From the UHGV virus genome UHGV-0138423: a stretch of 42,842 bases of DNA; one strand, written 5' to 3'. How positions within the stretch are numbered: position 1 is the first letter of the stretch; each line of letters starts with the position of its first letter. This DNA comes from a virus. The position numbers were made by a program, and so were the translations under genes. Positions 1 through 42,842 of the stretch are shown here, in pieces. The notes below the pieces were generated by a model. That model was not told the origin of the DNA. It worked only from the letters and a program-made list of their open reading frames with translations, and searched no databases.

Positions 1-49
1 TTTTATAGATGGTTTCTGGCGACCTGCACAGGAGTACGGTGATTTTTAA

Positions 50-706
50 TTATTGCAATTGCACAAGAGTCAGTTCTCCCCCAAAGACAGCACCGGTATC
101 AATATAATGCAGGTTGCCAATATCCACGCGATGGCGCAAAGGTGTATGACCAAACCAGAAATGATCAGCACCTGCAATTCCCTGCCCTTTTTGGCGTTCA
201 CCTAATCGCGAGCGGCTCCACAAGACCTGATGCAAATCGACGTCCTTTTGCCATTCATAGACATCATCTGGATAATCGGCATGAGCAATAACATGTTTGC
301 CGGTGCGACTGTGTAATTCAAGAATAAAGGGCAAATGCTGACATTTTTCCAGCGCCGTTTTCGCTTGTTTCTGTTGATTATCTGCCAGCGCAATAAACCA
401 GTCGCCGCCATTTATCAACCATAAAGACATCTGCCGGGATGCCAGCGCATCCATCGCCATCTGTTCATGATTGCCTCTTACCGCACGAACCCAATGTTGT
501 TCCAGTAACTGCAGGCAACGTAAACTTTGCGGCCCACGATCGATAACGTCTCCCACTGAGATAAGTAAATCTCGCCACGGATCAAAACGACAATGCCATA
601 ATTTGCGGCGCAACTGCTCAAGACAACCGTGTATATCGCCTGAAAGCCAGATATGTCGCCATTGATGACCCGCAATTCTCTGATAAACGGGCGCAGGCTG
701 TTTCAT
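50..706 (-). CDS. prpA: Serine/threonine protein phosphatase 1 (host chromosomal gene)
   Basis: Translation begins MKQPAPVYQRIAGHQWRHIWLSGDIHGCLEQ and carries metallophosphatase motifs (GDxxDRG, GNHE); matches E. coli PrpA as I recall it. ATG at 704-706 preferred over the TTG at 707-709 used by the ORF track. Confidence 0.85.
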   Translation of the reverse strand: MKQPAPVYQRIAGHQWRHIWLSGDIHGCLEQLRRKLWHCRFDPWRDLLISVGDVIDRGPQSLRCLQLLEQHWVRAVRGNHEQMAMDALASRQMSLWLINGGDWFIALADNQQKQAKTALEKCQHLPFILELHSRTGKHVIAHADYPDDVYEWQKDVDLHQVLWSRSRLGERQKGQGIAGADHFWFGHTPLRHRVDIGNLHYIDTGAVFGGELTLVQLQ

Positions 707-840
707 CAATATTTTCCTCCCGCGCTAAAGATCACATAATCTTAACAAGAATGTTAAAAAACGCTGGACTCAGACAGTAGAGTGTGTGTTATGGTTGACT
801 ATAAAGTCAGCGAAGGGAATGCTTCTGGCTTTTAACAGAT

Positions 841-866
841 AAAAAGAGACCGAACACGATTCCTGT
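841..866 (-). ncRNA. sdsR: Probable 3'-terminal remnant (terminator arm plus U-run) of the host sRNA SdsR/RyeB; marks the host side of the prophage junction
   Basis: Minus-strand reading ...CAGGAAUCGUGUUCGGUCUCUUUUU closely matches the 3' end of E. coli SdsR as I remember it (...ACAGGAAUCGUAUUCGGUCUCUUUUU). Sequence further 5' (plus 867 onward) shows no resemblance to SdsR. prpA is the known chromosomal neighbour of sdsR/ryeA. Confidence 0.4.
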
Positions 867-1523
867 TTTCGTCAACAAACAACAAAATCTTTTAGAATTA
901 ATGTGTTAAATAAATTTATGCTCATCTTTTAATCCCTAACACATACCATTACATATTAATACATTCAATTAGTTACCATTTTTTTCGAGTTTTTTAGAGA
1001 AATTTTCGGGAATATTTCAGATCAATCCATGCATACACAAGCAATTCCTGTATTGAATAATTCCGTAGCAATTATGTAAAATCACCTCCGGCTGATTTTC
1101 ATTCAAACTCGCGCTATCGAACGTCCATCAGCCAGCCGTGGCACGTTCTTGCATACGACGTGCTACGGTTTCATTTATCTCCGACTGGAAACTTCTTATA
1201 CAAAGTCGATACGCCAACATCATAGATGATCGCCTACTGGTGGAACTTATATATAAAGCAATAATGACCAAACTTTACAGGCGGAGAAGAGCCGCTTCTT
1301 TAAACTTTCCTCAATAACAGCATTACTTGTATAATGCATCAGTTCACAATAGAAAAATGCATACTGCTATGTTGCCCGGATCATCACGGGCATTTTTTAT
1401 CCACCCTACCACGACATATTCATACGCTGCCACACAGAACATTTCAATCCACCAGTATGTTTCCGGTGTTTCACTCTCAGCAACAAACAACAGGAGAACG
1501 CATAATCGCAGCATAAAATGCAT

Positions 1524-1554
1524 GATGTAAGGAGCTTATATCGCTCCTTACATT
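1524..1554 (-). terminator. Hairpin immediately downstream of the tail fiber gene (possible bidirectional terminator)
   Basis: Inverted repeat GTAAGGAGC-(7 nt)-GCTCCTTAC, extendable to 11-12 bp, flanked by A/T-rich sequence on both sides. Confidence 0.5.
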
Positions 1555-1562
1555 AATATTAT

Positions 1563-3986
1563 TCACTGGCCAGACAGCGATGCCAGCATGAAATAATGCA
1601 GCTCATCATTCCTTACAGACATTATTTCACCAGCCTCCCTGACCAGCTTGCGCTCTCCGGTATCGTATTCTTCCATTGTAAGGAGTCCGTCAGGACCAAG
1701 CTCCATACGAGTCCCGTAAACCACTTCATATTCTGCCGGATATTCATCACGACACAAAATACCGTAATCAAAAGCGTCCAGCCCTTCCTCAGAGAAGACC
1801 TTCTGTACGTCCTGAGCAATCACTCCTACATGCCATCTGGCTGCGTTCCCTTTGCTGGACACTGCATCCCTGAAACGGAACCGACAGATATACCCGAGCA
1901 GCTTTCTGGCAACCCTTTTTTCTGCATCCGACAGAATTGTTTCGTCCTGTTTATGAGTCCGGTCTGATGTACTGATACTTCCCGTAGCTGAATAAACCTG
2001 TGCGGGTCGCCATGAGGCATAACCGATCGAATACGTATTATCTGTATAAGGGCGGAGATTTCCTGATGAATCTATGCGCCATCTCTTTTCTCCTCCTGTG
2101 GCATTTGCATCCTGATTCGTTGCAAAATCAATCACTGTCGCTGACCTGAACACAGATGAACCACCGCCAATTACCAGCGTGTTATTCCCCTCTGATGCCT
2201 GTTGGTCAACTACCAGTATTTTATCCTGATTTTTACCTGAACCACTTTTCGAGGCAGCGATAATACGATTAAACTGATCCTCACCATCGCTCTTTTGTGC
2301 GATGGTGATAACATTGGACCAGATTGCCTCTCTTTGTCGCTGAAAACCATATTCTCCGCTGTCTGTAGTGACAGCTTTATATTTTATTCCACCTTCAGCT
2401 GACTCCTGCGTTATATAGAATGTCTGGTTATTAGCATTCTTGATGAACACATAATTGTCAGCAGGAATGTCATTTCCACTCAGATCTTTAATCGGTGTCG
2501 TGGTTGTATGCAGACAAAACCATTTCTGACTCACAGAACGCATATATGCCAGAATTTCAGACAGGGATGTGAATACCGTCCCCAACACCGGGTTTACCAA
2601 CCCCTGGGCACTACGGGGAAATGTTCCAATACTGGCATGAGACACATCAAACCCCGTGTACAACCAGGCTGCCTGACGAAAATCAATAGCATCTCTGCCA
2701 GTACTGAACTCTTTCATCAGAACAATTCCTTTCTGATAAGCCTGTGGTAACCCACGCTCCAGAAAGATATAAAGCGAATATATACTGCCGCCGTCGTCAG
2801 AAATACAAATTCCTTCGTTCTCAATGCGCGAAGGTGTAAAACCCTGCCTGGTAAGCACATCTATCATTTTTTGGGGATGAAGAATGGATTCCTGCTGCTT
2901 TACTCCATCCGGAGAAAAGACCTTAACCCCCTGAAACTGGTTAAATCCGGCTGATGCCCCGGTATTAAAATAGCCACCATAAGAACAGGCAATATAATCG
3001 TCTCCCACAGCAATTCCCTGACGTTTTGTGAAGCGTCTTGCATAGCTGTCTGTGCTTTCCGTGATATATCCGGAATCATGCAACGGTAATGTGAATGTCC
3101 CTGTCCGACGAAACTGAAAATCATACACCGCAAATACTGTGCGGGTGATCAGGCCTCCCACTTCCGGCGCTGACTGTTCAACCACCCAGCGGTTTTTACG
3201 ATAGCTGAACTGGTTGTAAACACCGACATCATGTTCATCAATTAACGGCAATACTGAACCAGAAATTGCCCCATCAAGCGAAAACTGTTTCAGTAATCCA
3301 TTTTCTCCTGACATGAACAAACGTAATCCACCGTAATCCGTTGTCACCACAAGGCCTTCGCTGACAACGCCACGACCTCCATTATCGACATAATAATATC
3401 CCTCATATTCGCCGGATGTTGTGTACTGAACTATAACGTTCCGTGTCTGCTTTGGCTCAACGGTATAACTCAGATAGATTTTTTCTCCTGTCACCACAAA
3501 TCCCTGTGGATACATATATTCCGCACCAGACTGAGCAGCCAGCACCGTATCGTAGTCCGGGAATAATAACGGCAATTCCATTAAGACACTACGGGAATGG
3601 TTAGTGTACAGATTGTTCAATGAACCAGCTTTTACATCCTGTAACCCCAGATTTTCAAGAGCGCGTTCTACCGTGCCATCCGATTTGATATCGCCAAACG
3701 GATTCTTGCGGCTCAGGTATTCAACAGCAAACCCCGATCCCAGCAATTCAACAAAACCGGGCAGATCACCATTATCAAGCACATCCCGTTGCGTTTTATC
3801 ACTTACAAACTGGGCCAGAGCTGCAGCAATAAAGCTGGCCTGCCGAATAACCTTATTGACTTGCGCACTGGATGCTTTACCTGCTGTAAATCCGGATAAA
3901 AGCGCAGGCAACGCTTCCCATTCCTCCTGCGACATAACATTGGCATTTTTACCCGTTGCGAATGCTTTAAAGTCATTTTTTGCCAT
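1563..3986 (-). CDS. Tail fiber / tailspike protein with C-terminal intramolecular chaperone (peptidase S74-like) domain
   Basis: 807 codons from the ATG at 3984-3986 (MAKNDFKAF...), overlapping the upstream stop as TGATG. C-terminal ~110 aa (..RVARKLLGYICRFRFRD...HVGVIAQDVQKVFSEEGLDAFDYGIL...) resembles the self-cleaving chaperone domain of endosialidase-type tail fibers. Last gene of the tail operon. Confidence 0.75.
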   Translation of the reverse strand: MAKNDFKAFATGKNANVMSQEEWEALPALLSGFTAGKASSAQVNKVIRQASFIAAALAQFVSDKTQRDVLDNGDLPGFVELLGSGFAVEYLSRKNPFGDIKSDGTVERALENLGLQDVKAGSLNNLYTNHSRSVLMELPLLFPDYDTVLAAQSGAEYMYPQGFVVTGEKIYLSYTVEPKQTRNVIVQYTTSGEYEGYYYVDNGGRGVVSEGLVVTTDYGGLRLFMSGENGLLKQFSLDGAISGSVLPLIDEHDVGVYNQFSYRKNRWVVEQSAPEVGGLITRTVFAVYDFQFRRTGTFTLPLHDSGYITESTDSYARRFTKRQGIAVGDDYIACSYGGYFNTGASAGFNQFQGVKVFSPDGVKQQESILHPQKMIDVLTRQGFTPSRIENEGICISDDGGSIYSLYIFLERGLPQAYQKGIVLMKEFSTGRDAIDFRQAAWLYTGFDVSHASIGTFPRSAQGLVNPVLGTVFTSLSEILAYMRSVSQKWFCLHTTTTPIKDLSGNDIPADNYVFIKNANNQTFYITQESAEGGIKYKAVTTDSGEYGFQRQREAIWSNVITIAQKSDGEDQFNRIIAASKSGSGKNQDKILVVDQQASEGNNTLVIGGGSSVFRSATVIDFATNQDANATGGEKRWRIDSSGNLRPYTDNTYSIGYASWRPAQVYSATGSISTSDRTHKQDETILSDAEKRVARKLLGYICRFRFRDAVSSKGNAARWHVGVIAQDVQKVFSEEGLDAFDYGILCRDEYPAEYEVVYGTRMELGPDGLLTMEEYDTGERKLVREAGEIMSVRNDELHYFMLASLSGQ

Positions 3987-4666
3987 CAGAGTAATACTCC
4001 CCATGCCCCTACATCAAAACCACTGATAAATTCGTTATCCATATCAAAACCAAAAAATTTTGAACCTTCCGATGGGGTTTCCACCGAAGGTGTTTCTATG
4101 CCACCCGCCCACACCCCGGCGGCTTTTACTGTGAGATATCCCTGTTTAATTACAGCAATTAACTCACGCGATACATCTGAAATATCAGTATCAGGAAAGA
4201 CCCAGACCGATATCGTCATGTCCTGGTTATCGACAATCTGCATTCGCAGCCCGGATCCTGCTGTCGCCGTGTCAAGAATTGCCGGAAGCGAATCATTCCG
4301 TCCGTCCCAGTTATTAATCGCAATCTTCGCTTTAAGGATGACACGATAAGTTTCATCGCTGAGGTACATGTATCCGGAATCAGGATCATATGGCCCCTGC
4401 CATACCCCCTGATCATATCCAAGCCCGTCGGTATCCCAGCTGAAATAGACACCTGAGATAGACTGGCTGACAACACGGCTACGTCCGATCCACAATCCCA
4501 GAATGTCAAGTTGCACACCAACCGCAGAGTCAATATCAAATGCAGTAATCAGCCCTCTGGTGGCAGCCGCAACATCAATAAGCGGCCGGGTCATCAGATC
4601 AACATGCGCAAGAAATTTAGGTTTGGTGGCGTGGTAGTTCGTGATTAGTTCGGTGTATTTGCTCAT
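3986..4666 (-). CDS. Baseplate/tail protein (gpI-like position, between baseplate J and tail fiber)
   Basis: 226-codon ORF, translationally coupled to the J-like gene; position equals P2 gpI / Mu gp48. Family assignment from synteny only. Confidence 0.5.
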   Translation of the reverse strand: MSKYTELITNYHATKPKFLAHVDLMTRPLIDVAAATRGLITAFDIDSAVGVQLDILGLWIGRSRVVSQSISGVYFSWDTDGLGYDQGVWQGPYDPDSGYMYLSDETYRVILKAKIAINNWDGRNDSLPAILDTATAGSGLRMQIVDNQDMTISVWVFPDTDISDVSRELIAVIKQGYLTVKAAGVWAGGIETPSVETPSEGSKFFGFDMDNEFISGFDVGAWGVLL

Positions 4667-5862
4667 GACTCCACCGTTATAACGATATTTTCCGGGGTAC
4701 AGGACGCAGATTCGTTATATCTGATATCAATGTTTGATGACGACAAAGCCCCCGGGGATTTCCCAATCGTCAGTTCCTGAATATCGTAATAGCGAGCATT
4801 CCCGCCACTCACCACGCCAAGATTCGCCGGTGAGTAAATGCGACTTAAAAGGACCGAATCACCAATCGTCAGACTATTGATATAGTCGGAAATAGCCTGC
4901 TGGATCTGCTGCCCTATCTGTGAGGTATAACCCGTAAAAACTTTTAATTTAATCCGGGCATAAACAGGCACATCACTGGAACGCGAGAATTTGATTACAT
5001 GGGGATTGCCGTATTTATCCGGAACCGTAACGGATGTTGTACCGTGAGTGGCTGTCCCCTGGCCTTTATTCCCTCTGATAGCCTGAGCAATATCCGTCAC
5101 ATCACCGCCATCCACAATTACAGCAACAGAGTGTGGCGGTAACCCGTTACCGTCCTCCGAACCAGTATCGTTTTCATAGAGTTTGTGGCGGGTTACACCG
5201 GTAACATTAGAAACAGCACCATCCAGTGCTTCAAATGGGGTTATTGATGGCAACGCAACACTTTGCGACTGGCGGATACGTAACTCCGCGTCAGTTTCTG
5301 CCGGAGTGCCCACGGTAGCCGCAGCAGGATTAGTTACCGAAACCCAGCCACGGGTTGGCGTATTTATTTCAGTGATAGTTCCAGCCAGCGCCGCCACTGC
5401 ACCACTGACGGAACATGTTGCAGTCACCATCACTGTACCATCCACGCCGACCACCACTGAAGCAGGCAAACGCCATATCACATTATTACTGTCTTTCACG
5501 CTGCCATTAATGATGGTTGTTCCGGCAGTTCCTGTAAGAAGCAAATCAACCGTAGAATTCGTCGCGCCTTTACGTGAAATACCATTTATTTTCACGTTAC
5601 TGGTCAGTGCAGCCCCATAGCCGGTTGCCGGTGAAAAACAGTTGTAGACAGTTATCGCCGTATTATTGGCATCATGAATCGCCAGCGCCATCAGAGCCAC
5701 CATCTGGCCGTCTTTGCTGTCCGGTTCGAGGTAGGCATCACTGCCATAAATCTGCTGAAAATAGCTAATCAGGGTGCTGAGTATCGTCTGATAATCAGGC
5801 GCACTGATCCCCTCCGCGGTTACCTTTGCAGATAAACCGAGAGAATCAAGGTTCAGAGCCAT
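4663..5862 (-). CDS. Baseplate J-like protein
   Basis: 399 aa; size, position after the W-like gene and overall character fit the baseplate J (gp47/gp6-like) family. Confidence 0.7.
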   Translation of the reverse strand: MALNLDSLGLSAKVTAEGISAPDYQTILSTLISYFQQIYGSDAYLEPDSKDGQMVALMALAIHDANNTAITVYNCFSPATGYGAALTSNVKINGISRKGATNSTVDLLLTGTAGTTIINGSVKDSNNVIWRLPASVVVGVDGTVMVTATCSVSGAVAALAGTITEINTPTRGWVSVTNPAAATVGTPAETDAELRIRQSQSVALPSITPFEALDGAVSNVTGVTRHKLYENDTGSEDGNGLPPHSVAVIVDGGDVTDIAQAIRGNKGQGTATHGTTSVTVPDKYGNPHVIKFSRSSDVPVYARIKLKVFTGYTSQIGQQIQQAISDYINSLTIGDSVLLSRIYSPANLGVVSGGNARYYDIQELTIGKSPGALSSSNIDIRYNESASCTPENIVITVES

Positions 5863-6215
5863 TACGCCTCCGATGTAACAGTCGTTATTCCATAAAGAGT
5901 GTCGATTTCAGCGGAAAACATGACACGTCGGGTCGTGGTATCCACCGTCGTATTGAAAGAGAGGATTGATTTAACGCCCCGCGTTTCGAGGATGCGCTTA
6001 CGGATCGCCAGGTTGTAGGTTTCCGGCTTCTGCTTACCGAGCACAGACTGGATCCACGGAGTCCCTTCGGTGGTGTCGAGAAACCATTGCCCATACCACA
6101 ATTCGAATCGCGTTTTTACCGCCTGCGCCACGGCCTCCGGTGAGTTAATCAGCCAGGTGTCATCACCGCTGCCAAAGGTGTAATCTCCATCGGCGTCTTC
6201 ACGTCTGTATCGCAT
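5862..6215 (-). CDS. Baseplate wedge protein W (gp25-like)
   Basis: 117 aa ORF between the V-like and J-like genes; N-terminal region typical of the GPW/gp25 family. Confidence 0.65.
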   Translation of the reverse strand: MRYRREDADGDYTFGSGDDTWLINSPEAVAQAVKTRFELWYGQWFLDTTEGTPWIQSVLGKQKPETYNLAIRKRILETRGVKSILSFNTTVDTTTRRVMFSAEIDTLYGITTVTSEA

Positions 6216-6967
6216 CAGTTTACTCCGTCGGTATTGCTTCCACCACGCTGAACACCACCATGAGTGTGCGTATCATCGATTGGCTTGCCGTTAGCCTTCA
6301 CGCTACCCAAAAACTCAACAGCACCAGTGATTTTTGAAGCCACACCAGAAACAACAGATCCCACCATGCCACCCATCCAGGTTAACAGGCCATGAATGGT
6401 TACTTTCTCAGAAAAATCAGCCAGAGGGGCAACCACATCAAGACCACCCGGAGCGACAATTTTAATTTTCCGGGTATCAGGATTAAGCTCAAAATAGGTG
6501 CTGCCGTCGTCACTACGCAACTGTGTGGCACTGGTATTAATACCGCTAATCTTCCTTGCCTGCGACTGGGGACCGACAATACAAAAAGCATCCGATAAAT
6601 CATGCATTCTGTCATCGACCGGCTCCTGTATCCCGCCACTCTGCCACCAGAAATCAATACAACGATCGGCAAAAATCACCAAACATTCATCACCGGCTTT
6701 AACTGGGAACGTTAGCGTGCATCCTCCGCCGCGCGGGAATACCACTGGCACATCCACCAGCAATGGGTAATTTTGGGTAATGCGGTTGCCGTCATTATCC
6801 TTTTCAACCGAACGGATAGCAGGCTGCACAACTGCCGTCACCGCATCTGGATCGAATGACTGAATAATGCCAGGCAAGGCGACACGGATCTGGTTCTTTG
6901 TTGTTTCCCGTTCAGATTTGAATGTTTCGGCAAGGTCGCCGCTGCGGGTCTGGTCAGATACTGCCAT
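6215..6967 (-). CDS. Baseplate central spike / assembly protein V-like
   Basis: 250 aa with an N-terminal OB-like region and a Gly/His-rich C-terminal tip (..DDTHTHGGVQRGGSNTDG..); position upstream of W and J as in Mu gp45 / P2 gpV. Confidence 0.65.
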   Translation of the reverse strand: MAVSDQTRSGDLAETFKSERETTKNQIRVALPGIIQSFDPDAVTAVVQPAIRSVEKDNDGNRITQNYPLLVDVPVVFPRGGGCTLTFPVKAGDECLVIFADRCIDFWWQSGGIQEPVDDRMHDLSDAFCIVGPQSQARKISGINTSATQLRSDDGSTYFELNPDTRKIKIVAPGGLDVVAPLADFSEKVTIHGLLTWMGGMVGSVVSGVASKITGAVEFLGSVKANGKPIDDTHTHGGVQRGGSNTDGVN

Positions 6968-6985
6968 TTAGTAGGCTCCAGAAAG

Positions 6986-7010
6986 CAAAAAACCCGCCGG
7001 GTGGCGGGTT
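6986..7010 (-). terminator. Rho-independent terminator after the secreted-protein genes
   Basis: Minus-strand RNA AACCCGCC-ACCC-GGCGGGUU followed by UUUUUUG; lies between the stop at 7034 and the V-like start at 6967. Confidence 0.6.
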
Positions 7011-7033
7011 AAATGGTGTCTGCGATAAGGTTC

Positions 7034-7399
7034 CTACATTTTCGTGCAGGTCTTATAGATGGCATCACCACGGGGGCGATCATCTGCGTCTAAAATCTGA
7101 ACTATTTGTTTAATAGTTTTTGAATCGTTAGGGAAAACAGTTGTGTAGTGGTTATGCATCCCACCATTCGCCCCCCATACATCAAATGTGATGACCACCG
7201 AATCCCCCAAGTCACCGTACGGATACTGGTCAGTGGCTGAATTTTCTGTTAGCTGATCGTTCATTATGACTGCCTGTTTACTCATTGAGGCATTCACATA
7301 CATTACAAATTTATCGTCACCGCACTTAAAGCGCAAAACAGGCGCTGCAAGCACGCTATACGACATAAAAACAAGAGATAAGAGAGCTAAGCGCTTCAT
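7034..7399 (-). CDS. Small secreted protein (moron), function unknown
   Basis: 121 aa; N-terminus MKRLALLSLVFMSYSVLA is a typical Sec signal peptide; mature part has Cys near both ends; AT-richer than the flanking tail genes; followed by its own terminator. Confidence 0.6.
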   Translation of the reverse strand: MKRLALLSLVFMSYSVLAAPVLRFKCGDDKFVMYVNASMSKQAVIMNDQLTENSATDQYPYGDLGDSVVITFDVWGANGGMHNHYTTVFPNDSKTIKQIVQILDADDRPRGDAIYKTCTKM

Positions 7400-7411
7400 T
7401 AATCCCCCCTG

Positions 7412-7756
7412 TTAATTAACTTTTTTGCATGGGAAAGACCCGATGATTCTAGGCGCGTCCATGCTGTTCTGCAGAAGCTGGACGTTCAGGAAACGCGTTT
7501 CGGTGCCCGGTCGATGGATATACTCGAACCCATAATTGTGGCCATCTTTGGCAGGCATCAGCCCCATTTTGATCTGCATGCCTGTACCGTCTTTACCCAA
7601 CATTTTTACTTTTTGGGACGTTACTGTTTCGCCATTGATTTTAAATAATGAGTCAGGGATCGCATCCATACGAAAGTTGCCGCATTGCATCGTTATGGTG
7701 TTTGCACTTACACCAACAGACACTAACGCCAGCAATGAAAATATCCATCGTTTCAT
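7412..7756 (-). CDS. Small secreted protein (moron), function unknown
   Basis: Start taken at the internal ATG (MKRWIFSLLALVSVGVSA signal peptide) preceded by GAGAGGA; the ORF-track start is an upstream GTG. Mature protein has N- and C-proximal Cys like its neighbour. Confidence 0.55.
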   Translation of the reverse strand: MKRWIFSLLALVSVGVSANTITMQCGNFRMDAIPDSLFKINGETVTSQKVKMLGKDGTGMQIKMGLMPAKDGHNYGFEYIHRPGTETRFLNVQLLQNSMDAPRIIGSFPCKKVN

Positions 7757-7758
7757 TT

Positions 7759-8829
7759 CTATAATCCTCTCTGCAAAGCAGTGCTGGATGGCATATCCTG
7801 CGCACCGCGCGCTTCGCACATCATATCCATGTACCAGGCCTGGCCCCTTGTGTCGCCAGTGTACATAATCCCGCGCACAATATAAACGCCATCAGTTGCG
7901 ATGCTGGCCGTCATTTGTTTGGACACGGGCAGGGTAACGTTAGAGTTGCCATCTATTGTTTCGTCAAAGTAACGTCCCGCTGCTTTAGCAATATCGTCAT
8001 TCGGTAAAGCTGTTTTATAGATAGAAGCCTGATCCAGTTGAATTAGCCCGTTAACCCGGATGTTCGGATTAATAAGCGCGCGGACGTTTACGCCGTTACC
8101 GATAGTCTGCTGCGGCATGCCAATAAGCCCGGTAGCGCTGTTGAGCACAATCGCTTCATGAACATATTCGTTATTCGCCACCATCTGGCGCTGACCGTCC
8201 ACGAATTGCCATGTTGCGCCACATTGCCCGGCTACGTTATCCATTAGATGCCGCGTCATGCCAAAGAGTACCCGCCCCCGGGGGAATACAGTAGCAGGCA
8301 TTTCAGGCGTCAGGCCTTCGGTCGCGCCTTTGGCTTCGAAGTCTTTCATCAGCGCACGGTTTACATCAGCGACCGTGTAACCGGCAGCCAGCGTCTGTGA
8401 GGTTATACTGGTGGCAAAAGCCAGATCAGTATCTGCTGCCTGAATCAGGACGTAGGAATCAACCGGACTGTCTTTTCCTGTGACCGAGTAGCGAATTTCA
8501 CCGCTGAAAATCAGTCCGTAGTTGCGGCCATCACTCTGACCCACGTCCGCCGCGTCAACTTCCCGCACGGTCCCGACGTCGCTTGCCGACACCTCCGGCG
8601 CGATACCGTCGTAACCGGCAATCAGACGCACTTTCGAAAACTCCTGCCCGGTGATTCGGTTCACAGTATCTGCCGAGAGGTTATAAATTTTGATAGTCCC
8701 TACCCGGGACGCGCTGCTGATGTTGAACCAGTCGATCGTAAAGGTGACTTTAAAATCACTTAGCTCAATTCCCTGACCGTTCCCGTCCACAAGCTGCAGC
8801 TCGAAATGTCTCATCCAGTTCTGTGACAT
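7759..8829 (-). CDS. Baseplate hub-like tail protein
   Basis: 356 aa ORF between the small tail proteins and the spike gene; assignment by position in a contractile-tail baseplate cluster. Confidence 0.45.
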   Translation of the reverse strand: MSQNWMRHFELQLVDGNGQGIELSDFKVTFTIDWFNISSASRVGTIKIYNLSADTVNRITGQEFSKVRLIAGYDGIAPEVSASDVGTVREVDAADVGQSDGRNYGLIFSGEIRYSVTGKDSPVDSYVLIQAADTDLAFATSITSQTLAAGYTVADVNRALMKDFEAKGATEGLTPEMPATVFPRGRVLFGMTRHLMDNVAGQCGATWQFVDGQRQMVANNEYVHEAIVLNSATGLIGMPQQTIGNGVNVRALINPNIRVNGLIQLDQASIYKTALPNDDIAKAAGRYFDETIDGNSNVTLPVSKQMTASIATDGVYIVRGIMYTGDTRGQAWYMDMMCEARGAQDMPSSTALQRGL

Positions 8830-8831
8830 GC

Positions 8832-9134
8832 TTACTCCGTTGATACCAGTAAATGGCTGCGACCGCCCAGGTCAGTTTTTGTGGGGTAATCCTGTGTGTT
8901 GTCATCACAGACCACCACCAGCTTAAAACCAAGCCCCATACAGGCGTACTGCGCCAGCAGGTCAGCACCAGTGACGAGAGGAATACCGGAGATTACCGGC
9001 TCCCCTCTGTCGTTCTGCAGGTCCATAATCCAGTATAGATCGCGCCATATGATGCTAATCCGCCAGGTGACACCACCCAGGACGATGCTGAACTGCTGGT
9101 TGTCCGCTGTCAGCGGAATTTCCTGAATTGTCAT
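8832..9134 (-). CDS. Small tail/baseplate protein
   Basis: 100 aa ORF tightly packed within the tail operon; no family recognised. Confidence 0.4.
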   Translation of the reverse strand: MTIQEIPLTADNQQFSIVLGGVTWRISIIWRDLYWIMDLQNDRGEPVISGIPLVTGADLLAQYACMGLGFKLVVVCDDNTQDYPTKTDLGGRSHLLVSTE

Positions 9135-9721
9135 TAGCCGCCCCCCAGTAATGACGCCACGTTACCCGTGATGCTTTTCAGCAGTGAAGTATCTGGAGGT
9201 TTTGTGGTTTTGTTGCCGCTGTTCTGTACCGCCGACGTGCTGGCCCCTTCCTTCATGTTGGTTTTATCCGCGACGGTAATCTGCTGTGTCCGGGAGATAA
9301 TGACCTCCCTCAGGGTGAGGACGGCGGACAGGACGTTTTCGGTTGTCTTGTCCGTCGTCACTTCCAGCGCCCGGATCAACATGTTGCTGTACAGCCGTTT
9401 ACCGGTTACCACATCGAAGGGGATACGGCTTTCCTGCAGATCCAGTAGCTCCTGATACGTCTGCTGAGGACTCAGGCCGAGCAGGCTGGTAGCCGTCAGG
9501 TTACTGGCAAAATCCAGCAATGCGCCGCCACCGGCGAAACCAACCTCCATCACCACTTCTGACGGTTTTTTATAGGCATGATCAGCGACAGCGGCCCCGA
9601 CCTCTACCGGATGCTCTGTTATTTCAAGCATATCTGTATGCTTCTCTGAAATAACAACACTGGGAACAATCATTCCTATTTTTCTGCTCTGCTGATGAAA
9701 AAGTGTAGAGAGAATATCCAC
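9134..9721 (-). CDS. Tail protein downstream of the tape measure gene
   Basis: 195 aa ORF abutting the tape measure stop; position equals PBSX XkdP / Mu gp43-type proteins. Confidence 0.4.
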   Translation of the reverse strand: MDILSTLFHQQSRKIGMIVPSVVISEKHTDMLEITEHPVEVGAAVADHAYKKPSEVVMEVGFAGGGALLDFASNLTATSLLGLSPQQTYQELLDLQESRIPFDVVTGKRLYSNMLIRALEVTTDKTTENVLSAVLTLREVIISRTQQITVADKTNMKEGASTSAVQNSGNKTTKPPDTSLLKSITGNVASLLGGG

Positions 9722-11706
9722 TAACCCACCCTCACCTGATTACTTCGCATGACCTGAGCATTTGCAGACTGTTGCCGACGTGCAACCTCATTACCGACAG
9801 CGTGCGGATCTCCGCCACCGTAAATATGGTAGGTATTTTGCTGGTTAACCTCTGTCACTTTGCCACTAATTCCCGCCACGGCAGCCTTATTAATCAGCTC
9901 TCGAGAATAGATATTTCTTCCATTCTCATGCTGGATAATGCTGCTCATCAATGCTGACATGGTTTGCGGATCGCTCATATTCAGGGCAGCCCGGGGATCC
10001 ACTCCCAGTCGTTGCGATACAGCCCTGATATACGCGGTTGTGTTGTTATTATCAGACGCAGGTGCCCAGGTAGAGATAATTTTCTCCACACTGTTTATTC
10101 CCCGTCCGGCGTACAGCATTAACTGACGAGCAAGAGCCCGTAATCCATCAAAAGCGGTTTCAAATCTGGCAAATCGCCCGCCCGGTCGTTCAAGAGAAGC
10201 CCCCGCCTGACCAGCAAAATTAAGGTTTCCCGGATTGTTATTCCGTTCTCCTCGCTTCGTAGCCTGTGCATGTTGTTCCGGCTCAGCACCTGGAATATCT
10301 GACTGAATATTTGCGCCTTTTACGGTATGAGGATTACGACCAAAATCGGTATCAATGCCAAGCCAGCGCAATGAATCTCCAATATTTTGTTTCGTGTAAT
10401 CCCAGGATGACTTCGCACTGGCACCAATATTTTCGCGATCGGAGTACAAATAAGCAGCATAAGCCATCCAGCCTTTTAACCATGGCGGTACCGGCAAACC
10501 AGATATTTTCCCGAAAGCCCCCAGAACCCTGGATACCCAGACACCCGCGATGAATGTACCGAGGATTTCCAGTGCATTTTGCCAGCCGCCAACACCATCT
10601 TTTAGTTCCAGAAGGTGATCACGAAGCCAGGTGATCGCATCCTTCGCTTTATCTATTGCCGGTTGCCATTTTTCCCAGTCGATAAGACTGTTACCGCCTT
10701 CTTTCCATGTTTTGTAGTCTTCCCACAAGAGACCGAGAGCCACGATCAGACCGGTAATCAGCCCTATAGGTGACATCCAGAAAGTAGAGTTAAGTATCCG
10801 CATGGCGACAACCAGACCGCCGATAACCTCTATCAGGGTTTTCGTTTCGGCATCCAGTTTCCCCCACCACTCGATGATATCTCCGACACCATCGACTATC
10901 CGAAATGCTACCCGCCCGACTATCTCACCCAGCCAGAGGATCCCCTTTATGACCTTTGTGATGGTGACTTCAATTTTGGGAAAATTTTCAATTATCTTTT
11001 TGCGCAGGTTATCAATCTGCCCCGCCAGTCCGTCCGCAAGATTCGATCCGATTTTGTCCCGCGCCATCCCGGCCATTTCACCGAGCGATTTCAGCGAGGT
11101 CATAAACCGGTTTGACGATAAGGCAGCCTGATCGGCATTAAATCCGATCGCTTTCACCATTTCTGAATACTGAGCGCTGAACTGCCCCACTCCGCGACGC
11201 ATAGCCATCAGGGTATTTTCGTCAATGCCCAGCATCTGCGCATACTGGTTAGCCCGGTAATACGGCATGCTGCTGAGTTTCTGCCCAACGCCCGTAAAGA
11301 TAGCAGCCATGTCACGCATGTTACCGCGGGCATCACGGGTCTGTACGCCCAGGCGATTCAGAAAGCCTTCTGCTCCGGGATTGTTACGAATAAACCGGGA
11401 GAGGCTTTCCAGAGAAGATCGCGCAGCGTCCACACTGCCGCCAACCTGCGAAACCGCATAGCCAATAGACTGAATTCCCTGGACCGTCGCGCCGGTGCGC
11501 TGTGACGCCCAGTAAAGATTATCCAGGCCGGAGGCGATCTTAGCCGTGAAGGCCACCACGGACAGCGCAGCTCCTTCAACAGCCAGCCCCATTTTGATGA
11601 CATTTGCAGTTGTACCGGCGAGGACAGAACCGAACTTTTTCGCTCCTGCATCATCCACACTGAAGCCAAGCGAGACGAGGAAATCTTTAATAGTTTCAGC
11701 GTTCAT
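9721..11706 (-). CDS. Tail tape measure protein with an extra C-terminal globular domain
   Basis: 661 aa from the ATG (MNAETIKDF...) preceded by GGAGAGAGG; Ala/Gly-rich helical N-terminal part and hydrophobic central segments typical of tape measure proteins; C-terminal region contains an NNNPGNL motif. Confidence 0.75.
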   Translation of the reverse strand: MNAETIKDFLVSLGFSVDDAGAKKFGSVLAGTTANVIKMGLAVEGAALSVVAFTAKIASGLDNLYWASQRTGATVQGIQSIGYAVSQVGGSVDAARSSLESLSRFIRNNPGAEGFLNRLGVQTRDARGNMRDMAAIFTGVGQKLSSMPYYRANQYAQMLGIDENTLMAMRRGVGQFSAQYSEMVKAIGFNADQAALSSNRFMTSLKSLGEMAGMARDKIGSNLADGLAGQIDNLRKKIIENFPKIEVTITKVIKGILWLGEIVGRVAFRIVDGVGDIIEWWGKLDAETKTLIEVIGGLVVAMRILNSTFWMSPIGLITGLIVALGLLWEDYKTWKEGGNSLIDWEKWQPAIDKAKDAITWLRDHLLELKDGVGGWQNALEILGTFIAGVWVSRVLGAFGKISGLPVPPWLKGWMAYAAYLYSDRENIGASAKSSWDYTKQNIGDSLRWLGIDTDFGRNPHTVKGANIQSDIPGAEPEQHAQATKRGERNNNPGNLNFAGQAGASLERPGGRFARFETAFDGLRALARQLMLYAGRGINSVEKIISTWAPASDNNNTTAYIRAVSQRLGVDPRAALNMSDPQTMSALMSSIIQHENGRNIYSRELINKAAVAGISGKVTEVNQQNTYHIYGGGDPHAVGNEVARRQQSANAQVMRSNQVRVG

Positions 11707-11883
11707 TATCCTCTCTCCATTTCTCAATGCGCCGCTGGTTATCCGCTTTTACCGCCAGATGGTCATTCAAGAGAGCAATGTCATACAAATCGACAGAGCC
11801 ATCTTTAAGTGCTGTATAGGGAATTAACCCGGCGTCAACCGGATTGAGAAGGTAGGACAGCCCGTCCGGCAGGCTGTTAAACG

Positions 11884-12336
11884 TCAGCCCTGTTGCAGGC
11901 TCTGTGTCGTGCTGGTAAGGGGTGTAGGCAAAAAATTTCCCAGCGAATCGGCGACCACCCGCGCCACCAGATGAAGCATGACCAGCAAGTCAATATCATC
12001 AAACATCAGTTCGCCCTGGGTAAATACCGGCACCCATCCATCCATATGACGCCGCGACACCACCGCAAGACAGGGATGAATAATCGCATCGGTGTCATCT
12101 TCGGTCAGGGAAGACAGTTCCTCAGCGATACGCGGGAGCATGGTTTCAAACACCGGTTTTAACTGCTCGAATTTCACGGTGTCGATTTTGCCGTCAGCAG
12201 GCAAACGGGAGCGAATGCTCCCGAAATCTGACATCATTCCCGCCAGTACCGGCAGAAGTTTGCGGGTCACTTTCAGCTGGTCAAAAACGCTGAGTTTTGC
12301 CACGCGATATTTCACGCCTTTAATTTCGAATTCCAT
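11884..12336 (-). CDS. Tail assembly chaperone (G-like), with probable -1 frameshift extension
   Basis: 150 aa ORF between tube and tape measure genes; in-frame slippery heptamer T_TTT_TTG near its 3' end; the -1 frame stays open ~71 codons to a TGA overlapping the tape measure start. Confidence 0.55.
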   Translation of the reverse strand: MEFEIKGVKYRVAKLSVFDQLKVTRKLLPVLAGMMSDFGSIRSRLPADGKIDTVKFEQLKPVFETMLPRIAEELSSLTEDDTDAIIHPCLAVVSRRHMDGWVPVFTQGELMFDDIDLLVMLHLVARVVADSLGNFLPTPLTSTTQSLQQG

Positions 12337-12339
12337 GCA

Positions 12340-12780
12340 TTAAAACTCCCCGAGAACCTGGTCAATCTTGCCGCAGTCAAACACCCACGGCATCGTATTA
12401 CCGGTTTTAGCGTTGGCGTTATCCGGTTGTTTCTGGAACGCAACACTGCGTGCCGTGATGATGTCGCCGCTGACCTTGTTGCGGATCACGATAACGTTAT
12501 TCCCCCATGTGGCAGAAGACTGGCTCTGTGCGTTATACGCCAGCGACAATTTTTTATTTGTCGGTGATGTCTTCAGAAGGTTAACGGTAATCGTCCCGCT
12601 TTTATCTGCATGGAGGCTGTGCATCACTTCACCATCAGCACCGATGGTCATGGTGTTTTTAGGACCGCCCATCGCAACCACAATCCCCTCTTCAGAACTT
12701 GCAGAACCGTACCCGAGGTCAATCGAACCGGTCGGGCCGGTCAGCGTCGCAGTGACATCCATAAAAGAATAGGTAGACAT
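12340..12780 (-). CDS. Tail tube protein
   Basis: 146 aa ORF immediately downstream of the sheath gene; size and position typical of a myovirus tube protein. Confidence 0.55.
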   Translation of the reverse strand: MSTYSFMDVTATLTGPTGSIDLGYGSASSEEGIVVAMGGPKNTMTIGADGEVMHSLHADKSGTITVNLLKTSPTNKKLSLAYNAQSQSSATWGNNVIVIRNKVSGDIITARSVAFQKQPDNANAKTGNTMPWVFDCGKIDQVLGEF

Positions 12781-12790
12781 TCACTTCCCC

Positions 12791-13936
12791 TTAGCGAACA
12801 ACGTTAATCTGTACGTCAGCGTAATGAACCGCGCCTGCAAGTTTTATTGCAGCCTGAATCACCGGAGCCTTACGGGCTTCACGTTCTGATTGTGCCTGTT
12901 CATCCAGCGGCTGGGCGTATACGTAATAACCTTTGGGCAGTGTGTCACCTGATGACAACTGACCAAGGTCGCCCCCGTTCCATACGCCCGGAGCAATCAG
13001 TCCATTCTGAACGGCCTGATCCAGTGATTTTTCAACATTTGATAACAGTCGGGTAATACCGGCTTCAGTCTGGGGAACTTTCGTGGTGCTGGTATAAAGC
13101 AGGTTATAGAGGTTGGTCTGCACATAATTCTGTAACCAGTCCAGGCCGTGGCGTTCATCAAAGAAATCGCCGTTAGCCATCACTCCCTGCTGGAGGATAG
13201 CTGTATCATTCTGGTAGTACACGAACACATTGCAGTTTTTTGCATCAAGTGCCGATGCCTGGCTGACTGTCAGTGTTTCATACCCGACACCCGGCTCCTG
13301 CTTAAACTTGAGCGTAATCGCGGTATTACTGCCATTGAAATTAACCGTGAATGCCCGGCCAAATGCAGATAACGCAGCGTATTTATTACCCGATGAATAC
13401 TGAATAAAACTGCGTGAATATCCGGCGGTTTTCAGTTTTGATGCCAAATCATCGCTGGATGCAGTCTGCAGGCATTTCTCATCGCTTGTCGTAATCGCCA
13501 GAATACGGCTTACAGAAGAGGATTCGATCGCCGCAGCCACTTTCAGCCAGTCTGCATCCGGAATATCTTCATCGCCTGCAATCCCCAGCCCATACCATGA
13601 AGTATAATCGAGCATGGCATTCACAGCCTGCTCCAGCGTCTCAGGCGTGGCCTGTTCGCTGTCTCCCTTCGTTTTCACCCAACGACCAACAAAAACCTCC
13701 TGAGGTTTCGGTGATTGTGAGAAAAACACCTGCGCAGCCTTATATTCTGGTGATTCCACGCCAAAATCTTTTCCAATATCTTCCGCGGCAGAATAACGAC
13801 GAATGCGCTCACTTACCGGAATGATTGTGGACGGGCCGAGAATGAGTAATGCACCAAAATTTCGCCCTGATGCTGCACGCGGCGACATGATCACATCAAC
13901 ATTAACAACGTTTGATACAGGCAAACCCTGTGCCAT
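12791..13936 (-). CDS. Tail sheath protein
   Basis: 381 aa; C-terminal segment (..[30 protein letters not shown]) resembles conserved sheath C-termini; followed by tube, chaperone, tape measure. Confidence 0.6.
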
Positions 13937-13939
13937 AGC

Positions 13940-14506
13940 TTAATCTCCGAAAAAGATGACTGGTGCTTCCACCAGCGATTTAATACCGTACTCGCGCACA
14001 ACCTTCCGGCGCAGGCGCACCGTCATATCGTAGCGGCGGACCCATTGCTGATTAATAAGTTCAGGGAAGGGAGTCAGACCTGTGTAATCGCCAAGAGACA
14101 GCCCCAGCGCATTCAGTGCTGCATTGTTCTGCGGCACAGATATACCGTCACGAAACCGGGACGCATACACCATCCCCGCCGGTCCATAAAACGAAGCCAT
14201 ACACTCAATCGTTTCATGCCGCCAGAGCTGAGAGCCATCATCGGTCTGTCTGGTGAATGCCGGACTGTCATCACCTGACCATCCGATAACCCCAAACGCA
14301 CACCAGTTCGTTTCAGCCGGTAGCAGTGGCGGCTGCTCTTTCTGCCAGCGCGGGCGAACCATCCCGGCAGACAGGCCGGAAACGTTACGCATCCACTGGC
14401 TTAACAGCCTGTCGAGCGCTTCGTCATAATCCGGATCGCCACTGGTTGGTATTAACCATCCGCGCTCTGTACTGGTGTTATTGCTCAACCGGAGTTCCCC
14501 CATCAA
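13940..14506 (-). CDS. Tail completion / head-tail joining protein
   Basis: 188 aa ORF between neck genes and sheath; assignment by position only. Confidence 0.4.
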   Translation of the reverse strand: MMGELRLSNNTSTERGWLIPTSGDPDYDEALDRLLSQWMRNVSGLSAGMVRPRWQKEQPPLLPAETNWCAFGVIGWSGDDSPAFTRQTDDGSQLWRHETIECMASFYGPAGMVYASRFRDGISVPQNNAALNALGLSLGDYTGLTPFPELINQQWVRRYDMTVRLRRKVVREYGIKSLVEAPVIFFGD

Positions 14507-14867
14507 ACGGCATCAACTCACAATGCGCCTGAACGAATCCGGCCCCATAAGCTGTATACGGGTCGACGAAGGTCACACGATAATCACGGCCCTGATACGT
14601 CACGATATCGGCATCACGGCCAGTCTGTCCCTGCGTCAGTCGCTCAGTCGTCACAATCAGAATTGCACCACTGATTACCTGCCCGGCCTGCATACGACGG
14701 TTTTCCAGAGAGCGATCAACAGTAACGACTCCGGCAAACTGCTTTTTAACTTCGCTGTCGCTGCCGATCCCGTCCTCATCCACCGTTTGTACACGGCGTG
14801 TTACCCACAAATTGAAGTCGCAAAAATCGGGGTCAAAAAGCACATCTGTTACATCAAGAGTCGGCAT
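14478..14867 (-). CDS. Head-tail connector (neck) protein
   Basis: 129 aa ORF in the head-tail joining block; no specific motif recognised. Confidence 0.4.
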   Translation of the reverse strand: MPTLDVTDVLFDPDFCDFNLWVTRRVQTVDEDGIGSDSEVKKQFAGVVTVDRSLENRRMQAGQVISGAILIVTTERLTQGQTGRDADIVTYQGRDYRVTFVDPYTAYGAGFVQAHCELMPFDGGTPVEQ

Positions 14868-15408
14868 CTTTATCCCTCACAACATGGGTAATAGCTCTGC
14901 GATATTGCCCGGTGTCAATTAATGGTTTCGCCAGATCGGTTCCGGGAGATTCGCCAGCAGCGCGCCGGGCAAGTTCCAGTGTTGCCCCCTTGCGCCCCCG
15001 ACGAGCCCGGGCTTCAACAGTGCTGTCAGCAAGCGGCGTAAAGCCGGTAATGGTCATGTAACGCCTGACGCCATTAGCGGCCAGCGTTCCGGCACGGTTG
15101 AGTGCGCGTTCTGCTCCCGCAGCATTACCATCAAGTGCAGCCTGCGCCGCGGCTTTGAGCTGCGGCACCGTCTGCTCTTCTGCCGATTTAACGCCGGGGA
15201 CCAGGTGAGGTCGTGGCGGGATGTTCTGCTCTGGTGAGCCGTATTCGTTGAGGTAACCGATGCCCGCATTACCAAACGGAACATCATCACGCCCGCTGTC
15301 TTCCGAAGGGATGCCGACCAGCACATCTTTTTTGGTTAACGACCTGAGCGCATCCAGAATGGCCTTAGCGTTATCCACCCTCGTTGTTACACCGCTTTTG
15401 AAACTCAT
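14854..15408 (-). CDS. Virion morphogenesis / head-tail joining protein
   Basis: 184 aa ORF overlapping its neighbours by a few codons; position between capsid and tail genes. Confidence 0.4.
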
Positions 15409-15812
15409 AGCTGGCGACCGCCTGCACCGAACATCGTGATCAACTGATAAAATTCAGCGCCATATCGGGTGTTATTCCAGAAGCCTGCATCAGGATTCAG
15501 CGTCGTGCTGATGTCATAACTGACACTTACCTTGTCAACGGACTTTGAGGACTGAACACCATTGGTTGAGCCGCCAGGGCCACCAGCCAGCATCGCCCTG
15601 CTGTCAGCCGCCCAGAGCGTCATGTAGTGCGCAACGAACAATCCGGCAAAGTACGGAAACAACTTTTTGCCGGTGACGTTTTCGCTCAGCAGTTCATCTG
15701 CCAGATTCAGACGAAACTGGATTTGCGCTTCGGGATATTTGGCAGGGTCAGCAAACTGCGGGAAGTCGCGGCGAAAATCACTTACCGCTGGCAGACTTTG
15801 ATTCTTTGGCAT
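15405..15812 (-). CDS. Head completion protein
   Basis: 135 aa ORF downstream of the capsid gene. Confidence 0.4.
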
Positions 15813-15999
15813 TTTTTACCTCGTTACGCGCGTCTGTGGCTTTGCCAACGGATACTTCCGCGTGCGCACGAGTGAACCAGTGCGTGGCAACGTCTTCCTC
15901 CACAGCATGACGGCCTTTAACAAACTCGCGCCGTGAACCGTCGGGAAGCGTGAGCACAAACGGGGTATGTACGTGTATTACTGCATTATTTTTTGCCAT
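15778..15999 (-). CDS. Small structural-module protein
   Basis: 73 aa ORF directly after the major capsid gene; overlaps the next gene by 35 nt. Confidence 0.3.
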
Positions 16000-16040
16000 C
16001 GGGTCATCCTTAATGGCCCCGCCAGGGGGCCATATGGCTG

Positions 16041-16982
16041 TTAAATGCCATCAACGTACGAAATGGTTTCTTTGTACACTGGCTCGACTGCACCCAGCTT
16101 GCCGTAGTAAGTGACGATCTGATACAGACCGCGATACTGCACCGGCACGCTCTGAAGCGGAACCAGCGGGTAGCGGACGTATTTTTTATCGTTGGTGTAC
16201 GCAACCATGCGATCCTTATTCCCCACACCACGGCCTTTCAGCCATTTAACCGCGCGGATATTCAGCGGAACACCGTTCTGGTGATAGCTGATGGTGTTGG
16301 TCTGAAGGTACGTCAACAGGGACTGGTTACCCGCAGATGAAACGATGATGCTGGACAACAGAGCAAACTGCTCAGGCGGGATCAGCAAATCACGCGGAAC
16401 CACAGAGTAACCGGAAGCGGCCCACGCATCAGACAGCACCTGGTTAATGCTTGCGCGGATTTCGTCCGGTGTTGAGGTTGCCCACGTTTTGGCAGCGTTG
16501 TTGACAGGCACACCGTCCAGGGTAACAAGACCTTTCAGGTTTAATGCGGAATCGCCAACATACACCTGTTCATCGTTATCCATCTGCCATTTCAGTTGCA
16601 TCCCGTCATACTTCTGCGTATCGATCGGGCGTCCGACCTGCTGAGCAGCCTGCAATTCTATGACCGTCCAGCCAAGTTCCATCCCCCACAGGTTCAGCGG
16701 GTTACCGGATTTGCCGATATCCACGTTCACGCCAGCAATAGCGGTTGAGTCTTTGCCTACCCAGTTTTTGCCATTCGGATTTGCACCAGTACCCGCAGCG
16801 GCGAAGCTGGTATTCGTCCAGCTGGAAATGTCATCTGCGATAGAGACATCTTCACGCAACTGAATATCGCGGGTCCAGGTGTACCCCACCAGTGGCAGGT
16901 TCAGCGTCTGGTCGAGTCGCTCCAGCTCCCCGATGAGAAAGGCACCAGAGCTGTCAACGGTTGCCTGATCAAAAGTAATCAT
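16041..16982 (-). CDS. Major capsid protein
   Basis: 313 aa ORF following scaffold/protease and a 168 aa protein, in the position of the major head subunit (Mu gpT-like arrangement). Confidence 0.65.
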   Translation of the reverse strand: MITFDQATVDSSGAFLIGELERLDQTLNLPLVGYTWTRDIQLREDVSIADDISSWTNTSFAAAGTGANPNGKNWVGKDSTAIAGVNVDIGKSGNPLNLWGMELGWTVIELQAAQQVGRPIDTQKYDGMQLKWQMDNDEQVYVGDSALNLKGLVTLDGVPVNNAAKTWATSTPDEIRASINQVLSDAWAASGYSVVPRDLLIPPEQFALLSSIIVSSAGNQSLLTYLQTNTISYHQNGVPLNIRAVKWLKGRGVGNKDRMVAYTNDKKYVRYPLVPLQSVPVQYRGLYQIVTYYGKLGAVEPVYKETISYVDGI

Positions 16983-16993
16983 TCGTCTGTTCC

Positions 16994-17500
16994 TTAAATC
17001 TTCCAGGAAATTTCTGCATTGCCGTCAGTATCACCGGCACCTGTGAATTCAGCGTTGGTCAGCACCACATTTTTGCCACTGACTGACGTGGACATGAATC
17101 CACCCAGCGGCACTTTGATGGATTCATCAGTGGAGACGACAACGTATACCGGGTCGCCTTTTTTGATGGTGCTGGCATCAAAATCAGAACCGAGATTAAC
17201 AGTCACGTAGCCACGCTTCATGGCGTCGCCCGGGAAGTTCTTGCCTGTTCCCACCTGGCGAACCATGTCCGGCTGCGACGTGGTCGGATAAGGACGCACG
17301 TAGATCCCCTTCACCTTGTCTGCGGTATCACCATCTGCCAGCGGCACGAAAAAACCGTCATCATCGTATTTACCAGCCAGGCCATAGGCAGCGAAGGCGT
17401 TATCGGATTTAAGGACCACCGGTTCGACGGTTAAGTCCTGCGGGCGAGAGATAGCCCCGGCAATGCCAACAGGCATCCGGTACAGAAATACATTATTCAT
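16994..17500 (-). CDS. Head structural / decoration protein
   Basis: 168 aa ORF between the scaffold-like gene and the major capsid gene. Confidence 0.4.
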   Translation of the reverse strand: MNNVFLYRMPVGIAGAISRPQDLTVEPVVLKSDNAFAAYGLAGKYDDDGFFVPLADGDTADKVKGIYVRPYPTTSQPDMVRQVGTGKNFPGDAMKRGYVTVNLGSDFDASTIKKGDPVYVVVSTDESIKVPLGGFMSTSVSGKNVVLTNAEFTGAGDTDGNAEISWKI

Positions 17501-17503
17501 TTT

Positions 17504-18724
17504 TTACCCTTTACGGTTTGCCCAGAATTCAGCGTTTTGTTTGTTCAGGGAAGCGATACTGGTCATGCCCATGTTTAGGCGCTGTGCATCGCCGGTGGTG
17601 GCGCGGGTGTTTCGCCCTTTGGCAATCTCAGACACGGCATTAAACGCCATGTCGACCGATTGTTTCGGCAATTTGCGGATATCCGCATCACCGACTATCT
17701 GGCGAACCAGCGTTTTGTCAGCAGAAGCCAGAACCTCACGTTTGAACGCGGTCGGTTTCATCTTACGGCTCAGATCAATACCCGGAACGATAACTTCGGC
17801 ACGCCAGGCTGAGTCACCAGTAATCGTGGTTTCCTCTTCATCGTCCTCGCCGTCACCGGTCGGATTATCGTCAGGCTTATTGTCGTTATCGCCCGTCGCA
17901 TTTCCTTCCAGCTTAGCCAGCAGGGCTTTCAGTAATGTTTTGAGGTCATCATCACTGTCGCCCGTTGGACCTCCGCCCATCTCTGGTGCTTTGTCCGGTA
18001 GCGGTTGCTGCGGGGACAGGTTGATGTTGAGATTAACGCCCTGCGGCAAATCCCCCTCATCTCCTGTAACCGATGCGGGAGCCGACTCCACCAGTTCGTT
18101 CATGGTGTCAGCGTCACCCGTTTTGATGGCCGTGCGCATGCGGGTCCACCAGCTTTTCTTTTGATTTGCCATTGTGTCTCTGTCTCCAATTGCACAACGA
18201 TTTCCGGCTCTGCCTTTAGGGACAAGAGCCACATGGTTTCCGGTAATATCAACCTGCTCAGCCTTACCCGGCTCAGTCTGCTTATATTCCGCGTCATAGC
18301 CACACGACACTTCGCGCAGGCCATCTTCGATCAGCTGAATGGCGTTTTCGTCTTTGACGATAAGGTCAGCCAGCATCAAATCAGACTGCATACCCGTCCC
18401 GCGCCGGACATTCTGAAGATGCCCGACCGCGAGCTCTTTCCAGTTCTCTGGATTCACCAGCCGCACATCCCCGTTTTCATCCTCGGGATGCAACACCGTG
18501 ATACTCATTCCTTCGAATGAGGCAAGCGTGGCGGGATGGAATACCTGCTCAGGAGAACGCGTGACGACTATTTCACCGAACTTATCGGGTTTCAGTTTTG
18601 GCAGGTCATCAGCACCATAGAGCTGCTTACCTGTTCGTCCTATCGGCACGTCTTTGCACAGCAACGAGCCGTCAGCCAGCTGATAGCGGGTTTCCCCCAG
18701 CCGGGTATTGAAAAAATATTTCAT
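17504..18724 (-). CDS. Putative prohead scaffold/protease
   Basis: 406 aa with a long acidic low-complexity linker (..GDSDDDLKTLL..DNDNKPDDNPTGDGEDDEEE..) flanked by helical segments, typical of scaffolding proteins; located after portal and F-like genes. Confidence 0.5.
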   Translation of the reverse strand: MKYFFNTRLGETRYQLADGSLLCKDVPIGRTGKQLYGADDLPKLKPDKFGEIVVTRSPEQVFHPATLASFEGMSITVLHPEDENGDVRLVNPENWKELAVGHLQNVRRGTGMQSDLMLADLIVKDENAIQLIEDGLREVSCGYDAEYKQTEPGKAEQVDITGNHVALVPKGRAGNRCAIGDRDTMANQKKSWWTRMRTAIKTGDADTMNELVESAPASVTGDEGDLPQGVNLNINLSPQQPLPDKAPEMGGGPTGDSDDDLKTLLKALLAKLEGNATGDNDNKPDDNPTGDGEDDEEETTITGDSAWRAEVIVPGIDLSRKMKPTAFKREVLASADKTLVRQIVGDADIRKLPKQSVDMAFNAVSEIAKGRNTRATTGDAQRLNMGMTSIASLNKQNAEFWANRKG

Positions 18725-18738
18725 GTGTTACCTGCGAT

Positions 18739-19512
18739 TCAGGCGGGATAAGAATGGGAGGTGGGAAAAACGATTTCTTTATAACAGCGACAATTCGGGA
18801 GCTCGCCAGCGTGACCGGTCATGCCATCAAGCGTTGGAGGTTTGCCCCATTCGACAAATTTACCTTCCATTTCCTGATGAGAATGCCTGACGTCACCATC
18901 TTCGGCTGTACGCCAGATATAACCATTCGAACCAATTGACAGCGCACGCGCCTGATCCAGTGCGCCGGTTGCACGTCCAAGTTCAGTACGGGCAATCAGG
19001 TCAGCTCTGGACTTTGCTATATCACCCGATGCGGCTATTTCTTTAGCAAAATATTCTGCTCTCCCACCGGTCACAACAGCTTCTATCGCCCGATTCTGGA
19101 TGTCGTACACCCTGTCAGCCGCCTCGAGGGGGAGCGATTTGATGTACTTGACCTGTTCGGCGATGATGGATTGCATCACCTGGCCCACAGGAGCGCTTTC
19201 CACAAGATTGCGGAGCTCGCGACTGATGTTCTTGCTGTGTTGCCTCCAAACTTTCTCGTTCTGCCGGGTTAGGTCCGCAGTAAAGTTTTCCGCGACCTTT
19301 GTCGCCCAGGGGGTGATGATTTTACTGTAGCGTTCCAGCGCCTCAATAATTTCCGTGATACTGTCATTTGAACCATCGTAGCGACCATTTACGATGTCTC
19401 CGACCGCCCGCGCTATCCTGCGTAGGCTGGTTCGATAGCGGATTTCCGCCTGACGGCTCCTGCGGTTCGTCATCAGGTTCGCCGATGCCGGGCGGCGCTT
19501 CATCTTCGGCAT
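18739..19512 (-). CDS. Head morphogenesis protein (Mu F-like / SPP1 gp7 family)
   Basis: 257 aa; follows the portal gene as in Mu gp29-gp30; C-terminal region with conserved His/Cys (..HSHQEMEGKFVEWG...NCRCY..). ORF-track start overlaps the portal 3' end by 149 nt; true start uncertain. Confidence 0.6.
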   Translation of the reverse strand: MPKMKRRPASANLMTNRRSRQAEIRYRTSLRRIARAVGDIVNGRYDGSNDSITEIIEALERYSKIITPWATKVAENFTADLTRQNEKVWRQHSKNISRELRNLVESAPVGQVMQSIIAEQVKYIKSLPLEAADRVYDIQNRAIEAVVTGGRAEYFAKEIAASGDIAKSRADLIARTELGRATGALDQARALSIGSNGYIWRTAEDGDVRHSHQEMEGKFVEWGKPPTLDGMTGHAGELPNCRCYKEIVFPTSHSYPA

Positions 19513-20830
19513 TCTCGATGTCCTCGTCGGTAATGGATGCCCCGATGCCGGTTACGTCAGAATTTTCGCGCAAATCAGTCATAGCGGCTTTCAGTGTCAT
19601 CAGACCATCACCCAGCGCCGTACTGATTGCGTTGGTGGTGTTTAACGCCACCGTTGAGCGATCGACATCAGACATTTGCCAGAGCGGGTTAAACTCAAAC
19701 GTGAAATCGTCCGGCAGCGGCTTGCCAAGTTCCGAGCGATGCATGATGTCCAGTATCCGCCGCACCGGAAGACGTAAACGCCTCTCCTGCAGCGAGCTTA
19801 CCCGGTCGTAATAGTTGGCAAGGTCTGCATCACCGGTAGAAAATCCTTTCGGGGACTGTCCAAACAGCCGCACCAGTGGAATACCAACAGCGCCACTAAT
19901 CTGTTCTGCAAACTGCGAAAGGATGTCATCCAGACCACTGAAACTGTACTGATGGGTTTCAAACTTATCCCGCGAGTCCATGAGCGTCATGCCTTCATTA
20001 CTCTGGAACTGTCGAATCAGGTCGATATTCTTCAGCAACGCTTCATACGCAGGACCACCAAGTGCGATAAGCTCACGTAGCTTCTCCACGCTGTAGGTAC
20101 GCAGATGCGCCTTGTAGACCAGCTGCGCCGCACCGACAGTAGCGCTGTCGAACGCGGTAAGACGATCCCAGATACGCTCTACAACCGACATTCCCCATTC
20201 GTTCTCAGTCATCTTCTGCTGAAATGGCAGCGTGACGCCATCAAAGCGAATCAGGCGACTGTGATGAATGCGCCAGGCAGGAATTCCCGTTGCTGTGGTC
20301 ACCACATCGTAAAACTCAGGTTTACCCAGGTCCGGCCCCATATCTTTAATGCGGCGGGTCAGTACCGGGTCAATCATCCAGCGGTCGAGCGGGAGAATCC
20401 CCTTAAACTTGCCTTTACCGATGGTTTCGGGTCGCAGAGGGGTCATTGGTGCCTGCCCCTCAATCATGATGAAACCCACCGCGCCGCCATAGAGGCGCGA
20501 CCATTTCAGCACGTCGTTCAGTGCATCCCAGATTTGCAACTCATCCAGTTGTGATTCGAGAATGCCGCGATCTTTTGCATCAATTTCCGAAGTGATGCGA
20601 ATGCCTTTGCGGGTCATATCATCCGGGATAGCATCGACTGCTTCGCCGATGATCCAGGACGAACGATAGGACCATTCCACCAGCATGCGGTTACGACTGG
20701 TGAAATTAGCCCGGTAGGTGGATGCTGAGTGCTGGTTAGGTGTCTGCATCCCTACGCGGGCAATAAAATTCTCATAACCATCAGCTGTGGCCTGCGCAGT
20801 TCGCCGCAGGGCTTGTTTGTTTCGTGCCAT
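19364..20830 (-). CDS. Portal protein (Mu gp29-like, DUF935 type)
   Basis: 488 aa directly downstream of the terminase large subunit; acidic C-terminal tail; size and order characteristic of portal proteins. Confidence 0.8.
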   Translation of the reverse strand: MARNKQALRRTAQATADGYENFIARVGMQTPNQHSASTYRANFTSRNRMLVEWSYRSSWIIGEAVDAIPDDMTRKGIRITSEIDAKDRGILESQLDELQIWDALNDVLKWSRLYGGAVGFIMIEGQAPMTPLRPETIGKGKFKGILPLDRWMIDPVLTRRIKDMGPDLGKPEFYDVVTTATGIPAWRIHHSRLIRFDGVTLPFQQKMTENEWGMSVVERIWDRLTAFDSATVGAAQLVYKAHLRTYSVEKLRELIALGGPAYEALLKNIDLIRQFQSNEGMTLMDSRDKFETHQYSFSGLDDILSQFAEQISGAVGIPLVRLFGQSPKGFSTGDADLANYYDRVSSLQERRLRLPVRRILDIMHRSELGKPLPDDFTFEFNPLWQMSDVDRSTVALNTTNAISTALGDGLMTLKAAMTDLRENSDVTGIGASITDEDIENAEDEAPPGIGEPDDEPQEPSGGNPLSNQPTQDSAGGRRHRKWSLRWFK

Positions 20831-22233
20831 CAGGCCTGTCTCCCCAGCTGTTCCCAGATATCCAGCGATGTATCAATTGGCGCGAAGGCCATAATGAATG
20901 CGTCAGCAACGTTTGGTGACGGTATCTCGCGTTTTGCGAGGTCTTTTTTACTTTCGACCATCACACGTCCGTTACGGTCAAAATCGCGATGAGGTGTTGT
21001 CAGTTCCAGTTTCAGCTTTTCAAGCAACGGACAACGAGAATCTATGCTGATCAGCTCATCCACAGGATACTGTTCTCCGTTGTTAATGGCGTTAAACGTA
21101 TTTCTGAAACGGTCAGCCACCAGCCACCATGCCTGAGCCTTAAGATTTGCGAAAAAGTCTTTGTTGGGGATGCCGTTGTATTCGTCATCTGGCTCATGCA
21201 CACCAGCACCGGCGTTAAACCTCTGGTAATTCACACGTCTCGCGTATGCATTCTCGCTCTTCCGGTCAGCGTTAATTTCAGAGAATTTAGCACCGGCAGA
21301 CGCACCAACACCGATAGAGTCGTAAACAATATCTGCTTCACGCTCCAGCGCCGCCTGATAAGTACGCTGGCAGCTCTTCAGTAATTCATCTTCTTTGGCC
21401 TTCCATTCGTCGGCCCAGAAAACAACGGATCCGTGACGGTAAACGTTAGCGCACTTATCTGTACCACTGTCAGCCACGTCAAAGCCAATACGCTTTCTTC
21501 CACTGGGTTCGAAATTTAACGTTTTGTGCGCATCCACTGCGGCTTCTATCCAGGACAGTTTGATGATTGCCGCATCATCATCAGACTCCGGAACGCCCTC
21601 ATACACATGTTTAAAACCATCCGGATCACGGCGTCGCGCCGCGTCGATAACCTTAAGCATGGTGTCAGACAGAAACGGATTTTCGTCATAGTTAATTTTG
21701 CGGATGAGAGTGCCTTCGGGCGGATCAACAACGAAGTTGCGCCAGACGAAATCAGTAACAAGTCCGGGGTTGAATATGAACCAGCATTCCGAACCCTCTT
21801 TACGGATCGTTGGCTCCAGAATTTTCCACTGGTATTCCGTCAGTGCGTGGGCTTCTTCCAGCCACAACACATCGATCCCCTCCAGTGACTTAATTTCTTC
21901 GATGTTGCGCCATAATCCATAAAAAACAAATTCCGAGCCAGTAACCCGGTTAATGATTTTGTTGTTCAGAATCCGGAAACGGTGCCGCAGGCCAAACCTG
22001 TCTATCTGAATTTTGAGCAGGGTATACACCGACTCTTCGATTTTATTCTGGATCTGACGGGCACAACAAAAACGCAGGGTGTATTTATTCGACAGAAATA
22101 TGGCAATGCCAGCGGCATCCCATGATTTTGACGATGACCGGCCACCATAAAGCACTTTGTTACGTGCCCGCGTAGTCCAGAAACTACGTAAAGCCGGATT
22201 AAGCGTCGGTTTGGATGTCAGAGTAGAAGTCAT
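20830..22233 (-). CDS. Terminase large subunit
   Basis: ATPase and nuclease signatures of the PBSX-type terminase family (..LYGGRSSSKSWDAAG.., ..IDVLWLEEA.., C-terminal RNaseH-like acidic residues). Start chosen at MTSTL... after GGAGAG; the ORF track extends 36 codons further upstream. Confidence 0.85.
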   Translation of the reverse strand: MTSTLTSKPTLNPALRSFWTTRARNKVLYGGRSSSKSWDAAGIAIFLSNKYTLRFCCARQIQNKIEESVYTLLKIQIDRFGLRHRFRILNNKIINRVTGSEFVFYGLWRNIEEIKSLEGIDVLWLEEAHALTEYQWKILEPTIRKEGSECWFIFNPGLVTDFVWRNFVVDPPEGTLIRKINYDENPFLSDTMLKVIDAARRRDPDGFKHVYEGVPESDDDAAIIKLSWIEAAVDAHKTLNFEPSGRKRIGFDVADSGTDKCANVYRHGSVVFWADEWKAKEDELLKSCQRTYQAALEREADIVYDSIGVGASAGAKFSEINADRKSENAYARRVNYQRFNAGAGVHEPDDEYNGIPNKDFFANLKAQAWWLVADRFRNTFNAINNGEQYPVDELISIDSRCPLLEKLKLELTTPHRDFDRNGRVMVESKKDLAKREIPSPNVADAFIMAFAPIDTSLDIWEQLGRQA

Positions 22234-22948
22234 TGAGGTCACGCTCTCCATTGCCATCATCAATACCTGCATCACGGCGAAGACGATCAGCCTCCAGAGA
22301 CACCTTATCAGTGGCGGCCTTGCGGTAGGCTGTATCAGCAAATATTTTTCCTACCGTCGCAAGCGTGCCAACGATGGACTCAATACGAACTGTATTGCGC
22401 ATCATTGCTTTCTCGGCGGCGCTGATATTTTCCATCAGCATCTTCCTTTCCTGGTCCCCACTAGCATCTTCCAGCGACACCAGCCACCGACCAATATTCT
22501 CTGCAGCGACAAGGTTGTTAGCACGAAGGCGAAATAATTCGTCCTCGAGCGTCAACGCTTTAGCGTCCTCTATCACCTCATCTTTGAGCAGAAGGCGACG
22601 GGCATAACCACCGTGTTTTAATGCCTGCTGGTTACCGGGTTGGAATGGGTTAGTCGGGGGATCGGTACGCATTCCGCGTATCGGTTTCGTATCCGGTGTA
22701 GGTTCTGTTTTTGGTTGCGTACCTTTTTGTGTAAGGCCAGTAATGGCAGGCTTTCTGCTGGTACGCACTTTTCTTTTTTGCGTACCATTTTTGCAAACCT
22801 GCGTACCGCCACTGCGTACCCAACCAAGCTTTTTAGCCCTCTTCCTGATAGCCCCTTCTGTTACGCCGTATTTCTCGCCTATATCACGGAGGCTAAGGAC
22901 TCCGGCCCGGTATGCCGATTCGATGGCCTCCCAGTCCGGTTTTGCCAT
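22199..22948 (-). CDS. Terminase small subunit
   Basis: 249 aa with N-terminal helix-turn-helix (..LSLRDIGEKYGVTEGAIRKRAKKLGW..), immediately upstream of and overlapping the large subunit. Confidence 0.6.
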   Translation of the reverse strand: MAKPDWEAIESAYRAGVLSLRDIGEKYGVTEGAIRKRAKKLGWVRSGGTQVCKNGTQKRKVRTSRKPAITGLTQKGTQPKTEPTPDTKPIRGMRTDPPTNPFQPGNQQALKHGGYARRLLLKDEVIEDAKALTLEDELFRLRANNLVAAENIGRWLVSLEDASGDQERKMLMENISAAEKAMMRNTVRIESIVGTLATVGKIFADTAYRKAATDKVSLEADRLRRDAGIDDGNGERDLNDFYSDIQTDA

Positions 22949-23005
22949 GAATTTTTCCTCTTAGTGACATTATCGAAGCCCCTTATCAAAGGAGCTTCTG
23001 TAATG

Positions 23006-23218
23006 TCAGTCCCGAACGAACGTAACCTTCGTGTTTGTCGCTCGCCGTACAAGGCGCGCCGCTTCGCGTTGCATTTCATCGATAACTTTTGGCGTCATCG
23101 GCTGATGCGCATATTTACGTTCAATCTCTGCAAAAATCCCGTTCATCGTTTCGCTGTCTGGTGGGATAACTTCAACGTTTAATCGTGCCATTAGTTTGTG
23201 CTGCCCTGTTTTTCTCAA
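23006..23218 (-). CDS. Hypothetical small protein between lysis cassette and terminase
   Basis: 70-codon ORF (possible start at the internal MARLNVEV); no family recognised. Confidence 0.3.
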   Translation of the reverse strand: MRKTGQHKLMARLNVEVIPPDSETMNGIFAEIERKYAHQPMTPKVIDEMQREAARLVRRATNTKVTFVRD

Positions 23219-23447
23219 AAGTCCTGATATCAGCCTTATCCCTGTTGCACTGTGCTAACGCTGACAACAACGCAACATTCAGGTTAAGGCTAGCTCCCCA
23301 CGTAAACGGGTCGGGTAAATCTGGCTGGGGTGTTTCATCCGTCAGACTGGCTGGTAACGGAACGACCGGCACCGACACGTATACCGTTCGCGTATTCGTG
23401 CAACCGCTTAACTGCGCCAGAAGGAACGATACGAACAGCGCAATCAT
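23172..23447 (-). CDS. Outer-membrane spanin Rz1-like lipoprotein
   Basis: Reading frame overlapping the 3' part of the Rz gene; signal peptide with lipobox (..LLAQLSGC) followed by a Pro-rich segment. Start taken at the internal ATG (MIALFVSF...). Confidence 0.55.
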   Translation of the reverse strand: MIALFVSFLLAQLSGCTNTRTVYVSVPVVPLPASLTDETPQPDLPDPFTWGASLNLNVALLSALAQCNRDKADIRTFEKNRAAQTNGTIKR

Positions 23448-23727
23448 CACCCGCAACAGCCACTTTGATATCTTCCTGGGTTCTCTGTGACTCCAGTGCG
23501 ATCTGCTGTTTTGCATGCTGGTTAGCCTCTATAACTGTATTGATGATTTGCAGAGATTGCAGGACGTTACTGGTAATGGCTGTTGCAGATTCAGCGTTTC
23601 GTACAGCCTCATCAGCACGCTCCTTTTCGTGCTGATATTTGCTGTAGTAATGCCCGGCAGACCAGATAAAAGAACCGATGACGGTAACAAAGAAGGCAAC
23701 AATAACCAGCTTATATCTCAGCTTCAT
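23335..23727 (-). CDS. Inner-membrane spanin Rz-like
   Basis: 130 aa; N-terminal transmembrane segment (LVIVAFFVTVIGSFIW) followed by a charged helical periplasmic domain; immediately downstream of the endolysin. Confidence 0.6.
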   Translation of the reverse strand: MKLRYKLVIVAFFVTVIGSFIWSAGHYYSKYQHEKERADEAVRNAESATAITSNVLQSLQIINTVIEANQHAKQQIALESQRTQEDIKVAVAGDDCAVRIVPSGAVKRLHEYANGIRVGAGRSVTSQSDG

Positions 23728-24187
23728 TTACCACCCCACCAGCTTCTTTAAATCGGGAAATCAGGTCACCGATTCTATGTTCATACTGACCGTAACCTGC
23801 ACCAGGTAACGACGCCCAGATATTGCTGCAACGGTCGATTGCCTGACGAATATCGCCGCGGTCAATCATCGGTAAAGCGCCACGCTCTTTAATCTGCTGC
23901 AGCGCTACAGCATCCTGGCTTTCTGGAGAAAAATCTTTCAGACCAAGTTGCTTGCGGTAGGCATCCCACCAGCGTGAAAGAAGCTGGTAACGTCCGGCGG
24001 CTGTTGATTTGAGTTTCGGATTTAGCGTGACAAGTTTGCGGGGGTGATCGGAGTAATCAGTGAACAGTTCGCCACCGACAATAACATCATAACCGTGATT
24101 TCTGGTTTTCTGCCGTCCGTTATCTGTTCCTTCTGACCATGCCACCATATCAAGGAAAGCTTTACGCTGGGAATTAAGTGTCTGCAT
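23711..24187 (-). CDS. R: Endolysin, lambda R-type lytic transglycosylase
   Basis: 158 aa; ..NQRKAFLDMVAWSEGTDNGRQKTRNHGYDVIVGGELFTDYSDHPRKLVTLNPKLKSTAAGRYQLL.. is near-identical to lambda R as I recall it. Confidence 0.85.
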   Translation of the reverse strand: MQTLNSQRKAFLDMVAWSEGTDNGRQKTRNHGYDVIVGGELFTDYSDHPRKLVTLNPKLKSTAAGRYQLLSRWWDAYRKQLGLKDFSPESQDAVALQQIKERGALPMIDRGDIRQAIDRCSNIWASLPGAGYGQYEHRIGDLISRFKEAGGVVNEAEI

Positions 24188-24190
24188 TAA

Positions 24191-24550
24191 TTACTCCTTA
24201 TGCGCACCGAACTTGTTACCGATGACCCTCATTGCCGCACCACGAATAGCATCAACACCAATCAGCCCCACCCCACCACCAATGGCAACAGAAAGTGATT
24301 TAGGCCATCCGACATACTCAAGCGCGGATGCAAAGGTCAGCGTCAGGGCGCCACAAAGCAAAATCTCAAGAGTTTTTCGTTTCCAGCCCCCACCACCGCC
24401 AAAATAGGCGATGCGCAAACCAGCCATAACGATCGACATAATCACTGCGCCCAGCGGAGTGTCTCCACGCCACCAGCTCTGAAACAACTCCAGCCAGTCC
24501 GGCCAGGTATTTGGGTTATGAGGCATTTCATCATCTCTCACCTCGCACAT
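24191..24550 (-). CDS. Putative holin
   Basis: Small protein with 2-3 hydrophobic transmembrane segments and a charged C-terminus, directly upstream of the endolysin; two candidate starts (M1 and M9), possibly a dual-start holin/antiholin arrangement. Confidence 0.5.
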   Translation of the reverse strand: MCEVRDDEMPHNPNTWPDWLELFQSWWRGDTPLGAVIMSIVMAGLRIAYFGGGGGWKRKTLEILLCGALTLTFASALEYVGWPKSLSVAIGGGVGLIGVDAIRGAAMRVIGNKFGAHKE

Positions 24551-24571
24551 ATCGCGGGTGCAAATTGAGGG

Positions 24572-24611
24572 AATAAAAAATCCCCGAATATTCCAGGAGC
24601 GGAAACGGGGA
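24572..24611 (-). terminator. Intrinsic terminator just upstream of the holin gene
   Basis: Minus-strand RNA UCCCCG-(19 nt loop)-CGGGGA followed by UUUUUUAUU. Confidence 0.45.
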
Positions 24612-24650
24612 AAGGCGTTGCACTAAATGGGCCTGTCTGCGGCCTTAAAT

Positions 24651-24674
24651 AAAAAACCCCGGCAAATGCCGAGG
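24651..24674 (-). terminator. Intrinsic terminator in the ORF6N-lysis intergenic region
   Basis: Minus-strand RNA CCUCGGC-AUUU-GCCGGGG followed by UUUUUUA. Confidence 0.45.
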
Positions 24675-24895
24675 TCAGTTAATCGTTGCCGCTGTGAGTG
24701 CCGCGGCGCACTATCTCTTTATCAGGCCACTTACGCGTTAAACCGGGTGCCAACCGTAACTCAGTGATGCTTTACGCTTCCTCTCCCTCACTACGTCGCC
24801 ATGGGAGCCCGACCAGATTAACGCTGTCGTCACGTTGCCAATATATGGCATCCAATGCATTCTTTTTATTTAGCTATTTCATTTTTTCTATCCGT

Positions 24896-24927
24896 CAGAA
24901 ACAACAAAACCCGCTCAATGGCGGGTT
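24896..24927 (-). terminator. Intrinsic terminator after the ORF6N-domain gene
   Basis: Minus-strand RNA AACCCGC-CAUUGA-GCGGGUU followed by UUGUUGUUU. Confidence 0.6.
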
Positions 24928-25022
24928 CTGGTAAAGTTCATGCGCTTGGTTCGCCTCGCGATACAGCTTTGCGAAGCGTACCGGAATTGAAGCAGTTTAT
25001 GGCTAAAATTGCAAGAACTTTT

Positions 25023-25604
25023 TTAAAGCTGCATCAGCCTTTCCACCAGTTTATCTCTGCGAACAACAAACCAACCATTGGCTCTCGCCAGTTCCAGCCA
25101 TGACTCAAGGGAAATAACAATATCATCATCCCGCAACTGAATTGTGGAAACAGTGACACCGCCTCGCTGATAACAGAGAACTCGCGTGTCGTAACTTTTC
25201 TGGCATGAAACTGACGCTGACGGATCCTTTTGTCTGAAATAGCAGTCTTCCAGCTTTTCGAACACATCCCACGCCTGATCAGTTTCGAGCATTTTGGCAT
25301 GGCGGGCTGCTCCGCGTTCTGTCCAGAGGATGAGGGAGCGGGCTTTCGGGGAAATTTGTAACCCTCTTAAAGATGGTTGCAAATTTTGTGAGTAGTTTAA
25401 AGCTACCCGCAAATTTTTCAGGGCATCACCAGCCACTTTGAAAAAATGCTTTCCTTCAATAAAGCGCTCAGCATTTCTGGCGTAGTTATTTTGAATGTTC
25501 TTAACTTCAGCACCGTACAACTGCGCCAAAAGTTCGGTGGTAATAACAGGAATCTGGTTATGGGTGATCGGAGAGAGAGTTTCAACAGAAATTTGAGTTG
25601 TCAT
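25023..25604 (-). CDS. KilA-N/ORF6N-domain protein (antirepressor-like), late-region moron
   Basis: 193 aa; N-terminal half (..ITTELLAQLYGAEVKNIQNNYARNAERFIEGKHFFKVAG...LWTERGAARHAKMLETDQAW..) matches the ORF6N DNA-binding domain signature; C-terminal ~80 aa unassigned; has its own downstream terminator. Confidence 0.65.
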   Translation of the reverse strand: MTTQISVETLSPITHNQIPVITTELLAQLYGAEVKNIQNNYARNAERFIEGKHFFKVAGDALKNLRVALNYSQNLQPSLRGLQISPKARSLILWTERGAARHAKMLETDQAWDVFEKLEDCYFRQKDPSASVSCQKSYDTRVLCYQRGGVTVSTIQLRDDDIVISLESWLELARANGWFVVRRDKLVERLMQL

Positions 25605-25764
25605 AATGACGCCCTCTGGTGGTTTCTAAACCATCACCACCGTCAGGTTCCTAATCATCGGGTGGTGAGACGTACAGGGTTAGGAACTACCGGGAAACCA
25701 ACCGGCGAGCTTTTCAGCTCCCCCATACGCCCCACCATAATTCAGATGTGCGCGTGCATACGAC

Positions 25765-25789
25765 AATAAAAAACACGCTCGCGGCGTGT
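25765..25789 (-). terminator. tR'-like intrinsic terminator downstream of the late promoter
   Basis: Minus-strand RNA ACACGC-CGCGA-GCGUGU followed by UUUUUUAUU, about 60-80 nt downstream of the predicted pR' start. Confidence 0.55.
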
Positions 25790-25851
25790 GTCTGTCGCGG
25801 TCTCTATCCGGGGTTCCTAATCCCGACGCCAGATTTTGCTGGCGCGTGAGG

Positions 25852-25881
25852 AATATAGCCCCGAATAACAGATTGAGTCAA
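25852..25881 (-). promoter_or_regulatory. pR'-like late promoter overlapping the Q stop codon
   Basis: Minus strand: -35 TTGACT (plus 25876-25881), 18 nt spacer, -10 TATATT (plus 25852-25857); same position relative to Q as lambda pR'. Confidence 0.45.
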
Positions 25882-26432
25882 CAGACGGTTTTTGAATCCC
25901 CGGAAGAGAATGCATCACGCATCGGCAGATAGAGCATAAACTCTGCCATTTTCAACCACGCATCTATGCGATTACGGCACGTGGCGTAACACCACTCAGG
26001 GTGTGAATCATTCAGCAATTCAGCCATTTTTCGCTTAGTCATCCCCCTCCCTTCATATCGTTGCCGGAGGATACAAATCAATCCTGGGTGTTCTGCCAGC
26101 ACTTCACTAATCACACGATCAATGCATAACGCCTCTGCATCAGTACAATGCACCAGCCAGCTTTTTTGCTTGCCGTTGATCATATCCCGTAAAAAAGCCT
26201 CAAGTTCAGGTTTGTCCAGACCTGCTTTTTTCATCCTCCGGAGCGCCTCGTTAATTGCCGTTTTTGTCAGCTTTTTAGAGGTCAGCAACTGGTTAAACAT
26301 ATTTCCCGTCTTACCGCCGCCAATATACGACCAGCGCCCCCACATGCGCAGTTTTCCCTGAATCCAGACACTTTCCAGCGTGGTGAGACGAAGGTGTTCC
26401 CCGCTTTTGCCTGTATTTGTTGGGTAAATCAT
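25878..26432 (-). CDS. Late-gene antitermination protein Q
   Basis: 184 aa from the ATG overlapping the upstream stop (ATGA); position between nin-like genes and the pR'/tR' unit; Cys/His-containing C-terminal part consistent with Q-family proteins. Confidence 0.6.
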   Translation of the reverse strand: MIYPTNTGKSGEHLRLTTLESVWIQGKLRMWGRWSYIGGGKTGNMFNQLLTSKKLTKTAINEALRRMKKAGLDKPELEAFLRDMINGKQKSWLVHCTDAEALCIDRVISEVLAEHPGLICILRQRYEGRGMTKRKMAELLNDSHPEWCYATCRNRIDAWLKMAEFMLYLPMRDAFSSGDSKTVC

Positions 26433-26719
26433 AAATAACCTTCCTTTCTCCAGATTTCTTGTGTGCGAAAAACACCTTCTGCATGCATCAGGCGTAATTC
26501 TTCTTTGGTGTAATCGCTGGTTTTTACCCGCCCGTCGATTAAATCGTGGCATGAGCTACAGGCAATCGCTGCCTGCATATCGTGTGGTTTTGTCGCTGTT
26601 CCGCACGTCCCCGCCAGCCTGTAATGCGCCAGCACAGAAGTTTCGGGATTGTGGTTGCAGTAGCCAGGAATTCTGACGGTGCACATCTGCCCCCGCGCCG
26701 CTTTACGTAAATCCACCAT
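26429..26719 (-). CDS. nin-region protein, DUF1364 (YbcO-like)
   Basis: 96 aa with paired Cys motifs (..CTVRIPGYCNH...CSSCHDLID..); typical gene immediately upstream of Q in lambdoid prophages. Confidence 0.6.
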   Translation of the reverse strand: MVDLRKAARGQMCTVRIPGYCNHNPETSVLAHYRLAGTCGTATKPHDMQAAIACSSCHDLIDGRVKTSDYTKEELRLMHAEGVFRTQEIWRKEGYL

Positions 26720-27318
26720 TACGCAAACTCCAGTAACTGCGCGGCCACATTTTCGACTTCCTCCGGAGAGGAAAATTTACGGAACAGGATCCAGTTCCAC
26801 AGTACATTCAGTACAGATTTATAAACCTGCTGAAACTCGGTTTCGTCCATATTCGCAAAAGCGATGGATTTCGCCCGACGCCCACGGCTACCGTCCGGAT
26901 AAAAATGCTCGGTGTAAAATCCGGCCTGAATGGTTACCCACTCGCGGAAAGCCTCAAACGACTTTAGCAATGCCATATCCCGGGTTCTGCGTGTCGCAAC
27001 TGTATTCAGATATTGCTCTGCGGCTTCGCTCAGAGCTGGCGTATGTTCCCGGCCTACAGATTCACACAGGTAATCAACGAATCCTGAAACCAGTTTTCGT
27101 TCGCGAGGCGTGATCGCCCCACCGTTCGGAGTCCAGTAATCGAATCCCAGTTGCAGGAGTTTGAAAAAACGCTTGTGGAATGCGTAGTTACGAACGCGTT
27201 TAAAATCAGCGTGTATCCACTCGCCTATTTTGATTTGATGCAGAAAATCGCAACTCTCCGGCGTCGCCGGGAGAAGTAATCCGGAAGAGGTTTGTTTGAC
27301 CAGTTGTATATGCGCCAT
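26719..27318 (-). CDS. nin-region protein, DUF1367 (YbcN-like)
   Basis: 199 aa ORF translationally coupled to the DUF1364 gene; position and size as in DLP12 ybcN. Confidence 0.6.
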   Translation of the reverse strand: MAHIQLVKQTSSGLLLPATPESCDFLHQIKIGEWIHADFKRVRNYAFHKRFFKLLQLGFDYWTPNGGAITPRERKLVSGFVDYLCESVGREHTPALSEAAEQYLNTVATRRTRDMALLKSFEAFREWVTIQAGFYTEHFYPDGSRGRRAKSIAFANMDETEFQQVYKSVLNVLWNWILFRKFSSPEEVENVAAQLLEFA

Positions 27319-27389
27319 CGTAGTTCTCCGCTGGCGCAGTAGAATGGGTGTTCAGCCCGTTATGTAGTATAACAGAATTAATGCCAATA

Positions 27390-27641
27390 CTAACAGGATG
27401 CTCTGACTCGTAATTCATCCAGCAGTTTATCATTTCCCATAATGTCACTTACCCTCATCGGTAAAAAAATTGCCTTTCGACCATTACGATACATCATTGA
27501 TTTTGGGTTTTCAGGGAAGTAATCCATTTCGACTATAACTGACAGGTCATCACGACGTATGACTGCGTATTTGCAACTAAATAGTTTCTTTATTTTTTCC
27601 ACGATGCCTCCGAGTTTATAAGTACAAACGGTTATATCCAC
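27390..27641 (-). CDS. Hypothetical small protein
   Basis: 83-codon ORF starting with GTG in the track; an internal GTG preceded by GGAGG (..GGAGGCATCGTGGAAAAA..) is a more likely start (~70 aa). Confidence 0.35.
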   Translation of the reverse strand: MDITVCTYKLGGIVEKIKKLFSCKYAVIRRDDLSVIVEMDYFPENPKSMMYRNGRKAIFLPMRVSDIMGNDKLLDELRVRASC

Positions 27642-27785
27642 ATAGAGACAAAAATATTAATCTGAAAAATATTTATTTCACGCCGTATATTTGATTATTT
27701 AATGTGCAGGTGCAATGACTTTTATTTTTTGTTGTGTATATAATCAAATATATGGTTATTTTTCACCCTGCGTATTCGGCGCGCA

Positions 27786-27809
27786 ACAAAAAACCCGCCG
27801 AAGCGGGTT
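27786..27809 (-). terminator. Intrinsic terminator downstream of hok
   Basis: Minus-strand RNA AACCCGC-UUCG-GCGGGUU followed by UUUUUUG, about 70 nt past the hok stop. Confidence 0.55.
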
Positions 27810-27877
27810 AAGTGCGGGTGCGTTGAGGATGCCTGACACATCAGAGGTGGCGAGGGATTTCTCCCCCGCCAGGTCTC

Positions 27878-28033
27878 TTACTCCTCAGGTTCGTAAGCTG
27901 TGAAGACAGCGACCTCCGTCTGGCCGGTTCGGAGTCGTACCTCGCAGAGGTCTTTCCTCGTTACCAGTGCCGTCACTATGACGGTTAAACAGATGACGAT
28001 CAGGGCGATTAACATCGCCTTTTGCTGCTTCAT
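27878..28033 (-). CDS. hok: Hok/Gef-family type I toxin
   Basis: 51 aa from the internal ATG: MKQQKAMLIALIVICLTVIVTALVTRKDLCEVRLRTGQTEVAVFTAYEPEE, essentially identical to E. coli HokD/RelF as I recall it. Confidence 0.8.
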   Translation of the reverse strand: MKQQKAMLIALIVICLTVIVTALVTRKDLCEVRLRTGQTEVAVFTAYEPEE

Positions 28034-28292
28034 AGCCTGCTTCTCCTTGCCTTTCGGCACGTAAGAGGCTAACCTACGTGTGTAGAGCATAGATATGGCC
28101 TCAGATTAATGTTAAGCGTCTTGCCGGACGCGTAATGTTAACTGGGGCTTTTCTCTATCTGCCTTTTGGTGTTCATGCCTGAGACAGATAGCCTCAAGCA
28201 CCCGCAGTTATTCTACTTAACTAAGATTTCCCCGCAAACCGTTTTTGTCCGGCACAGTAAATATCCAACTAAACCAATGGCGTTCGCTGTAT

Positions 28293-28472
28293 TTACCGCC
28301 AGTATTCAATGCACATGACCGCCATGAACACCCCTAAAAAAAGGGCATTTATATGTCCAAACATTAATATCAAAACATCAATTTTTTCCATATACCTTGC
28401 TGTGAAGATGATGGGCATACATGATGCGAACAACCAGAACGCAACAAACAAAAACTGCAATGCGTTTTTCAT
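28293..28472 (-). CDS. Small hydrophobic membrane protein
   Basis: 59 aa from ATG after GGGGGA; two predicted transmembrane helices (..LQFLFVAFWLFASCMPIIF.. and ..ALFLGVFMAVMCI..); very AT-rich. Confidence 0.35.
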   Translation of the reverse strand: MKNALQFLFVAFWLFASCMPIIFTARYMEKIDVLILMFGHINALFLGVFMAVMCIEYWR

Positions 28473-28592
28473 TATTCCCCCTACAATCAATGTGCAATAA
28501 CATTTAAACACACCTCAATTTGGCCGGACATATAAATATCTAAACCAGAAAAAATCACTTACATAGCGTTACAAACTCTTTAGTCTAAATAT

Positions 28593-29108
28593 TCATCGTA
28601 AAACATCCTCCACGCTTATCAGTCCATTTCGTTTCAGGTAATCCATCGCCTTCTCCGGTAATTTGCAGTCCGGCTGAGCTTTTTTCAGTTGACTGACCAG
28701 TCGTTTAACCCACATTGTTAATTCGCTAACCTGATTGCCGGATGCTGGTGGATTGTCGGCTTTACCCAGAATGGCAGCGCAGCAGGCCTCTCTGAGCACC
28801 CAGTCAACAGCATCCTTCCATGCTCCTGTTTCGACTGGCGGATTCTCACGCTTTACCTGTTCATAAAAGCGCACGGCTTTAACCAGTCCTTCTGATGTCA
28901 CCGGGACTGGCGGGCCGATGAATAAGGCCTGAATTTCATAGTTCGGCCTGTCGTTACAATCCTCTTTTGTCGGTACATATTTCCAGTCACCAGCCCACGG
29001 CTTCCCCTGAAAGTCTGTAACGTCTTTTTTCACGTAGCGATATCGCCATGCAACTGGTTTTGCCTGCCCTGCCGTTTCATGCCCTTCCTGATAATTAATC
29101 TCGCTCAT
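28593..29108 (-). CDS. Hypothetical protein
   Basis: 171 aa ORF, translationally coupled (ATGA) to the upstream acidic ORF; no family recognised. Confidence 0.5.
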   Translation of the reverse strand: MSEINYQEGHETAGQAKPVAWRYRYVKKDVTDFQGKPWAGDWKYVPTKEDCNDRPNYEIQALFIGPPVPVTSEGLVKAVRFYEQVKRENPPVETGAWKDAVDWVLREACCAAILGKADNPPASGNQVSELTMWVKRLVSQLKKAQPDCKLPEKAMDYLKRNGLISVEDVLR

Positions 29109-29281
29109 TCATCGCCCCACTCATCACAATATGCTTCGACCGGAGTTTTTCCTGCTTCATAATCATCACGCCATGCTTCAGCATCAGCAGCACTGCCACC
29201 ACGTAACTCTGCATAGTCCATTAACAGTTCATGCCATTCTTCAAAACTGGCGTTATATTTAGTTGAACCAAAATCAGCCAT
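29105..29281 (-). CDS. Small acidic protein
   Basis: 58 aa (MADFGSTKYNASFEEWHELLMDYAELRGG...YCDEWGDE), rich in Asp/Glu; start overlaps the stop of the upstream acidic ORF; below the ORF-track size cut-off. Confidence 0.4.
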   Translation of the reverse strand: MADFGSTKYNASFEEWHELLMDYAELRGGSAADAEAWRDDYEAGKTPVEAYCDEWGDE

Positions 29282-29456
29282 TTTGTTCTTCCTCTTCGTC
29301 TTTTATTTCGTGGTATGAGTAATTGCAGTAGTTAAAGAAAATATCTTTAGCTTCATCCTGTATTTCATCTGGTGTTGCATCATCATCCACTTCGAATTCA
29401 TCCTCGAAATCTCCACCGGCTATTCCCGTTTCAATAATTATTTTGAATTTTCGCAT
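29274..29456 (-). CDS. Small highly acidic protein
   Basis: 60 aa, about one third Asp/Glu (..DFEDEFEVDDDATPDEIQDEAKD...KDEEEEQNG); AT-rich. Confidence 0.4.
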   Translation of the reverse strand: MRKFKIIIETGIAGGDFEDEFEVDDDATPDEIQDEAKDIFFNYCNYSYHEIKDEEEEQNG

Positions 29457-29549
29457 TTCACTACCGCCCTTTCGGACGGCCTCCTGATGTTCTGAGGGTG
29501 CAGAAATCCATCCGGTTAAGGATTAAATTTTTAACAGAGCTAAATTTAA

Positions 29550-29906
29550 TTATTCAGTTCTGGATTTTGTCGCCCTGCGTATCCGCGCTTTCGCGTTACG
29601 CTCAATCTGAATTAGCTTTTCTATATTTTTTCGCCTTTCCCGCTCCTCCTGACGCAAGAGCCTTACATCATCTGCCAGTCTGGTTTCTCTTTTCGCCACA
29701 GAGAGCATCCAGTCAAATGGCTCCACAACTGCACCGCAGATTTTACAGCGGACCTGACGCTCTTTTTCGTCAACCCGGACAGAGGCGTGATGACAATATG
29801 GTCTTTCCGATGGCTCATAAAGAAAATTAACCTGATTACGAGGGTCATCCTCTTTTACCGGAAATAAAACGATATTGCTTAACTCATCCTCTGGTTTTAT
29901 TTCCAT
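29550..29906 (-). CDS. Zinc-ribbon-containing hypothetical protein
   Basis: 118 aa with CHH...CKIC metal-binding arrangement and a basic C-terminal helix. Confidence 0.45.
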   Translation of the reverse strand: MEIKPEDELSNIVLFPVKEDDPRNQVNFLYEPSERPYCHHASVRVDEKERQVRCKICGAVVEPFDWMLSVAKRETRLADDVRLLRQEERERRKNIEKLIQIERNAKARIRRATKSRTE

Positions 29907-30345
29907 GCTCCTCTCCTTTGATGCGAATGCCAGCGACGCGTAATGCGTGTTCTAGGTCAATCAGGTAAAGCCAACTGCCATTTTCTTTAGGTATCATGAC
30001 ATGTCGCTCATCTGCATTTATCGGGTGTCCATATCGAAGGTCGTAGCGAGTCGGTAATTGAACTTCCCGCGCTTCCAGTTCAGCAATACGCTTGCTCCCA
30101 TCAGAGATAACGCCTTCGTAATACTCACGCTGCTCGTTGAGTTGTGATTTTGCTTCTTCCAGTCCATCCAGCAAATCAGCGATAATATCCGCTTCCCGAT
30201 GACGGATGTGACGCTTAAACGCAGCAAGAGCCGCATCACAATCCCGTTCAGCATTTGGGCTGTCCGGGATAGCCTGATACCACGCCAGCGTCGACTGATA
30301 GTTTTGTGCTGCCTCACGAAGCGCCTCATAGTTAACCTCTCTCAT
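29884..30345 (-). CDS. Hypothetical protein
   Basis: 153 aa ORF overlapping neighbours by a few codons; no family recognised. Confidence 0.45.
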   Translation of the reverse strand: MREVNYEALREAAQNYQSTLAWYQAIPDSPNAERDCDAALAAFKRHIRHREADIIADLLDGLEEAKSQLNEQREYYEGVISDGSKRIAELEAREVQLPTRYDLRYGHPINADERHVMIPKENGSWLYLIDLEHALRVAGIRIKGEEHGNKTRG

Positions 30346-30638
30346 TGAGCCACCTCCTGATAAATCACTGCATGCCCCAGTTTCTCCGCCAGTGCCAGCT
30401 CTGCCTTAGCGCCCGCTGACCGCTGCCAGCCATTCAGCATGTAAATCGCATCCACACAACGAATCATTGCCATGCAAATATCCATGTAGTGCGGCTGTGT
30501 CAGCCCGTCCGGAAGTACTGCCGGGTTTAAGACGGTATGCCCTTCCCGTTTCAGTTCCTCTTCCGCCTTGTGAAACGCCTCACGGTTGAAATTTTCATAT
30601 CCCGTCATTGGACCGGCAATATAAACTCTGACCCTCAC
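30342..30638 (-). CDS. DUF4406 / nucleoside 2-deoxyribosyltransferase-like protein
   Basis: Core ..VYIAGPMTGYENFN..AF...L...GHTVLNPA...........CM.MI..CDAIYMLNGWQRSAGAKAE..LA..LG fits the DUF4406 signature; probable GTG start at 30638 overlapping the upstream stop (GTGA). Confidence 0.55.
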   Translation of the reverse strand: MRVRVYIAGPMTGYENFNREAFHKAEEELKREGHTVLNPAVLPDGLTQPHYMDICMAMIRCVDAIYMLNGWQRSAGAKAELALAEKLGHAVIYQEVAQ

Positions 30639-31042
30639 TCCATCACCTCCTGAAAGTTTCCCCGATAGAACGCCAGCACACGCTGCATAACTTCGCTCTG
30701 GCGGCACTCACGACAAATTATGTTCTGCCGTCTGTTGTAACGACGTATTTCTCCGTCAGGTAACTTTCGAATCAGTGTCGGGTCAGCAGCCTTCTCCGGT
30801 GTCTTACGCCATACGCGATACGCCTGCTCTGATGGAAATACCCCGCAACCAGAGAGCCAGACATCACCACTGGCCGCAAGCGCACCAGATAAACGACGAA
30901 TAGCGGTCTTACTGACACCCGTTTTATCTGCCAGTTGTCGAAAAGTTTCTCGTCCGCTCAGGCGCACGAATTCCACAATACGCGCCTTCACTTCTTCCCG
31001 CTCTTCTGGTGTAAATACTTTTGCCATAAGCGCCTCCGGCAA
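30635..31042 (-). CDS. Hypothetical protein with HTH and CxxC motifs
   Basis: 135 aa; ..TFRQLADKTGVSKTAIRRLSG.. HTH-like segment and ..CRECRQ.. Confidence 0.45.
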   Translation of the reverse strand: MPEALMAKVFTPEEREEVKARIVEFVRLSGRETFRQLADKTGVSKTAIRRLSGALAASGDVWLSGCGVFPSEQAYRVWRKTPEKAADPTLIRKLPDGEIRRYNRRQNIICRECRQSEVMQRVLAFYRGNFQEVME

Positions 31043-31855
31043 TCACTTTTCCGATACAACACGGCGGGAAGAATCAGTAATCTGTCGAACAATATCCCGG
31101 TGCTTGTTCAGCTCCCGCAGCGCGGCGCAGACTCGCTCCCACTTCTGAACATCACTTTTCGCCCTGCGCAGCGCCAGGTTTGCCCTGCGAAGGGACGGAA
31201 AAATCAGCTCATCTGCTTGCGTTTCGGTAAACGATGGCAACGGCTGCACAATGTCCGCCACAGTTTCTGTTTTAATTTCTTCCTGTGTTGCGGCTTCCCG
31301 GACTGGTAACGCAGCACCTGCTGGCTGAGGAAAGGCCTTACCATCACTTTCCGTTACCAGCGCGGCTTTCGGCTCTGCTGGTAAATTATCGCCCGGCATG
31401 CAGTAACGAAATTTACCGTTCTGATTAACGCGTGCCAGCCGCCCCTTGCTGATTGCCATTGCCAGCGTTGAAGCTACTTTGCGTGATGTGGTACCGAACA
31501 ACGCAGCCAGCTCATCCGCCGTTTGTGGTCCGCGTTGTTCAATCGTCGCGGTTAAATCGCACTCTGAGATTTTCGCTACTGTTGCCGTGGTAGTTTCTTC
31601 CGGCTGTTCTTCCGGCGCTGGCTGTTCCTGCTGAACGTTGTTATCAGCCACACGCCAGGTGTACGCGCTTTTATCAACGAAACCAGCTTTTTTCAGTTCC
31701 CATAGTTCGTTCAGCACTTCTTCACGACTGATATCAAGTCGCGCAGCAAGTTCTATGGATGTGGCTTTTCCCATTGCTTTCAGTGCGTCAAAAACAGTCT
31801 CCATTAAATTTTTCTCCCGGTAAAAATTACTTCGCAATTCCTGGCTGGACGACAT
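31043..31855 (-). CDS. Hypothetical protein with two winged-helix-like segments (YdaW position)
   Basis: 270 aa with acidic Pro/Glu-rich linker; occupies the position following the DnaC-like gene as in Rac; likely true start at the internal METVFDAL. Confidence 0.45.
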
Positions 31856-32573
31856 TCGTACGCCAGCTCTCCCAGTTAAAATTCACCCAGCGTCCGCCGT
31901 TCATGGTCATGCGATCCATAATCCGCTCGCCGAGCAATGTTTTCATGGCCTCATAGTTCAGGTTTGTCAGCATTCCCACGCTGCGCATCGACGCTGTCCG
32001 GCGATCAACAATCTGGTGCAGTACCACCTGCTCGTTTTTCGTCTCGCGCTGAATGCCAATTTCATCAAGAACCAGCAGATCCACTTCGCACAGTTCCCGC
32101 AAAAATTTTTCGCCTGACTGCCCGTCGTCATAGCTGGCATGCAGGACACTCATAACATCAGCCACGGTAACCACAATCACTGTCTGACCGTCTTTCAGCA
32201 GGCGATTCCCGATAGCTGCCGCTAAATGGTTCTTCCCGGTACCAGGTTTTCCGCTGAACGCAAAATTTGTACACCCGGTCATCAGTTCATCGGCGATGGA
32301 TTTCGCCTGGCTTAACGCGTATCGCTGGCCGTCGTTCTGCACCTGGTAATTCGCAAATGAACATTTGCGGTGCAACGGCTGGATGCCAGAGCGATTCAGG
32401 ATTTTTTTCACCCGCAACTGACGATTCAGGCGGTTGATCTCCTCGCAACGTTTCTGGCCTTCAGCAAGTTGCCACTCGCGCCACTCCGCAACCGTTCTGA
32501 ATGGGGCGGTTACATGTGGTGGGGTCAGTCTGCGGATACGCTCCAGAACGCCTCCTGTCGCAATATTTTTCAT
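31827..32573 (-). CDS. DnaC-like helicase loader (replication protein)
   Basis: 248 aa with Walker A (..[17 protein letters not shown]..) and Walker B (..DLLVLDEIG..) of the DnaC/IstB ATPase family. Confidence 0.8.
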
Positions 32574-32579
32574 GGTCTG

Positions 32580-33362
32580 TTACCCCCTGAAGCCTGGCGG
32601 GATCGCACTGTCCGGCAACGAGACGGTGTTAACCTGTCGGAGCAACGTCTCAGGCCGAACACCTTTCGGCGCGAACAGGCCCTGGTATTCATTGGCGATG
32701 CTGTGTCGAATCACCTGCTCAGGTGTAAACCCCTGCTGACGGAATTTTTCCAGTTCCCGTATCGCCCCGTTAGCGCCCTGCTCCGTTCGAATCGGTTTTC
32801 GCAATGCCTGTCTGAACCGGACCCACTCATGCCAGAGTGTTTCCGGCAACCAATCGGGCAGCTCAATAGCCTCCGGCTCGAACTTTTTAGACGCTCGTTT
32901 TTGCCGAGGGGGATTTAGGGGGAGATCAGTATTTATATCTTCCTCTTCCTCTGGTAACGCTTTTTGATCCGTTTGTGTAACGCTGTCAGCGTTACCTTTT
33001 CGTTTCAGTTCGCGTATTTTTGTTACTCGCTCGTTTGTAACCGCCCGTTTTTTAGAGCTTTTTCCGTTATGACGTTCAAAGTTAGGTAGAGAAAGCCCAC
33101 CGTCATTTTCGACCAGCCATCCAACCTGAATTAACGCATCAGCAAAACCAGCCATAAAAGTAATGCGATCTATTGCACTTTTTGTAACGCCGCGAGCGTT
33201 ACAATCTGCGTTACCGTCTATCATTTGTTGATCCGCCCATGCCCAGAAGCGAATAACCTTCCCTAATGCGGCATCTGGATCAATATTCAGAATCTCAGCA
33301 AGCCTGAATATTTCCGGCTTATCCGGCGTAATAACCTCGAGCTTTATCCAGTTTGAAGCCAT
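32580..33362 (-). CDS. Replication initiation protein (O-like / YdaU-like)
   Basis: 260 aa gene immediately upstream of the DnaC-like gene in the replication module. Confidence 0.5.
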   Translation of the reverse strand: MASNWIKLEVITPDKPEIFRLAEILNIDPDAALGKVIRFWAWADQQMIDGNADCNARGVTKSAIDRITFMAGFADALIQVGWLVENDGGLSLPNFERHNGKSSKKRAVTNERVTKIRELKRKGNADSVTQTDQKALPEEEEDINTDLPLNPPRQKRASKKFEPEAIELPDWLPETLWHEWVRFRQALRKPIRTEQGANGAIRELEKFRQQGFTPEQVIRHSIANEYQGLFAPKGVRPETLLRQVNTVSLPDSAIPPGFRG

Positions 33363-33439
33363 TTGTTTTCACCTTGTAACGCTCGCAGCGTTACATTTAA
33401 CTGATACCGAACAAAACAGTCCGGCACGATTAATTTCAA

Positions 33440-33862
33440 TCAATGCACTACGACAGAATCGCCGGGCGATCCTCCGCCGCTGAAATGTGCTTTCCGGTAA
33501 ACGGCCTGGACTGCATCATCATGCGCATCAATTGCCGTACTCAACGCTTCCTGCGCCGCCAGTAATGCACGGCGTTCCAGGGTATCGAAGATGCAGAGTC
33601 GGTGACGCAGCTCGCGCGGAAGAATTGCCAGAACCGCAGGGATCAGTTTCTGAATTTTTTCCCTTTGCGCTTTCGTTTCACCTTTCAACCAACGGTGATA
33701 GATATTCTGCTGATTGTTCCAGTCCTTGCCTGGTACCAGGGGCAATTCGCCGCCCCCCTGGCGCAGATATTCTTCAGTAATTGCGTTAGCGACCCACGCC
33801 TGCCCTTTTTCGGCTGCCAGGGCTAACAACACTGATTCGATGTGCTCATGCCTGATTTTCAT
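33440..33862 (-). CDS. ydaT: YdaT-like protein (cII-position, Rac toxin-module homolog)
   Basis: 140 aa translationally coupled to the Cro-like ydaS homolog; synteny racR / ydaS-ydaT as in Rac. Confidence 0.6.
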   Translation of the reverse strand: MKIRHEHIESVLLALAAEKGQAWVANAITEEYLRQGGGELPLVPGKDWNNQQNIYHRWLKGETKAQREKIQKLIPAVLAILPRELRHRLCIFDTLERRALLAAQEALSTAIDAHDDAVQAVYRKAHFSGGGSPGDSVVVH

Positions 33863-34101
33863 GAATCAACCGCTCCTATGCTGTTTTCGCTATGCTTACC
33901 GTCTGGGGGGAATACATCGTCAAGTCCACAATGAGCGCCAAGCCGATTAAGGGTAGAAACAATTTTTCTGCACTCCTCTAGCCCAGGGGTACGAAAATTT
34001 GCTTCGTAATTTGCCAGTCGGCTTTGTATCCACCCTAACTGAACAGCAAGTTGTCTTTGAGACAGCCCAAGCTGTTTTCGATATGTTGAAATTTTGTTCA
34101 T
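33859..34101 (-). CDS. ydaS: Cro-like HTH regulator (YdaS-like)
   Basis: 80 aa with XRE-type HTH (..LGLSQRQLAVQLGWIQSRLANYE..), divergent from the repressor gene. Confidence 0.7.
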   Translation of the reverse strand: MNKISTYRKQLGLSQRQLAVQLGWIQSRLANYEANFRTPGLEECRKIVSTLNRLGAHCGLDDVFPPDGKHSENSIGAVDS

Positions 34102-34125
34102 TGAAAACCTCCGATGACAATTTTA

Positions 34126-34186
34126 AACACATCTTGTGTTATATGGTCAAGCTGTTTTGTGTTTTATGTAAATCACGATTCGTGAT
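34126..34186. promoter_or_regulatory. Divergent promoter/operator region between ydaS-like and racR-like genes
   Basis: Palindromes AACAC-ATCTT-GTGTT (34126-34140) and ATCACGA-T-TCGTGAT (34172-34186) within the 96 bp intergenic region. Confidence 0.45.
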
Positions 34187-34197
34187 ACAAGGATGCA

Positions 34198-34617
34198 ATG
34201 GAAAAAGAAAACGAAAAAATTGCCGCTAGTAGGCTCAATGACAAAATTGCAATGCGTCTTAAAGAGCGCAGGCAGAAGCTTGGTTTATCTCAAGGAAAAC
34301 TTGCTGAAATCTGCGGATGGACGCAATCGCGTATAGGTAACTATGAGGCGGGCAGCAGAAATGTTGGAGTGCATGACGCTGTCGTATTGGGAAAGGCACT
34401 TGGCATATCTCCTCCTGAGCTCCTCTTTGGAGAACAGGAATCTTCTGAATTGTGGTTAAATGAATCCCAACGAAAACTTCTTGAGTTGTTTAACCAGCTA
34501 CCGGGCTCAGAACAACAACGAATGATTGAGCTATTTGAAGTCCGGCTAAAAGAAATCGATGAGTATGTAGAAAAATATTTGAGAGGCAGGCTTAAAGATA
34601 ATCCCCCACCGGAGTAA
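34198..34617 (+). CDS. racR: Prophage repressor (RacR-like, cI-position)
   Basis: 139 aa with N-terminal XRE-type HTH (..LGLSQGKLAEICGWTQSRIGNYE..) and a C-terminal helical domain; divergent from the Cro-like gene. Confidence 0.75.
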   Translation: MEKENEKIAASRLNDKIAMRLKERRQKLGLSQGKLAEICGWTQSRIGNYEAGSRNVGVHDAVVLGKALGISPPELLFGEQESSELWLNESQRKLLELFNQLPGSEQQRMIELFEVRLKEIDEYVEKYLRGRLKDNPPPE

Positions 34618-34647
34618 TGATCTTGCTATCACAGTAATATGCCAATC

Positions 34648-34671
34648 AGCCCGCTATCAGCGGGCTTTTTT
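34648..34671 (+). terminator. Intrinsic terminator after the repressor gene
   Basis: AGCCCGC-TATCA-GCGGGCT followed by TTTTTTG. Confidence 0.6.
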
Positions 34672-34700
34672 GTACCATCATGATATGACACCCACCACAA

Positions 34701-34742
34701 AACACATTTCGTGTTGACATAAGAAAACGCATTGTGTTTAAT
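34701..34742 (+). promoter_or_regulatory. pL-like early-left promoter with operator-like repeats
   Basis: -35 TTGACA (34714-34719), 17 nt spacer, -10 TTTAAT (34737-34742); overlapped by AACAC-ATTTC-GTGTT (34701-34715), same architecture as the operator at 34126-34140. Confidence 0.5.
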
Positions 34743-34922
34743 AAGCATATCCAAACAACGCCCCACCAGAGAACGGCAGGACAATACCTCGAGTTATCCA
34801 GCCACTGAACAGGGCTAAGTAGCCAGCCTGAGGCATACGAACATGACGGCAGTTGTTGATTGATACAAAGCGCAGTAGATAAAACGTTCCGCCACCCGGC
34901 GTTAAGGGGAAATGAGGTCAAC

Positions 34923-35075
34923 ATGGATACTATCGATCTTGGCAACAACGAATCTCTGGTATGTGGCGTGTTTCCCAATCAGGACGGCACGTTTACCGCG
35001 ATGACGTATACCAGAAGCAAAACGTTTCAAACTGAAGCTGGCGCGCGTCGCTGGTTAACCAGAAACACTGACTGA
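34923..35075 (+). CDS. ydaF: YdaF-like small protein (DUF1391)
   Basis: 50 aa from ATG with GAGG RBS: MDTIDLGNNESLVCGVFPNQDGTFTAMTYTRSKTFQTEAGARRWLTRNTD; matches Rac YdaF as I recall it; first gene after the pL-like promoter. Confidence 0.6.
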   Translation: MDTIDLGNNESLVCGVFPNQDGTFTAMTYTRSKTFQTEAGARRWLTRNTD

Positions 35076-35086
35076 TGAGGTTGACG

Positions 35087-35461
35087 ATGGAATTTAAAGA
35101 TTTACCAGTACCATTCCAGGAAATGGCATCGAATGTGGTTCGCTCTCAACTGGCGACTCTTGACCTGAGTACCGTAGAAAAAGAAACCATCGATACTATA
35201 TCCGGTAACGTGCGTCGTGCCTTTATCGGTCTGTACGAAGAGAAGCAGCTCTCTGATAACCAGGATTTACATGAAAAATACTTCCTGGAATTAATGGACA
35301 TCCTTAATAAAGGATTTGGCTTGTTAATGAAAAAGAAAGGGATTCGAATAGCTCCCCTTGAAAATCATTTTACAGCAAGCAGTATTAATTCCTGTGATTT
35401 AAAGCATCACACATCCGATGGGAAAGTTGAATCAAACAACAAAATATCAATTAATCATTAA
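35087..35461 (+). CDS. Hypothetical protein occupying the sieB position
   Basis: 124 aa from ATG with GAGG RBS (MEFKDLPVPFQEM...); soluble-looking, no family recognised. Confidence 0.5.
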   Translation: MEFKDLPVPFQEMASNVVRSQLATLDLSTVEKETIDTISGNVRRAFIGLYEEKQLSDNQDLHEKYFLELMDILNKGFGLLMKKKGIRIAPLENHFTASSINSCDLKHHTSDGKVESNNKISINH

Positions 35462-35763
35462 TTTATTCACAGGTGAGGTAGAGTGCGTGCGCCGGACACG
35501 GATAAGAATCCGGCACTGACAGTTTACTGAAAAGGATATATCCCTGAAAAGTCAGGGCATAACGCGAAAGCGCACGGCGAAGTTCGTCTCTCTGTAGGTA
35601 GTCGTTAAATTTAATTCGACCGTGCGCTTCCGGTTGTGGCAATCCGCGAAATGGCGCGGCGGTAAGTATGGCGGGGTTATTCCTTCCCCGCTGAGGACAC
35701 CGGGTTGTCAGGTTGACCATACGCTTAAGTGACAACCCCGCTGCAACGCCCTCTGTTATCACT

Positions 35764-35802
35764 TTTCTGGTGATTCGGCGGAAACGGATATCCGCCCTTT
35801 TT
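35764..35802 (+). ncRNA. dicF: Candidate DicF-family sRNA (ends at an intrinsic terminator)
   Basis: Begins UUUCUGGUGA and ends GGCGGA-AACGGAUA-UCCGCC CUUUUU; same 5' seed and 3' terminator context as E. coli DicF as I recall it, with a shorter middle. Sits upstream of the kilR-like gene inside a stop-rich, hairpin-dense segment. Confidence 0.5.
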
Positions 35803-35985
35803 AAAGTGAATTTTGTGATGCGGTGAATGCGGCTATGCGCACGCGGAACAGTTAAAGCAGTAAGGCGGTATTTTACGGGCGTAACGAGCATCAACTAATC
35901 CGGCGTTAATTGTTAACTGGTTAACGTCACCTGGAGGCACCAGGCACCGCATCGACAAAATTCATTTGTAAAAATGGAGATAATT

Positions 35986-36207
35986 ATGATTGCTCATCAC
36001 TTCGGAACTGATGAAATACCACGTCAGTGTGTGACCCCTGGTGATTATGTTCTTCATGAAGGTCGGACATATATCGCCTCGGCAAACAATATTAAAAAGC
36101 GGAAACTTTATATTCGTAGCCTGACTACAAAAACATGCATTTCTGACTGCATGATTAAAGTCTTCCTCGGTCGTGATGGTTTACCTGTAAAGGCGGAGTC
36201 ATGGTAA
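35986..36207 (+). CDS. kilR: KilR-like cell-division inhibitor
   Basis: 73 aa from ATG after GGAGA ([31 protein letters not shown]...); size and position (between sieB-position and ydaE) as Rac kilR. Confidence 0.55.
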
Positions 36208-36377
36208 TGACTAAGAAAATAAAATGTGATTATCACCTTTGCAATAAAGAAATTGAAGAAAGCAAAATCATTACAAGACCACTTCATTTCATGCGTGGAG
36301 TTATACCAACGACGGAAATGAAAAAATATTGTAGTGAAATCTGTGCCGAAAAAGACCAGATGGCACACGAACTTTAA
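36207..36377 (+). CDS. ydaE: YdaE-like small metal-binding protein
   Basis: 56 aa ([18 protein letters not shown]...KYCSEICAEKDQMAHEL) with two Cys pairs; start overlaps the kilR-like stop (TAATG); below the ORF-track size cut-off. Confidence 0.55.
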   Translation: MTKKIKCDYHLCNKEIEESKIITRPLHFMRGVIPTTEMKKYCSEICAEKDQMAHEL

Positions 36378-36451
36378 TTAACTGACTATTCGAAACTGAA
36401 TTTATGCCAGCAATGGTAGGGATTCTTTCAACCTTAAAAAAGGAAACAGAA

Positions 36452-36748
36452 ATGAGCATTATTGAATGTGAAATTGAACTTAATGTCATTAACGATTCTC
36501 TCGCCGAATTCAAATGTGGGAATACATTACATGGTTTTATTCAGGTTTCCCAAAAAGAAAACGTTACGGTAATTATTGATGGCGGTTACGTTCTGGGAAC
36601 ATTTGATTGTTATGTGTGTGCCATTAAAGAAGTCGCATTACTCGCAGCTCGTATTGAAGAGGCTGACAAGAAATACGGCATCAGTTATCAACGGCAGAAA
36701 GAACTCTCAGGCATCGCATCATCAGTTCATTTCTTTTATGCAATCTGA
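36452..36748 (+). CDS. Hypothetical protein (RacC position)
   Basis: 98 aa from ATG after AGGAAACAGAA; immediately upstream of the RecE-like gene. Confidence 0.4.
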   Translation: MSIIECEIELNVINDSLAEFKCGNTLHGFIQVSQKENVTVIIDGGYVLGTFDCYVCAIKEVALLAARIEEADKKYGISYQRQKELSGIASSVHFFYAI

Positions 36749-36772
36749 ATATGAGTTGAGGTTAAAAAAACA

Positions 36773-39700
36773 ATGAGCACCGATAAACAAGTTTACCCAC
36801 TGTATTACGAAGCAAAAAATGACAAAGTAAGAAAACGTCTCGGTATTAAAGGCGGTTTCTACTGGGCTGAAGCGAAAAAATTATCCATTGCCATCTCCCG
36901 TGGTGCTGTTGCGATTGACGATGCTGGCTACGATGAAGATGACTTTAAAAAACCTGTTCGCGTCAATTTGCCCGTTGTTGATGACCTTCCACCAGAAGGC
37001 GTATTTGATACGGAATTTTGCAACCGTTACGAAAAAGGCGGGGAAGATGGCATCACAATGGTATTTATCGCGCCCTCATCCTCTGCGCAGGACAAAACAG
37101 CCAGCACTGACAATACCAATGTTAATGGCGAAGACATGACTGAGATTGAGGAGAATATGCTACTCCCGATTTCTGGCCAAGAGCTGCCCATCCGCTGGCT
37201 TGCTCAACACGGCAGCGAAAAACCGGTAACGCACGTTTCACGCGACGAACTCCAGGTATTACATATTGCACGGGCTGAAGAACTACCAGCTGTTACTGCC
37301 CTGGCTGTTTCCCACAAAACCAGCCTGCTCGACCCGCTGGAGATTCGCGATCTTCACAGACTGGTTCGTGATACTGACAAAGTTTTCCCTAATCCTGGCA
37401 ATTCAAGTCTGGGGCTGATGACTGCTTTTTTCGAAGCATACCTGGACGCAGACTACACCGATCGCGGTCTGCTGACAAAAGAGTGGATGAAAGGAAATCG
37501 TGTTTCACGCATCACGCGCACGGCTTCCGGCGCTAATGCTGGCGGCGGGAACCTCACCGATCGCGGCGAAGATTTCGTTCACGATCTGACGTCACTGGCG
37601 CGCGACGTAGCCACTGGCGTACTGGCTCGTTCAATGGACGTGGACATTTATAACCTTCATCCGGCACACGCTAAACGTGTCGAGGAAATTATCGCTGAAA
37701 ATAAACCGCCCTTTTCTGTTTTCCGCGACAAATTCATCGCCATGCCTGGTGGGCTGGATTATTCCCGTGCCATCGTGGTTGCGGCCGTGAAAGAAGCACC
37801 AATTGGTATCGAGGTCATCACTGCGCATGTCACTGAATATCTGAACAAGGTACTTATTGAAACCGATCATGCCAACCCTGATCCAGAAATCGTGGATATT
37901 GCCTGCGGTCGCTCCTCTGCCCCGATGCCGCAGCGTGTAACAGAAGAAGAAAAACAGGATGACGAAGAAAAACCGCAACCATCTGGCGCAATGGCATATG
38001 AACAGGCAACGGCTGAAACAGTGGAACCGGATGCAACTGAACATCATCAGGACACGCAGCCGCTGGATGCTCAGTCACAGGTAAATTCTGTTGATGCGAA
38101 ATATCTGAAACTGCGGGCAGAACTCCATGAAGCCCGGAAAAACATTCCGCCAAAAAATCCTGTCGATGCAGACAAATTACTGGCTGCCTCTCGCGGAGAA
38201 TTTGTTGAAGGGATTAGCGACCCGAATGATCCGAAATGGGTTAATGGGATCCAGACCCGCGATTCTGTGTACCAGAATCAGCCAGAAACGAAACAGCCTG
38301 AGCCAGTAGTGCAACAACAGGAAACGGAGAAAGTTTGCACCGCCTGCGGTCAGGCTGGCGGCGGCAACTGTCCTGACTGTGGCGCGGTGATGGGCGACGC
38401 AACGTATCAGAAAACCTTTAATGAAGAAAATCAGAATGAATATCAGGAAAAAGGTCTGGAGGAAATGGAAGGTGCTGAACATCCGCACAAGGAGAACGCT
38501 GGCAACCATTCGCATCATGATTGCAGTGATGAAACTGGTGAAGCGTCAGTTCCTGTAGCAACTGAAATCATGTGGCCGTCATATTTCGAGCCTGGACGTT
38601 ATGAAAACCTCCCGAACGAGGTTTATCACTCCGCCAACGGAATAAGCAGCACGATGCTGAAGGATGCCCGTATCAGCCTGATGTATTACCACGGGCGGCA
38701 CATTGCCGGAACTATTCCGGGCGAGGAAAGTGATGCATTGCTGCGTGGGCGGATTATTCACAGCTATGTTCTGGAAACGGATAAATTCGCTGATGAGTAT
38801 GCCATTCCGGTACCGGTTCCTGAATATGTGGTTACTACTTCTAACGAACTGATCGCCATCATTAAAAAACACAATGCCAGTCTGCCAGCACCGATGACAC
38901 CAGAGCAGATGAAAGAGTGGATCGAAAGCTACAACAGCACTCTTATACAGCCACTGTCGGTAAGTGCCGGGGCCGAAGAAACAGGCATCCTTTACGGTTC
39001 GCTTCCGGAGGAATTCCGGCGTATTCCTGAGAGGGAAAAACACACAGCATCAGCAATGAAAGCCTGTATTAAAGAATACAACGCAAACCTCCCTCCTCTG
39101 TTGAAAACCAGTGGATCACGGGAGCAACTTCTGGAGCAAATTGAAACTGTAAATCCAGAACTGGCAAAAAAAGAACGTGCTAAATCTTTGCCTTACAACA
39201 TCAGTGGCACAAAAGAGCAATTAACCGAAATCGCACGGAAAATTCGCCCGGAACTGGTGACTCTGGAAGACTGGCAAAAACGCCAGCAAGAAGAAAACGC
39301 CGGGAAAACGTTTATCAGTCCGGATATGTATGAACAGGCAAAAAATATTCACGCTGCACTGCAAAACAATACCGATGCAGCAAGGCTACTCAACCACCCG
39401 GATCGCAAATCTGAAATCAGCTATTTCGGGTTTGATGAAGAAACCGGGCTGGAAATCAGGGTCCGTCCTGATATCGAAATCCGGCTGCCATACGAAAGCA
39501 TTTGCGCCGACGTGAAGTCAGTCAGCCTCGGTTATGTGCGACAGGAACGACTGAAAGATCGGCTGCACCGTGAAATTATTGAGCGTGATTATCACCTCAG
39601 CGCAGCAATGTACTGCGATGTGGCAAACCTGGACAAATTTTTCTGGATCTTCGTCAACAAAGATGCTGGCTATCACTGGGTGGCCGTCGTGGAAGCCTCG

Positions 39701-39859
39701 CAGGAACTCCTGGAACTTGGTCGACAGGAATATCGCCGGACGCTACGACAGATAAATGAAGCTCTGGAGACAAACAACTGGCCAGCACCGATTACCGAAA
39801 GTTATACCGACGAATTAAACGACTTTGATCTTCGTCGTCTTGAAGCACTGAGCATCTGA
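36773..39859 (+). CDS. recE: Exodeoxyribonuclease VIII (RecE-like) with divergent C-terminal nuclease domain
   Basis: 1028 aa; long central stretch (..[45 protein letters not shown]...[25 protein letters not shown]..) near-identical to Rac RecE as I recall it; the C-terminal nuclease region differs and is longer. Confidence 0.8.
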
Positions 39860-39870
39860 GGAAGGACACA

Positions 39871-40923
39871 ATGAACGAATTAACTCAACAAGAAAATATT
39901 AACTCTAATGTTGCGGTTTTCAGCCCTCAGTCCCTGGCTGCAATTCAGACATTTTCCCAGGTAATGGCTTCCGGCATGGCTACTGTACCGGAACACCTCC
40001 GGGGAAATCCATCAGACTGCATGGCCATCACCATGCAGGCGATGCAGTGGCAAATGAACCCTTACGCAGTAGCTCAGAAAACTTTCGTTGTGAATGGTGT
40101 GCTCGGATATGAAGCGCAACTTGTTAATGCCGTAATCAGTACTCGTGGGCCGCTAACCGGGCGTATTGAATATGACTGGTTCGGGCCGTGGGAAAAAATT
40201 ATCGGGAAATTTGAAATCAGGAAGAACGACAAGGGGAAAGAATATCGTGTACCTGGCTGGAAGCTGGCCGATGAAAACGGGATCGGTGTTCGCGTCCAGG
40301 CAACACTACGCGGAGAGAGCAAGCCACGCGTACTGGAGTTACTTCTGGCGCAGGCCAGAACACGTAACTCAACGTTATGGGCCGATGATCCTCGCCAGCA
40401 GCTTGCCTATCTGGCTCTGAAACGCTGGGCGCGCCTTTATTGCCCTGAAGTGATTCTTGGAGTGTACACCCGGGACGAACTGGACGAACCACAGGAAAAA
40501 ATCATTAATCCGGTTCAGGAACATAAAAACACATCCGCCTGCCGTGCGGAACGTGAAACAACAATTATTGAGCAAGATGCCGGGGAAAACTGGATCAGTG
40601 CTTTCCGTGAACGTATTGAGCAGGCACAAAGCACCGGAGAAACAACAGCACTTCGCCAGGAAGTGGAAGATCATAAAAATACACTTGGCGCTCTCTACAC
40701 AGAACTTAAAGGAAAAGTGGTTCAGCGTCATCACCGTCTCAATGCTATTGCCCGTATTGAGAAGATGATAAATGACCTGCCTTCATCAGGTGATCCAGAA
40801 GCAGAACAAAAATTTATTGCTCTGGAAAATACGCTGAATGCTGCACGACCACATCTGGGAGAATTATATGAGGCGTATAAAACGACACTGACAGATATGA
40901 AACCAGAATATATCGGCTCCTGA
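39871..40923 (+). CDS. Single-strand annealing protein (RecT/Redbeta superfamily), partner of the RecE-like exonuclease
   Basis: 350 aa directly downstream of recE-like gene; central region (..MNPYAVAQKTFVVNGVLGYEAQL...WADDPRQQLAYLALKRWARLY..) follows the pattern of Bet/RecT-type proteins; does not match my recollection of Rac RecT. Confidence 0.55.
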   Translation: MNELTQQENINSNVAVFSPQSLAAIQTFSQVMASGMATVPEHLRGNPSDCMAITMQAMQWQMNPYAVAQKTFVVNGVLGYEAQLVNAVISTRGPLTGRIEYDWFGPWEKIIGKFEIRKNDKGKEYRVPGWKLADENGIGVRVQATLRGESKPRVLELLLAQARTRNSTLWADDPRQQLAYLALKRWARLYCPEVILGVYTRDELDEPQEKIINPVQEHKNTSACRAERETTIIEQDAGENWISAFRERIEQAQSTGETTALRQEVEDHKNTLGALYTELKGKVVQRHHRLNAIARIEKMINDLPSSGDPEAEQKFIALENTLNAARPHLGELYEAYKTTLTDMKPEYIGS

Positions 40924-40930
40924 TATTTAC

Positions 40931-40956
40931 TATGGCGGTGTAGCCTCACCGCCATA
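40931..40956 (+). terminator. Hairpin after the annealing-protein gene (possible terminator)
   Basis: TATGGCGGTG-TAGCCT-CACCGCCATA, 10 bp stem, followed by moderately T-rich sequence. Confidence 0.4.
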
Positions 40957-40986
40957 ACAAAACTTTATTTTATGAGAGAAAAGACA

Positions 40987-41181
40987 ATGCGGTATGAAAA
41001 AGTCAAACCATGTCCGTTTTGTGGTTGTCCATCAGTAACGGTGAAAGCCATTTCAGGATATTACCGCGCAAAGTGTAACGGATGCGAATCCCGAACTGGC
41101 TATAGTGGAAGTGAAAAAGAAGCACTCGAAAGATGGAATAAACGAACTACTGGAAATAATAATGGAGGTGTTCATGTATAA
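40987..41181 (+). CDS. ralR: Restriction alleviation protein (Lar/RalR family)
   Basis: 64 aa: MRYEKVKPCPFCGCPSVTVKAISGYYRAKCNGCESRTGYSGSEKEALERWNKRTTGNNNGGVHV; Cys4 zinc-ribbon; matches Rac RalR as I recall it. Confidence 0.8.
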   Translation: MRYEKVKPCPFCGCPSVTVKAISGYYRAKCNGCESRTGYSGSEKEALERWNKRTTGNNNGGVHV

Positions 41182-41362
41182 AATTACTGCCACTATTGAA
41201 AAGGAAGGTGGCACTCCTACTAACTGGACAAGGTACTCAAAAACAAAATTAACCAAATCAGAATGCGAAAAAATGCTCTCAGGTAAAAAAGAAGCAGGCG
41301 TTTCCAGAGAGCAGAAAGTAAAGCTGATAAATTTTAATTGCGAGAAGCTTCTGTCCTCGTGA
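41174..41362 (+). CDS. ydaC: YdaC-like small protein (DUF1187)
   Basis: 62 aa from ATG after GGAGG (MYKITATIEKEGGTPTNWTRYSK...); position between ralR and xis as in Rac. Confidence 0.5.
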   Translation: MYKITATIEKEGGTPTNWTRYSKTKLTKSECEKMLSGKKEAGVSREQKVKLINFNCEKLLSS

Positions 41363-41462
41363 GTTGCATTATATACAAATTAGAACTTCATAGCTGATTA
41401 TTAAAAATCAACCACACCCGCCAGTATTCTGTATATTTACTGGCGGTCATATCGTAAGAGGT

Positions 41463-41750
41463 ATGGCAATGAATCTTGTGACACTAAAAACGTGGGGAAA
41501 ACTCAGATATCCAGATAACCCACCATCAATATCAACGCTGAGACGATGGGCAAGGAATGGAAACATTTATCCTGCACCTGAACTACACGGGAGGAGTTAC
41601 AGGGTGGTTCCGGAGGCTTTCTATATCAACCCAAATAAGGTTGATACCGATATAACACACCATCAACCTAATGGGCGACAAGGGAGAGACAGTCCGTTAC
41701 TGGAGAAGTTAAAACATGCAGCGGAAAAAATACGATCCCAATTTGCCTAA
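41463..41750 (+). CDS. xis: Excisionase-like DNA-binding protein
   Basis: 95 aa ORF immediately upstream of and overlapping the integrase gene. Confidence 0.5.
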   Translation: MAMNLVTLKTWGKLRYPDNPPSISTLRRWARNGNIYPAPELHGRSYRVVPEAFYINPNKVDTDITHHQPNGRQGRDSPLLEKLKHAAEKIRSQFA

Positions 41751-42792
41751 AAACTTAACATATCGAAGGAGGGACAAAGCATATTACTGGCGCAACCCTC
41801 TGACGAAAGAAGAATTTACACTAGGTAAAATTTCAAGGAGAGATGCAGTAGCGCAGGCAATTGAAGCAAATCATTATATATACAAAAACTACTCTCCTGC
41901 TGCCTTAATTGAAAAGCTTAAAGGGTTCGACTCATTTACTATGGCAGACTGGATTGAACGTTACAAAACGATTCTTATAAGGAGAAAAGTGTCCAGAAAT
42001 ACTTATAAAATTCGGGTAAATCAACTGGAGACAATAAAAGAAAAATTGGGAGAGATTTTACTGACAGAAATAACCACTCGCCATATTGCCGAGTTTCTTG
42101 ATTTGTGGATTGAAGGAGGGAAAAACACAATGGCAGGATCAATGCGTTCTGTGTTGTCTGATATGTTTCGCGAGGCCATTGTTGAAGGACGTATATCTCA
42201 AAATCCAGTAACGCCAACAAGAGCACCGAAAATAGTAGTTACAAGAGAACGACTGAAACTAAAGACATACAACTGCATCAGGGAGGCAGCAGATCAACTT
42301 CCGGCATGGTTCCCATTAGCTATGGATTTAGCCCTTGTAACAGGACAACGTCGCGAAGACATAACGAATATGCGGTTCAGTGATATTTATGATGATCGTC
42401 TCCACATCAGGCAAATTAAGACAGGAATGATGATTGCTATCCCCCTGTCACTCAGCCTTCCTGTCGCTGGTCTACGGCTTGGTACAGTAGTTGAACGGTG
42501 CCGCCTGGTAAGCCGGGGAGATTATCTAATCAGTGCCGGAATTAGAAAAAACAGCCCTGACGGCAGCATTCACCCGGATGGCCTGACAAAAAAATTTGTC
42601 GCAGCCAGAAAATTAACAGGTATCCAGTTCAGTGAAAACCCACCAACTTTTCACGAGATCAGAAGTCTGGCTGGACGATTGTACAAAGAAACATGTGGAG
42701 AAGAATTTGCTCAGCGTCTACTTGGCCACACATCGGAGAAGACAACAAAAATGTATCTTGATGAGAGAGAAAAAACGTACTTACTGCTCTGA
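41716..42792 (+). CDS. int: Tyrosine integrase (lambda Int family)
   Basis: 358 aa; N-terminal arm-binding-like region (..NLTYRRRDKAYYWRNPLTKEEFTLG..) and C-terminal catalytic motifs (..LVTGQRREDI.., ..HEIRSLAGRLY.., ..LLGHTSEKTTKMYLDER..) with the conserved R, H-x-x-R and Y. Confidence 0.9.
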   Translation: MQRKKYDPNLPKNLTYRRRDKAYYWRNPLTKEEFTLGKISRRDAVAQAIEANHYIYKNYSPAALIEKLKGFDSFTMADWIERYKTILIRRKVSRNTYKIRVNQLETIKEKLGEILLTEITTRHIAEFLDLWIEGGKNTMAGSMRSVLSDMFREAIVEGRISQNPVTPTRAPKIVVTRERLKLKTYNCIREAADQLPAWFPLAMDLALVTGQRREDITNMRFSDIYDDRLHIRQIKTGMMIAIPLSLSLPVAGLRLGTVVERCRLVSRGDYLISAGIRKNSPDGSIHPDGLTKKFVAARKLTGIQFSENPPTFHEIRSLAGRLYKETCGEEFAQRLLGHTSEKTTKMYLDEREKTYLLL

Positions 42793-42842
42793 TTTTAACG
42801 TAAATGGATTGTTAAATGTATTTTGGTTGTGATATAACCAAA

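What the first reader, a model, noticed from the sequence alone, without database searches (positions are those of the whole stretch)
27786..28472. hok-type type I toxin locus inside the nin-like region, adjacent to an AT-rich small membrane protein gene
A Hok/Gef toxin ORF (51 aa) with a downstream terminator lies between nin-like genes, and 260 bp upstream there is a separate 59 aa two-helix membrane protein gene with its own RBS. Hok loci normally come with an overlapping mok frame and an antisense Sok RNA; here the in-frame upstream extension is atypical, so the regulatory arrangement may differ. The neighbouring membrane peptide could be a second toxin or exclusion protein.
Basis: partly seen in the sequence, partly recalled or inferred. 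Interest (0 to 1): 0.45.

Follow-up and report, generated by a model that had tools for sequence, protein, structure and literature searches.

The report
Intact prophage hok/sok toxin cassette
This is an ordinary, complete copy of the well-known hok/mok/sok toxin-antitoxin cassette carried by an E. coli prophage, and next to it lies a probably real but uncharacterised 59-residue membrane protein gene that travels with this cassette.

Summary
All features lie on the minus strand.

**hok cassette**
- hok (28033-27878, 51 aa) matches Pfam HOK_GEF (E 6e-23).
- Its leader (28203-28028) matches the Rfam hok/sok model (117 bits; gathering score 59).
- The cassette is complete:
  - hok promoter
  - 5' tac element, predicted to pair with a 3' fbi element
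  - anti-SD box
  - mok start
  - antisense Sok gene (28082-28152, + strand), whose promoter is identical to the experimentally validated sokW promoter of phage 933W/Sp5
  - terminator
- The locus is about 93% identical to hokW-sokW.
- Its toxin is 50/51 identical to HokD (RelF) of prophage Qin.

**mok frame**
- The "atypical" in-frame extension is simply mok. The annotated mokC/hokC (K-12) and mokW/hokW (933W) have the same 57-nt in-frame offset. Only plasmid R1 itself is out of frame.

**orf59**
- orf59 (28472-28293) has no known family and RefSeq does not annotate it.
- It is probably a real gene. A 44%-identical homologue of the same length exists, the codon-position pattern is that of a coding sequence (dN/dS about 0.23), and it is again next to a hok remnant.
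- Its function is unknown. Nothing shows that it is part of the toxin-antitoxin system.

**Verdict:** already known; low interest.

The parts
28210..28237 (-). hok promoter: -35 TTGCGG (28237-28232), 16-nt spacer, -10 TAGAAT (28215-28210); inferred transcription start is G at 28203
   Evidence: Read directly from the sequence and located. Conserved in 933W. The position matches that of the R1-type and hokC loci. It was not picked up by the strict consensus scan, in keeping with the weak hok promoters of this family (own knowledge).
27786..28203 (-). Full-length hok (mok-hok) mRNA, about 418 nt
   Evidence: MFE fold -172.7 kcal/mol, z = -8.4 against 100 shuffles. The 5' end pairs with the 3' end.
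28028..28203 (-). hok mRNA leader, matching Rfam RF01794 'sok'. The model lies on the hok-sense strand and runs from tac to the hok AUG
   Evidence: 117.1 bits, gathering score 59, E 3.6e-26, full-length match 1-157/157.
28192..28203 (-). tac (translational activator) element GGGUGCUUGAGG at the mRNA 5' end
   Evidence: Pairs with fbi in the full-length fold. Refolds into a local hairpin with 28184-28175 when the 3' end is removed. The core GCTTGAGGCT is invariant in the window, R1-type and hokC loci.
28144..28147 (-). anti-SD / ucb box (CCCC within AGCCCC), predicted to pair with the mok Shine-Dalgarno
   Evidence: Pairs with GAGG 28102-28099 in the predicted folds. AGCCCC is invariant across the three aligned loci. 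This is the position of the mok anti-SD described for R1 in PMC9841398.
27878..28090 (-). mok reading frame: 70 aa, in frame with hok, SD GAGG at 28102-28099
   Evidence: ORF list. Same arrangement as the annotated mokW and mokC.
27878..28033 (-). hok toxin CDS: 51 aa, SD GGAG at 28046-28043
   Evidence: Pfam HOK_GEF E 6.3e-23. 50/51 identical to Qin HokD. No frameshift or stop.
27892..27895 (-). TACG at Tyr47 of hok: the motif type reported for TadA A-to-I recoding (Tyr to Cys) in hok mRNAs
   Evidence: Sequence read directly (codon table). The editing of hokB/C/D/E is described in bioRxiv 10.1101/2025.08.07.668861. Editing at this site here is inferred and was not tested.
27816..27828 (-). 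fbi (fold-back inhibitory) element CCUCAACGCACCC
   Evidence: 12 base pairs with tac and one bulged C. Conserved in 933W.
27786..27809 (-). Intrinsic terminator of hok mRNA: 7-bp stem, 5 G-C pairs, GCTTCGGC loop region, T-run
   Evidence: In 80 related phage loci the shared DNA block ends at 27789/27790, immediately after it.
28047..28075 (+). Sok promoter: -35 TTGCCT (28047-28052), 17-nt spacer, -10 TAACCT (28070-28075)
   Evidence: Identical in sequence to the 933W/Sp5 sokW promoter region. Primer YO-421, whose sequence changes this -10 element, fits the paper's promoter-less sokW construct, which lost antitoxin activity (PMC8621323); which primer built the construct is my reading of the sequence.
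28082..28152 (+). Sok antisense RNA, about 71 nt: single-stranded 5' tail, long hairpin, U-tail. Complementary to the mok SD and start codon
   Evidence: Coordinates transferred from the sokW feature annotated in 933W. Fold -29.7 kcal/mol, z = -4.7. Expression not tested here.
28293..28472 (-). orf59: 59-aa predicted two-helix membrane protein, SD GGGGGA at 28481-28476, T7 homopolymer at 28342-28336
   Evidence: ORF. Hydropathy and AlphaFold hairpin. 44%-identical homologue of the same length, dN/dS about 0.23, and the only frame open in both. No family match.

Best explanation
[quoted passage not shown] It sits between the replication/ead-like genes and the late-regulator block of a Rac/lambdoid-type E. 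coli prophage.

Mechanism of the cassette. The sequence elements are shown here. The function is inferred from the R1 and hokW work.
1. A weak promoter makes an mRNA of about 418 nt. Its 5' tac element pairs with the 3' fbi element, which locks the molecule in a stable, untranslatable form with the mok Shine-Dalgarno held by an anti-SD box.
2. Slow 3' trimming removes fbi. The 5' end then refolds into a local tac hairpin, and the mok initiation region becomes available.
3. The short-lived 71-nt Sok RNA is made constitutively from the opposite strand. It pairs with the mok SD and start codon, blocks mok translation and hence the coupled hok translation, and marks the duplex for cleavage.
4. When the Sok supply stops, Hok is made, inserts in the inner membrane and collapses it. 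Possible triggers are prophage induction, prophage loss or a transcription shut-off.
5. In a prophage the likely pay-off is earlier lysis and release after induction, as shown for hokW-sokW in Sp5. Stabilisation of the prophage or abortive defence are other possibilities.

The in-frame 70-aa ORF is mok in the form usual for this subfamily.

orf59 is most likely a separate, genuine gene for a small inner-membrane protein with a two-helix hairpin.
- It is probably read as part of the early-right operon, since it has its own SD but no detectable promoter or terminator.
- It is inherited together with this hok cassette in Qin- and Rac-type prophages.
- It is not needed for hok/sok regulation.
- My best guess for its role is an accessory (moron-like) membrane function such as exclusion or a membrane-stress effect. 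That step is pure inference.
For: hok cassette:
- Pfam HOK_GEF E 6.3e-23. Rfam hok leader 117 bits.
- tac-fbi pairing of 12 bp closes the MFE fold, z = -8.4. A 5' refold is predicted after 3' truncation.
- Sok has a hairpin and a U-tail.
- 93% mean column identity over 487 aligned columns with the 933W hokW/mokW/sokW locus, with an identical Sok promoter and Sok hairpin.
- hokW-sokW was shown experimentally to be a type I toxin-antitoxin pair that aids lysis and phage release (PMC8621323).
- The toxin is 50/51 identical to Qin HokD.
- In-frame mok is annotated for hokC and hokW.
- hok genes are known to be enriched in prophages (bioRxiv 10.1101/2025.08.07.668861).

orf59:
- A homologue of identical length at 44% identity was found by a search of 1.84 billion representative proteins.
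- The 59-codon alignment is gapless. Identity by codon position is 58/69/49%, dN/dS is about 0.23 (dS near saturation), and a Fisher test of position 3 against positions 1+2 gives p = 0.047.
- It is the only one of six frames open in both homologues.
- The SD and the start codon are conserved, whereas the 72-aa upstream extension is not.
- Every copy examined is followed by a hok leader or a hok remnant.
Against: - No expression data exist for this copy. The Sok and hok transcript ends are transferred by homology, not measured.
- Chromosomal hok loci tested earlier did not mediate post-segregational killing (cited in bioRxiv 10.1101/2025.08.07.668861), so activity cannot be assumed.
- In my predicted folds the mok SD stays paired to the anti-SD box after truncation as well. 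The activating switch is therefore only partly reproduced by MFE prediction.
- For orf59, all 7 polymorphic sites among 76 intact IMG/VR copies are non-synonymous. Frameshift alleles at a T7 run exist in public data.
- RefSeq/PGAP never annotates orf59.
- No promoter was detected for orf59.
- The distant orf59 homologue lies in a decaying prophage remnant.
Confidence: 0.82

Rival explanations
1. orf59 is a functional third partner of this hok cassette. It could be a membrane protein that modulates Hok (immunity or antiholin-like), a second toxin, or an ORF whose translation or transcription tunes the hok promoter that starts 56 nt downstream of its stop.
For: - The linkage is strict. In 80 IMG/VR loci, orf59 is always followed by the hok leader.
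- The 44%-identical type-B copy is also followed by a hok fragment.
- In Qin, orf59 stayed with the hok leader.
- There is no terminator between orf59 and the hok promoter.
Against: - About two thirds of E. coli genomes with a hok-like match lack orf59: 4943 genomes have the hok match and 1568 have orf59.
- The experimentally working hokW-sokW of 933W has no orf59 upstream. Homology with the window starts only about 20 nt upstream of the hok -35 hexamer.
- R1 and hokC also lack it.
- orf59 stays intact in copies where hok is destroyed by an IS or a deletion, so it does not depend on hok.
- Linkage over about 260 nt is expected from simple co-inheritance.
Confidence: 0.08
2. orf59 is not a gene. 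It would be a chance open frame in T-rich, AT-rich spacer DNA, which automatically translates into hydrophobic residues.
For: - 35-38% G+C, and T-rich on the coding strand.
- No Pfam, PHROG, NCBIfam or PADLOC match.
- Never annotated by PGAP.
- Within type A, 7 of 7 polymorphisms are non-synonymous.
- Frameshift and truncated alleles occur.
- No significant fold match.
Against: - The homologue has the same length at 44% identity, with start and stop in the same places, and no indel over 177 nt, while the flanks need gaps.
- Identity by codon position runs 2 > 1 > 3, and dN/dS is about 0.23.
- The other five frames are closed in the homologue.
- A strong SD sits at the right spacing and is conserved as AGGGA in the homologue.
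- 76 of 78 sampled copies are intact.
Confidence: 0.15
3. The hok cassette is a silent relic, like several K-12 chromosomal hok loci. It would be carried passively and have no effect on the prophage or the host.
For: - Earlier work found chromosomal hokA/B/C unable to mediate post-segregational killing (cited).
- Many related copies are visibly inactivated. An IS-bounded insertion at the hok start is present in 692 of 5426 genomes, and the Rac-site remnant carries a truncated hok.
Against: - Every element is intact here.
- The closest characterised relative (about 93% identical, with the same Sok promoter) is active and affects lysis and phage yield.
- The prophage around it looks complete.
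Confidence: 0.12

Closest known systems
hokW-mokW-sokW of Stx phage 933W / Sakai prophage Sp5 (Takada et al. 2021, PMC8621323)
   Same: - 92.5% nucleotide identity over 440 nt by megablast; 93% mean column identity over the 487 columns aligned.
- Same hok promoter, tac, anti-SD box, mok ATG (in frame, 57 nt upstream of hok) and fbi.
- The Sok promoter and the Sok hairpin are identical base for base.
- Same PHROG, number 251.
   Different: - Position in the phage differs. In 933W the cassette lies near the right end, after the large ORF L0134 and two small hypothetical genes. Here it lies in the nin-like early region.
- The 3' end diverges right after fbi, so 933W lacks this terminator.
- The Hok C-terminus differs (...VFTAYEPEE here...VFVDYESEK in 933W, translated from the 933W row).
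- There is no orf59 upstream in 933W.
hokD (relF) of cryptic prophage Qin, third gene of the relBE-hokD operon of E. coli K-12
   Same: - The toxin is 50/51 identical (I34L).
- Same hok SD, 3' UTR, fbi and terminator.
- In ATCC 8739-type Qin, the same orf59 and hok promoter/leader are also present upstream.
   Different: - In Qin the leader (promoter, tac, sok, mok start) is cut off from the hokD coding sequence. The cut is made by a 3,299-bp insert with IS1202-like ends and a 15-bp direct repeat. The insert carries a truncated transposase, ydfW, flxA, ydfV and relBE.
- K-12 has lost the leader and orf59 altogether.
- The window holds the uninterrupted arrangement, with a single copy of the 15-mer at 28046-28032.
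hok/mok/sok (parB) of plasmid R1, the archetype
   Same: - Same architecture: Hok peptide family, mok leader ORF, antisense Sok against the mok initiation region, tac/fbi 5'-3' lock, anti-SD box.
- tac and fbi differ from the R1-type locus on both sides in a compensating way: GGGUGC/GCACCC here against GGCGC/GCGCC.
   Different: - Low protein identity. HokW, the close relative of this toxin, is 44% identical to R1 Hok (PMC8621323).
- In R1 itself mok is out of frame with hok. The 58-nt offset is derived from the numbering in PMC9841398. Here the offset is 57 nt and in frame.
- The replicon is a plasmid, where the role is post-segregational killing.
- The first leader hairpin is about 15 nt shorter here.
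hokC/mokC/sokC (gef) of E. coli K-12
   Same: - mokC and hokC are annotated with a shared stop codon and a 57-nt in-frame offset, exactly as here.
- The leader is readily alignable.
   Different: - It is a chromosomal locus flanked by IS186 in K-12.
- The toxin is 50 aa.
- It is not in a prophage.
- There is no orf59.
orf59 'type B' copy at the Rac attachment-site remnant of E. coli ABU 83972-type strains (GenBank EEJ46887.1, hypothetical protein)
   Same: - 59 aa and 44% identical.
- Conserved motifs W..SC.PII.T, LMFGH.NAL..GVF and IE.WR.
- Followed by hok sequence.
   Different: - It lies in a small decayed remnant between an intR fragment and ABC-3 fragments/uspF/ompN.
- Its hok is reduced to a 3' fragment.
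- It is present in 1045 of 5426 genomes and is also unannotated by PGAP.

Membership tests
[quoted passage not shown] | A Hok/Gef-family peptide of about 50 aa with an N-terminal transmembrane helix and a conserved C-terminal part | tested here: met
   PF01848 80.6 bits (cut-off 22), residues 6-47 matching profile positions 1-42 of 42. PHROG 251 E 4e-33. ORF intact.
[quoted passage not shown] | An overlapping mok leader ORF that starts upstream of hok and has its SD and AUG inside the Sok target | tested here: met
   ATG 28090 with GAGG 8 nt upstream, 57 nt upstream of and in frame with hok. The mok ATG is invariant in the alignment with the R1-type and hokC loci. Same annotation as mokW and mokC. 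The Sok region 28082-28152 covers it.
[quoted passage not shown] | An antisense Sok RNA gene with its own promoter, a hairpin and a U-tail | tested here: met
   TTGCCT-17-TAACCT at 28047-28075 (+), identical to the validated sokW promoter. A 71-nt RNA with a 5' tail, a hairpin and UUUU, z = -4.7. Tested at sequence level only; transcription was not measured.
[quoted passage not shown] | Long-range tac (5') to fbi (3') pairing that closes the full-length mRNA | tested here: met
   28203-28192 pairs with 27828-27816, 12 bp with 1 bulge, in the MFE and centroid folds. The differences from the R1-type locus compensate on both sides.
[quoted passage not shown] | Refolding after 3' processing: the tac hairpin forms, and the mok SD is released from the anti-SD (ucb) | tested here: inconclusive
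   Truncated RNAs are predicted to form the local tac hairpin (28203-28192 with 28184-28175). However, the mok SD stays paired to CCCC 28147-28144 in the MFE folds. The 3' processing itself cannot be tested in silico.
[quoted passage not shown] | Match to the curated covariance model of the locus | tested here: met
   RF01794 117.1 bits against a gathering score of 59, full length. The match is on the hok-sense strand.
[quoted passage not shown] | Hok is toxic and Sok neutralises it | not testable with these tools
   Shown for the 933W/Sp5 homologue, which is about 93% identical (PMC8621323). Not shown for this copy.
Type I toxin (as proposed for orf59) | A small hydrophobic peptide with an overlapping or adjacent antisense RNA gene, or a structured 5' UTR, that controls its translation | tested here: not met
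   The peptide is small and hydrophobic. The consensus scan found no antisense promoter or terminator around 28293-28600. No Rfam match there, even at E up to 1. Toxicity was not tested.
Any described protein family (for orf59) | A significant profile or fold match | tested here: not met
   No hit in Pfam, PHROGs, NCBIfam or PADLOC. No BFVD fold match with E <= 0.001. Relatives are found only in Escherichia/Shigella and in a few samples and one assembly whose organism I could not identify.

The most novel reading that the evidence does not exclude
orf59 may define an unannotated family of two-helix inner-membrane proteins of about 59 aa. Two allele types were found, in 1568 and 1045 of 5426 complete E. 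coli genomes respectively (overlap between the two sets not determined). The family has been genetically tied to the hokD-type cassette since before the two types diverged to 44% identity. On this reading it acts together with Hok, for example as a membrane-level modulator or immunity factor, or as a second effector that sets lysis timing after prophage induction. That would make this a three-part toxin module rather than a plain hok/sok pair.
Probability: 0.08. Interest if true: 0.5.

Novelty: already known. Interest (0 to 1): 0.18.

Why it matters
The hok cassette adds little. hok/sok loci in E. coli prophages are catalogued, and the nearest relative has been characterised experimentally. 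Three modest points are useful.

1. The in-frame mok is normal for the hokC/hokD/hokW group. It should not be flagged as anomalous in future scans.
2. RefSeq leaves a gap of about 560 nt here. It annotates neither mok, nor Sok, nor orf59, although orf59 is probably a real small membrane protein present in a large share of E. coli genomes.
3. This window shows the uninterrupted form of the locus whose disrupted version is the classical relBE-hokD (relF) operon of prophage Qin. That suggests how the operon arose.

Tried and rejected
- **Family searches for orf59.** Pfam, PHROGs, NCBIfam and PADLOC gave no hit.
- **Fold search.** The BFVD search with the AlphaFold model returned only generic helical hairpins, none with E <= 0.001.
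- **Genome-contig scan with an orf59 alignment.** It returned two Shigella flexneri genomes and one spurious Asticcacaulis match.
- **Origin of the distant homologue.** I first suspected an insect-symbiont-like degraded genome. This was rejected. A member of the same 90%-identity protein cluster (one residue different) is encoded in E. coli ABU 83972-type strains at the Rac attachment site. The organism of GCA_013422975.1 remains unidentified.
- **The 83-aa ORF downstream of hok (27641-27390).** It has the same length as Rem, which follows hokD in Qin, but there is no similarity. It belongs to PHROG 1813.
- **The hok part of the multiple alignment.** It was contaminated by loci with an IS at the hok start, so its variability figures for hok and the leader were discarded. 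Only the orf59 columns were used, and they were re-derived from a sample that does not depend on the rest of the ORF.
- **My recollection about the mok frame.** I recalled that mok is out of frame in R1. This looked contradicted by an IncF plasmid copy with an in-frame mok. It was resolved with the numbering in PMC9841398: a 58-nt offset in R1 itself, 57 nt elsewhere.
- **Literature searches.** Searches for the orf59 peptide, for hok in the nin region, and for the accession numbers found nothing.
- **The consensus promoter scan.** It found no more sites than expected by chance (3 against 2.6), and none upstream of orf59.
Full report
**1. What is in the sequence**

All features of the finding lie on the minus strand, the strand of the surrounding prophage genes.

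- hok occupies 28033-27878 and encodes a 51-residue peptide.
  - It matches Pfam HOK_GEF at 80.6 bits (cut-off 22, E 6.3e-23).
  - It matches PHROG 251 'MokW-like host killing'.
- A 7-bp G+C-rich hairpin with a T-run follows at 27809-27786.
- An in-frame ATG at 28090 gives a 70-aa ORF.
- The 59-aa ORF, called orf59 here, is 28472-28293.
  - GGGGGA lies 3 nt before its ATG.
  - Its stop is 259 nt upstream of the hok ATG.
  - G+C is 35-38%, against 47-60% for its neighbours.
- Downstream genes are DUF1367, YbcO/DUF1364 and a DUF1133 protein with a marginal match to the Q-antiterminator family (26.6 bits against a cut-off of 26).
- A 99.8%-identical copy in E. coli C25 lies in an apparently complete prophage between yebY and pphA.
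  - Its early genes are Rac-like: int, xis, ralR, recT, recE, kilR, ydaT-like and ydaV.
  - Its late genes are contractile-tail genes.

**2. The hok cassette is complete and canonical**

The gathering-threshold Rfam scan of the window gives RF01794 'sok' at 28203-28028 on the minus strand. The score is 117.1 bits (gathering 59, E 3.6e-26), over the full model length. The match is on the hok-sense strand and ends at the hok AUG. In effect this is a model of the hok mRNA leader. Sok itself is the reverse complement of the middle part of the leader.

The elements read directly from the sequence and located are:

| Element | Coordinates | Strand |
|---|---|---|
| hok promoter, TTGCGG-16-TAGAAT | 28237-28210 | - |
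| tac, GGGUGCUUGAGG | 28203-28192 | - |
| anti-SD, CCCC | 28147-28144 | - |
| mok SD, GAGG | 28102-28099 | - |
| mok AUG | 28090 | - |
| hok SD, GGAG | 28046-28043 | - |
| fbi, CCUCAACGCACCC | 27828-27816 | - |
| terminator | 27809-27786 | - |
| Sok promoter, TTGCCT-17-TAACCT | 28047-28075 | + |
| Sok RNA | about 28082-28152 | + |

Folding results:
- The 418-nt RNA folds at -172.7 kcal/mol, z = -8.4. Twelve tac-fbi base pairs close the molecule.
- With the 3' end removed, tac is predicted to refold into a local hairpin with 28184-28175. That is the kind of switch described for R1 (PMC9841398).
- The mok SD stays paired to the anti-SD box in my MFE folds after truncation as well. That step of the switch is not reproduced in silico.
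- Sok folds as a single-stranded 5' tail, a long hairpin and a U-tail, z = -4.7.

**3. Relation to known loci**

The region is widespread and well catalogued.
- 4943 of 5426 complete E. coli genomes hold a match to it. PGAP names the CDS hokD.
- 102 phage records match, among them 933W, where mokW, hokW and sokW are annotated.

Comparison with 933W:
- Aligned with 933W, the locus shows 93% mean column identity.
- The stretch that carries the Sok promoter and the Sok hairpin is identical.

Experimental work on hokW-sokW by Takada et al. (PMC8621323):
- HokW is toxic.
- sokW expressed from its own promoter neutralises it.
- A promoter-less sokW construct abolishes this. Primer YO-421, whose sequence changes the -10 element TAACCT, fits that construct.
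- After mitomycin C treatment, sokW RNA disappears and HokW accumulates in the inner membrane in a RecA-dependent way.
- Deleting the locus delays growth arrest and halves phage release.

Other context:
- A 2026 preprint catalogues 6290 hok homologues in IMG/VR phages and shows enrichment in prophages.
- The toxin here is 50/51 identical to HokD of prophage Qin.

**4. The 'atypical' in-frame extension is mok**

- In K-12, mokC (16751-16960) and hokC (16751-16903) share a stop codon, so the offset is 57 nt and in frame.
- The same is annotated for mokW/hokW in 933W.
- An IncF plasmid copy that encodes the R1 Hok protein exactly also has the mok ATG 57 nt upstream and in frame.
- In the three-way alignment the mok ATG is invariant, and no gap separates it from the hok ATG.
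- In R1 itself the mok start is at 116-118 and the hok start at 174-176. That is a 58-nt offset, out of frame. This follows from the substitution names in PMC9841398.
- The frame relation therefore varies within the family. That fits the published view that translation of mok matters, and the Mok product does not.

**5. orf59**

No family or fold match:
- It has no match in Pfam, PHROGs, NCBIfam or PADLOC.
- There is no significant fold match. The AlphaFold model is a helical hairpin, H2-27 and H30-58, pLDDT 75.6.

Close relatives:
- They are confined to Escherichia and Shigella, at 75% identity or more.
- GenBank submitters call it a hypothetical or membrane protein.
- Its DNA is present in 1568 of 5426 complete E. 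coli genomes, always at 95% identity or more. PGAP did not annotate it in any row listed.

Evidence within this allele type is uninformative or mildly negative:
- I sampled 78 IMG/VR copies that were selected only by the first 23 nt.
- 76 of them are intact, and all 7 polymorphic sites are non-synonymous.
- Frameshift alleles at a T7 run occur in public assemblies.

The decisive evidence came from a search of 1.84 billion representative proteins. It found a homologue of identical length at 44% identity.
- The two genes align without gaps over 59 codons, with the same start and stop.
- Identity by codon position is 58/69/49%. dN/dS is about 0.23, with dS near saturation.
- A Fisher test of position 3 against positions 1+2 gives p = 0.047.
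- This is the only one of six frames open in both.
- The 72-aa GTG extension is not conserved, because a stop lies 5 codons upstream in the homologue. This supports the 59-aa start.

I conclude that orf59 is probably a real gene, with confidence of about 0.8. Its function is unknown. No promoter, terminator or antisense-RNA signal was detected around it. It is most simply read as part of the early-right operon.

**6. Linkage of orf59 and hok**

- In 80 IMG/VR loci retrieved with the orf59 protein, orf59 is always followed by the hok leader.
- The shared DNA block ends at 27789/27790, just after the hok terminator. On the other side it ends inside the 3' part of the upstream gene.
- The type-B homologue lies in a decayed remnant at the Rac attachment site (ttcA, intR fragment ... 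uspF, ompN). It occurs in ABU 83972-type strains, 1045 genomes in all. It too is followed by a fragment of hok.
- Conversely, about two thirds of genomes with the hok match lack orf59. The working hokW-sokW, R1 and hokC loci also have none.

orf59 is thus an old neighbour of this hok subfamily, not a required component.

**7. How it most likely works here**

Shown:
- All sequence elements of a hok/sok cassette are present and intact.
- The Sok promoter is identical to a validated one.

Inferred from R1 and hokW:
- The mRNA is stable and locked.
- It is activated by slow 3' trimming.
- Sok blocks mok, and therefore hok, translation.
- Hok is made when Sok is no longer supplied, notably after prophage induction.
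- The result is membrane damage, earlier lysis and greater phage release.

My own inference for this location:
- The cassette is co-oriented with the early operon, and no terminator lies between the upstream gene, orf59 and hok.
- Induced early transcription would therefore run through the cassette in the hok-sense direction, against the Sok promoter.
- That would favour Hok production on induction.
- The hok terminator would also attenuate read-through towards the Q-like late-regulator gene.

None of this inference was tested.

**8. Side result: the Qin hokD locus**

In Qin of ATCC 8739, the elements lie in this order:
1. orf59 and the hok promoter and leader, up to ...GGAGAAGCAGGCTAT.
2. A 3,299-bp segment that carries a truncated DDE transposase (called ISNCY by PGAP), ydfW, flxA, ydfV, relB and relE.
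3. GGAGAAGCAGGCTAT again.
4. The hokD coding sequence and its 3' UTR.

Features of the segment:
- It starts with TGT and ends with ACA.
- Its ends are imperfect inverted repeats, with 20 of the first 28 nt identical.
- TGT/ACA ends, imperfect terminal repeats and unusually long target duplications are traits of the IS1202 family. The paper gives more than 15 bp in its abstract and 16-28 bp in its text, so the 15-bp repeat here sits at the edge of that range (PMC10132070).

Distribution:
- The left junction is present in 692 of 5426 genomes.
- K-12 keeps only the right junction.

The window carries a single copy of the 15-mer (28046-28032). It therefore represents the uninterrupted state of the locus whose disrupted form is the classical relBE-hokD operon. 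I could not establish whether this has been described before.

**9. Verdict**

- The finding is real and correctly recognised as a hok locus, but it is a known system in a known kind of place.
- The suspected regulatory anomaly does not exist.
- orf59 is a modest lead: an unannotated, probably genuine small membrane protein linked to hokD-type cassettes.
- Novelty: already known. Interest: about 0.18.

Noticed in passing
L180 (E. coli ATCC 8739, Qin prophage) 4620-8530; window equivalent 28046-28032: The classical relBE-hokD (relF) operon looks like the product of an IS-bounded insertion into a locus like this one. The insert is 3,299 bp and carries a truncated ISNCY/IS1202-like transposase, ydfW, flxA, ydfV and relBE. 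It has TGT...ACA ends, imperfect terminal inverted repeats and a 15-bp direct repeat GGAGAAGCAGGCTAT. It separates orf59 and the hok leader/sok from the hokD CDS. The junction is present in 692/5426 E. coli genomes. K-12 keeps only the right junction.
   Followed up: partly
L175 6001-6400 (E. coli, ABU 83972-type; also L169, L170): A second, 44%-identical orf59 allele ('type B') lies next to a 3' fragment of hok. It sits in a decayed remnant at the Rac attachment site (ttcA, intR fragment ... ABC-3 fragments, uspF, ompN). It is present in 1045/5426 complete E. coli genomes and PGAP does not annotate it.
   Followed up: partly
window 28204-28592: In the 99.8%-identical RefSeq copy, about 560 nt between the upstream hypothetical gene and hokD carry no annotation at all. 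There is no mok, no Sok RNA and no orf59.
   Followed up: yes
window 27892-27895 (minus strand): Tyr47 of hok is encoded by TAC followed by G (TACG, within CUUACGAAC). This is the motif type reported for TadA A-to-I editing, which recodes Tyr to Cys in hokB and, according to a 2026 preprint, in hokC/D/E. Editing here would create a second cysteine.
   Followed up: no
window 28336-28342 (minus strand): orf59 contains a T7 homopolymer. Public protein sets contain several alleles frameshifted exactly there (55-aa and 83-84-aa products). One of the 78 IMG/VR copies sampled is cut short there (45 aa). Whether this reflects decay, sequencing error or phase variation is unknown.
   Followed up: partly
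window 27788-27869 (minus strand): The hok 3' UTR gives a sub-threshold match to the Rfam isrK model (30.5 bits, gathering 50, E 2.4e-4). The match probably reflects the generic layout of two hairpins plus a terminator.
   Followed up: no
window 25658-25858 (minus strand): Full-score Rfam matches to isrK (25768-25845), C4 antisense RNA (25658-25742) and its a1/b1 target (25805-25858) lie just downstream of the Q-like DUF1133 gene. An ORF6N-domain gene follows in the related C25 prophage. This suggests a P1/Gifsy-type C4/isrK-controlled antirepressor or anti-Q module.
   Followed up: no
window 41180-41358 (minus strand): RalA sRNA, the antitoxin of the RalR type I system, matches at 212 bits next to a ralR gene. 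The prophage therefore carries a second type I toxin-antitoxin pair.
   Followed up: no
window 27715-27744 (+ strand): The best sigma-70-like site of the region (ATGACT-18-TATAAT, 10/12) lies in the 29-31% G+C spacer downstream of hok. It points into the hok 3' end, so it is antisense to hok. The number of such sites is no higher than chance.
   Followed up: no
window 28028-28203: The Rfam family named 'sok antitoxin' (RF01794) matches the hok-sense strand and ends at the hok AUG. A hit to it marks the hok leader, not the strand of the Sok RNA.
   Followed up: yes
window 27390-27641 (minus strand): The 83-aa ORF after hok (PHROG 1813, unknown function) has the same length and position as rem, which follows hokD in Qin, but shows no sequence similarity to it. 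The shared block ends at the hok terminator.
   Followed up: yes

Follow-up and report, generated by a model that had tools for sequence, protein, structure and literature searches.

A prophage-encoded DUF4406 protein is predicted to be a minimal member of the nucleoside deoxyribosyltransferase/DNPH1/MilB superfamily and a candidate deoxynucleotide N-glycosidase

The closest described counterparts of the phage DUF4406 protein analyzed here are N-glycosidases and transferases that act on nucleotides or nucleosides. DNPH1 (Rcl; PDB 2khz, 4fyh, 8qhq) works with the triad Y24/D80/E104 and holds the 5'-phosphate with S98 and with S128', the latter contributed by a helical extension of the partner subunit; MilB keeps the first of these serines as S97, and the choice of Tyr24 versus Phe17 sets deoxy versus ribo preference (PMC10603095). 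A Tyr-Glu hydrogen bond marks 2'-deoxy specificity in these enzymes, and NADase TIR domains carry Phe or Ala in place of the Tyr (PMC11204291). MilB, BlsM and BcmB (4ohr, 5vto, 4jen) are CMP or hydroxymethyl-CMP N-glycosidases of about 160 aa and come from antibiotic biosynthesis clusters, not from phages. The nucleoside 2'-deoxyribosyltransferases, or NDTs (PF05014; T. brucei 2a0k, Leishmania 6qai, L. leichmannii 1f8x), bind the 5'-OH with an Asp and possess a general-acid Asp/Asn and a C-terminal third. The hydrolases of the superfamily replace the 5'-OH-binding Asp/Asn of the NDTs with small uncharged residues, and one NDT-family enzyme, DmtZ of the Z-genome phages, is a dAMP hydrolase/deoxyribose-5-phosphate transferase (PMC12884076). 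No entry in the PDB belongs to DUF4406 by sequence, leaving the family without a solved structure, and the searchable literature yielded no functional, biochemical or genetic study of a DUF4406 protein.

The window, a stretch of 42,842 nucleotides (UHGV virus genome UHGV-0138423), is a Rac-like lambdoid prophage of E. coli with genes for an integrase, a RecE-type exonuclease VIII, RecT, an HTH repressor and YdaT, and it also encodes an unassigned replication-initiator-like ORF and a DnaC/IstB-like loader. Next in order are DUF1627 (LygF), DUF977 (YdaW), DUF4406, an Ead/Ea22-like gene, a Zn-ribbon-like ORF and DUF7167, with a Q-type antiterminator further along, beyond DUF7167; this gene order confirms the early-right position given to the DUF4406 gene in an earlier note that had been made from the sequence alone. 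The ORF of about 98 aa that the note had placed at 30342-30638 is present on the minus strand, and every motif listed for it was found. Its coding sequence (30342..30638, minus strand) begins with GTG at 30638, ends with TGA and translates to MRVRVYIAGPMTGYENFNREAFHKAEEELKREGHTVLNPAVLPDGLTQPHYMDICMAMIRCVDAIYMLNGWQRSAGAKAELALAEKLGHAVIYQEVAQ (98 aa). This GTG is preferred over the start of a longer, 121-aa ORF because homologues begin MK(I/V)YIAGP.

Both ends of the gene overlap its neighbors. The GTG (30638-30636) shares nucleotides with the TGA of the upstream gene (30637-30635) in the sequence GTGA, and a strong Shine-Dalgarno sequence read as AGGAGG (30646..30651, minus strand) lies 7 nt 5' of the GTG, inside the 3' end of that upstream gene. 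The upstream gene (30635..31027, minus strand) encodes a DUF977/YdaW-type HTH protein of 130 aa (Pfam E=2.1e-41) with weak HTH matches and a CRECRQ motif, which bears out the earlier description of a GTGA-coupled HTH/CxxC protein. At the other end, the TGA of the DUF4406 gene overlaps the ATG of the next gene as ATGA (30345-30342). A Zn-ribbon gene had been described as following DUF4406, and a gene for a Zn-ribbon-like protein of 118 aa does lie downstream (29550..29906, minus strand; PHROG 1621), but it is the second gene; the immediate neighbor encodes an Ead/Ea22-like protein of 153 aa (29884..30345, minus strand; Pfam E=6.3e-12), which the Zn-ribbon-like gene overlaps by 23 nt. A simple scan of the minus strand from 28500 to 34300 gave no promoter or terminator match flanking DUF4406, and the only promoter match on that strand in the interval was a sigma-70-like, pR-like motif at 34120-34091 (34091..34120, minus strand), upstream of the ydaS/ydaT-type genes. 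The best reading of these signals is that the DUF4406 gene is transcribed within the early-right (pR-type) operon and is translationally coupled between the DUF977 and Ead/Ea22-like genes.

Membership of DUF4406, also part of the earlier description, is clear. The Pfam profile (PF14359) matches with 129.7 bits (E=5.7e-38) over profile positions 2-91 of 91, against a gathering cutoff of 22 bits, and the protein carries G9, F22, S74, G76, A77, E80 and the NPA and GW motifs characteristic of the family. It also matches PHROG 355, 'nucleoside 2-deoxyribosyltransferase' (E=3e-48), and RefSeq holds the identical gene, with the same 297-nt CDS, as WP_001266130.1, 'DUF4406 domain-containing protein'; NCBIfam has no match to it. 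A 601-bp query that takes in the gene together with its two flanks has matches of 100% identity in many E. coli chromosomes, among them that of strain 042, where the match sits in a prophage beside ompW and the gene is WP_001266130.1. The gene alone occurs in 1,202 of 5,426 complete E. coli genomes (about 22%), in up to four copies each. The DUF4406 gene is therefore already known, as a member of an annotated family that public databases contain, and it shows nothing unusual in the window; an annotated, RefSeq-identical gene in roughly one-fifth of complete E. coli genomes adds little as a finding of the window itself.

Beyond E. coli, an exhaustive HMMER scan found DUF4406 relatives among cluster representatives (clusters at 50% identity) in 12,253 cases at E<=1e-3, and in 1,929 at E<=1e-10. 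Because so many representatives match and the median dN/dS is 0.076 (median dS 0.36, 42 distinct alleles), the DUF4406 gene is real, far beyond chance. A relative is carried by 673 of 50,697 phage genome records, most of them from phages of Mycobacterium, Arthrobacter, Gordonia, Vibrio and Pseudomonas, where it is variously labeled 'nucleoside deoxyribosyltransferase', 'hydrolase', 'MazG-like', 'deoxycytidylate deaminase' or 'hypothetical'. Some of these labels proved to be wrong: the 'MazG-like' gene of Pseudomonas phage Orisa01 and the 'deoxycytidylate deaminase' gene of Arthrobacter phage Abidatro are stand-alone DUF4406 genes and not fusions, and Elezi gp29, labeled 'MazG-like', likewise contains DUF4406 only.

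The AlphaFold2 model of the window protein (pLDDT 90.9, pTM 0.85) has the topology strand-helix-strand-helix-strand-helix-strand, and the protein ends at residue 98, directly after strand 4. Foldseek found the T. brucei NDT (TbNDT) as the best match (E=2.4e-5, TM 0.74) and also returned the Leishmania and Chroococcidiopsis NDTs, DNPH1 (E=1.3e-3), MilB, BcmB and 1t1j. Sequence comparison with the PDB gave nothing but spurious matches when a single sequence or a narrow profile was used; a profile built from 30 diverse DUF4406 members found TbNDT (E=3.4e-4) and BlsM (E=0.016), then BcmB, Leishmania NDT, MilB and 1t1j, in alignments that were collinear and nearly full length. The last of these, a P. 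aeruginosa hypothetical protein of DUF1937, is 18% identical and its match falls below the Pfam cutoff. With human DNPH1, whose sequence was verified against PDB entries beforehand, hhalign produced an 88-column collinear alignment (E=0.012; the single-sequence probability was low), which required the more diverse profile, an enterobacterial one having been unsuccessful. The predicted structure, Foldseek and PHROG 355 thus independently confirm the NDT-like fold that had been proposed, and as modeled the DUF4406 protein is a minimal four-strand member of the NDT/DNPH1/MilB N-glycosidase superfamily, with a flavodoxin-like alpha/beta fold. The protein is short for this superfamily: the core of DNPH1 is about 145 aa as against 98 aa, with about 20% identity, and DmtZ has about 145 aa and five strands.

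Conservation, counted on 144 DUF4406 members that are non-redundant at 70% identity, picks out the residues likely to form the active site. G9, F22, S74 and E80 are invariant, and G13, P39, P43, Y51, L68, G76, A77 and A84 are at least 95% conserved, with P39, the Pro after strand 2, at 98%. E80, the predicted nucleophile (144/144), stands at the start of the helix after strand 3 and aligns with the catalytic Glu of TbNDT, BlsM, BcmB, MilB and DNPH1 ('GTAFEVG', 'GTHVEIG', 'GVGYELG'). Y6, at the end of strand 1, aligns with the Tyr of the TbNDT motif 'KIYIAGP' and with DNPH1 Y24; of the 143 sequences that have a residue here, 127 have Tyr and 16 have Phe (88% and 11%), whereas MilB, BlsM and BcmB have the ribo-specific Phe. 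S74, six residues before E80, aligns with DNPH1 S98 and with the 'PSPG' Ser of MilB, BlsM and BcmB (aligned motifs 'PSPGTHVE' and 'QPSLGVGYE'); the same column is Asp in the nucleoside transferases TbNDT and Leishmania NDT ('EPDCGTAFE'). This pattern of Tyr, Ser and Glu, all three aligned with their counterparts in DNPH1, therefore predicts a 2'-deoxynucleoside 5'-monophosphate as the substrate. MilB, BlsM and BcmB differ further in using Arg23 for the phosphate, where DUF4406 has Thr/Ser at the matching offset.

The comparison of catalytic residues suggested earlier gave a mostly positive result, with the Glu (E80), the Tyr (Y6) and the Ser of the 'S.GA' signature (S74) in place but the general-acid Asp missing at its expected position. 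No canonical general-acid Asp/Asn, such as D80 of DNPH1 or the Asn of TbNDT, was found at the expected place in the window protein; this position aligns to M56 with HMMER and hhalign, where DNPH1 D80 has no DUF4406 equivalent, or to C55 when counting back from strand 3, and in DmtZ it is Asn77. We considered D53, in the 'YMDIC' motif, as the catalytic Asp and rejected it, as it is Asp in only 69 of 144 members (48%) and the alignments place the acid at C55/M56; D53 lies one turn earlier, on the opposite helix face by periodicity. The missing acid suggests that the chemistry may differ or that the leaving group may not need protonation. A second phosphate ligand equivalent to DNPH1 S128' is also absent from the 98-residue protein, together with the E55/H56 helical element, the shielding loop and the helical extension that carries S128'; the hhalign alignment does not reach that extension, stopping at DNPH1 construct position 98 (native residue 117). 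Lacking both the acid and these C-terminal elements, DUF4406 is possibly a mechanistically distinct, stripped-down version of the enzyme.

The usual phage annotation holds that the protein is a genuine nucleoside 2'-deoxyribosyltransferase, swapping bases between deoxynucleosides for salvage, and several observations speak for it. Among solved structures the trypanosomatid NDTs come closest, both by profile and by Foldseek, the best single PDB match in sequence and in structure being the transferase TbNDT and not a hydrolase, which counts against a hydrolase. With NDTs the protein shares the K-I-Y-I-A-G-P start, the catalytic Glu and the Pro after strand 2 (P39), a residue described as transferase-typical (PMC12884076), and one relative, phiKO2 gp58, matches PF05014 at E=8.4e-5. 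However, the window protein has no PF05014 match at E<=0.01, and DUF4406 relatives score 16-24 bits against the 28.8-bit cutoff, never above it. Where NDTs bind the 5'-OH with an Asp, DUF4406 has an invariant Ser, which it shares with the nucleotide hydrolases. It lacks the C-terminal third of NDTs, a region that completes the base pocket from the neighboring subunit. The fusion and neighbor links to NTP pyrophosphatases described below, whose products are nucleotides and not nucleosides, also argue against a transferase. We therefore regard nucleoside transfer as unlikely and a DNPH1-like dNMP N-glycosidase as more likely. The interpretation in the earlier note, a nucleoside 2-deoxyribosyltransferase-like protein, is supported; nucleotide salvage, DNA modification and interference with nucleotide-based defense signaling were put forward there as roles that it could have, and the evidence here favors a nucleotide hydrolase over a salvage transferase.

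The same residues bear on whether the protein could act against host immunity in the manner of TIR or SLOG domains, hydrolyzing or sponging ribonucleotide immune signals, NAD+-derived or otherwise, such as cADPR isomers. NDT, DNPH1 and MilB outscore TIR domains in both structure searches. In addition, Y6 paired with a Glu is the 2'-deoxy hallmark that NADase TIRs, with their Phe or Ala, do not have (PMC11204291). The invariant Glu argues for catalysis as opposed to a sponge, and none of the PADLOC-DB defense models matches the window protein at E<=0.01. Such a counter-defense role against ribonucleotide signals is, in our assessment, improbable.

Genomic associations of the family point to nucleotide metabolism. 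Mycobacteriophage Wanda gp162 (241 aa) is a fusion of DUF4406 (7-111) with a PRA-PH/MazG-like all-alpha NTP pyrophosphohydrolase (146-189), the PRA-PH match being marginal at 21.5 bits versus a cutoff of 21.3, and Thibault gp147 and NihilNomen gp166 carry the same annotation. In keeping with this type of fusion, the window protein weakly matches PHROG 12019, 'MazG-like pyrophosphatase'. A gene for a PF18909 dATP/dGTP diphosphohydrolase overlaps the 3' end of DUF4406 in loci L135-137 and, in reversed order, its 5' end in loci L162-164, so that overlaps of the two genes arise in two separate lineages. Among 46 long close representatives (160-358 aa) there was no recurrent fusion partner, and their extra length seems to come from wrongly called starts or from small, unrelated domains; in Mufasa gp55, the N-terminal half (150 aa) contains no Pfam domain and appears to be of low complexity. 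No partner pyrophosphatase gene adjoins DUF4406 in this prophage. The three independent links that tie DUF4406 to NTP pyrophosphohydrolases nevertheless point the same way, and the product of a pyrophosphatase, a (d)NMP, is the very substrate predicted from the DUF4406 residues. A parallel is provided by DmtZ, which is either encoded beside a dATP/dGTP hydrolase or fused to one. Like DUF4406, DmtZ is phage-encoded, belongs to the NDT superfamily, pairs a Tyr with a Glu for catalysis and has residues that are small and uncharged at the 5'-phosphate site (PMC12884076). DmtZ differs in serving 2-aminoadenine DNA synthesis, of which there is no sign in this prophage.

Taken with the active-site residues, these links make an early lytic dNMP N-glycosidase that works through a covalent Glu80 intermediate the most likely activity, and we give this reading about an even chance. 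The protein would bind a 2'-deoxynucleoside 5'-monophosphate, with the 5'-phosphate held by Ser74 and the GPMTG loop (residues 9-13; Gly9-Pro-Met-Thr-Gly13), and Glu80 would attack C1' to form a covalent deoxyribosyl-5-phosphate-enzyme ester. Tyr6 would hydrogen-bond Glu80 and exclude a 2'-OH, and water would then release deoxyribose 5-phosphate, the free base also being set free. During lytic growth the enzyme may in this way remove particular dNMPs, themselves supplied by NTP pyrophosphatases or nucleases, for the sanitation or reshaping of the pool and possibly for counter-defense. The residue pattern and the pyrophosphatase links together give a testable hypothesis, in which dNTP is converted to dNMP and then to base plus deoxyribose 5-phosphate. 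If true, the widespread label 'nucleoside deoxyribosyltransferase' in phage genomes would need correcting, phage MazG-type 'house-cleaning' pathways would gain a second step, and there might be a bearing on nucleotide-based immunity.

A more far-reaching version, which we regard as a long shot, is that DUF4406 is a widespread early counter-defense or pool-editing enzyme, a minimal 'acid-less' N-glycosidase that destroys a specific deoxynucleotide. Its target could be the precursor or messenger of an immune system, in which case removal of dAMP or dIMP could blunt dITP (Kongming-type) signaling. T5 Dmp, which depletes dAMP by dephosphorylation and so blocks Kongming signaling, shows that a counter-defense role by dNMP removal is possible. 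However, lambdoid phages are not known to have the dNMP kinase that triggers Kongming. The target might otherwise be modified dNMPs set free from methylated DNA, and the recurrent overlap of DUF4406 with C5 cytosine methylase genes would then be accounted for.

How fixed the surroundings of the gene are was judged from a survey of 74 close relatives in viral contigs, all of them E. coli-type loci and 73 with a called upstream ORF. The upstream ORF is DUF977 in 49 of the 73 and an unrelated HTH-like protein of about 91 aa in the other 24; the downstream gene is Ead/Ea22-like in 42 and one of several other genes in the remainder. DUF977 as an obligate partner is thus ruled out, one third of the close loci having a different upstream gene, and since the neighbors are interchangeable, the overlapping codons represent ordinary operon packing and not a sign of a fixed partnership. 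These counts matter for the proposal that the protein serves the prophage as a host-protection or exclusion factor, depleting nucleotides against superinfecting phages or acting jointly with the DUF977 protein. The upstream DUF977 gene does carry the label of PHROG 142, 'Ren-like exclusion protein', nucleotide-depleting NDT-like effectors are known in defense systems, and prophages of E. coli carry the DUF4406 gene very commonly. However, the partnership with DUF977 is not conserved, and a gene without its own promoter in a repressor-controlled early-right operon should be silent in the lysogen. The family is also frequent in phages other than lambdoid prophages (such as those of Arthrobacter, Gordonia and Vibrio), and the PADLOC-DB result given above counts against a defense function as well; an exclusion factor is accordingly very improbable.

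The DUF4406 gene is under strong purifying selection and is a functional, mobile cassette. The DUF977-DUF4406 pair is joined to three different replication modules in Salmonella and E. coli, and in an Edwardsiella prophage the DUF4406 gene lies in the early-left 'ea' region. A P2-like prophage of Citrobacter has it flanked by two DNA methylase genes, upstream of gpA.

Two further kinds of neighboring gene were observed. In three loci (L017, L102 and L108) DUF4406 is abutted or overlapped by a C5 cytosine DNA methylase gene, and in L145/146 such a gene is one gene away; the cytosine methylase label given by the depositor to gp46 of Acidovorax phage Alfacinha3 is unsupported by Pfam. A gene for an Rv2179c-like 3'-5' exonuclease adjoins DUF4406 in L009 and is two genes away in L017.

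In Mycobacterium phage Wanda, gp162 (L168:1489-2214) is a natural fusion in which DUF4406 (residues 7-111) is followed, at residues 146-189, by an NTP pyrophosphohydrolase domain of the PRA-PH/MazG-like kind whose match is barely over the Pfam cutoff. The pairing points to a route in two steps, dNTP to dNMP and then dNMP to the free base. Thibault gp147 and NihilNomen gp166 are annotated as fusions of the same two domains. Separate genes are also found in close association: in two unrelated viral lineages, a PF18909 dATP/dGTP diphosphohydrolase gene overlaps DUF4406 by 4-16 nt, with gene order reversed between the lineages, the shared stretch being the DUF4406 3' end in loci L135-L137 (about 3501-4177) and the 5' end in L162-L164 (about 3115-3878).

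At individual loci, the DUF4406 genes of several unrelated phages, P2-like ones among them, are directly abutted or overlapped by a gene for a C5 cytosine DNA methylase (L017:4001-5103, L102:1013-2454 and L108:2406-3779). One gene separates the two in L145/L146, and a methylase annotated by the depositor, which Pfam did not confirm, lies near DUF4406 at L170:835-3002. A Rv2179c-like 3'-5' exonuclease gene (PF16473) is found directly downstream of DUF4406 in an Edwardsiella prophage (L009:5001-5901) and two genes upstream of it in a Citrobacter prophage (L017:2055-4321); such a neighbour would be a source of (d)NMP.

The family alignment (144 members, non-redundant at 70% identity) showed Cys (67%) or a hydrophobic residue where NDT/DNPH1 enzymes carry the general-acid Asp, within residues 53-56 of the window protein; in about 12% of the family, position 55 is Asp instead. 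Phe replaces Tyr6 in 11%, and these members may be ribo-specific subgroups.

Directly upstream of the window gene, DUF977/YdaW (30635-31027, minus strand; 'Ren-like exclusion protein' in PHROGs) is swapped for an unrelated HTH-like protein of ~91 aa (for example L042:3600-4004) in 24 of the 73 close loci with a called upstream ORF; the two genes occupy one position as alternative cassettes. Downstream, also on the minus strand, the Ead/Ea22-like protein (29884-30345) has a weak MucB/RseB N-terminal match, after which it is named in some RefSeq records. Its gene's 3' end overlaps by 23 nt a Zn-ribbon-like ORF (29550-29906, minus strand) belonging to PHROG 1621, a family without assigned function. 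Two further early-operon ORFs on this strand, 28593-29108 (171 aa) and 29105-29281 (58 aa), gave no Pfam match at E<=0.01. The minus-strand ORF at 27878-28090, with MKQQKAMLIALIVICLTVIVTALVTRKDLCEVRLRTGQTEVAVFTAYEPEE, resembles type I toxins of the Hok/Gef group, and hokD is annotated at the equivalent place in an E. coli 042 prophage.

Follow-up and report, generated by a model that had tools for sequence, protein, structure and literature searches.

The window, the whole 42,842-nt stretch of virus genome UHGV-0138423 that we analysed, carries a gene for a 139-aa prophage repressor (34198-34617, plus strand) that diverges from a gene for an 80-aa Cro-like protein (33859-34101, minus strand; Pfam HTH_3, E 6.7e-10). 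The gap between them is 96 bp, and its dyads overlap PR-like and PRM-like promoter elements in the manner of a lambdoid CI/Cro switch. The second gene of the rightward (Cro) operon encodes a YdaT-family protein, the CII-equivalent (33440-33862, minus strand; Pfam YdaT_toxin, E 5e-11), with 95% identity to YdaT of K-12 Rac. On the other side, an intrinsic terminator at the end of the repressor transcript (34648-34673, plus strand; an 8-bp stem with six GC pairs, then a T-run) precedes a PL-like promoter, and an equivalent hairpin and T-run are seen in relatives. The first gene of the left operon encodes a DUF1391 protein (34923-35075, plus strand; ydaF/ydfA-like; Pfam DUF1391, E 8e-28), and the window also contains KilR-like and RecE-like ORFs. 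With YdaT after cro and a DUF1391/kilR/recE left arm, the backbone is Rac-like. This immunity type was present in 153 of 5426 complete E. coli genomes (about 3%).

The repressor combines an N-terminal HTH_3 domain of the lambda-CI/434 kind with a DicA-like, helical C-terminal domain of about 55 aa. By blastp it is a full-length homologue of DicA (28.7% identity over 129 of 139 aa, E 2.5e-14), its C-terminal half aligning to DicA, and it shares 31% identity with the lambda CI N-terminal domain over 75 aa; its matches to solved structures were limited to HTH domains. Among phage proteins, its nearest homologue is that of pPE4, which carries the annotation ‘repressor DicA’. Pfam matched HTH families only and found no S24 peptidase domain of the lambda-CI/LexA type with an Ala-Gly cleavage site, so induction probably does not proceed by RecA-stimulated self-cleavage; antirepressor-driven induction, as described for DicA, is a possibility.

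A preliminary description of this DNA had labelled the two divergent genes racR-like and ydaS-like. Neither label held: the repressor gave no blastp match to K-12 RacR, and the best match between the Cro-like protein and K-12 YdaS (E 0.12 over 28 aa) amounts to no similarity. A comparison with the Rac operator, also suggested there, came out equally negative, as (T/A)TAGGC-N3-GCCTA(T/A) has no match in the window even with one mismatch allowed. With protein similarity nil and the RacR operator absent, we rejected a RacR/YdaS identity for the immunity module. The term ‘Rac-type immunity region’ is thus apt for YdaT and the left-arm genes, but not for the repressor, the Cro-like protein or the operator, and the annotation is better given as a Rac-type backbone with a DicA/lambda-like immunity module.

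The central observation was that the same palindrome, AACAC-N5-GTGTT, lies both in the repressor/cro-like gap and at the PL-like promoter. Both copies are present and they are the only two in the window, against 0.07 expected: AACACATCTTGTGTT at 34126-34140, inside the 96-bp gap, and AACACATTTCGTGTT at 34701-34715. The exact motif is therefore confined, within 42.8 kb, to two regulatory gaps, and two or more copies arose in 1 of 100 shuffled sequences. A further palindrome near the repressor start, ATCACGATTCGTGAT at 34172-34186, ends 12 nt 5’ of the repressor ATG. It had been regarded as separate, but it is of the A[A/T]CAC-N5-GTG[T/A]T class like the others, stands in a 23-bp register with them and keeps its position in relatives; it is a third operator, the OR3-equivalent. 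The degenerate form AWCAC-N5-GTGWT occurs three times against 0.14 expected, a count reached in none of 100 shuffles. In a test blind to the motif, the two intergenic regions shared any perfect 5-Nk-5 inverted repeat in only 2 of 5000 shuffles. Two elements had been missed at first reading: a one-mismatch site, AAAACGCATTGTGTT, at 34724-34738, and a GTGTT half-site at 34159-34163, each exactly 23 bp, centre to centre, from neighbouring sites. The exact operator strings had no match in the searchable literature.

The right-hand set comprises three positions, centred at -65, -42 and -19 relative to the repressor ATG. The OR1-equivalent AACAC-ATCTT-GTGTT (34126-34140) falls between the -35 and -10 of a PR-like promoter for the Cro-like/YdaT operon, read from the sequence at 34120-34150 on the minus strand. 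Its -35 is TTGACC (34150-34145), and its -10 is either TTTAAA (34127-34122, 17-bp spacer) or TAAAAT (34125-34120, 19-bp spacer). Transcription is predicted to begin at about 34113. TCAA and TTA, the complements of TTGA and TAA, form invariant columns at this promoter in nine relatives, and in a group whose repressor is 84% identical a comparison of relatives favours TAGAAT/TAAAAT at 19 bp. The middle, OR2-equivalent position (AAGCT-GTTTT-GTGTT, 34149-34163) is a weak site or half-site in which the right arm alone matches, exactly 23 bp from both neighbours; TTTTGTGTTTT at this site is unchanged in 80 loci, and relatives have one-mismatch sites or half-sites in the same register. The OR3-equivalent ATCAC-GATTC-GTGAT (34172-34186) overlaps the -10 of the repressor’s own predicted PRM-like promoter (34183-34198, plus strand), which has the extended -10 TG (34183-4)-A-TACAAG (34186-91). 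The repressor mRNA is predicted from this sequence to start at the A of the ATG, 34198, and so to be leaderless. The order TGnTAnAAx, 6-7 nt (9 nt in pAEv1818) and ATG is kept across relatives.

The left-hand set lies past the terminator and flanks a TTGACA hexamer (34714-34719), as expected of operators at a second early promoter. The exact site AACAC-ATTTC-GTGTT (34701-34715), equivalent to lambda OL2, is at the -35, its right arm sharing 2 nt with TTGACA, and the overlap described earlier is thereby borne out. The one-mismatch site AAAAC-GCATT-GTGTT (34724-34738), equivalent to lambda OL1, lies 23 bp from it, in the spacer between -35 and -10. A third left-hand site was sought 23 bp to either side of the pair (upstream of 34701, downstream of 34738) and was not found in the window. 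Citrobacter-group relatives have a downstream half-site, AAACAC, at the left set. Sites equivalent to 34724-34738 are present in Chris1, pAEv1818, L013 and pPE4. Within the group of loci with repressors at least 98% identical, its right arm is invariant and its left arm nearly so, while its flanks and N5 spacer are highly variable; the left arm is lost in the 84% group.

We read the PL-like promoter of the DUF1391/kilR/recE arm from the sequence at 34714-34744 (plus strand), with a predicted start at about 34748-34752. An early-left promoter starting near 34749 had been proposed, and its TTGACA -35 is kept in relatives; the -10 is ambiguous between TTTAAT (34737-34742, 17 bp) and TAATAA (34739-34744, 19 bp), and with it the exact start. 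In the 84% group, comparison points to TTTAAT at 17-18 bp. A consensus promoter scan of the window did not call TTGACA-17-TTTAAT, because TTTAAT has no A at position 2 of the -10. This non-canonical -10 counts against the promoter, the other choice, TAATAA, needing a 19-bp spacer.

Sequence common to different immunity types begins at about 34746, which places a mosaic junction at the predicted PL-like start. From there to 34922 (plus strand), sequence comparison defines an untranslated leader of the left operon that is conserved: pPE4 has the identical sequence, K-12 Rac matches it at about 80% identity, and relatives of other immunity types preserve blocks of it. An Rfam scan of 33000-37000 returned no match to the leader; its sub-threshold hits were unrelated (STnc100 at 35799-35993, and a spurious Trp_leader over the terminator). 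RNAalifold found one compensatory pair, which lends a leader structure weak support. A put-like RNA of the HK022 kind (putL/putR) was considered and rejected, as blastn gave no HK022 match and blastn-short against the immunity region gave chance-level results.

These features bear on whether the downstream sites control a promoter at all. They could be real operators that serve as auxiliary looping sites or as a roadblock to read-through, with kilR/recE driven from elsewhere. The non-canonical -10, the silence of the promoter scan, the terminator just upstream of the left set and the looping-compatible distance of only about 575 bp between the operator sets would all suit such a role. Against it, TTGACA or TTGAC stands at the same operator offset in all relatives, in lambda and in mEp213; the PL-like unit aligns without gaps over about 45 bp to the PR-like unit; the conserved leader and the mosaic junction start at the predicted PL-like start; and the scan found no other promoter-like site between the terminator and the first left-arm gene. 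We consider the auxiliary role decidedly unlikely and retain the reading of the left set as operators of a PL-like promoter.

To place the sites in an evolutionary context we compared ten relatives from other genera with repressors 57-66% identical, a set that drew on Citrobacter, Dryocola, Pectobacterium, Enterobacter and Raoultella and on phages Chris1, pAEv1818 and pPE4. In all ten, a CAC-N5-GTG site has its centre 50-70 bp before the repressor ATG, at the position of the OR1-equivalent, and nine (the exception is L012) have a second centred 13-22 bp upstream. Relatives with a downstream promoter have a further site about 100 bp past the repressor stop, over a TTGAC -35, so that the position of 34701-34715 is kept as well. 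N5 spacers and flanks differ among relatives, whereas site positions are kept. At closer range, the arms of the OR1-equivalent are unchanged in 80 IMG/VR loci and those of 34701-34715 likewise in 80 loci. In 66 near-identical loci the operator arms are unchanged and the remaining intergenic positions vary freely. In the group of loci whose repressors share 98% identity or more, variation touches 67 of 194 intergenic positions outside the arms but 0 of the 30 within them (p = 1.7e-5). The arms show a nucleotide diversity of 0, compared with 0.053 in non-arm intergenic sequence and 0.025 at third codon positions.

The arms also follow the repressor’s recognition helix. Helices of the form GW[TA]QSRIGNYE pair with AACAC/ATCAC arms, and GW[SA]TASRVGNYE (Cro helix RSR) pairs with GACAC/GCCAC arms; relatives with the same C-terminal domain but another HTH have no such sites. 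This co-variation weighs on a second alternative, in which the main binder of the sites is the Cro-like protein or another regulator such as YdaT. The Cro-like protein shares 45% identity with the repressor HTH over 42 aa and has a recognition helix of the same kind (GWIQSRLANYE, against GWTQSRIGNYE in the repressor), and YdaT is a DNA-binding regulator of this region in Rac and CP-933P (PMC11879457, PMC9986795). The arms nevertheless co-vary with the repressor helix and vanish when the repressor HTH is replaced, and the Cro-like gene differs there too. Phage pPE4 has a Cro identical to the window’s together with a different repressor and TTCAC/CTCAC-type operators, so Cro specificity is not simply readable from the outer arm bases. 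YdaT itself recognises TTGATT-N6-AATCAA, and such a box lies away from the palindromes, as CTGATTTTCATGAATCAA at 33852-33869, over the YdaT-gene start codon (YdaT box reference, PMC11879457); we rejected YdaT as the palindrome binder on this ground. A main binder other than the 139-aa repressor is, in our assessment, highly unlikely.

It is most improbable that the PR/PL likeness reflects only promoter duplication or shared ancestry, with palindromes that have no protein-binding role: paralogy of the two units, which align over about 45 bp, could explain part of it, but the arms are dyad-symmetric and invariant while spacers and flanks vary at neutral-like rates, the OR3-like site lies outside the duplicated unit yet is of the same class and kept in position, and the arms co-vary with the recognition helix.

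Taken together, the palindromes very probably serve as operators in a bistable immunity switch of lambda type, carried by a Rac-like E. coli prophage. Comparative sequence evidence strongly supports the view that one repressor’s operators occupy the kilR/recE promoter as well as the divergent repressor/cro pair, in a lambda-like OR/OL arrangement; the earlier proposal of one repressor over both arms gains from the conserved positions, the helix co-variation and the lambda geometry. We infer binding, cooperativity, promoter activity and start sites from these features. Dimers of the 139-aa repressor would recognise A[A/T]CAC-N5-GTG[T/A]T, and the Cro-like protein, having a paralogous HTH with nearly the same recognition helix, most likely binds the same sites. 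The OR1-like (34126-40) and weak OR2-like (34149-63) sites would cover the leftward-reading Cro-like/YdaT promoter. The OR2-like centre, at -42 from the repressor’s own promoter, would occupy the place from which lambda CI activates PRM, and the OR3-like site (34172-86), over the extended -10, may serve autorepression or shut-off by the Cro-like protein. Past the terminator, the sites at 34701-15 and 34724-38 would lie around the -35 and across the spacer of a further promoter, predicted to read into the DUF1391-kilR-recE/recT arm; with this two-site set the same repressor would silence both early arms. Occupancy of the OR2-like and left spacer sites would need cooperativity, since the former is a half-site and the latter has lost its left arm in the 84% group.

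The result is a sequence-based operator map for this immunity type, with five putative sites and three putative promoters, and with a repressor mRNA predicted to be leaderless. The dual operator placement bears on the silencing of the toxic kilR, ydaT and recET genes. The analysis also shows that, in Rac-like prophages with several unrelated immunity specificities, operators occupy the left-arm promoter as well as the divergent pair. Conceptually, the arrangement is ordinary though well supported and takes the lambda paradigm no further. Its layout has been described before for lambda and Qin DicA, and experiments have demonstrated it in CP-933P.

On the backbone side, K-12 Rac has in common with the window, besides its YdaT, DUF1391, kilR, recE and the conserved leader. 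It differs in its dissimilar repressor, in YdaS, which is dissimilar to the Cro-like protein, and in its operator: the RacR motif TAGGC-N3-GCCTA, not found in the window, occurs at OR and over a TTGACA-17-TATAGT promoter downstream of racR. Silencing of racR derepresses kilR, recE and recT (bioRxiv 10.64898/2026.09.06.749655). In the L015 and L018 loci, TAAAC-N5-GTTTA is common to OR and a downstream TTGACA promoter. CP-933P of E. coli O157:H7 likewise combines a Rac-like backbone and a YdaT-family CII-equivalent with an intergenic region of about 97 bp, several operators and a leaderless repressor gene, a feature that in the window is predicted. Its PL-like promoter carries PR’s operators, and repression by PaaR2 and YdaS is experimental (PMC8630535). 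Its operators, four inverted repeats of GTTTAGTAA palindromes (consensus from PMC8630535), are plainly unlike the window’s, and unlike the window it has a toxin-antitoxin pair after paaR2.

Qin is close in repressor type. DicA is a short, non-cleavable, full-length homologue of the window repressor, and both have a divergent Cro-like gene. In both, the repressor gene is followed by a repressed promoter (in the window, a predicted one) whose first gene encodes a DUF1391 protein (ydfA in Qin; 34923-35075 here). Qin ydfA has the same place after dicA, and Rac ydaF lies downstream of racR, after ydaG. In Qin, dicCp and dicBp are both reported to carry operators, and DicA represses dicBp (PMC10448788). 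The Qin operators are TGTTAG/CTAAC-type repeats and go with a recognition helix unlike the window’s, DicC is unrelated to the window’s Cro-like protein, and the Qin cargo is dicBF where the window has kilR/recET.

In its operators the window resembles the temperate phages mEp213 and lambda. The N-terminal domain of mEp213 CI shares 58% identity with the window repressor and has nearly the same recognition helix; mEp213 uses the same operator class, at three OR and three OL sites, and its ATCACATTTCGTGTTGACA at PL is one base from the window’s. It differs in that its CI is full-length (213 aa), the C-terminal domain being long and lambda-CI-like, and in having a CII of the lambda type, an N gene and a backbone that is not Rac-like. 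In lambda, OR1, OR2 and OR3 are centred at -66, -42 and -19, against -65, -42 and -19 here. Its operators are 17-bp dyads with ATCAC/AACAC arms and a 5-bp centre, the same class as in the window; the consensus arm is ATCAC, and OR2 (T-AACAC-CGTGC-GTGTT-G) is itself an AACAC-N5-GTGTT. Lambda PRM (GTGA-TAGATT-TAACGT-ATG) and the window (GTGA-TACAAG-GATGCA-ATG) have base-for-base identical geometry, which implies the leaderless repressor mRNA. Both have a divergent repressor and cro, a left promoter after the repressor gene and homologous repressor HTH domains whose recognition helix begins Gln-Ser, and the 12-mer GTGTTGACATAA is common to lambda OL2/PL and the 34701-34715 region.

From lambda the window differs as follows. 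The window’s 139-aa repressor carries a C-terminal domain of the DicA kind and lacks the S24 self-cleavage domain; operator centres are AT-rich, against CCGCC in lambda; there are two left-hand sites where lambda has three, and only half a site in the middle of the right-hand set; a YdaT-family protein takes the CII role; a long conserved leader and no N gene follow the left promoter; and the operator sets are about 0.58 kb apart, against 2.3 kb. What lambda and the window have in common (the half-site, -66/-42/-19 geometry, PRM layout and the GTGTTGACATAA block at PL) could suggest that the repressor N-terminal domain and its operators are a direct evolutionary sibling of lambda OR/OL, joined to a non-cleavable DicA-type C-terminal domain, a reading we regard as unlikely. 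Were the lambda likeness functional, lambda-family CI/Cro and the prophage regulators could cross-recognise operators, ATCACGATTCGTGAT fitting both outer arms of the lambda consensus, and true cross-recognition would give co-resident prophages partial cross-immunity or regulatory cross-talk.

The window is an E. coli Rac-like lambdoid prophage. Its 1.7 kb around the operators is matched by E. coli C25 at 99.9% identity and occurs, at a threshold of at least 80% coverage, in 153 complete E. coli genomes out of 5426. On the minus strand, an 80-aa Cro-like HTH_3 gene (34101..33859) is followed by a YdaT-family gene (33862..33440). A 96-bp gap separates the Cro-like gene from the plus-strand gene for the 139-aa HTH_3 repressor (34198..34617). 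Past the repressor, a terminator of hairpin and T-run (34648-34673) is followed by a region with TTGACA, by the conserved leader (about 175 nt) and by a DUF1391 gene (34923..35075); KilR-like and RecE-like genes lie beyond it.

The preliminary description placed the palindrome AACAC-N5-GTGTT in both gaps flanking the repressor gene, and we found both copies (AACACATCTTGTGTT, 34126-34140, and AACACATTTCGTGTT, 34701-34715) as well as a third palindrome claimed near the repressor start (ATCACGATTCGTGAT, 34172-34186). Exact AACAC-N5-GTGTT occurs at these two sites in 42.8 kb, none beyond the two gaps, against 0.07 expected; AWCAC-N5-GTGWT recovers the same three sites only, against 0.14 expected, and three or more arose in 0 of 100 shuffles. 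In a motif-blind test, a perfect 5-Nk-5 inverted repeat common to both intergenic regions appeared in 2 of 5000 shuffles. Chance does not explain the palindromes. A further site with one mismatch, AAAACGCATTGTGTT (34724-34738), lies 23 bp from the perfect left site, inside the promoter spacer. On the right, a GTGTT half-site (34159-34163), all there is of the middle site, falls exactly 23 bp from each palindrome, so the palindrome at 34172-34186 exists but, contrary to the earlier proposal, is not separate: in the same 23-bp register, it completes a right operator of three members.

The labels RacR-like and YdaS-like proved wrong: blastp gave no such similarity for the repressor or the Cro-like protein, and the RacR operator (PMC9638921) had no match in the window. 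Along its full length the repressor is similar to DicA (28.7% identity, E 2.5e-14), and at the N-terminus it also has a domain resembling the one in lambda CI (31% over 75 aa). A Pfam search of it detected no peptidase domain. Rac-type parts are YdaT (95%) and the left-arm genes only. The element is therefore mosaic: its backbone is that of Rac and its immunity module DicA/lambda-like.

Searches of phages and genomes yielded ten relatives with repressor identities of 57-66%: Citrobacter phage Chris1, Aeromonas phage pAEv1818, phage pPE4, prophages of Citrobacter, Dryocola, Pectobacterium, Enterobacter and Raoultella, and a contig labelled Sphingomonas. The pPE4 sequence, deposited as an Actinobacillus phage, is here E. 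coli Rac-like despite that label. Upstream of the repressor ATG, all ten relatives have a CAC-N5-GTG dyad with its centre at 50 to 70 bp, and nine (the exception is locus L012) have a second with its centre at 13 to 22 bp. Relatives with a downstream promoter carry a dyad that overlaps its TTGAC -35, about 100 bp beyond the stop codon; usually a further site follows after 23-25 bp. Columns that never vary in the relatives' alignments belong to the operator arms, the -35 elements, the repressor promoter's TGnTA and the TAA that follows the first operator. Between relatives the N5 centres differ, as does all of the flanking sequence.

Among 80 IMG/VR loci (L025-L104), right and left operator regions comprised 35 and 53 distinct sequences, respectively, and 25 and 37 in the group with repressors at least 98% identical. 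Within that group, 0/30 arm positions, defined a priori, varied versus 67/194 other intergenic positions (p = 1.7e-5). Nucleotide diversity was 0 in the arms and 0.053 in non-arm intergenic sequence; at third codon positions it was 0.025 (repressor gene) and 0.072 (cro). Invariant arms against so diverse a background therefore indicate that the arms are under purifying selection and the background roughly neutral. Changes in this group cluster at the N5 centres and in the stretch of 4-5 nt that separates the -35 from the spacer operator, where diversity is about that of synonymous sites in the flanking genes; variation in the operator centres looks neutral, not diversifying.

Across relatives, arm sequence follows the repressor's recognition helix: GW[TA]QSRIGNYE pairs with AACAC/ATCAC, GW[SA]TASRVGNYE (RSR replaces QSR in its partner Cro) with GACAC/GCCAC, and the pPE4 helix GWSGSSRIANYE with TTCAC/CTCAC. 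No CAC-N5-GTG sites occur in relatives with a conserved C-terminal domain and an unrelated HTH. In lambda, the Gln-Ser opening the recognition helix touches half-site A2 and the G opposite C4 (1LMB structure), and the observed loss of the position-2 A when Gln is lost fits these contacts. The Cro-like protein, 45% identical to the repressor HTH with almost the same recognition helix, probably shares the repressor's operators. In pPE4 (L002, 2176-2905, versus window 33859-34617) the Cro-like protein matches its window counterpart at 100% identity and the repressor at only 64%, with the mosaic junction at the cro start codon; its TTCAC/CTCAC-N5-GTGAG operators lie beside that identical Cro. Either this Cro reads the CAC/GTG core only, or Cro and operators are mismatched there.

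The classical temperate phage mEp213 carries the same operator class, with three sites at OR and three at OL, among them ATCACATTTCGTGTTGACA. Its 213-aa CI is 58% identical to the window repressor in the N-terminal domain but has a long lambda-CI-like C-terminal domain, and the phage also encodes N and CII.

Against the lambda sequence record, the right operator centres, at -65, -42 and -19 relative to the repressor ATG, compare with -66, -42 and -19 for OR1, OR2 and OR3 relative to the leaderless cI ATG. Lambda OR2 (T-AACAC-CGTGC-GTGTT-G) has the same arms as the window's AACAC-N5-GTGTT, ATCAC is the lambda consensus arm, and the window's left site has the 12-mer GTGTTGACATAA in common with lambda OL2/PL. 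In both elements the promoter-proximal OR3 arm ends on the base that opens the -10 hexamer, and six bases separate hexamer and ATG (GTGA-TAGATT-TAACGT-ATG in lambda, GTGA-TACAAG-GATGCA-ATG in the window). The PL-like unit (plus strand) and PR-like unit (minus strand) align without gaps; in each, 4 nt separate TTGAC[A/C] from a 15-bp operator, and TAA follows. The predicted left -10 departs from the canonical form: with a 17-bp spacing it reads TTTAAT, without the A at position 2, and the alternative TAATAA needs 19 bp. A consensus promoter scan did not call it.

The untranslated leader begins at the predicted left-promoter start (34746-34922, plus strand) and recurs identically in pPE4, at about 80% identity in K-12 Rac (L006, 2955-3135, minus strand), and in comparison loci L001 (3029-3140), L004 and L013-L018. 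Its core, GTCATC...GGCAGGAnGCCCACGAAGTAGCTGCCGGCGGCATACGAA...GATGAC (about 70 nt), scarcely changes between genera or between unrelated immunity types. The leader had no Rfam match and no similarity to HK022 put, and contains one compensatory pair only; it may be a cis-acting RNA. Elsewhere, CTGATTTTCATGAATCAA (33852-33869) overlaps the ydaT start codon and fits the published YdaT-box (ATGATT-N6-AATCAA in K-12, TTGATT-N6-AATCAA in CP-933P; PMC11879457), with a weaker copy, ACGATTAATTTCAATCAA, at the ydaT stop (33426-33443). A sub-threshold Rfam match to the sRNA STnc100 (35799-35993, plus strand; 34.7 bits versus a gathering score of 47), just upstream of the KilR-like ORF and overlapping its start, may be the KilS sRNA region annotated beside kilR in K-12.

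Anatomy and conservation, supported by the published behaviour of analogous systems, make the following mechanism the most likely. Repressor dimers on the OR1-like (34126-34140) and OR2-like (34149-34163) sites would block the Cro/YdaT promoter, and the -42 site would be positioned for contact with RNA polymerase bound to the promoter of the repressor gene itself. The -19 site, overlapping the extended -10 of that promoter, would allow autorepression or shut-off by Cro, while the two left sites, past the terminator, would cover the -35 and spacer of the DUF1391-kilR-recET promoter. The weaker points of this model are the half-site in the middle of the right operator, the non-canonical left -10 and the presence, in pPE4, of other operators next to an identical Cro. 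The earlier lambda-like reading, one repressor for two arms, appears right in substance, its gene labels aside.

The RacR literature we found describes operators in the racR-ydaS intergenic region only. In K-12 Rac, ydaG is preceded by a TTGACA-17-TATAGT promoter, and two RacR-type dyads, TTAGGC-ATA-GCCTAT and ATTAGGCATTACCTAT, overlap it about 98-150 nt past the racR stop; K-12 Rac therefore seems to have an OL/PL-like unit too. K-12 Rac and relatives with TAAAC-N5-GTTTA operators likewise repeat their own motif at both places, which makes the layout a general one in this prophage group. The arrangement is textbook lambdoid, already shown in related prophages, and of modest interest. In CP-933P, PaaR2 and YdaS repress a PL-like promoter (PMC8630535); DicA represses dicBp, with operators reported at dicCp and dicBp (PMC10448788); and kilR, recE and recT are derepressed upon racR silencing (bioRxiv 10.64898/2026.09.06.749655).

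Follow-up and report, generated by a model that had tools for sequence, protein, structure and literature searches.

The untranslated leader upstream of kilR in viral genome UHGV-0138423 is a dicF leader, probably recombined, with a short slot allele

The segment at positions 35463-35985 of the viral genome UHGV-0138423 (the window below is the whole analyzed stretch of 42,842 nt) is a known element of lambdoid prophages, the "dicF" leader, which recombination has placed before the division-inhibitor gene kilR. It is a mosaic of known parts and not a new ftsZ-targeting RNA, because the part of DicF that is known to silence ftsZ is missing. In our interpretation, held with good confidence, homologous recombination within the conserved leader, at about position 35966, joined a long early-left untranslated leader of the dicBF type to a Rac-type kilR-ydaE-recE arm. 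The same confidence covers, jointly, two further parts of this interpretation: DicF of the Qin prophage and KilS of the Rac prophage are probably two alleles of one slot, the window carrying a third, minimal allele, and the RNA of this short allele is probably not an antisense regulator of ftsZ, division inhibition here resting on the KilR protein alone. The leader may be read as four modules, namely A, B, a hypervariable slot (the 3'-terminal sRNA and an intrinsic terminator), and C, which precedes the ribosome-binding site (Table 1).

Table 1. Positions of the leader modules and of the neighboring genes in the window.
Feature	Positions	Strand	Evidence
HTH repressor gene, head of the early-left arm	34198..34617	+	Pfam HTH_3, E = 4.7e-13; weakly DicA-like, 28.7% identity to K-12 DicA (tblastn)
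Terminator-like hairpin 3' of the HTH repressor gene	34648-34666		Terminator scan
ydfA/ydaF-like DUF1391 gene, first in the leader-containing operon	34923..35075	+	PF07151, E = 7.9e-28; 84% identity to K-12 YdaF
124-aa gene, no assigned function	35087..35461	+	phrog_6937 (function unknown)
Module A, 5' part of the leader	35463..35632	+	Alignment to K-12 Qin and phage Tritos; MFE fold
Module A hairpin GCCGGA/TCCGGC	35491-35496/35509-35514	+	Located in the sequence
Module A hairpin CCCTGA-AAAG-TCAGGG	35542-35557 (arms 35542-35547/35552-35557)	+	Located in the sequence
Module B, conserved three-helix RNA domain	35633..35755	+	BLAST block, covariation
Module B, H1	35644-35648/35655-35659	+	
Module B, H2	35670-35676/35686-35692	+	
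Module B, H3, GGGTTGTCA/TGACAACCC, with a near-invariant 19-nt loop	35702-35710/35730-35738	+	
AU-rich single-stranded linker, spanning the counterpart of the RNase E cleavage position that gives DicF its 5' end	35756..35763	+	Annotated K-12 dicF 5' end aligns to 35764
sRNA/terminator slot, short allele UUUCUGGUGAUUC-GGCGGA-AACGGAUA-UCCGCC-CUUUUU, 39 nt	35764..35802	+	Alignment, terminator scan, fold
Module C, structured 5' UTR of the division-inhibitor gene	35803..35966	+	RNAalifold, 15 diverse copies
kilR ribosome-binding site GGAG, directly 3' of the module C closing helix	35976..35979	+	Read from the sequence
kilR, FtsZ-directed division inhibitor, 73 aa	35986..36207	+	PGAP in the identical record NZ_CP127314; 94.5% identity to K-12 KilR; phrog_294 'Kil', E = 3.5e-36

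The segment of ~520 nt is non-coding, relatively GC-rich and strongly structured, as the initial annotation had described it, and the hairpins named there are present. Its GC content is 0.53 at positions 35500-35874 vs 0.34-0.47 in the flanking genes, and plus-strand ORFs in or overlapping 35463-35985 are no longer than 33-37 aa. The minimum free energy of the 523-nt segment is -193.9 kcal/mol vs -163.1 +/- 7.2 for dinucleotide shuffles (z = -4.3), none of 100 shuffles folding as well. The minus strand contains an ORF of 143 aa with a TTG start (35463-35894), and a 'hypothetical protein' is annotated there in some phage records, but this ORF is not conserved: the homologous segments are 476-497 nt long, the differences in length are not multiples of three and break the frame, and their longest stop-free stretch varies from 65 to 161 aa. 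Moreover, the G-U pairs of helix H2 in module B are compatible with the plus strand only, the K-12 annotation shows no gene at this place, and no match to SieB, YdfB, YdfC or DicB was found in 35463-35985 (tblastn, E ≤ 10). It is hence extremely improbable that the segment is coding, or is a degraded sieB, ydfC or dicB; in particular, the sieB pseudogene, named in the initial annotation as a possible refutation, is ruled out by the search with K-12 SieB.

The ydfC-dicF-dicB untranslated region of K-12 Qin matches the segment at ~90% identity; the alignment with the early-left region of Qin, proposed earlier, extends over the entire length. In positions 35640-35762 the window, K-12 Qin and phage Tritos are base-identical save two positions. 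The leader was found in 4722 of 5426 complete E. coli genomes, and the record of phage Tritos has DicF annotated within the homologous segment. The window and the K-12 dicF locus align base for base in the flanks of the slot, and therefore the resemblance to DicF is due to homology, not chance. Copies from O157 align up to 35966 only, and the homology breakpoint towards kilR-type sequence is at about the same position.

The kilR-like gene is genuine, as had been proposed, and the DUF1391 gene is closest to Rac YdaF, while the gene order of the immunity region is Qin-like, not Rac-like. The earlier statement that the segment replaces sieB holds only positionally, sieB being missing from the window, but does not agree with this gene order. 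The 124-aa gene travels with the short slot allele, as it is found upstream of the same allele in O157:H7 Z563 and in strain 510016.

The candidate RNA begins with TTTCTGGTGA at 35764-35773, continues with the hairpin GGCGGA-AACGGATA-TCCGCC at 35777-35796 and ends with C and TTTTT at 35802. The terminator scan picks exactly this hairpin (6 bp, five of them G-C, a loop of 8 nt, a T-run), and the predicted fold of the allele has -10.7 kcal/mol. The place of the slot is taken by DicF in Qin and by the 3' end of KilS in Rac. Nucleotides 1-10 of DicF are kept (10/10), together with the terminator base GGCGG/CCGCC-U5, which bears out the earlier observation of a DicF-like 5' end and terminator. The DicF 5' end sequence UUUCUGGUGA, generated in DicF by RNase E (PMC5069750), is present, and its upstream context AUCA(C/A)U is retained. 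On the other hand, nucleotides 11-15 and the interior of DicF are replaced by a 20-nt hairpin; unlike DicF, the short allele lacks the hairpin interior (about nt 21-47) and has 39 nt including the U-tail vs 58 nt for DicF with its tail. The Rfam DicF model (RF00039), proposed earlier as a check, does not match the short allele even at E ≤ 10, vs 76.7 bits for K-12 dicF and 43.5 bits for a third allele (L010), the gathering score being 48. No DicF match appeared in the entire window at the gathering threshold, and the scan of 35300-36100 at E ≤ 10 yielded no DicF match and nothing for modules A and B.

According to the genetics of DicF, pairing with ftsZ and pykA is located in the 3' part of the molecule, and pairing with xylR in the 5' part (PMC5069750). 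The shared 5' end, taken earlier for the ftsZ seed, is therefore not the region that pairs with ftsZ. The DicF interior that is absent from the short allele is the part that pairs with ftsZ, pykA and manX, while pairing with xylR needs nucleotides 11-15 (CGUUU), which are changed. Duplex energies were calculated for local duplexes in a sliding 22-nt window, a crude measure that leaves out accessibility terms; it replaced full-length RNAduplex against 160-nt target windows, which gave long, loop-ridden hybrids dominated by GC ends. The target sequences are those of K-12, not of the host strain. With this measure canonical DicF yields -22.9 kcal/mol with ftsZ, -23.6 with pykA, -33.4 with manX and -20.7 with xylR, vs -10.9, -12.0 and -12.8 kcal/mol for the short allele with ftsZ, pykA and manX. 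The short allele reaches -22.3 kcal/mol with xylR, but at another site and via the hairpin arm; in the validated xylR interval (+9..+21) canonical DicF pairs through its single-stranded 5' part with -15.8 kcal/mol, whereas the short seed is unpaired there. In a coarser rescan the best ftsZ duplex of the short allele has -10.4 kcal/mol, with 59/60 of its own shuffles equal or better, though this metric also ranks canonical DicF only modestly ahead of its own shuffles (4/60). As far as can be judged from the sequence, the short allele keeps none of the four validated DicF pairings.

Thus, the RNA of 35764-35802 is very unlikely to function as a DicF orthologue, blocking the translation of ftsZ and forming a second pairing of such an sRNA with a protein inhibitor. 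It does occupy the DicF position between the same flanks, with the identical 5' end and terminator context and with the DicF annotation of Tritos in the homologous segment, but the covariance model is silent, the ftsZ-pairing 3' part is absent, and the predicted ftsZ pairing is below chance. Nor is the combination with kilR independent, as had been suggested, because it was produced by recombination within the conserved leader: KilS of Rac lies in the same slot, and canonical DicF followed by KilR is known from phage Evi and from two IMG/VR contigs (L029 and L031).

KilS (b4833), a Northern-verified and Hfq-associated RNA from the 5' UTR of kilR in K-12 Rac, is reported to have its own promoter and transcription start, with yncL as the sole reported target (Bar et al. 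2021, PMC8175672). Like the short allele, it lies upstream of kilR and ends at the homologous GGCGG...CCGCCCUUUUU terminator, its 3' end coinciding with the final T of the homologous T-run, some 175 nt before kilR; it is followed by module C and kilR, the sequence downstream of the terminator being near-identical to 35803-35985. Its 5' end region is homologous to 35606-35643 of the window, that is, to the 3' end of module A (35606-35632, including the counterpart of the KilS promoter region at 35606-35625) and the beginning of module B. In contrast to the short allele, KilS has 98 nt and another hairpin interior, and it aligns only over its first ~25 nt (35620-35643) and the terminator base; module B, inserted in the window relative to Rac, is not there, while the slot, module C and kilR are kept.

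At least ten alleles of the slot were found, hypervariable between near-invariant flanks and joined to dicB or to kilR; all of them have the terminator base and the T-run in common, but not the interior. The short allele is present in 442 of the 5426 complete E. coli genomes (~8%), including O157:H7 (for example NZ_CP062774 at about 2,635,230-2,635,270), and also in E. albertii. It is followed by dicB in O157:H7 and others, and it is joined to kilR in strain C25 only (one genome). Sequences related to dicF were reportedly described in Rac and in other prophages by Faubladier and Bouche in 1994.

Module B is a covarying structured RNA outside Rfam (E ≤ 10). It forms an independent BLAST block in Stx2c phages, in phages Ayreon and 2H10, and in the 'dicF-like region' of phage P1. 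A plain MAFFT alignment misaligned H2 and left H1 and H3 nearly invariant, and it was followed by folds of individual sequences and a model-fitted alignment. In the latter (45 distinct sequences; being fitted to the model, it leans towards structure) 93.8% of cells are paired, six pairs are changed on both sides, and the covariation score is 0.145 vs 0.079 after shuffling, with none of 500 shuffles reaching it and slid controls not exceeding 0.059. At one position of H2 the pairs G-C, U-A, C-G and A-U all occur. A pattern search of genome contigs for the H3 loop yielded 14 loci, which belong to Escherichia, Shigella, Trabulsiella and three MAGs labelled Bacillota, Veillonella and Collinsella.

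In module C the closing helix of 21 bp (35805-35825 with 35945-35966) encloses a hypervariable center (about 35860-35905) and two conserved hairpins. The 72-nt form of DicF, produced by RNase III, ends 19 nt beyond the 53-nt form (PMC5069750). This end falls inside the 5' strand of the module C helix, and hence, by analogy, the helix is likely an RNase III site.

In the dicBF operon DicF is produced with the participation of RNase E, the terminator and RNase III, and termination is partial, with read-through (PMC5069750). By homology with this operon, transcription from a repressor-controlled promoter upstream of the ydfA-like gene would partly stop at 35802, and, judging from the operon layout, the transcripts that read through would take kilR onward; the earlier suggestion that kilR needs read-through of the terminator is in line with what has been published for dicBF. 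RNase III would then cleave the read-through transcripts in the module C helix, again by homology with dicBF. More speculatively, RNase E may trim the terminated transcripts at about 35763/35764 to a hairpin RNA of ~39 nt. It is by analogy that we infer for the short allele this ~39-nt species, its Hfq binding and the efficiency of its terminator.

A scan for the sigma-70 consensus yielded no promoter-like sites in the leader, the region homologous to the KilS promoter included. Still, by its homology, an internal promoter may exist at about 35606-35620; if present, the small RNA would be made differently.

KilR and DicB are toxic. The short allele most likely acts as a leaky terminator that may release an RNA of ~39 nt. 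Its U-tract is short (C, U5, AAAG), and termination could therefore be weak. A stricter reading, which we consider quite possible while short of probable, is that the slot is only a cis-acting attenuator that limits the toxic kilR arm, a decayed DicF or KilS allele whose sRNA function has been lost. It agrees with the features conserved among the alleles, with the short allele being essentially a bare terminator, and with the partial termination documented for dicBF (PMC5069750), but the perfect conservation of DicF nucleotides 1-10 and of the RNase E context would be needless for a pure terminator. We consider it rather unlikely that the allele is a distinct trans-acting Hfq sRNA, a member of a seed-swapped family that reaches targets of its own via the seed UUUCUGGUGAUUC and/or the loop AACGGAUA. 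Its sequence is almost unchanged across the 442 genomes, its slot has two alleles proven to be sRNAs (DicF and KilS), and its basic layout (a GC hairpin between a single-stranded 5' part and a U-tail) is that of Hfq sRNAs; at the same time, only 13 nt are unpaired, the U-tail has only five U, and all four validated DicF pairings are lost. Moreover, variant copies have uncompensated stem changes (GGCAG...CCGCCA in L184), which give the look of relaxed constraint.

The control of termination could also lie upstream, in module B, which would govern read-through into kilR or dicB either as a processive antiterminator of the put type or as an attenuator sensing a ligand or a protein. This is improbable, although a terminator follows within 35-72 nt in 147/151 distinct copies of the module, its helices covary, repressor-controlled promoters are found just upstream of it in P1 (Pban) and in phage Ayreon, and no N-like antiterminator gene was recognized in the operon. 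The short U-tract could give read-through without any factor, Rac does without the module, and the covariance model of module B finds nothing in HK022, the phage whose put sites define this class. Riboswitch-like switching was rejected, as by inspection there is no conserved alternative pairing of module B with the arms of the terminator, and no part varies more than the linker that joins the module to the terminator.

A wider generalization, which we put forward only tentatively and consider doubtful, is that the dicF locus serves lambdoid and P1-type phages as a general "sRNA launch platform", in which module B is a chassis upstream of the terminator, while the interior and the 5' linker are swapped among at least ten alleles. 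If so, each prophage would use this one chassis to launch a small RNA with different targets, module B would be a new class of cis-acting elements controlling processing or termination, and the short allele would be an uncharacterized sRNA with its own targets, present in O157:H7 and in about 8% of E. coli.

The preferred reading, that of a recombined dicF leader with a minimal slot allele, has consequences for annotation. A DicF-like sequence before a division inhibitor should be taken to mean control of ftsZ only if it includes the 3' body of DicF. In ~8% of complete E. coli genomes, including O157:H7, there is a copy of the dicF locus whose RNA appears to lack all validated DicF pairing regions, and arguments from the copy number of 'multiple dicF genes' in EHEC should allow for short alleles. 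DicF and KilS, treated separately in the literature consulted, are here considered as alleles of one slot, whose near-invariant flanks would mediate the exchange of modules between dicB-type and kilR-type arms. Together with module B, which is shared with the ban leader of phage P1, the slot makes a defined, testable system for the diversification of prophage sRNA seeds.

Among known systems, the put RNAs of HK022 resemble module B in layout only, being structured early-operon RNAs upstream of terminators in the absence of a recognizable N gene. The put element reportedly consists of two stem-loops (King et al., 1996), whereas module B has three. The best hit of the module B covariance model in the whole HK022 genome, with filters off, has 8.7 bits (E = 0.21) and lies outside the early regions, and a put-like identity was rejected, since nothing similar was found in HK022.

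The STnc100 family (RF02076) aligns full-length with module C, including the long closing helix (35799-35993; 34.7 bits, E = 9.4e-6), but under the gathering score of 47; K-12 Qin and P1 have similar sub-threshold matches. Most Pas and STnc100 loci are found close to Q, lysis and structural genes and not in front of kil or dicB (bioRxiv 10.64898/2026.05.13.724894), and, unlike STnc100 and the related PasD prophage sRNAs, the element in the window is a 5' UTR.

The leader of the P1 ban operon contains, in its 'dicF-like region' (AF234172, 68791-68892), module B (35644-35740 of the window, 77.6% identity) followed by an intrinsic terminator, and also lies just downstream of a repressor-controlled promoter. 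However, a DicF-type seed is lacking, the terminator (GCCCAUCUUCGGGUGGGC-U6) is unrelated, and tRNA genes and ban are found downstream, with no division inhibitor directly following.

The dicBF operon of Qin differs from the window in having dicB instead of kilR and in having ydfB and ydfC, replaced in the window by the 124-aa gene. Otherwise the two agree closely: the leader is homologous as a whole, the position of the RNA, its first 10 nt, the terminator base, the T-run and the downstream helix matching the RNase III site are the same, and in both a DUF1391 gene lies upstream and a division-inhibitor gene downstream.

The window represents a lambdoid prophage, with an identical region in the genome of E. 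coli strain C25 (NZ_CP127314); the features considered are listed in the table. All sequence features described by the initial annotation for the untranslated stretch preceding kilR (hereafter, the leader) are present at the coordinates it gave, and the terminator scan places GGCGGA-AACGGATA-TCCGCC with its T-run at 35777-35802. The leader has a higher GC content than the neighbouring sequence, and its fold is far more stable than those of dinucleotide shuffles (z = -4.3). It is non-coding, with only short ORFs on the plus strand and a 143-aa minus-strand ORF that is disrupted in homologues by indels of lengths other than multiples of three. No remnants of SieB, YdfB, YdfC or DicB were found in it by tblastn, which speaks against a sieB pseudogene.

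Features of the window discussed in the text
Feature	Coordinates	Strand	Remarks
HTH repressor gene	34198-34617	+	weakly dicA-related
DUF1391 gene	34923-35075	+	ydfA/ydaF-like
124-aa gene	35087-35461	+	phrog_6937, no Pfam match
Leader	35463-35985	+	~520 nt without conserved ORF
Module A	35463-35632	+	contains two hairpins of the initial annotation
Module B	35633-35755	+	independent block, three helices
sRNA/terminator slot	35764-35802	+	
Module C	35803-35966	+	21-bp closing helix, 35805-35825 with 35945-35966
kilR	35986-36207	+	
ydaE-like gene, hypothetical gene, recE		+	3' of kilR
C4 antisense RNA	25658-25742	-	Rfam gathering-level match
isrK	25768-25845	-	Rfam gathering-level match
c4-a1b1 target element	25805-25858	-	Rfam gathering-level match
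sok antitoxin RNA	28028-28203	-	117 bits, above Rfam gathering threshold
RalA	41180-41358	-	212 bits, above Rfam gathering threshold

The entire leader is about 90% identical to the ydfC-dicB interval of the K-12 Qin prophage and also aligns with phage Tritos; positions 35640-35762 are base-identical to K-12 save two. It is the long dicF-containing untranslated region of the dicBF operon (PMC5069750). Matches are found in 4722 of the 5426 complete E. coli genomes, and the median copy number per genome is two, so the leader is very common. Since it is homologous to that of Qin over its whole length, the initial placing of the segment at the DicF locus was right.

The RNA in the slot is a different matter. 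K-12 DicF reads UUUCUGGUGACGUUU-GGCGG-UAUCAGUUUUACUCCGUGACUGCUCUG-CCGCC-CUUUUU and the 39-nt window version (the short allele) UUUCUGGUGAUUC-GGCGG-AAACGGAUAU-CCGCC-CUUUUU, so that only nucleotides 1-10 and the terminator base are common to both. The Rfam DicF model (gathering score 48) yields 76.7 bits for K-12 dicF and 43.5 bits for a third allele, while in the window it has no match even at E<=10. According to the genetics of DicF, ftsZ and pykA pair with its 3' part, and xylR with its 5' part (PMC5069750). In local duplex calculations, canonical DicF pairs with ftsZ at -22.9 kcal/mol (via nucleotides 32-53), pykA at -23.6, manX at -33.4 and xylR at -20.7 kcal/mol (via nucleotides 6-25), whereas the short allele reaches only -10.9 for ftsZ, -12.0 for pykA and -12.8 kcal/mol for manX; against ftsZ, 59 of 60 shuffled versions of it pair more strongly. 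The validated xylR site requires GGUGACGUUU, and the short seed does not pair at that site. The pairing regions of DicF are thus lost, and the RNA of this slot is not DicF. The initial annotation had itself named the lack of a significant DicF covariance-model match as a refuting outcome, so its ftsZ-targeting reading fails.

Upstream of kilR, the K-12 Rac prophage carries the annotated sRNA KilS (b4833), which is Northern-verified, Hfq-associated in RIL-seq and reportedly transcribed from a start site of its own (PMC8175672). The 3' end of KilS is the last T of the terminator GGCGGCAUCAGUUUUUUUCUUGAAGUUCGGCUGAUGUCCGCCCUUUUU. DicF and the window have a homologous terminator base and a homologous flank 3' of it; the three RNAs are therefore alleles of one slot, the window RNA being a new, un-annotated one. 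A survey of 270 loci from IMG/VR, GTDB genomes and GenBank phages revealed hairpin interiors of at least ten classes, set between flanks that hardly vary and followed by a DicB-like or a KilR-like gene in either combination; canonical DicF precedes KilR in phage Evi and two IMG/VR contigs. The short allele is carried by 442 of the 5426 E. coli genomes, among them O157:H7 and strain 510016, where it lies between the same 124-aa gene and dicB. Its join to kilR is seen only in C25, which makes this exact mosaic a singleton among the complete genomes. In the O157 copies, similarity to the window extends to 35966, where the window changes to Rac-type sequence; the join of this recombinant therefore lies in the conserved 3'-terminal part of the leader. 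Overall, the observations of the initial annotation are confirmed and its interpretation is partly supported: the locus assignment stands, whereas the ftsZ-targeting sRNA does not. Nor is the pairing with kilR independent, since KilS already occupies the homologous slot before kilR in Rac, and canonical DicF accompanies KilR elsewhere.

Further slot alleles were observed in IMG/VR and E. albertii (L010, L105, L139), Shigella phage 75/02 Stx (L134), and Ayreon and Stx2c phages (L131/L132). They have distinct hairpin interiors, some also distinct 5' linkers, and none is annotated; one example, GGCGGCAUCUGUUUGCCCAUGAACUGAUGUCCGCC, reaches 43.5 bits against the DicF model, short of its threshold. 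Exact E. coli-type or P1-type dicF leaders on MAG contigs labelled Bacillota, Veillonella parvula and Collinsella (L143, L144, L146) most likely reflect contamination during binning, with Escherichia prophage or P1-like DNA as the source. In O157:H7 Z563 and strain 510016, the two further genomes examined, the 124-aa gene directly precedes the short allele, inserted between ydfC and the leader.

The leader is modular. Module B occurs apart from the rest of it in Stx2c phages, Ayreon and 2H10, and the "dicF-like region" of phage P1 (AF234172; positions 2490-2619 of locus L130), about 50 nt 3' of the C1-controlled Pban promoter, is module B, likewise preceding an intrinsic terminator. A terminator hairpin lies 35-72 nt downstream in 147 of 151 distinct copies. 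In helix H2 one position appears as G-C, U-A, C-G and A-U, and the helix includes plus-strand G-U pairs; H3 carries a compensatory change from U-A to C-G and a nearly invariant 19-nt loop, GGUUGACCAUACGCUUAAG. When 45 distinct sequences are aligned by fitting to the model, which leans towards the structure, 93.8% of cells pair and six pairs are changed on both sides; the covariation score is 0.145 compared with 0.079 for shuffled alignments (0 of 500 reach 0.145) and at most 0.059 for slid controls, and on a plain MAFFT alignment the test speaks neither for nor against covariation. No Rfam family matches module B. It may serve as a scaffold for processing or stability, control the terminator, or form the body of a primary sRNA of about 180 nt.

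The 3' end of module A, together with the adjoining start of module B (window 35606-35643), is homologous to the KilS promoter region and 5' end (Rac L269, ~2480-2520, minus strand), and because of this homology an internal promoter at the A/B boundary could drive a transcript of about 180 nt over module B and the slot; a consensus promoter scan did not flag one at 35606-35643. The closing helix of module C stops just 5' of the kilR GGAG and encloses a pair of conserved hairpins and a hypervariable centre. The RNase III form of DicF is 72 nt long, ending 19 nt past the 53-nt form (PMC5069750), and by published ends and alignment this end maps within the 5' strand of the helix, which is therefore the likely RNase III site. 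Rfam STnc100 has a full-length, sub-threshold match to module C (34.7 versus 47 bits). The centre (~35860-35905) varies in length and sequence between copies, whereas the ends of this 5' UTR before kilR or dicB are near-invariant; the centre thus forms a second variable cassette 60-100 nt 3' of the slot.

Since the leader is homologous to dicBF, transcription would start from a repressor-controlled promoter 5' of the ydfA-like gene and partly end at 35802. Read-through RNA would carry kilR, ydaE and recE and undergo RNase III cleavage within the module C helix, while terminated RNA, possibly trimmed by RNase E at 35763/35764, would give a hairpin RNA of about 39 nt. That this RNA acts as a new sRNA seems rather unlikely: the perfectly kept DicF nucleotides 1-10 point to some retained function, but variants such as L184 carry uncompensated stem changes suggesting relaxed constraint. 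The same changes favor a mere leaky terminator that has lost its sRNA function, a reading that is plausible without being probable; the kept nucleotides argue against it.

Other RNA elements were identified on the minus strand. The C4, isrK and c4-a1b1 matches (25658-25858) constitute a P1/P7-type immI-like antisense control module within a Rac/Qin-type lambdoid prophage; the sok match implies a hok/sok locus, and the RalA match is the RNA antitoxin to RalR in the type I RalR/RalA system of Rac.

The short allele, the allelism of DicF and KilS, and module B as a structured RNA are unmentioned in the literature that could be consulted. Further study would best be directed at the hypervariable slot and at module B, which is unclassified. 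Compared with known systems, the module B model has no match in HK022, and the window RNA falls outside the DicF family by model score and all target-pairing features and has only position and terminator in common with KilS. As a whole, the element shares homology with the loci of DicF and KilS and, by analogy, would work alike.

Follow-up and report, generated by a model that had tools for sequence, protein, structure and literature searches.

How did the recombination operon of a Rac-like prophage come to encode a RecE whose centre is closely similar to that of Rac, whose two ends are not, and whose annealase partner is unlike Rac RecT? The question was raised by a sequence-only reading of the viral genome UHGV-0138423 (42,842 nucleotides, hereafter the window), in which a RecE-like exonuclease with a remodelled nuclease domain was described. 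Both open reading frames on which it was based were confirmed at the coordinates given in Table 1.

Table 1. Features of the recombination operon, in window coordinates.
Feature	Position	Strand	Description	Basis
recE-like gene	36773..39859	+	1028 aa, exodeoxyribonuclease VIII family	ORF, NF007259, PF06630, PF12684
recE N-terminal segment	36773..37108	+	aa 1-112	29% identity to Rac RecE
Rac-like central recE region	37109..38557	+	aa 113-595	89% aa and 89% nt identity to K-12 recE
Swapped cassette	38558..40965	+	recE nuclease domain, whole recT and short 3' spacer	blastn vs. K-12 Rac region
PD-(D/E)XK nuclease domain	38558..39856	+	aa 596-1028, Gifsy type	
Helical insertion in nuclease domain	38873..39292	+	aa ~701-840	Internal repeats, alignment, AF2
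Conserved RecE C-terminal motif	39815..39850	+	aa 1015-1026	Alignment of Gifsy-type homologues
Ribosome-binding site	39860..39866	+	GGAAGGA	4 nt 5' of recT ATG
recT-family annealase gene	39871..40923	+	350 aa	ORF, PF03837, phrog_561
RecT annealing core	39958..40497	+	aa 30-209	Pfam match
Acidic RecT linker, predicted disordered	40447..40578	+	aa 193-236	AF2 pLDDT <50; net charge -6
RecT C-terminal helical domain (tail)	40579..40911	+	aa 237-347	AF2 pLDDT 84-90

The product of the first gene scored 1522.9 bits against NCBIfam NF007259 (cut-off 1269), 129.4 bits against Pfam PF06630 (threshold 25) and 51 bits against PF12684 (threshold 26). Eleven nucleotides separate this gene from recT, and at the identical locus of E. 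coli C25 the two genes are named "recE exodeoxyribonuclease VIII" and "RecT family recombinase" in RefSeq. Of 80 genome loci, 78 have a match to the window RecT (over its full length or, in 5 loci, over the tail alone) that begins within 50 nt of the nuclease stop codon, and the spacing of the two genes at these loci ranged from a 40-nt overlap to a 46-nt gap, except at one disrupted locus. A scan of positions 35800-41600 for promoters and terminators gave no signal above chance.

A global alignment of the two RecE proteins over their whole length was rejected, as the insertion described below causes misalignment of the C-terminal third; it was used for aa 1-595 alone, and the nuclease domain was compared by phmmer, BLAST and MAFFT. 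The proposed division of the protein was borne out: identity to K-12 Rac RecE is 89% over aa 113-595, 29% over aa 1-112 and ~30% in the nuclease domain. When compared by blastn with the K-12 Rac region, positions 37111-38557 were 89% identical and positions 40966-41412 were 92% identical, while no nucleotide similarity was found from 36781 to 37110 or from 38558 to 40965, the latter having Rac-like DNA on both flanks. The junctions lie at 38557/38558 and 40965/40966, and the left one falls in the linker that leads into the nuclease domain, at aa 596. A 2.4-kb block, from aa 596 of RecE through the end of recT, was exchanged as one, and the incoming type is that of Gifsy-1 and Gifsy-2. The suggestion that modules had been shuffled within the operon is supported. 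The nuclease domain was not, however, remodelled where it stood: it was swapped, together with recT, for a pre-existing and widespread Gifsy-1/Gifsy-2-type cassette.

The Gifsy-type cassette is widespread in Enterobacterales. The cassette alone was found in 193 of 5426 complete E. coli genomes, it is also present in phage Rac-SA53, and the exact sequence of the window RecT occurs on 395 contigs. Databases thus already list the pair, and they do so under ordinary names.

The nuclease domain is 433 aa long, compared with a contiguous domain of ~260 aa with a short rim loop in the crystal structure of Rac RecE (3H4R, which covers RecE 606-866). Its similarity to Rac RecE consists of 29% identity over aa 880-1005 and a weak match at aa 611-684. 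Its phmmer match to 3H4R falls into two stretches, with residues 616-684 of the query on residues 5-69 of the chain and residues 878-1009 on 125-253, and the Pfam DUF3799 match is also divided in two. By alignment, the catalytic residues are H663, E881, D900, D913 and K915, among which H663, D900, D913 and K915 correspond to H652, D748, D759 and K761 of Rac RecE and are kept in homologues. In the phmmer alignment to 3H4R, the RPD and D-V-K of the window are paired with D748 and D759-K761 of Rac; the MAFFT alignment placed the Rac D-V-K opposite YVR, and the phmmer pairing of DVK with DVK was taken instead. The conserved C-terminal motif was found in all Gifsy-type homologues aligned; neither Rac RecE nor phiV10 has it, nor do the remote nucleases that bear an insertion. 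Its restriction to the Gifsy-type nuclease makes the motif a candidate site at which the RecT tail might dock.

The two stretches are separated by the long helical insertion that the sequence-only reading had proposed, and the two peptides that it quoted from this region are present at aa 683-701 and 850-865. Multiple alignment placed ~140 extra residues between C689 and A690 of Rac RecE, where they take the place of the tip of a loop (665-698) on the DNA-channel rim. In the sole RecE crystal structure this loop is disordered. AlphaFold2 predicted the insertion to be all-helical with a helix-linker-helix organization (pLDDT 80-95) and with helices, those of the flanking first repeat included, at aa 690-703, 710-722, 759-771, 783-793 and 814-824; aa 690-703 with 710-722 and aa 759-771 with 783-793 form two-helix units with extended linkers of 6-11 residues. 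The insertion contains internal repeats, and its length over 85 homologues is 68, 115, about 166, 183 or 217 aa. Pfam SAP (PF02037) matched 12 of 21 homologous insertions (best E 1.5e-7), while the match of the window insertion to SAP_new25 was sub-threshold (E 0.063, or 0.0035 on a fragment), and the SAP reading of the window insertion is carried over from these homologues. The insertion appears to consist of arrayed SAP/HeH-like helix motifs, the number of which differs among homologues. A literature search pairing the SAP domain with RecE found no paper.

In Rac RecE, loop 665-698 has been assigned to substrate capture (PMC11611040 sec. 2.3), and the insertion would serve as an enlarged module for capturing substrate where dsDNA enters. 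Its net charge is -2 in the window, with a median of -9 in 84 homologues, and simple DNA binding by the insertion is disfavoured because it is net acidic. Seven K/R residues are invariant within the insertion; these residues and the location at the channel rim would favour DNA binding. We consider it unlikely that the insertion instead serves, at the mouth of the toroid, to dock proteins such as a host factor (SSB, for instance), the RecT filament or another phage protein. Such a role would suit the acidic character of the insertion and the established ability of SAP/HeH/LEM-type motifs to mediate protein contacts, and the insertion does co-vary with the RecT tail (r=0.73). That correlation is, however, accounted for by the linkage of the insertion to the nuclease core (r=0.90), and remote nucleases with homologous insertions partner Sak4-like (AAA_24) or tail-less RecT annealases. 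The placement of the insertion in a loop assigned to substrate capture and its invariant basic residues also argue against a docking platform.

The partner of this nuclease is, as had been noted, a RecT/Bet-type annealase other than Rac RecT. It matched PF03837 (RecT) over aa 30-209 with an E-value of 3.5e-43 and 147.9 bits (gathering threshold 24), and it belongs to an 855-member cluster named "RecT family recombinase." BLASTP against Rac RecT gave nothing significant (E 0.36), no NCBIfam RecT model was matched, the Rac-type models NF007351 and TIGR00616 included, and hhalign of the RecT alignment (Neff 2.2) against Rac RecT returned nothing (probability 0.3%); the common Pfam family is the sole ground for homology between the two. 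At 350 aa, compared with 269 aa for Rac RecT, the window protein has an extra C-terminal helical domain. In Foldseek searches the top match of the RecT core was the Red-beta N-terminal domain (7UJL), which was weak (E 0.044), and the tail had no structural match in the PDB.

We noticed that in Serratia and in Aeromonas phage pAEv1818 a Rac-like RecT core bears the window-type tail, beside the same nuclease type, and that phages with the same RecT core subfamily and no tail have small plain-type nucleases or a covalent RecE-RecT fusion. The latter include the phiV10/epsilon15-type (Uetakevirus) fusion and the small ExoVIII/RecT of TL-2011b, which are 48-63% identical to the window RecT over aa 10-223. 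Their nucleases match PF12684 like that of the window but have neither the insertion nor the N-terminal extension, and their RecT has no window-type tail; in phiV10 the nuclease and RecT are covalently fused, which is a different coupling route. Further analyses of distance matrices for 71 loci revealed a correlation of r=0.77-0.79 between nuclease and tail, compared with r=0.22-0.25 between nuclease and RecT core and r=0.28-0.45 between the RecT core and its own tail. On the DNA, the RecT core stands between nuclease and tail. The correlation of tail with nuclease is a measure of co-inheritance or co-evolution, not of physical contact.

From these patterns we infer that the RecT tail (~110 aa) may be a nuclease-docking adaptor, which would tether RecT to its cognate nuclease in the manner of the Red-beta C-terminal domain with lambda Exo. 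Such a tether would account for the movement of nuclease domain and annealase as one block. Exonucleases and annealases are reported to interact specifically with their own partners and to fail when paired heterologously (PMC6393309, citing Muyrers 2000). Given that the tail tracks the nuclease across the 71 loci and the core is shuffled freely, the covariation points to the tail as a putative specificity determinant. Binding of the tail to the insertion was considered and is weakened by two observations, namely that the remote insertion-bearing nucleases partner Sak4-like or tail-less annealases and that three short-insertion variants (L079, L080 and L082) retain a tailed RecT. Because the annealases of those remote nucleases are without this tail, the insertion itself is probably not what the tail binds.

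The tail could also be mainly a host-SSB-binding or self-oligomerisation domain, with its association with the nuclease due to shared descent only. Annealase function needs the SSB C-terminal tail (PMC11611040, PMC13490951), and lambda Exo and SSB are both partners of the Red-beta C-terminal domain (PMC6393309). Shared descent predicts, however, that the RecT core would correlate with the nuclease at least as well as the tail does, which is contrary to the values found, and the tail shifts to a different RecT core yet stays with the same nuclease type. In addition, the SSB C-terminal peptide is well known to vary little in Enterobacterales and so would not be expected to drive this covariation. 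This explanation seems to us quite improbable as the main role of the tail, although SSB binding and a nuclease-adaptor role are not mutually exclusive.

Among the closest known systems are the RecE-RecT pairs of Gifsy-1 and Gifsy-2 of Salmonella Typhimurium, the prototype of class B Rec modules (PMC12315714). Over aa 596-1028 the window RecE is 52-53% identical to its Gifsy-1/Gifsy-2 counterparts, which have the same insertion and the same C-terminal motif, and Gifsy-1 RecT is 48.6% identical over aa 10-349 of the window RecT and has the same C-terminal tail. Gene order, the lack of an annotated anti-RecBCD or SSB gene nearby and the Chi-rich prophage are also alike. In the C25 annotation, no gam or ssb is listed by product name between the repressor and int, and the prophage has 11 Chi sites, compared with 1.5 expected, with 10 of them on one strand. 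The window thus combines the full-length Gifsy homology, the absence by product name of Gam-like and SSB genes and the abundant Chi sites that characterize class B. The Gifsy-1/2 pair differs from the window pair by ~50% sequence divergence and in the region upstream of the nuclease domain, which is Rac-type in the window (89% identical to K-12 RecE aa 102-590), whereas homologues of other genera, Gifsy-1 included, have only 27-47% identity there.

With K-12 Rac RecET the window shares the operon position, ralR/RalA, xis and int downstream, the near-identical RecE aa 113-595, the PD-(D/E)XK catalytic residues and Pfam RecT membership of the annealase. The nuclease domain of the window is, however, ~160 aa longer than that of Rac, most of which is the 140-aa putative SAP/HeH-like array in loop 665-698. 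A likeness to lambda Red would lie in the combination of a toroidal 5'-3' exonuclease with an annealase that has an N-terminal core and a separate C-terminal helical domain; in Red-beta this domain is helical and binds the nuclease (PDB 6M9K; PMC6393309). BLASTP gave nothing significant against lambda Exo (E 0.80) or lambda Bet (E 0.02 over 34 aa). The window tail is longer than the Red-beta C-terminal domain, and the window is without gam.

Taken together, we estimate at roughly 70% the probability that the locus is the Rec module of a Rac-like E. coli prophage into which a Gifsy-type nuclease and RecT were swapped, and that it works like RecET with a capture insertion and a RecT tether. In such a system the PD-(D/E)XK domain would resect the 5' strand at a dsDNA end, and the RecT core would coat the 3' overhang and anneal it to a complementary strand. 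Family membership, the conserved catalytic residues and published genetics of the Gifsy orthologues are the grounds for expecting this RecET-like action; according to papers that cite the original work, the Gifsy recET genes promote recombination in vivo. It is highly improbable that the cassette is an inert leftover of a cryptic prophage in decay and that its odd features serve no function, as might be suggested by the well-known defectiveness of many Rac-like prophages, an IS5 insertion at the locus in one genome and split or truncated genes at four loci (L014, L048, L075 and L077), given that both ORFs are intact in the window and in ~159 complete E. coli genomes, that the catalytic motif is conserved, that the window carries a full set of structural and lysis genes (C25 annotation), and that the architecture is kept across Enterobacterales down to ~45-50% identity, including in the viable phages mEp237, HK225, Gifsy-1/2 and SPN3UB.

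Recombineering relies chiefly on RecET and Red pairs, and we know of no structural explanation so far for the mutual recognition of RecE and RecT. The locus is a natural domain-swap experiment, in which the junction coincides exactly with the nuclease domain boundary and recT has moved along with the nuclease. It offers a second E. coli-native exonuclease/annealase pair to try, suggests simple chimeras, and the SAP/HeH-like array provides a handle on the role of the channel-rim loop. Current understanding is not overturned, as mosaic Rec modules and Gifsy-type RecET were already known. Only tentatively would we go further and suggest that the ~110-aa tail is a portable module that docks unrelated cores specifically to the Gifsy-type nuclease, and that the expandable SAP/HeH array, in which each motif is present in one to three copies and which sits where the nuclease channel opens, is a tunable DNA-end clamp. 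If the portable tail is real, partner specificity in recombineering could be re-wired by tail transplant, and tail and clamp together would be an exonuclease-annealase coupling of a kind not yet described.

It should be noted that the label "enterohemolysin", a legacy annotation (Ehly1), is borne by relatives in the cluster that are 58-70% identical and by one E. coli locus. In both cases the label is a misnomer.

The recE-recT pair is a Gifsy-type RecET member, joined in-frame to the N-terminal and central region of a Rac-type RecE. The two co-directional ORFs (see table) have exactly the coordinates of the sequence-only reading and are separated by 11 nt, within which lies a ribosome-binding site (GGAAGGA). 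E. coli C25 carries a Rac-like prophage that is 100% identical to the window, and in that copy kilR and ydaE are found upstream of the pair, and ralR, an excisionase gene and an integrase gene downstream. The ralR/RalA locus directly follows recT, as it does in K-12 Rac.

Features of the recombination cassette and its surroundings (amino-acid positions refer to the protein named)
Feature	Position	Strand	Basis
recE-like ORF, 1028 aa	36773-39859	+	ORF; C25 RefSeq 'recE: exodeoxyribonuclease VIII'
recT-family ORF, 350 aa	39871-40923	+	ORF; C25 RefSeq 'RecT family recombinase'
Left flank of exchanged block	37111-38557		89% nt match to K-12 recE
Exchanged block	38558-40965		No nucleotide similarity to K-12 Rac DNA
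Right flank of exchanged block	40966-41412		92% nt match to Rac ralR region
ralR toxin gene and RalA antisense sRNA	40987-41181 and 41180-41358	+ and -	RalA: Rfam RF02694, 212 bits
Insertion motif A, xxxIKxxIxxYNAxLP	RecE aa 688-705, 708-725, 757-775
Insertion motif B, KTSGSRxxLLEQIxxxNPEL	RecE aa 779-797, 810-828
RecT-like core	RecT		AlphaFold2, 40 sequences, pLDDT 65-89
Disordered acidic linker	RecT aa 193-237		AlphaFold2, 40 sequences
Helical domain (tail)	RecT aa 237-347		AlphaFold2, 40 sequences, pLDDT 84-90 (confident)

K-12 Rac RecE and RecT served as the reference for direct comparison. Pairwise identity to Rac RecE was 89% over aa 113-595 and 29% over aa 1-112, and the nuclease domain aligned weakly (29% over aa 880-1005), in agreement with the earlier description of a Rac-like centre between a divergent N-terminus and nuclease end. 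The left DNA junction falls between RecE aa 595 and 596 (Rac aa ~590), in the acidic linker that immediately precedes the nuclease domain. In Rac RecE this domain comprises residues 564-866 (PMC11611040); E588 is a RecE truncation in common use (PMC11257833). Given that this junction lies at the edge of the nuclease domain and that Rac similarity is absent across the block, the nuclease domain and the entire recT were swapped as a single 2.4-kb block. The locus is a clean mosaic at the DNA level, and the junctions flanking the block bear out the proposed module shuffling inside a recombination operon. The RecE central region also contains a zinc-ribbon-like CxxC-(x5)-CxxC motif (38336-38383; RecE aa 522-537), which K-12 Rac RecE keeps (CNACGQTGGDNCPDCG).

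The long helical insertion proposed for the nuclease domain was found by several approaches. With phmmer, the RecE crystal structure 3H4R was matched in two stretches (query residues 616-684 with chain residues 5-69, then 878-1009 with 125-253), so that ~190 query residues stand opposite ~55 in Rac RecE. The Pfam family DUF3799 (PF12684), continuous in Rac RecE, is likewise split. In a multiple alignment the additional residues fall between Rac C689 and A690, within loop 665-698 at the rim of the DNA channel, to which PMC11611040 assigns substrate capture in Rac RecE. The insertion is built of internal repeats of two motif types, A and B, whose copy number varies among homologues: none in Rac RecE and phiV10, one of each in 3 loci (68 aa) and three of each in 1 locus and a Klebsiella protein (217 aa), with a 115-aa version in 2 loci and a window-like version of ~166 aa in the majority. 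AlphaFold2 with a 16-sequence alignment modelled the insertion as helix/extended linker/helix units (pLDDT 80-95) and the nuclease core poorly (pLDDT 30-50). From its anatomy, the insertion would be an enlarged module for capture of DNA ends at the channel mouth; alternatively, it may be a protein-docking platform. Seven Lys/Arg residues are invariant within the insertion, while its net charge is -2 in the window and has a median of -9 across 84 homologues, an acidity that would argue against simple DNA binding.

The 350-aa partner matched PF03837 (RecT; E 3.5e-43), while against Rac RecT it gave a BLASTP E of only 0.36 and no hhalign match, and no RecT match was returned from NCBIfam. It is thus a RecT/Bet-type protein unlike Rac RecT, as had been suggested. 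BLASTP revealed no significant similarity to lambda Bet, and sequence homology of the pair to lambda Exo/Bet was not detectable. All factual points of the original observation are confirmed, and its interpretation as a distinct pair, different from Rac in both the nuclease end and RecT, is supported. Foldseek matched the RecT core best, though weakly, to the Red-beta N-terminal domain, and the tail to nothing. The gene after the nuclease matches the window RecT in 78 of 80 loci. Five loci (Serratia and others) and phage pAEv1818 have a different, Rac-like RecT core (~31% identity to Rac RecT) with the same tail, and the tail motif LYTELKNKxVxxHHRLNAIA is common to both core types.

Pairwise-identity matrices were compared over 71 loci, each range of r giving the values with and without the loci that have Rac-like cores. 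The nuclease core covaried with the RecT tail (r 0.77-0.79) far more closely than with the RecT core (r 0.22-0.25) or than the RecT core did with its own tail (r 0.28-0.45; Mantel p = 0.002 for each comparison). On the DNA the RecT core separates the nuclease from the tail, so linkage alone cannot account for covariation of the outer parts without the middle. We infer that the tail is a nuclease-specific docking domain, analogous to the C-terminal domain of Red-beta, which binds lambda Exo (PMC6393309). Such a role agrees with a comment in PMC12315714, according to which partner-interaction domains are probably shuffled, although this had not been analysed. A Gifsy-type-specific motif at the C-terminus of the nuclease (aa 1015-1026) is a candidate docking site; remote insertion-bearing nucleases have neither this motif nor tailed partners. 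The tail could instead be an SSB-binding or oligomerisation domain. Among phages, tail-less RecTs with the window-subfamily core accompany a small plain-type nuclease (TL-2011b, Tyrion; 273 aa) or are covalently fused to RecE. The phiV10-type fusion, in which the nuclease has no insertion, is a covalent alternative to tail-based tethering. In phiV10 (L085:2116-3876) and related Uetakevirus genomes, a 586-aa protein joins a RecE-like nuclease (aa 21-254) to the RecT core (aa 310-490). In two metagenome contigs (L087:4341-5372 and L089:4317-5324), AAA_24 proteins of 335-343 aa take the place of RecT downstream of remote, stand-alone RecE-like nucleases that have SAP-like insertions; the AAA_24 proteins appear Sak4-like and have long C-terminal extensions of their own.

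By families and Gifsy genetics, the pair would work like Rac RecET and lambda Red, with the nuclease resecting dsDNA 5'-3' and RecT annealing; the tail, judged by anatomy, would serve as the nuclease adaptor. A reading of the cassette as inert prophage debris is unlikely, given that the catalytic residues (H663, E881, D900, D913 and K915) are intact. According to passages in PMC3121763 and PMC8496262 citing Lemire et al. 2008, both Gifsy recET pairs can, once activated by mutation, promote recombination in vivo. A 2025 survey made Gifsy-1 the prototype of a lambdoid Rec-module class that has a nuclease and an annealase, no anti-RecBCD gene and many Chi sites (PMC12315714). The window fits this class, since neither gam nor ssb is annotated in the module in C25 and Chi sites (GCTGGTGG) are in excess (11 vs. 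1.5 expected by chance). They lie at 6754-28751, 10 of the 11 on the minus strand and those across structural and late genes. This richness fits the reported association of many Chi sites in lambdoid phages with Rec modules that have no anti-RecBCD gene (PMC12315714).

Full-length homologues of the nuclease domain (52-53% identity) include the Salmonella 'Gifsy-1 prophage RecE' and proteins of Klebsiella, Citrobacter and Ewingella. With one genome scanned per species, 80 loci were identified across Enterobacterales, with Serratia, Proteus, Edwardsiella and Pectobacterium among the genera represented, and the same cassette type occurs in phages Rac-SA53 (97.5%), mEp237, HK225, Gifsy-1, Gifsy-2, SPN3UB and the Aeromonas phage pAEv1818. 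Among 5426 complete E. coli genomes, 193 carry the cassette itself, and the exact RecT sequence occurs on 395 contigs; the block is not restricted to strain C25. The gene pair is common, annotated and of a known, genetically characterised kind; our literature searches found no paper connecting SAP motifs with RecE or analysing the RecT tail, and both of these features may be undescribed. Some relatives bear the name 'enterohemolysin', an old misannotation. The E. coli cassette (95% nt; RecT 99% identity) is also found in PP818812.1 ('Actinobacillus phage vB_Apl-pPE4'), which is unexpected for the stated host. Assemblies titled Sphingomonas sp. (L022) and Streptomyces sp. (L074) carry a typical enterobacterial Gifsy-type cassette with a Serratia-like partner type and seem likely to be contaminated. 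Elsewhere in the window, Rfam matches at 28028-28203 (-) and 25658-25858 (-) are the sok antitoxin RNA, adjoining hokD annotated in the C25 copy, and the mutually overlapping isrK, C4 antisense RNA and c4-a1b1.
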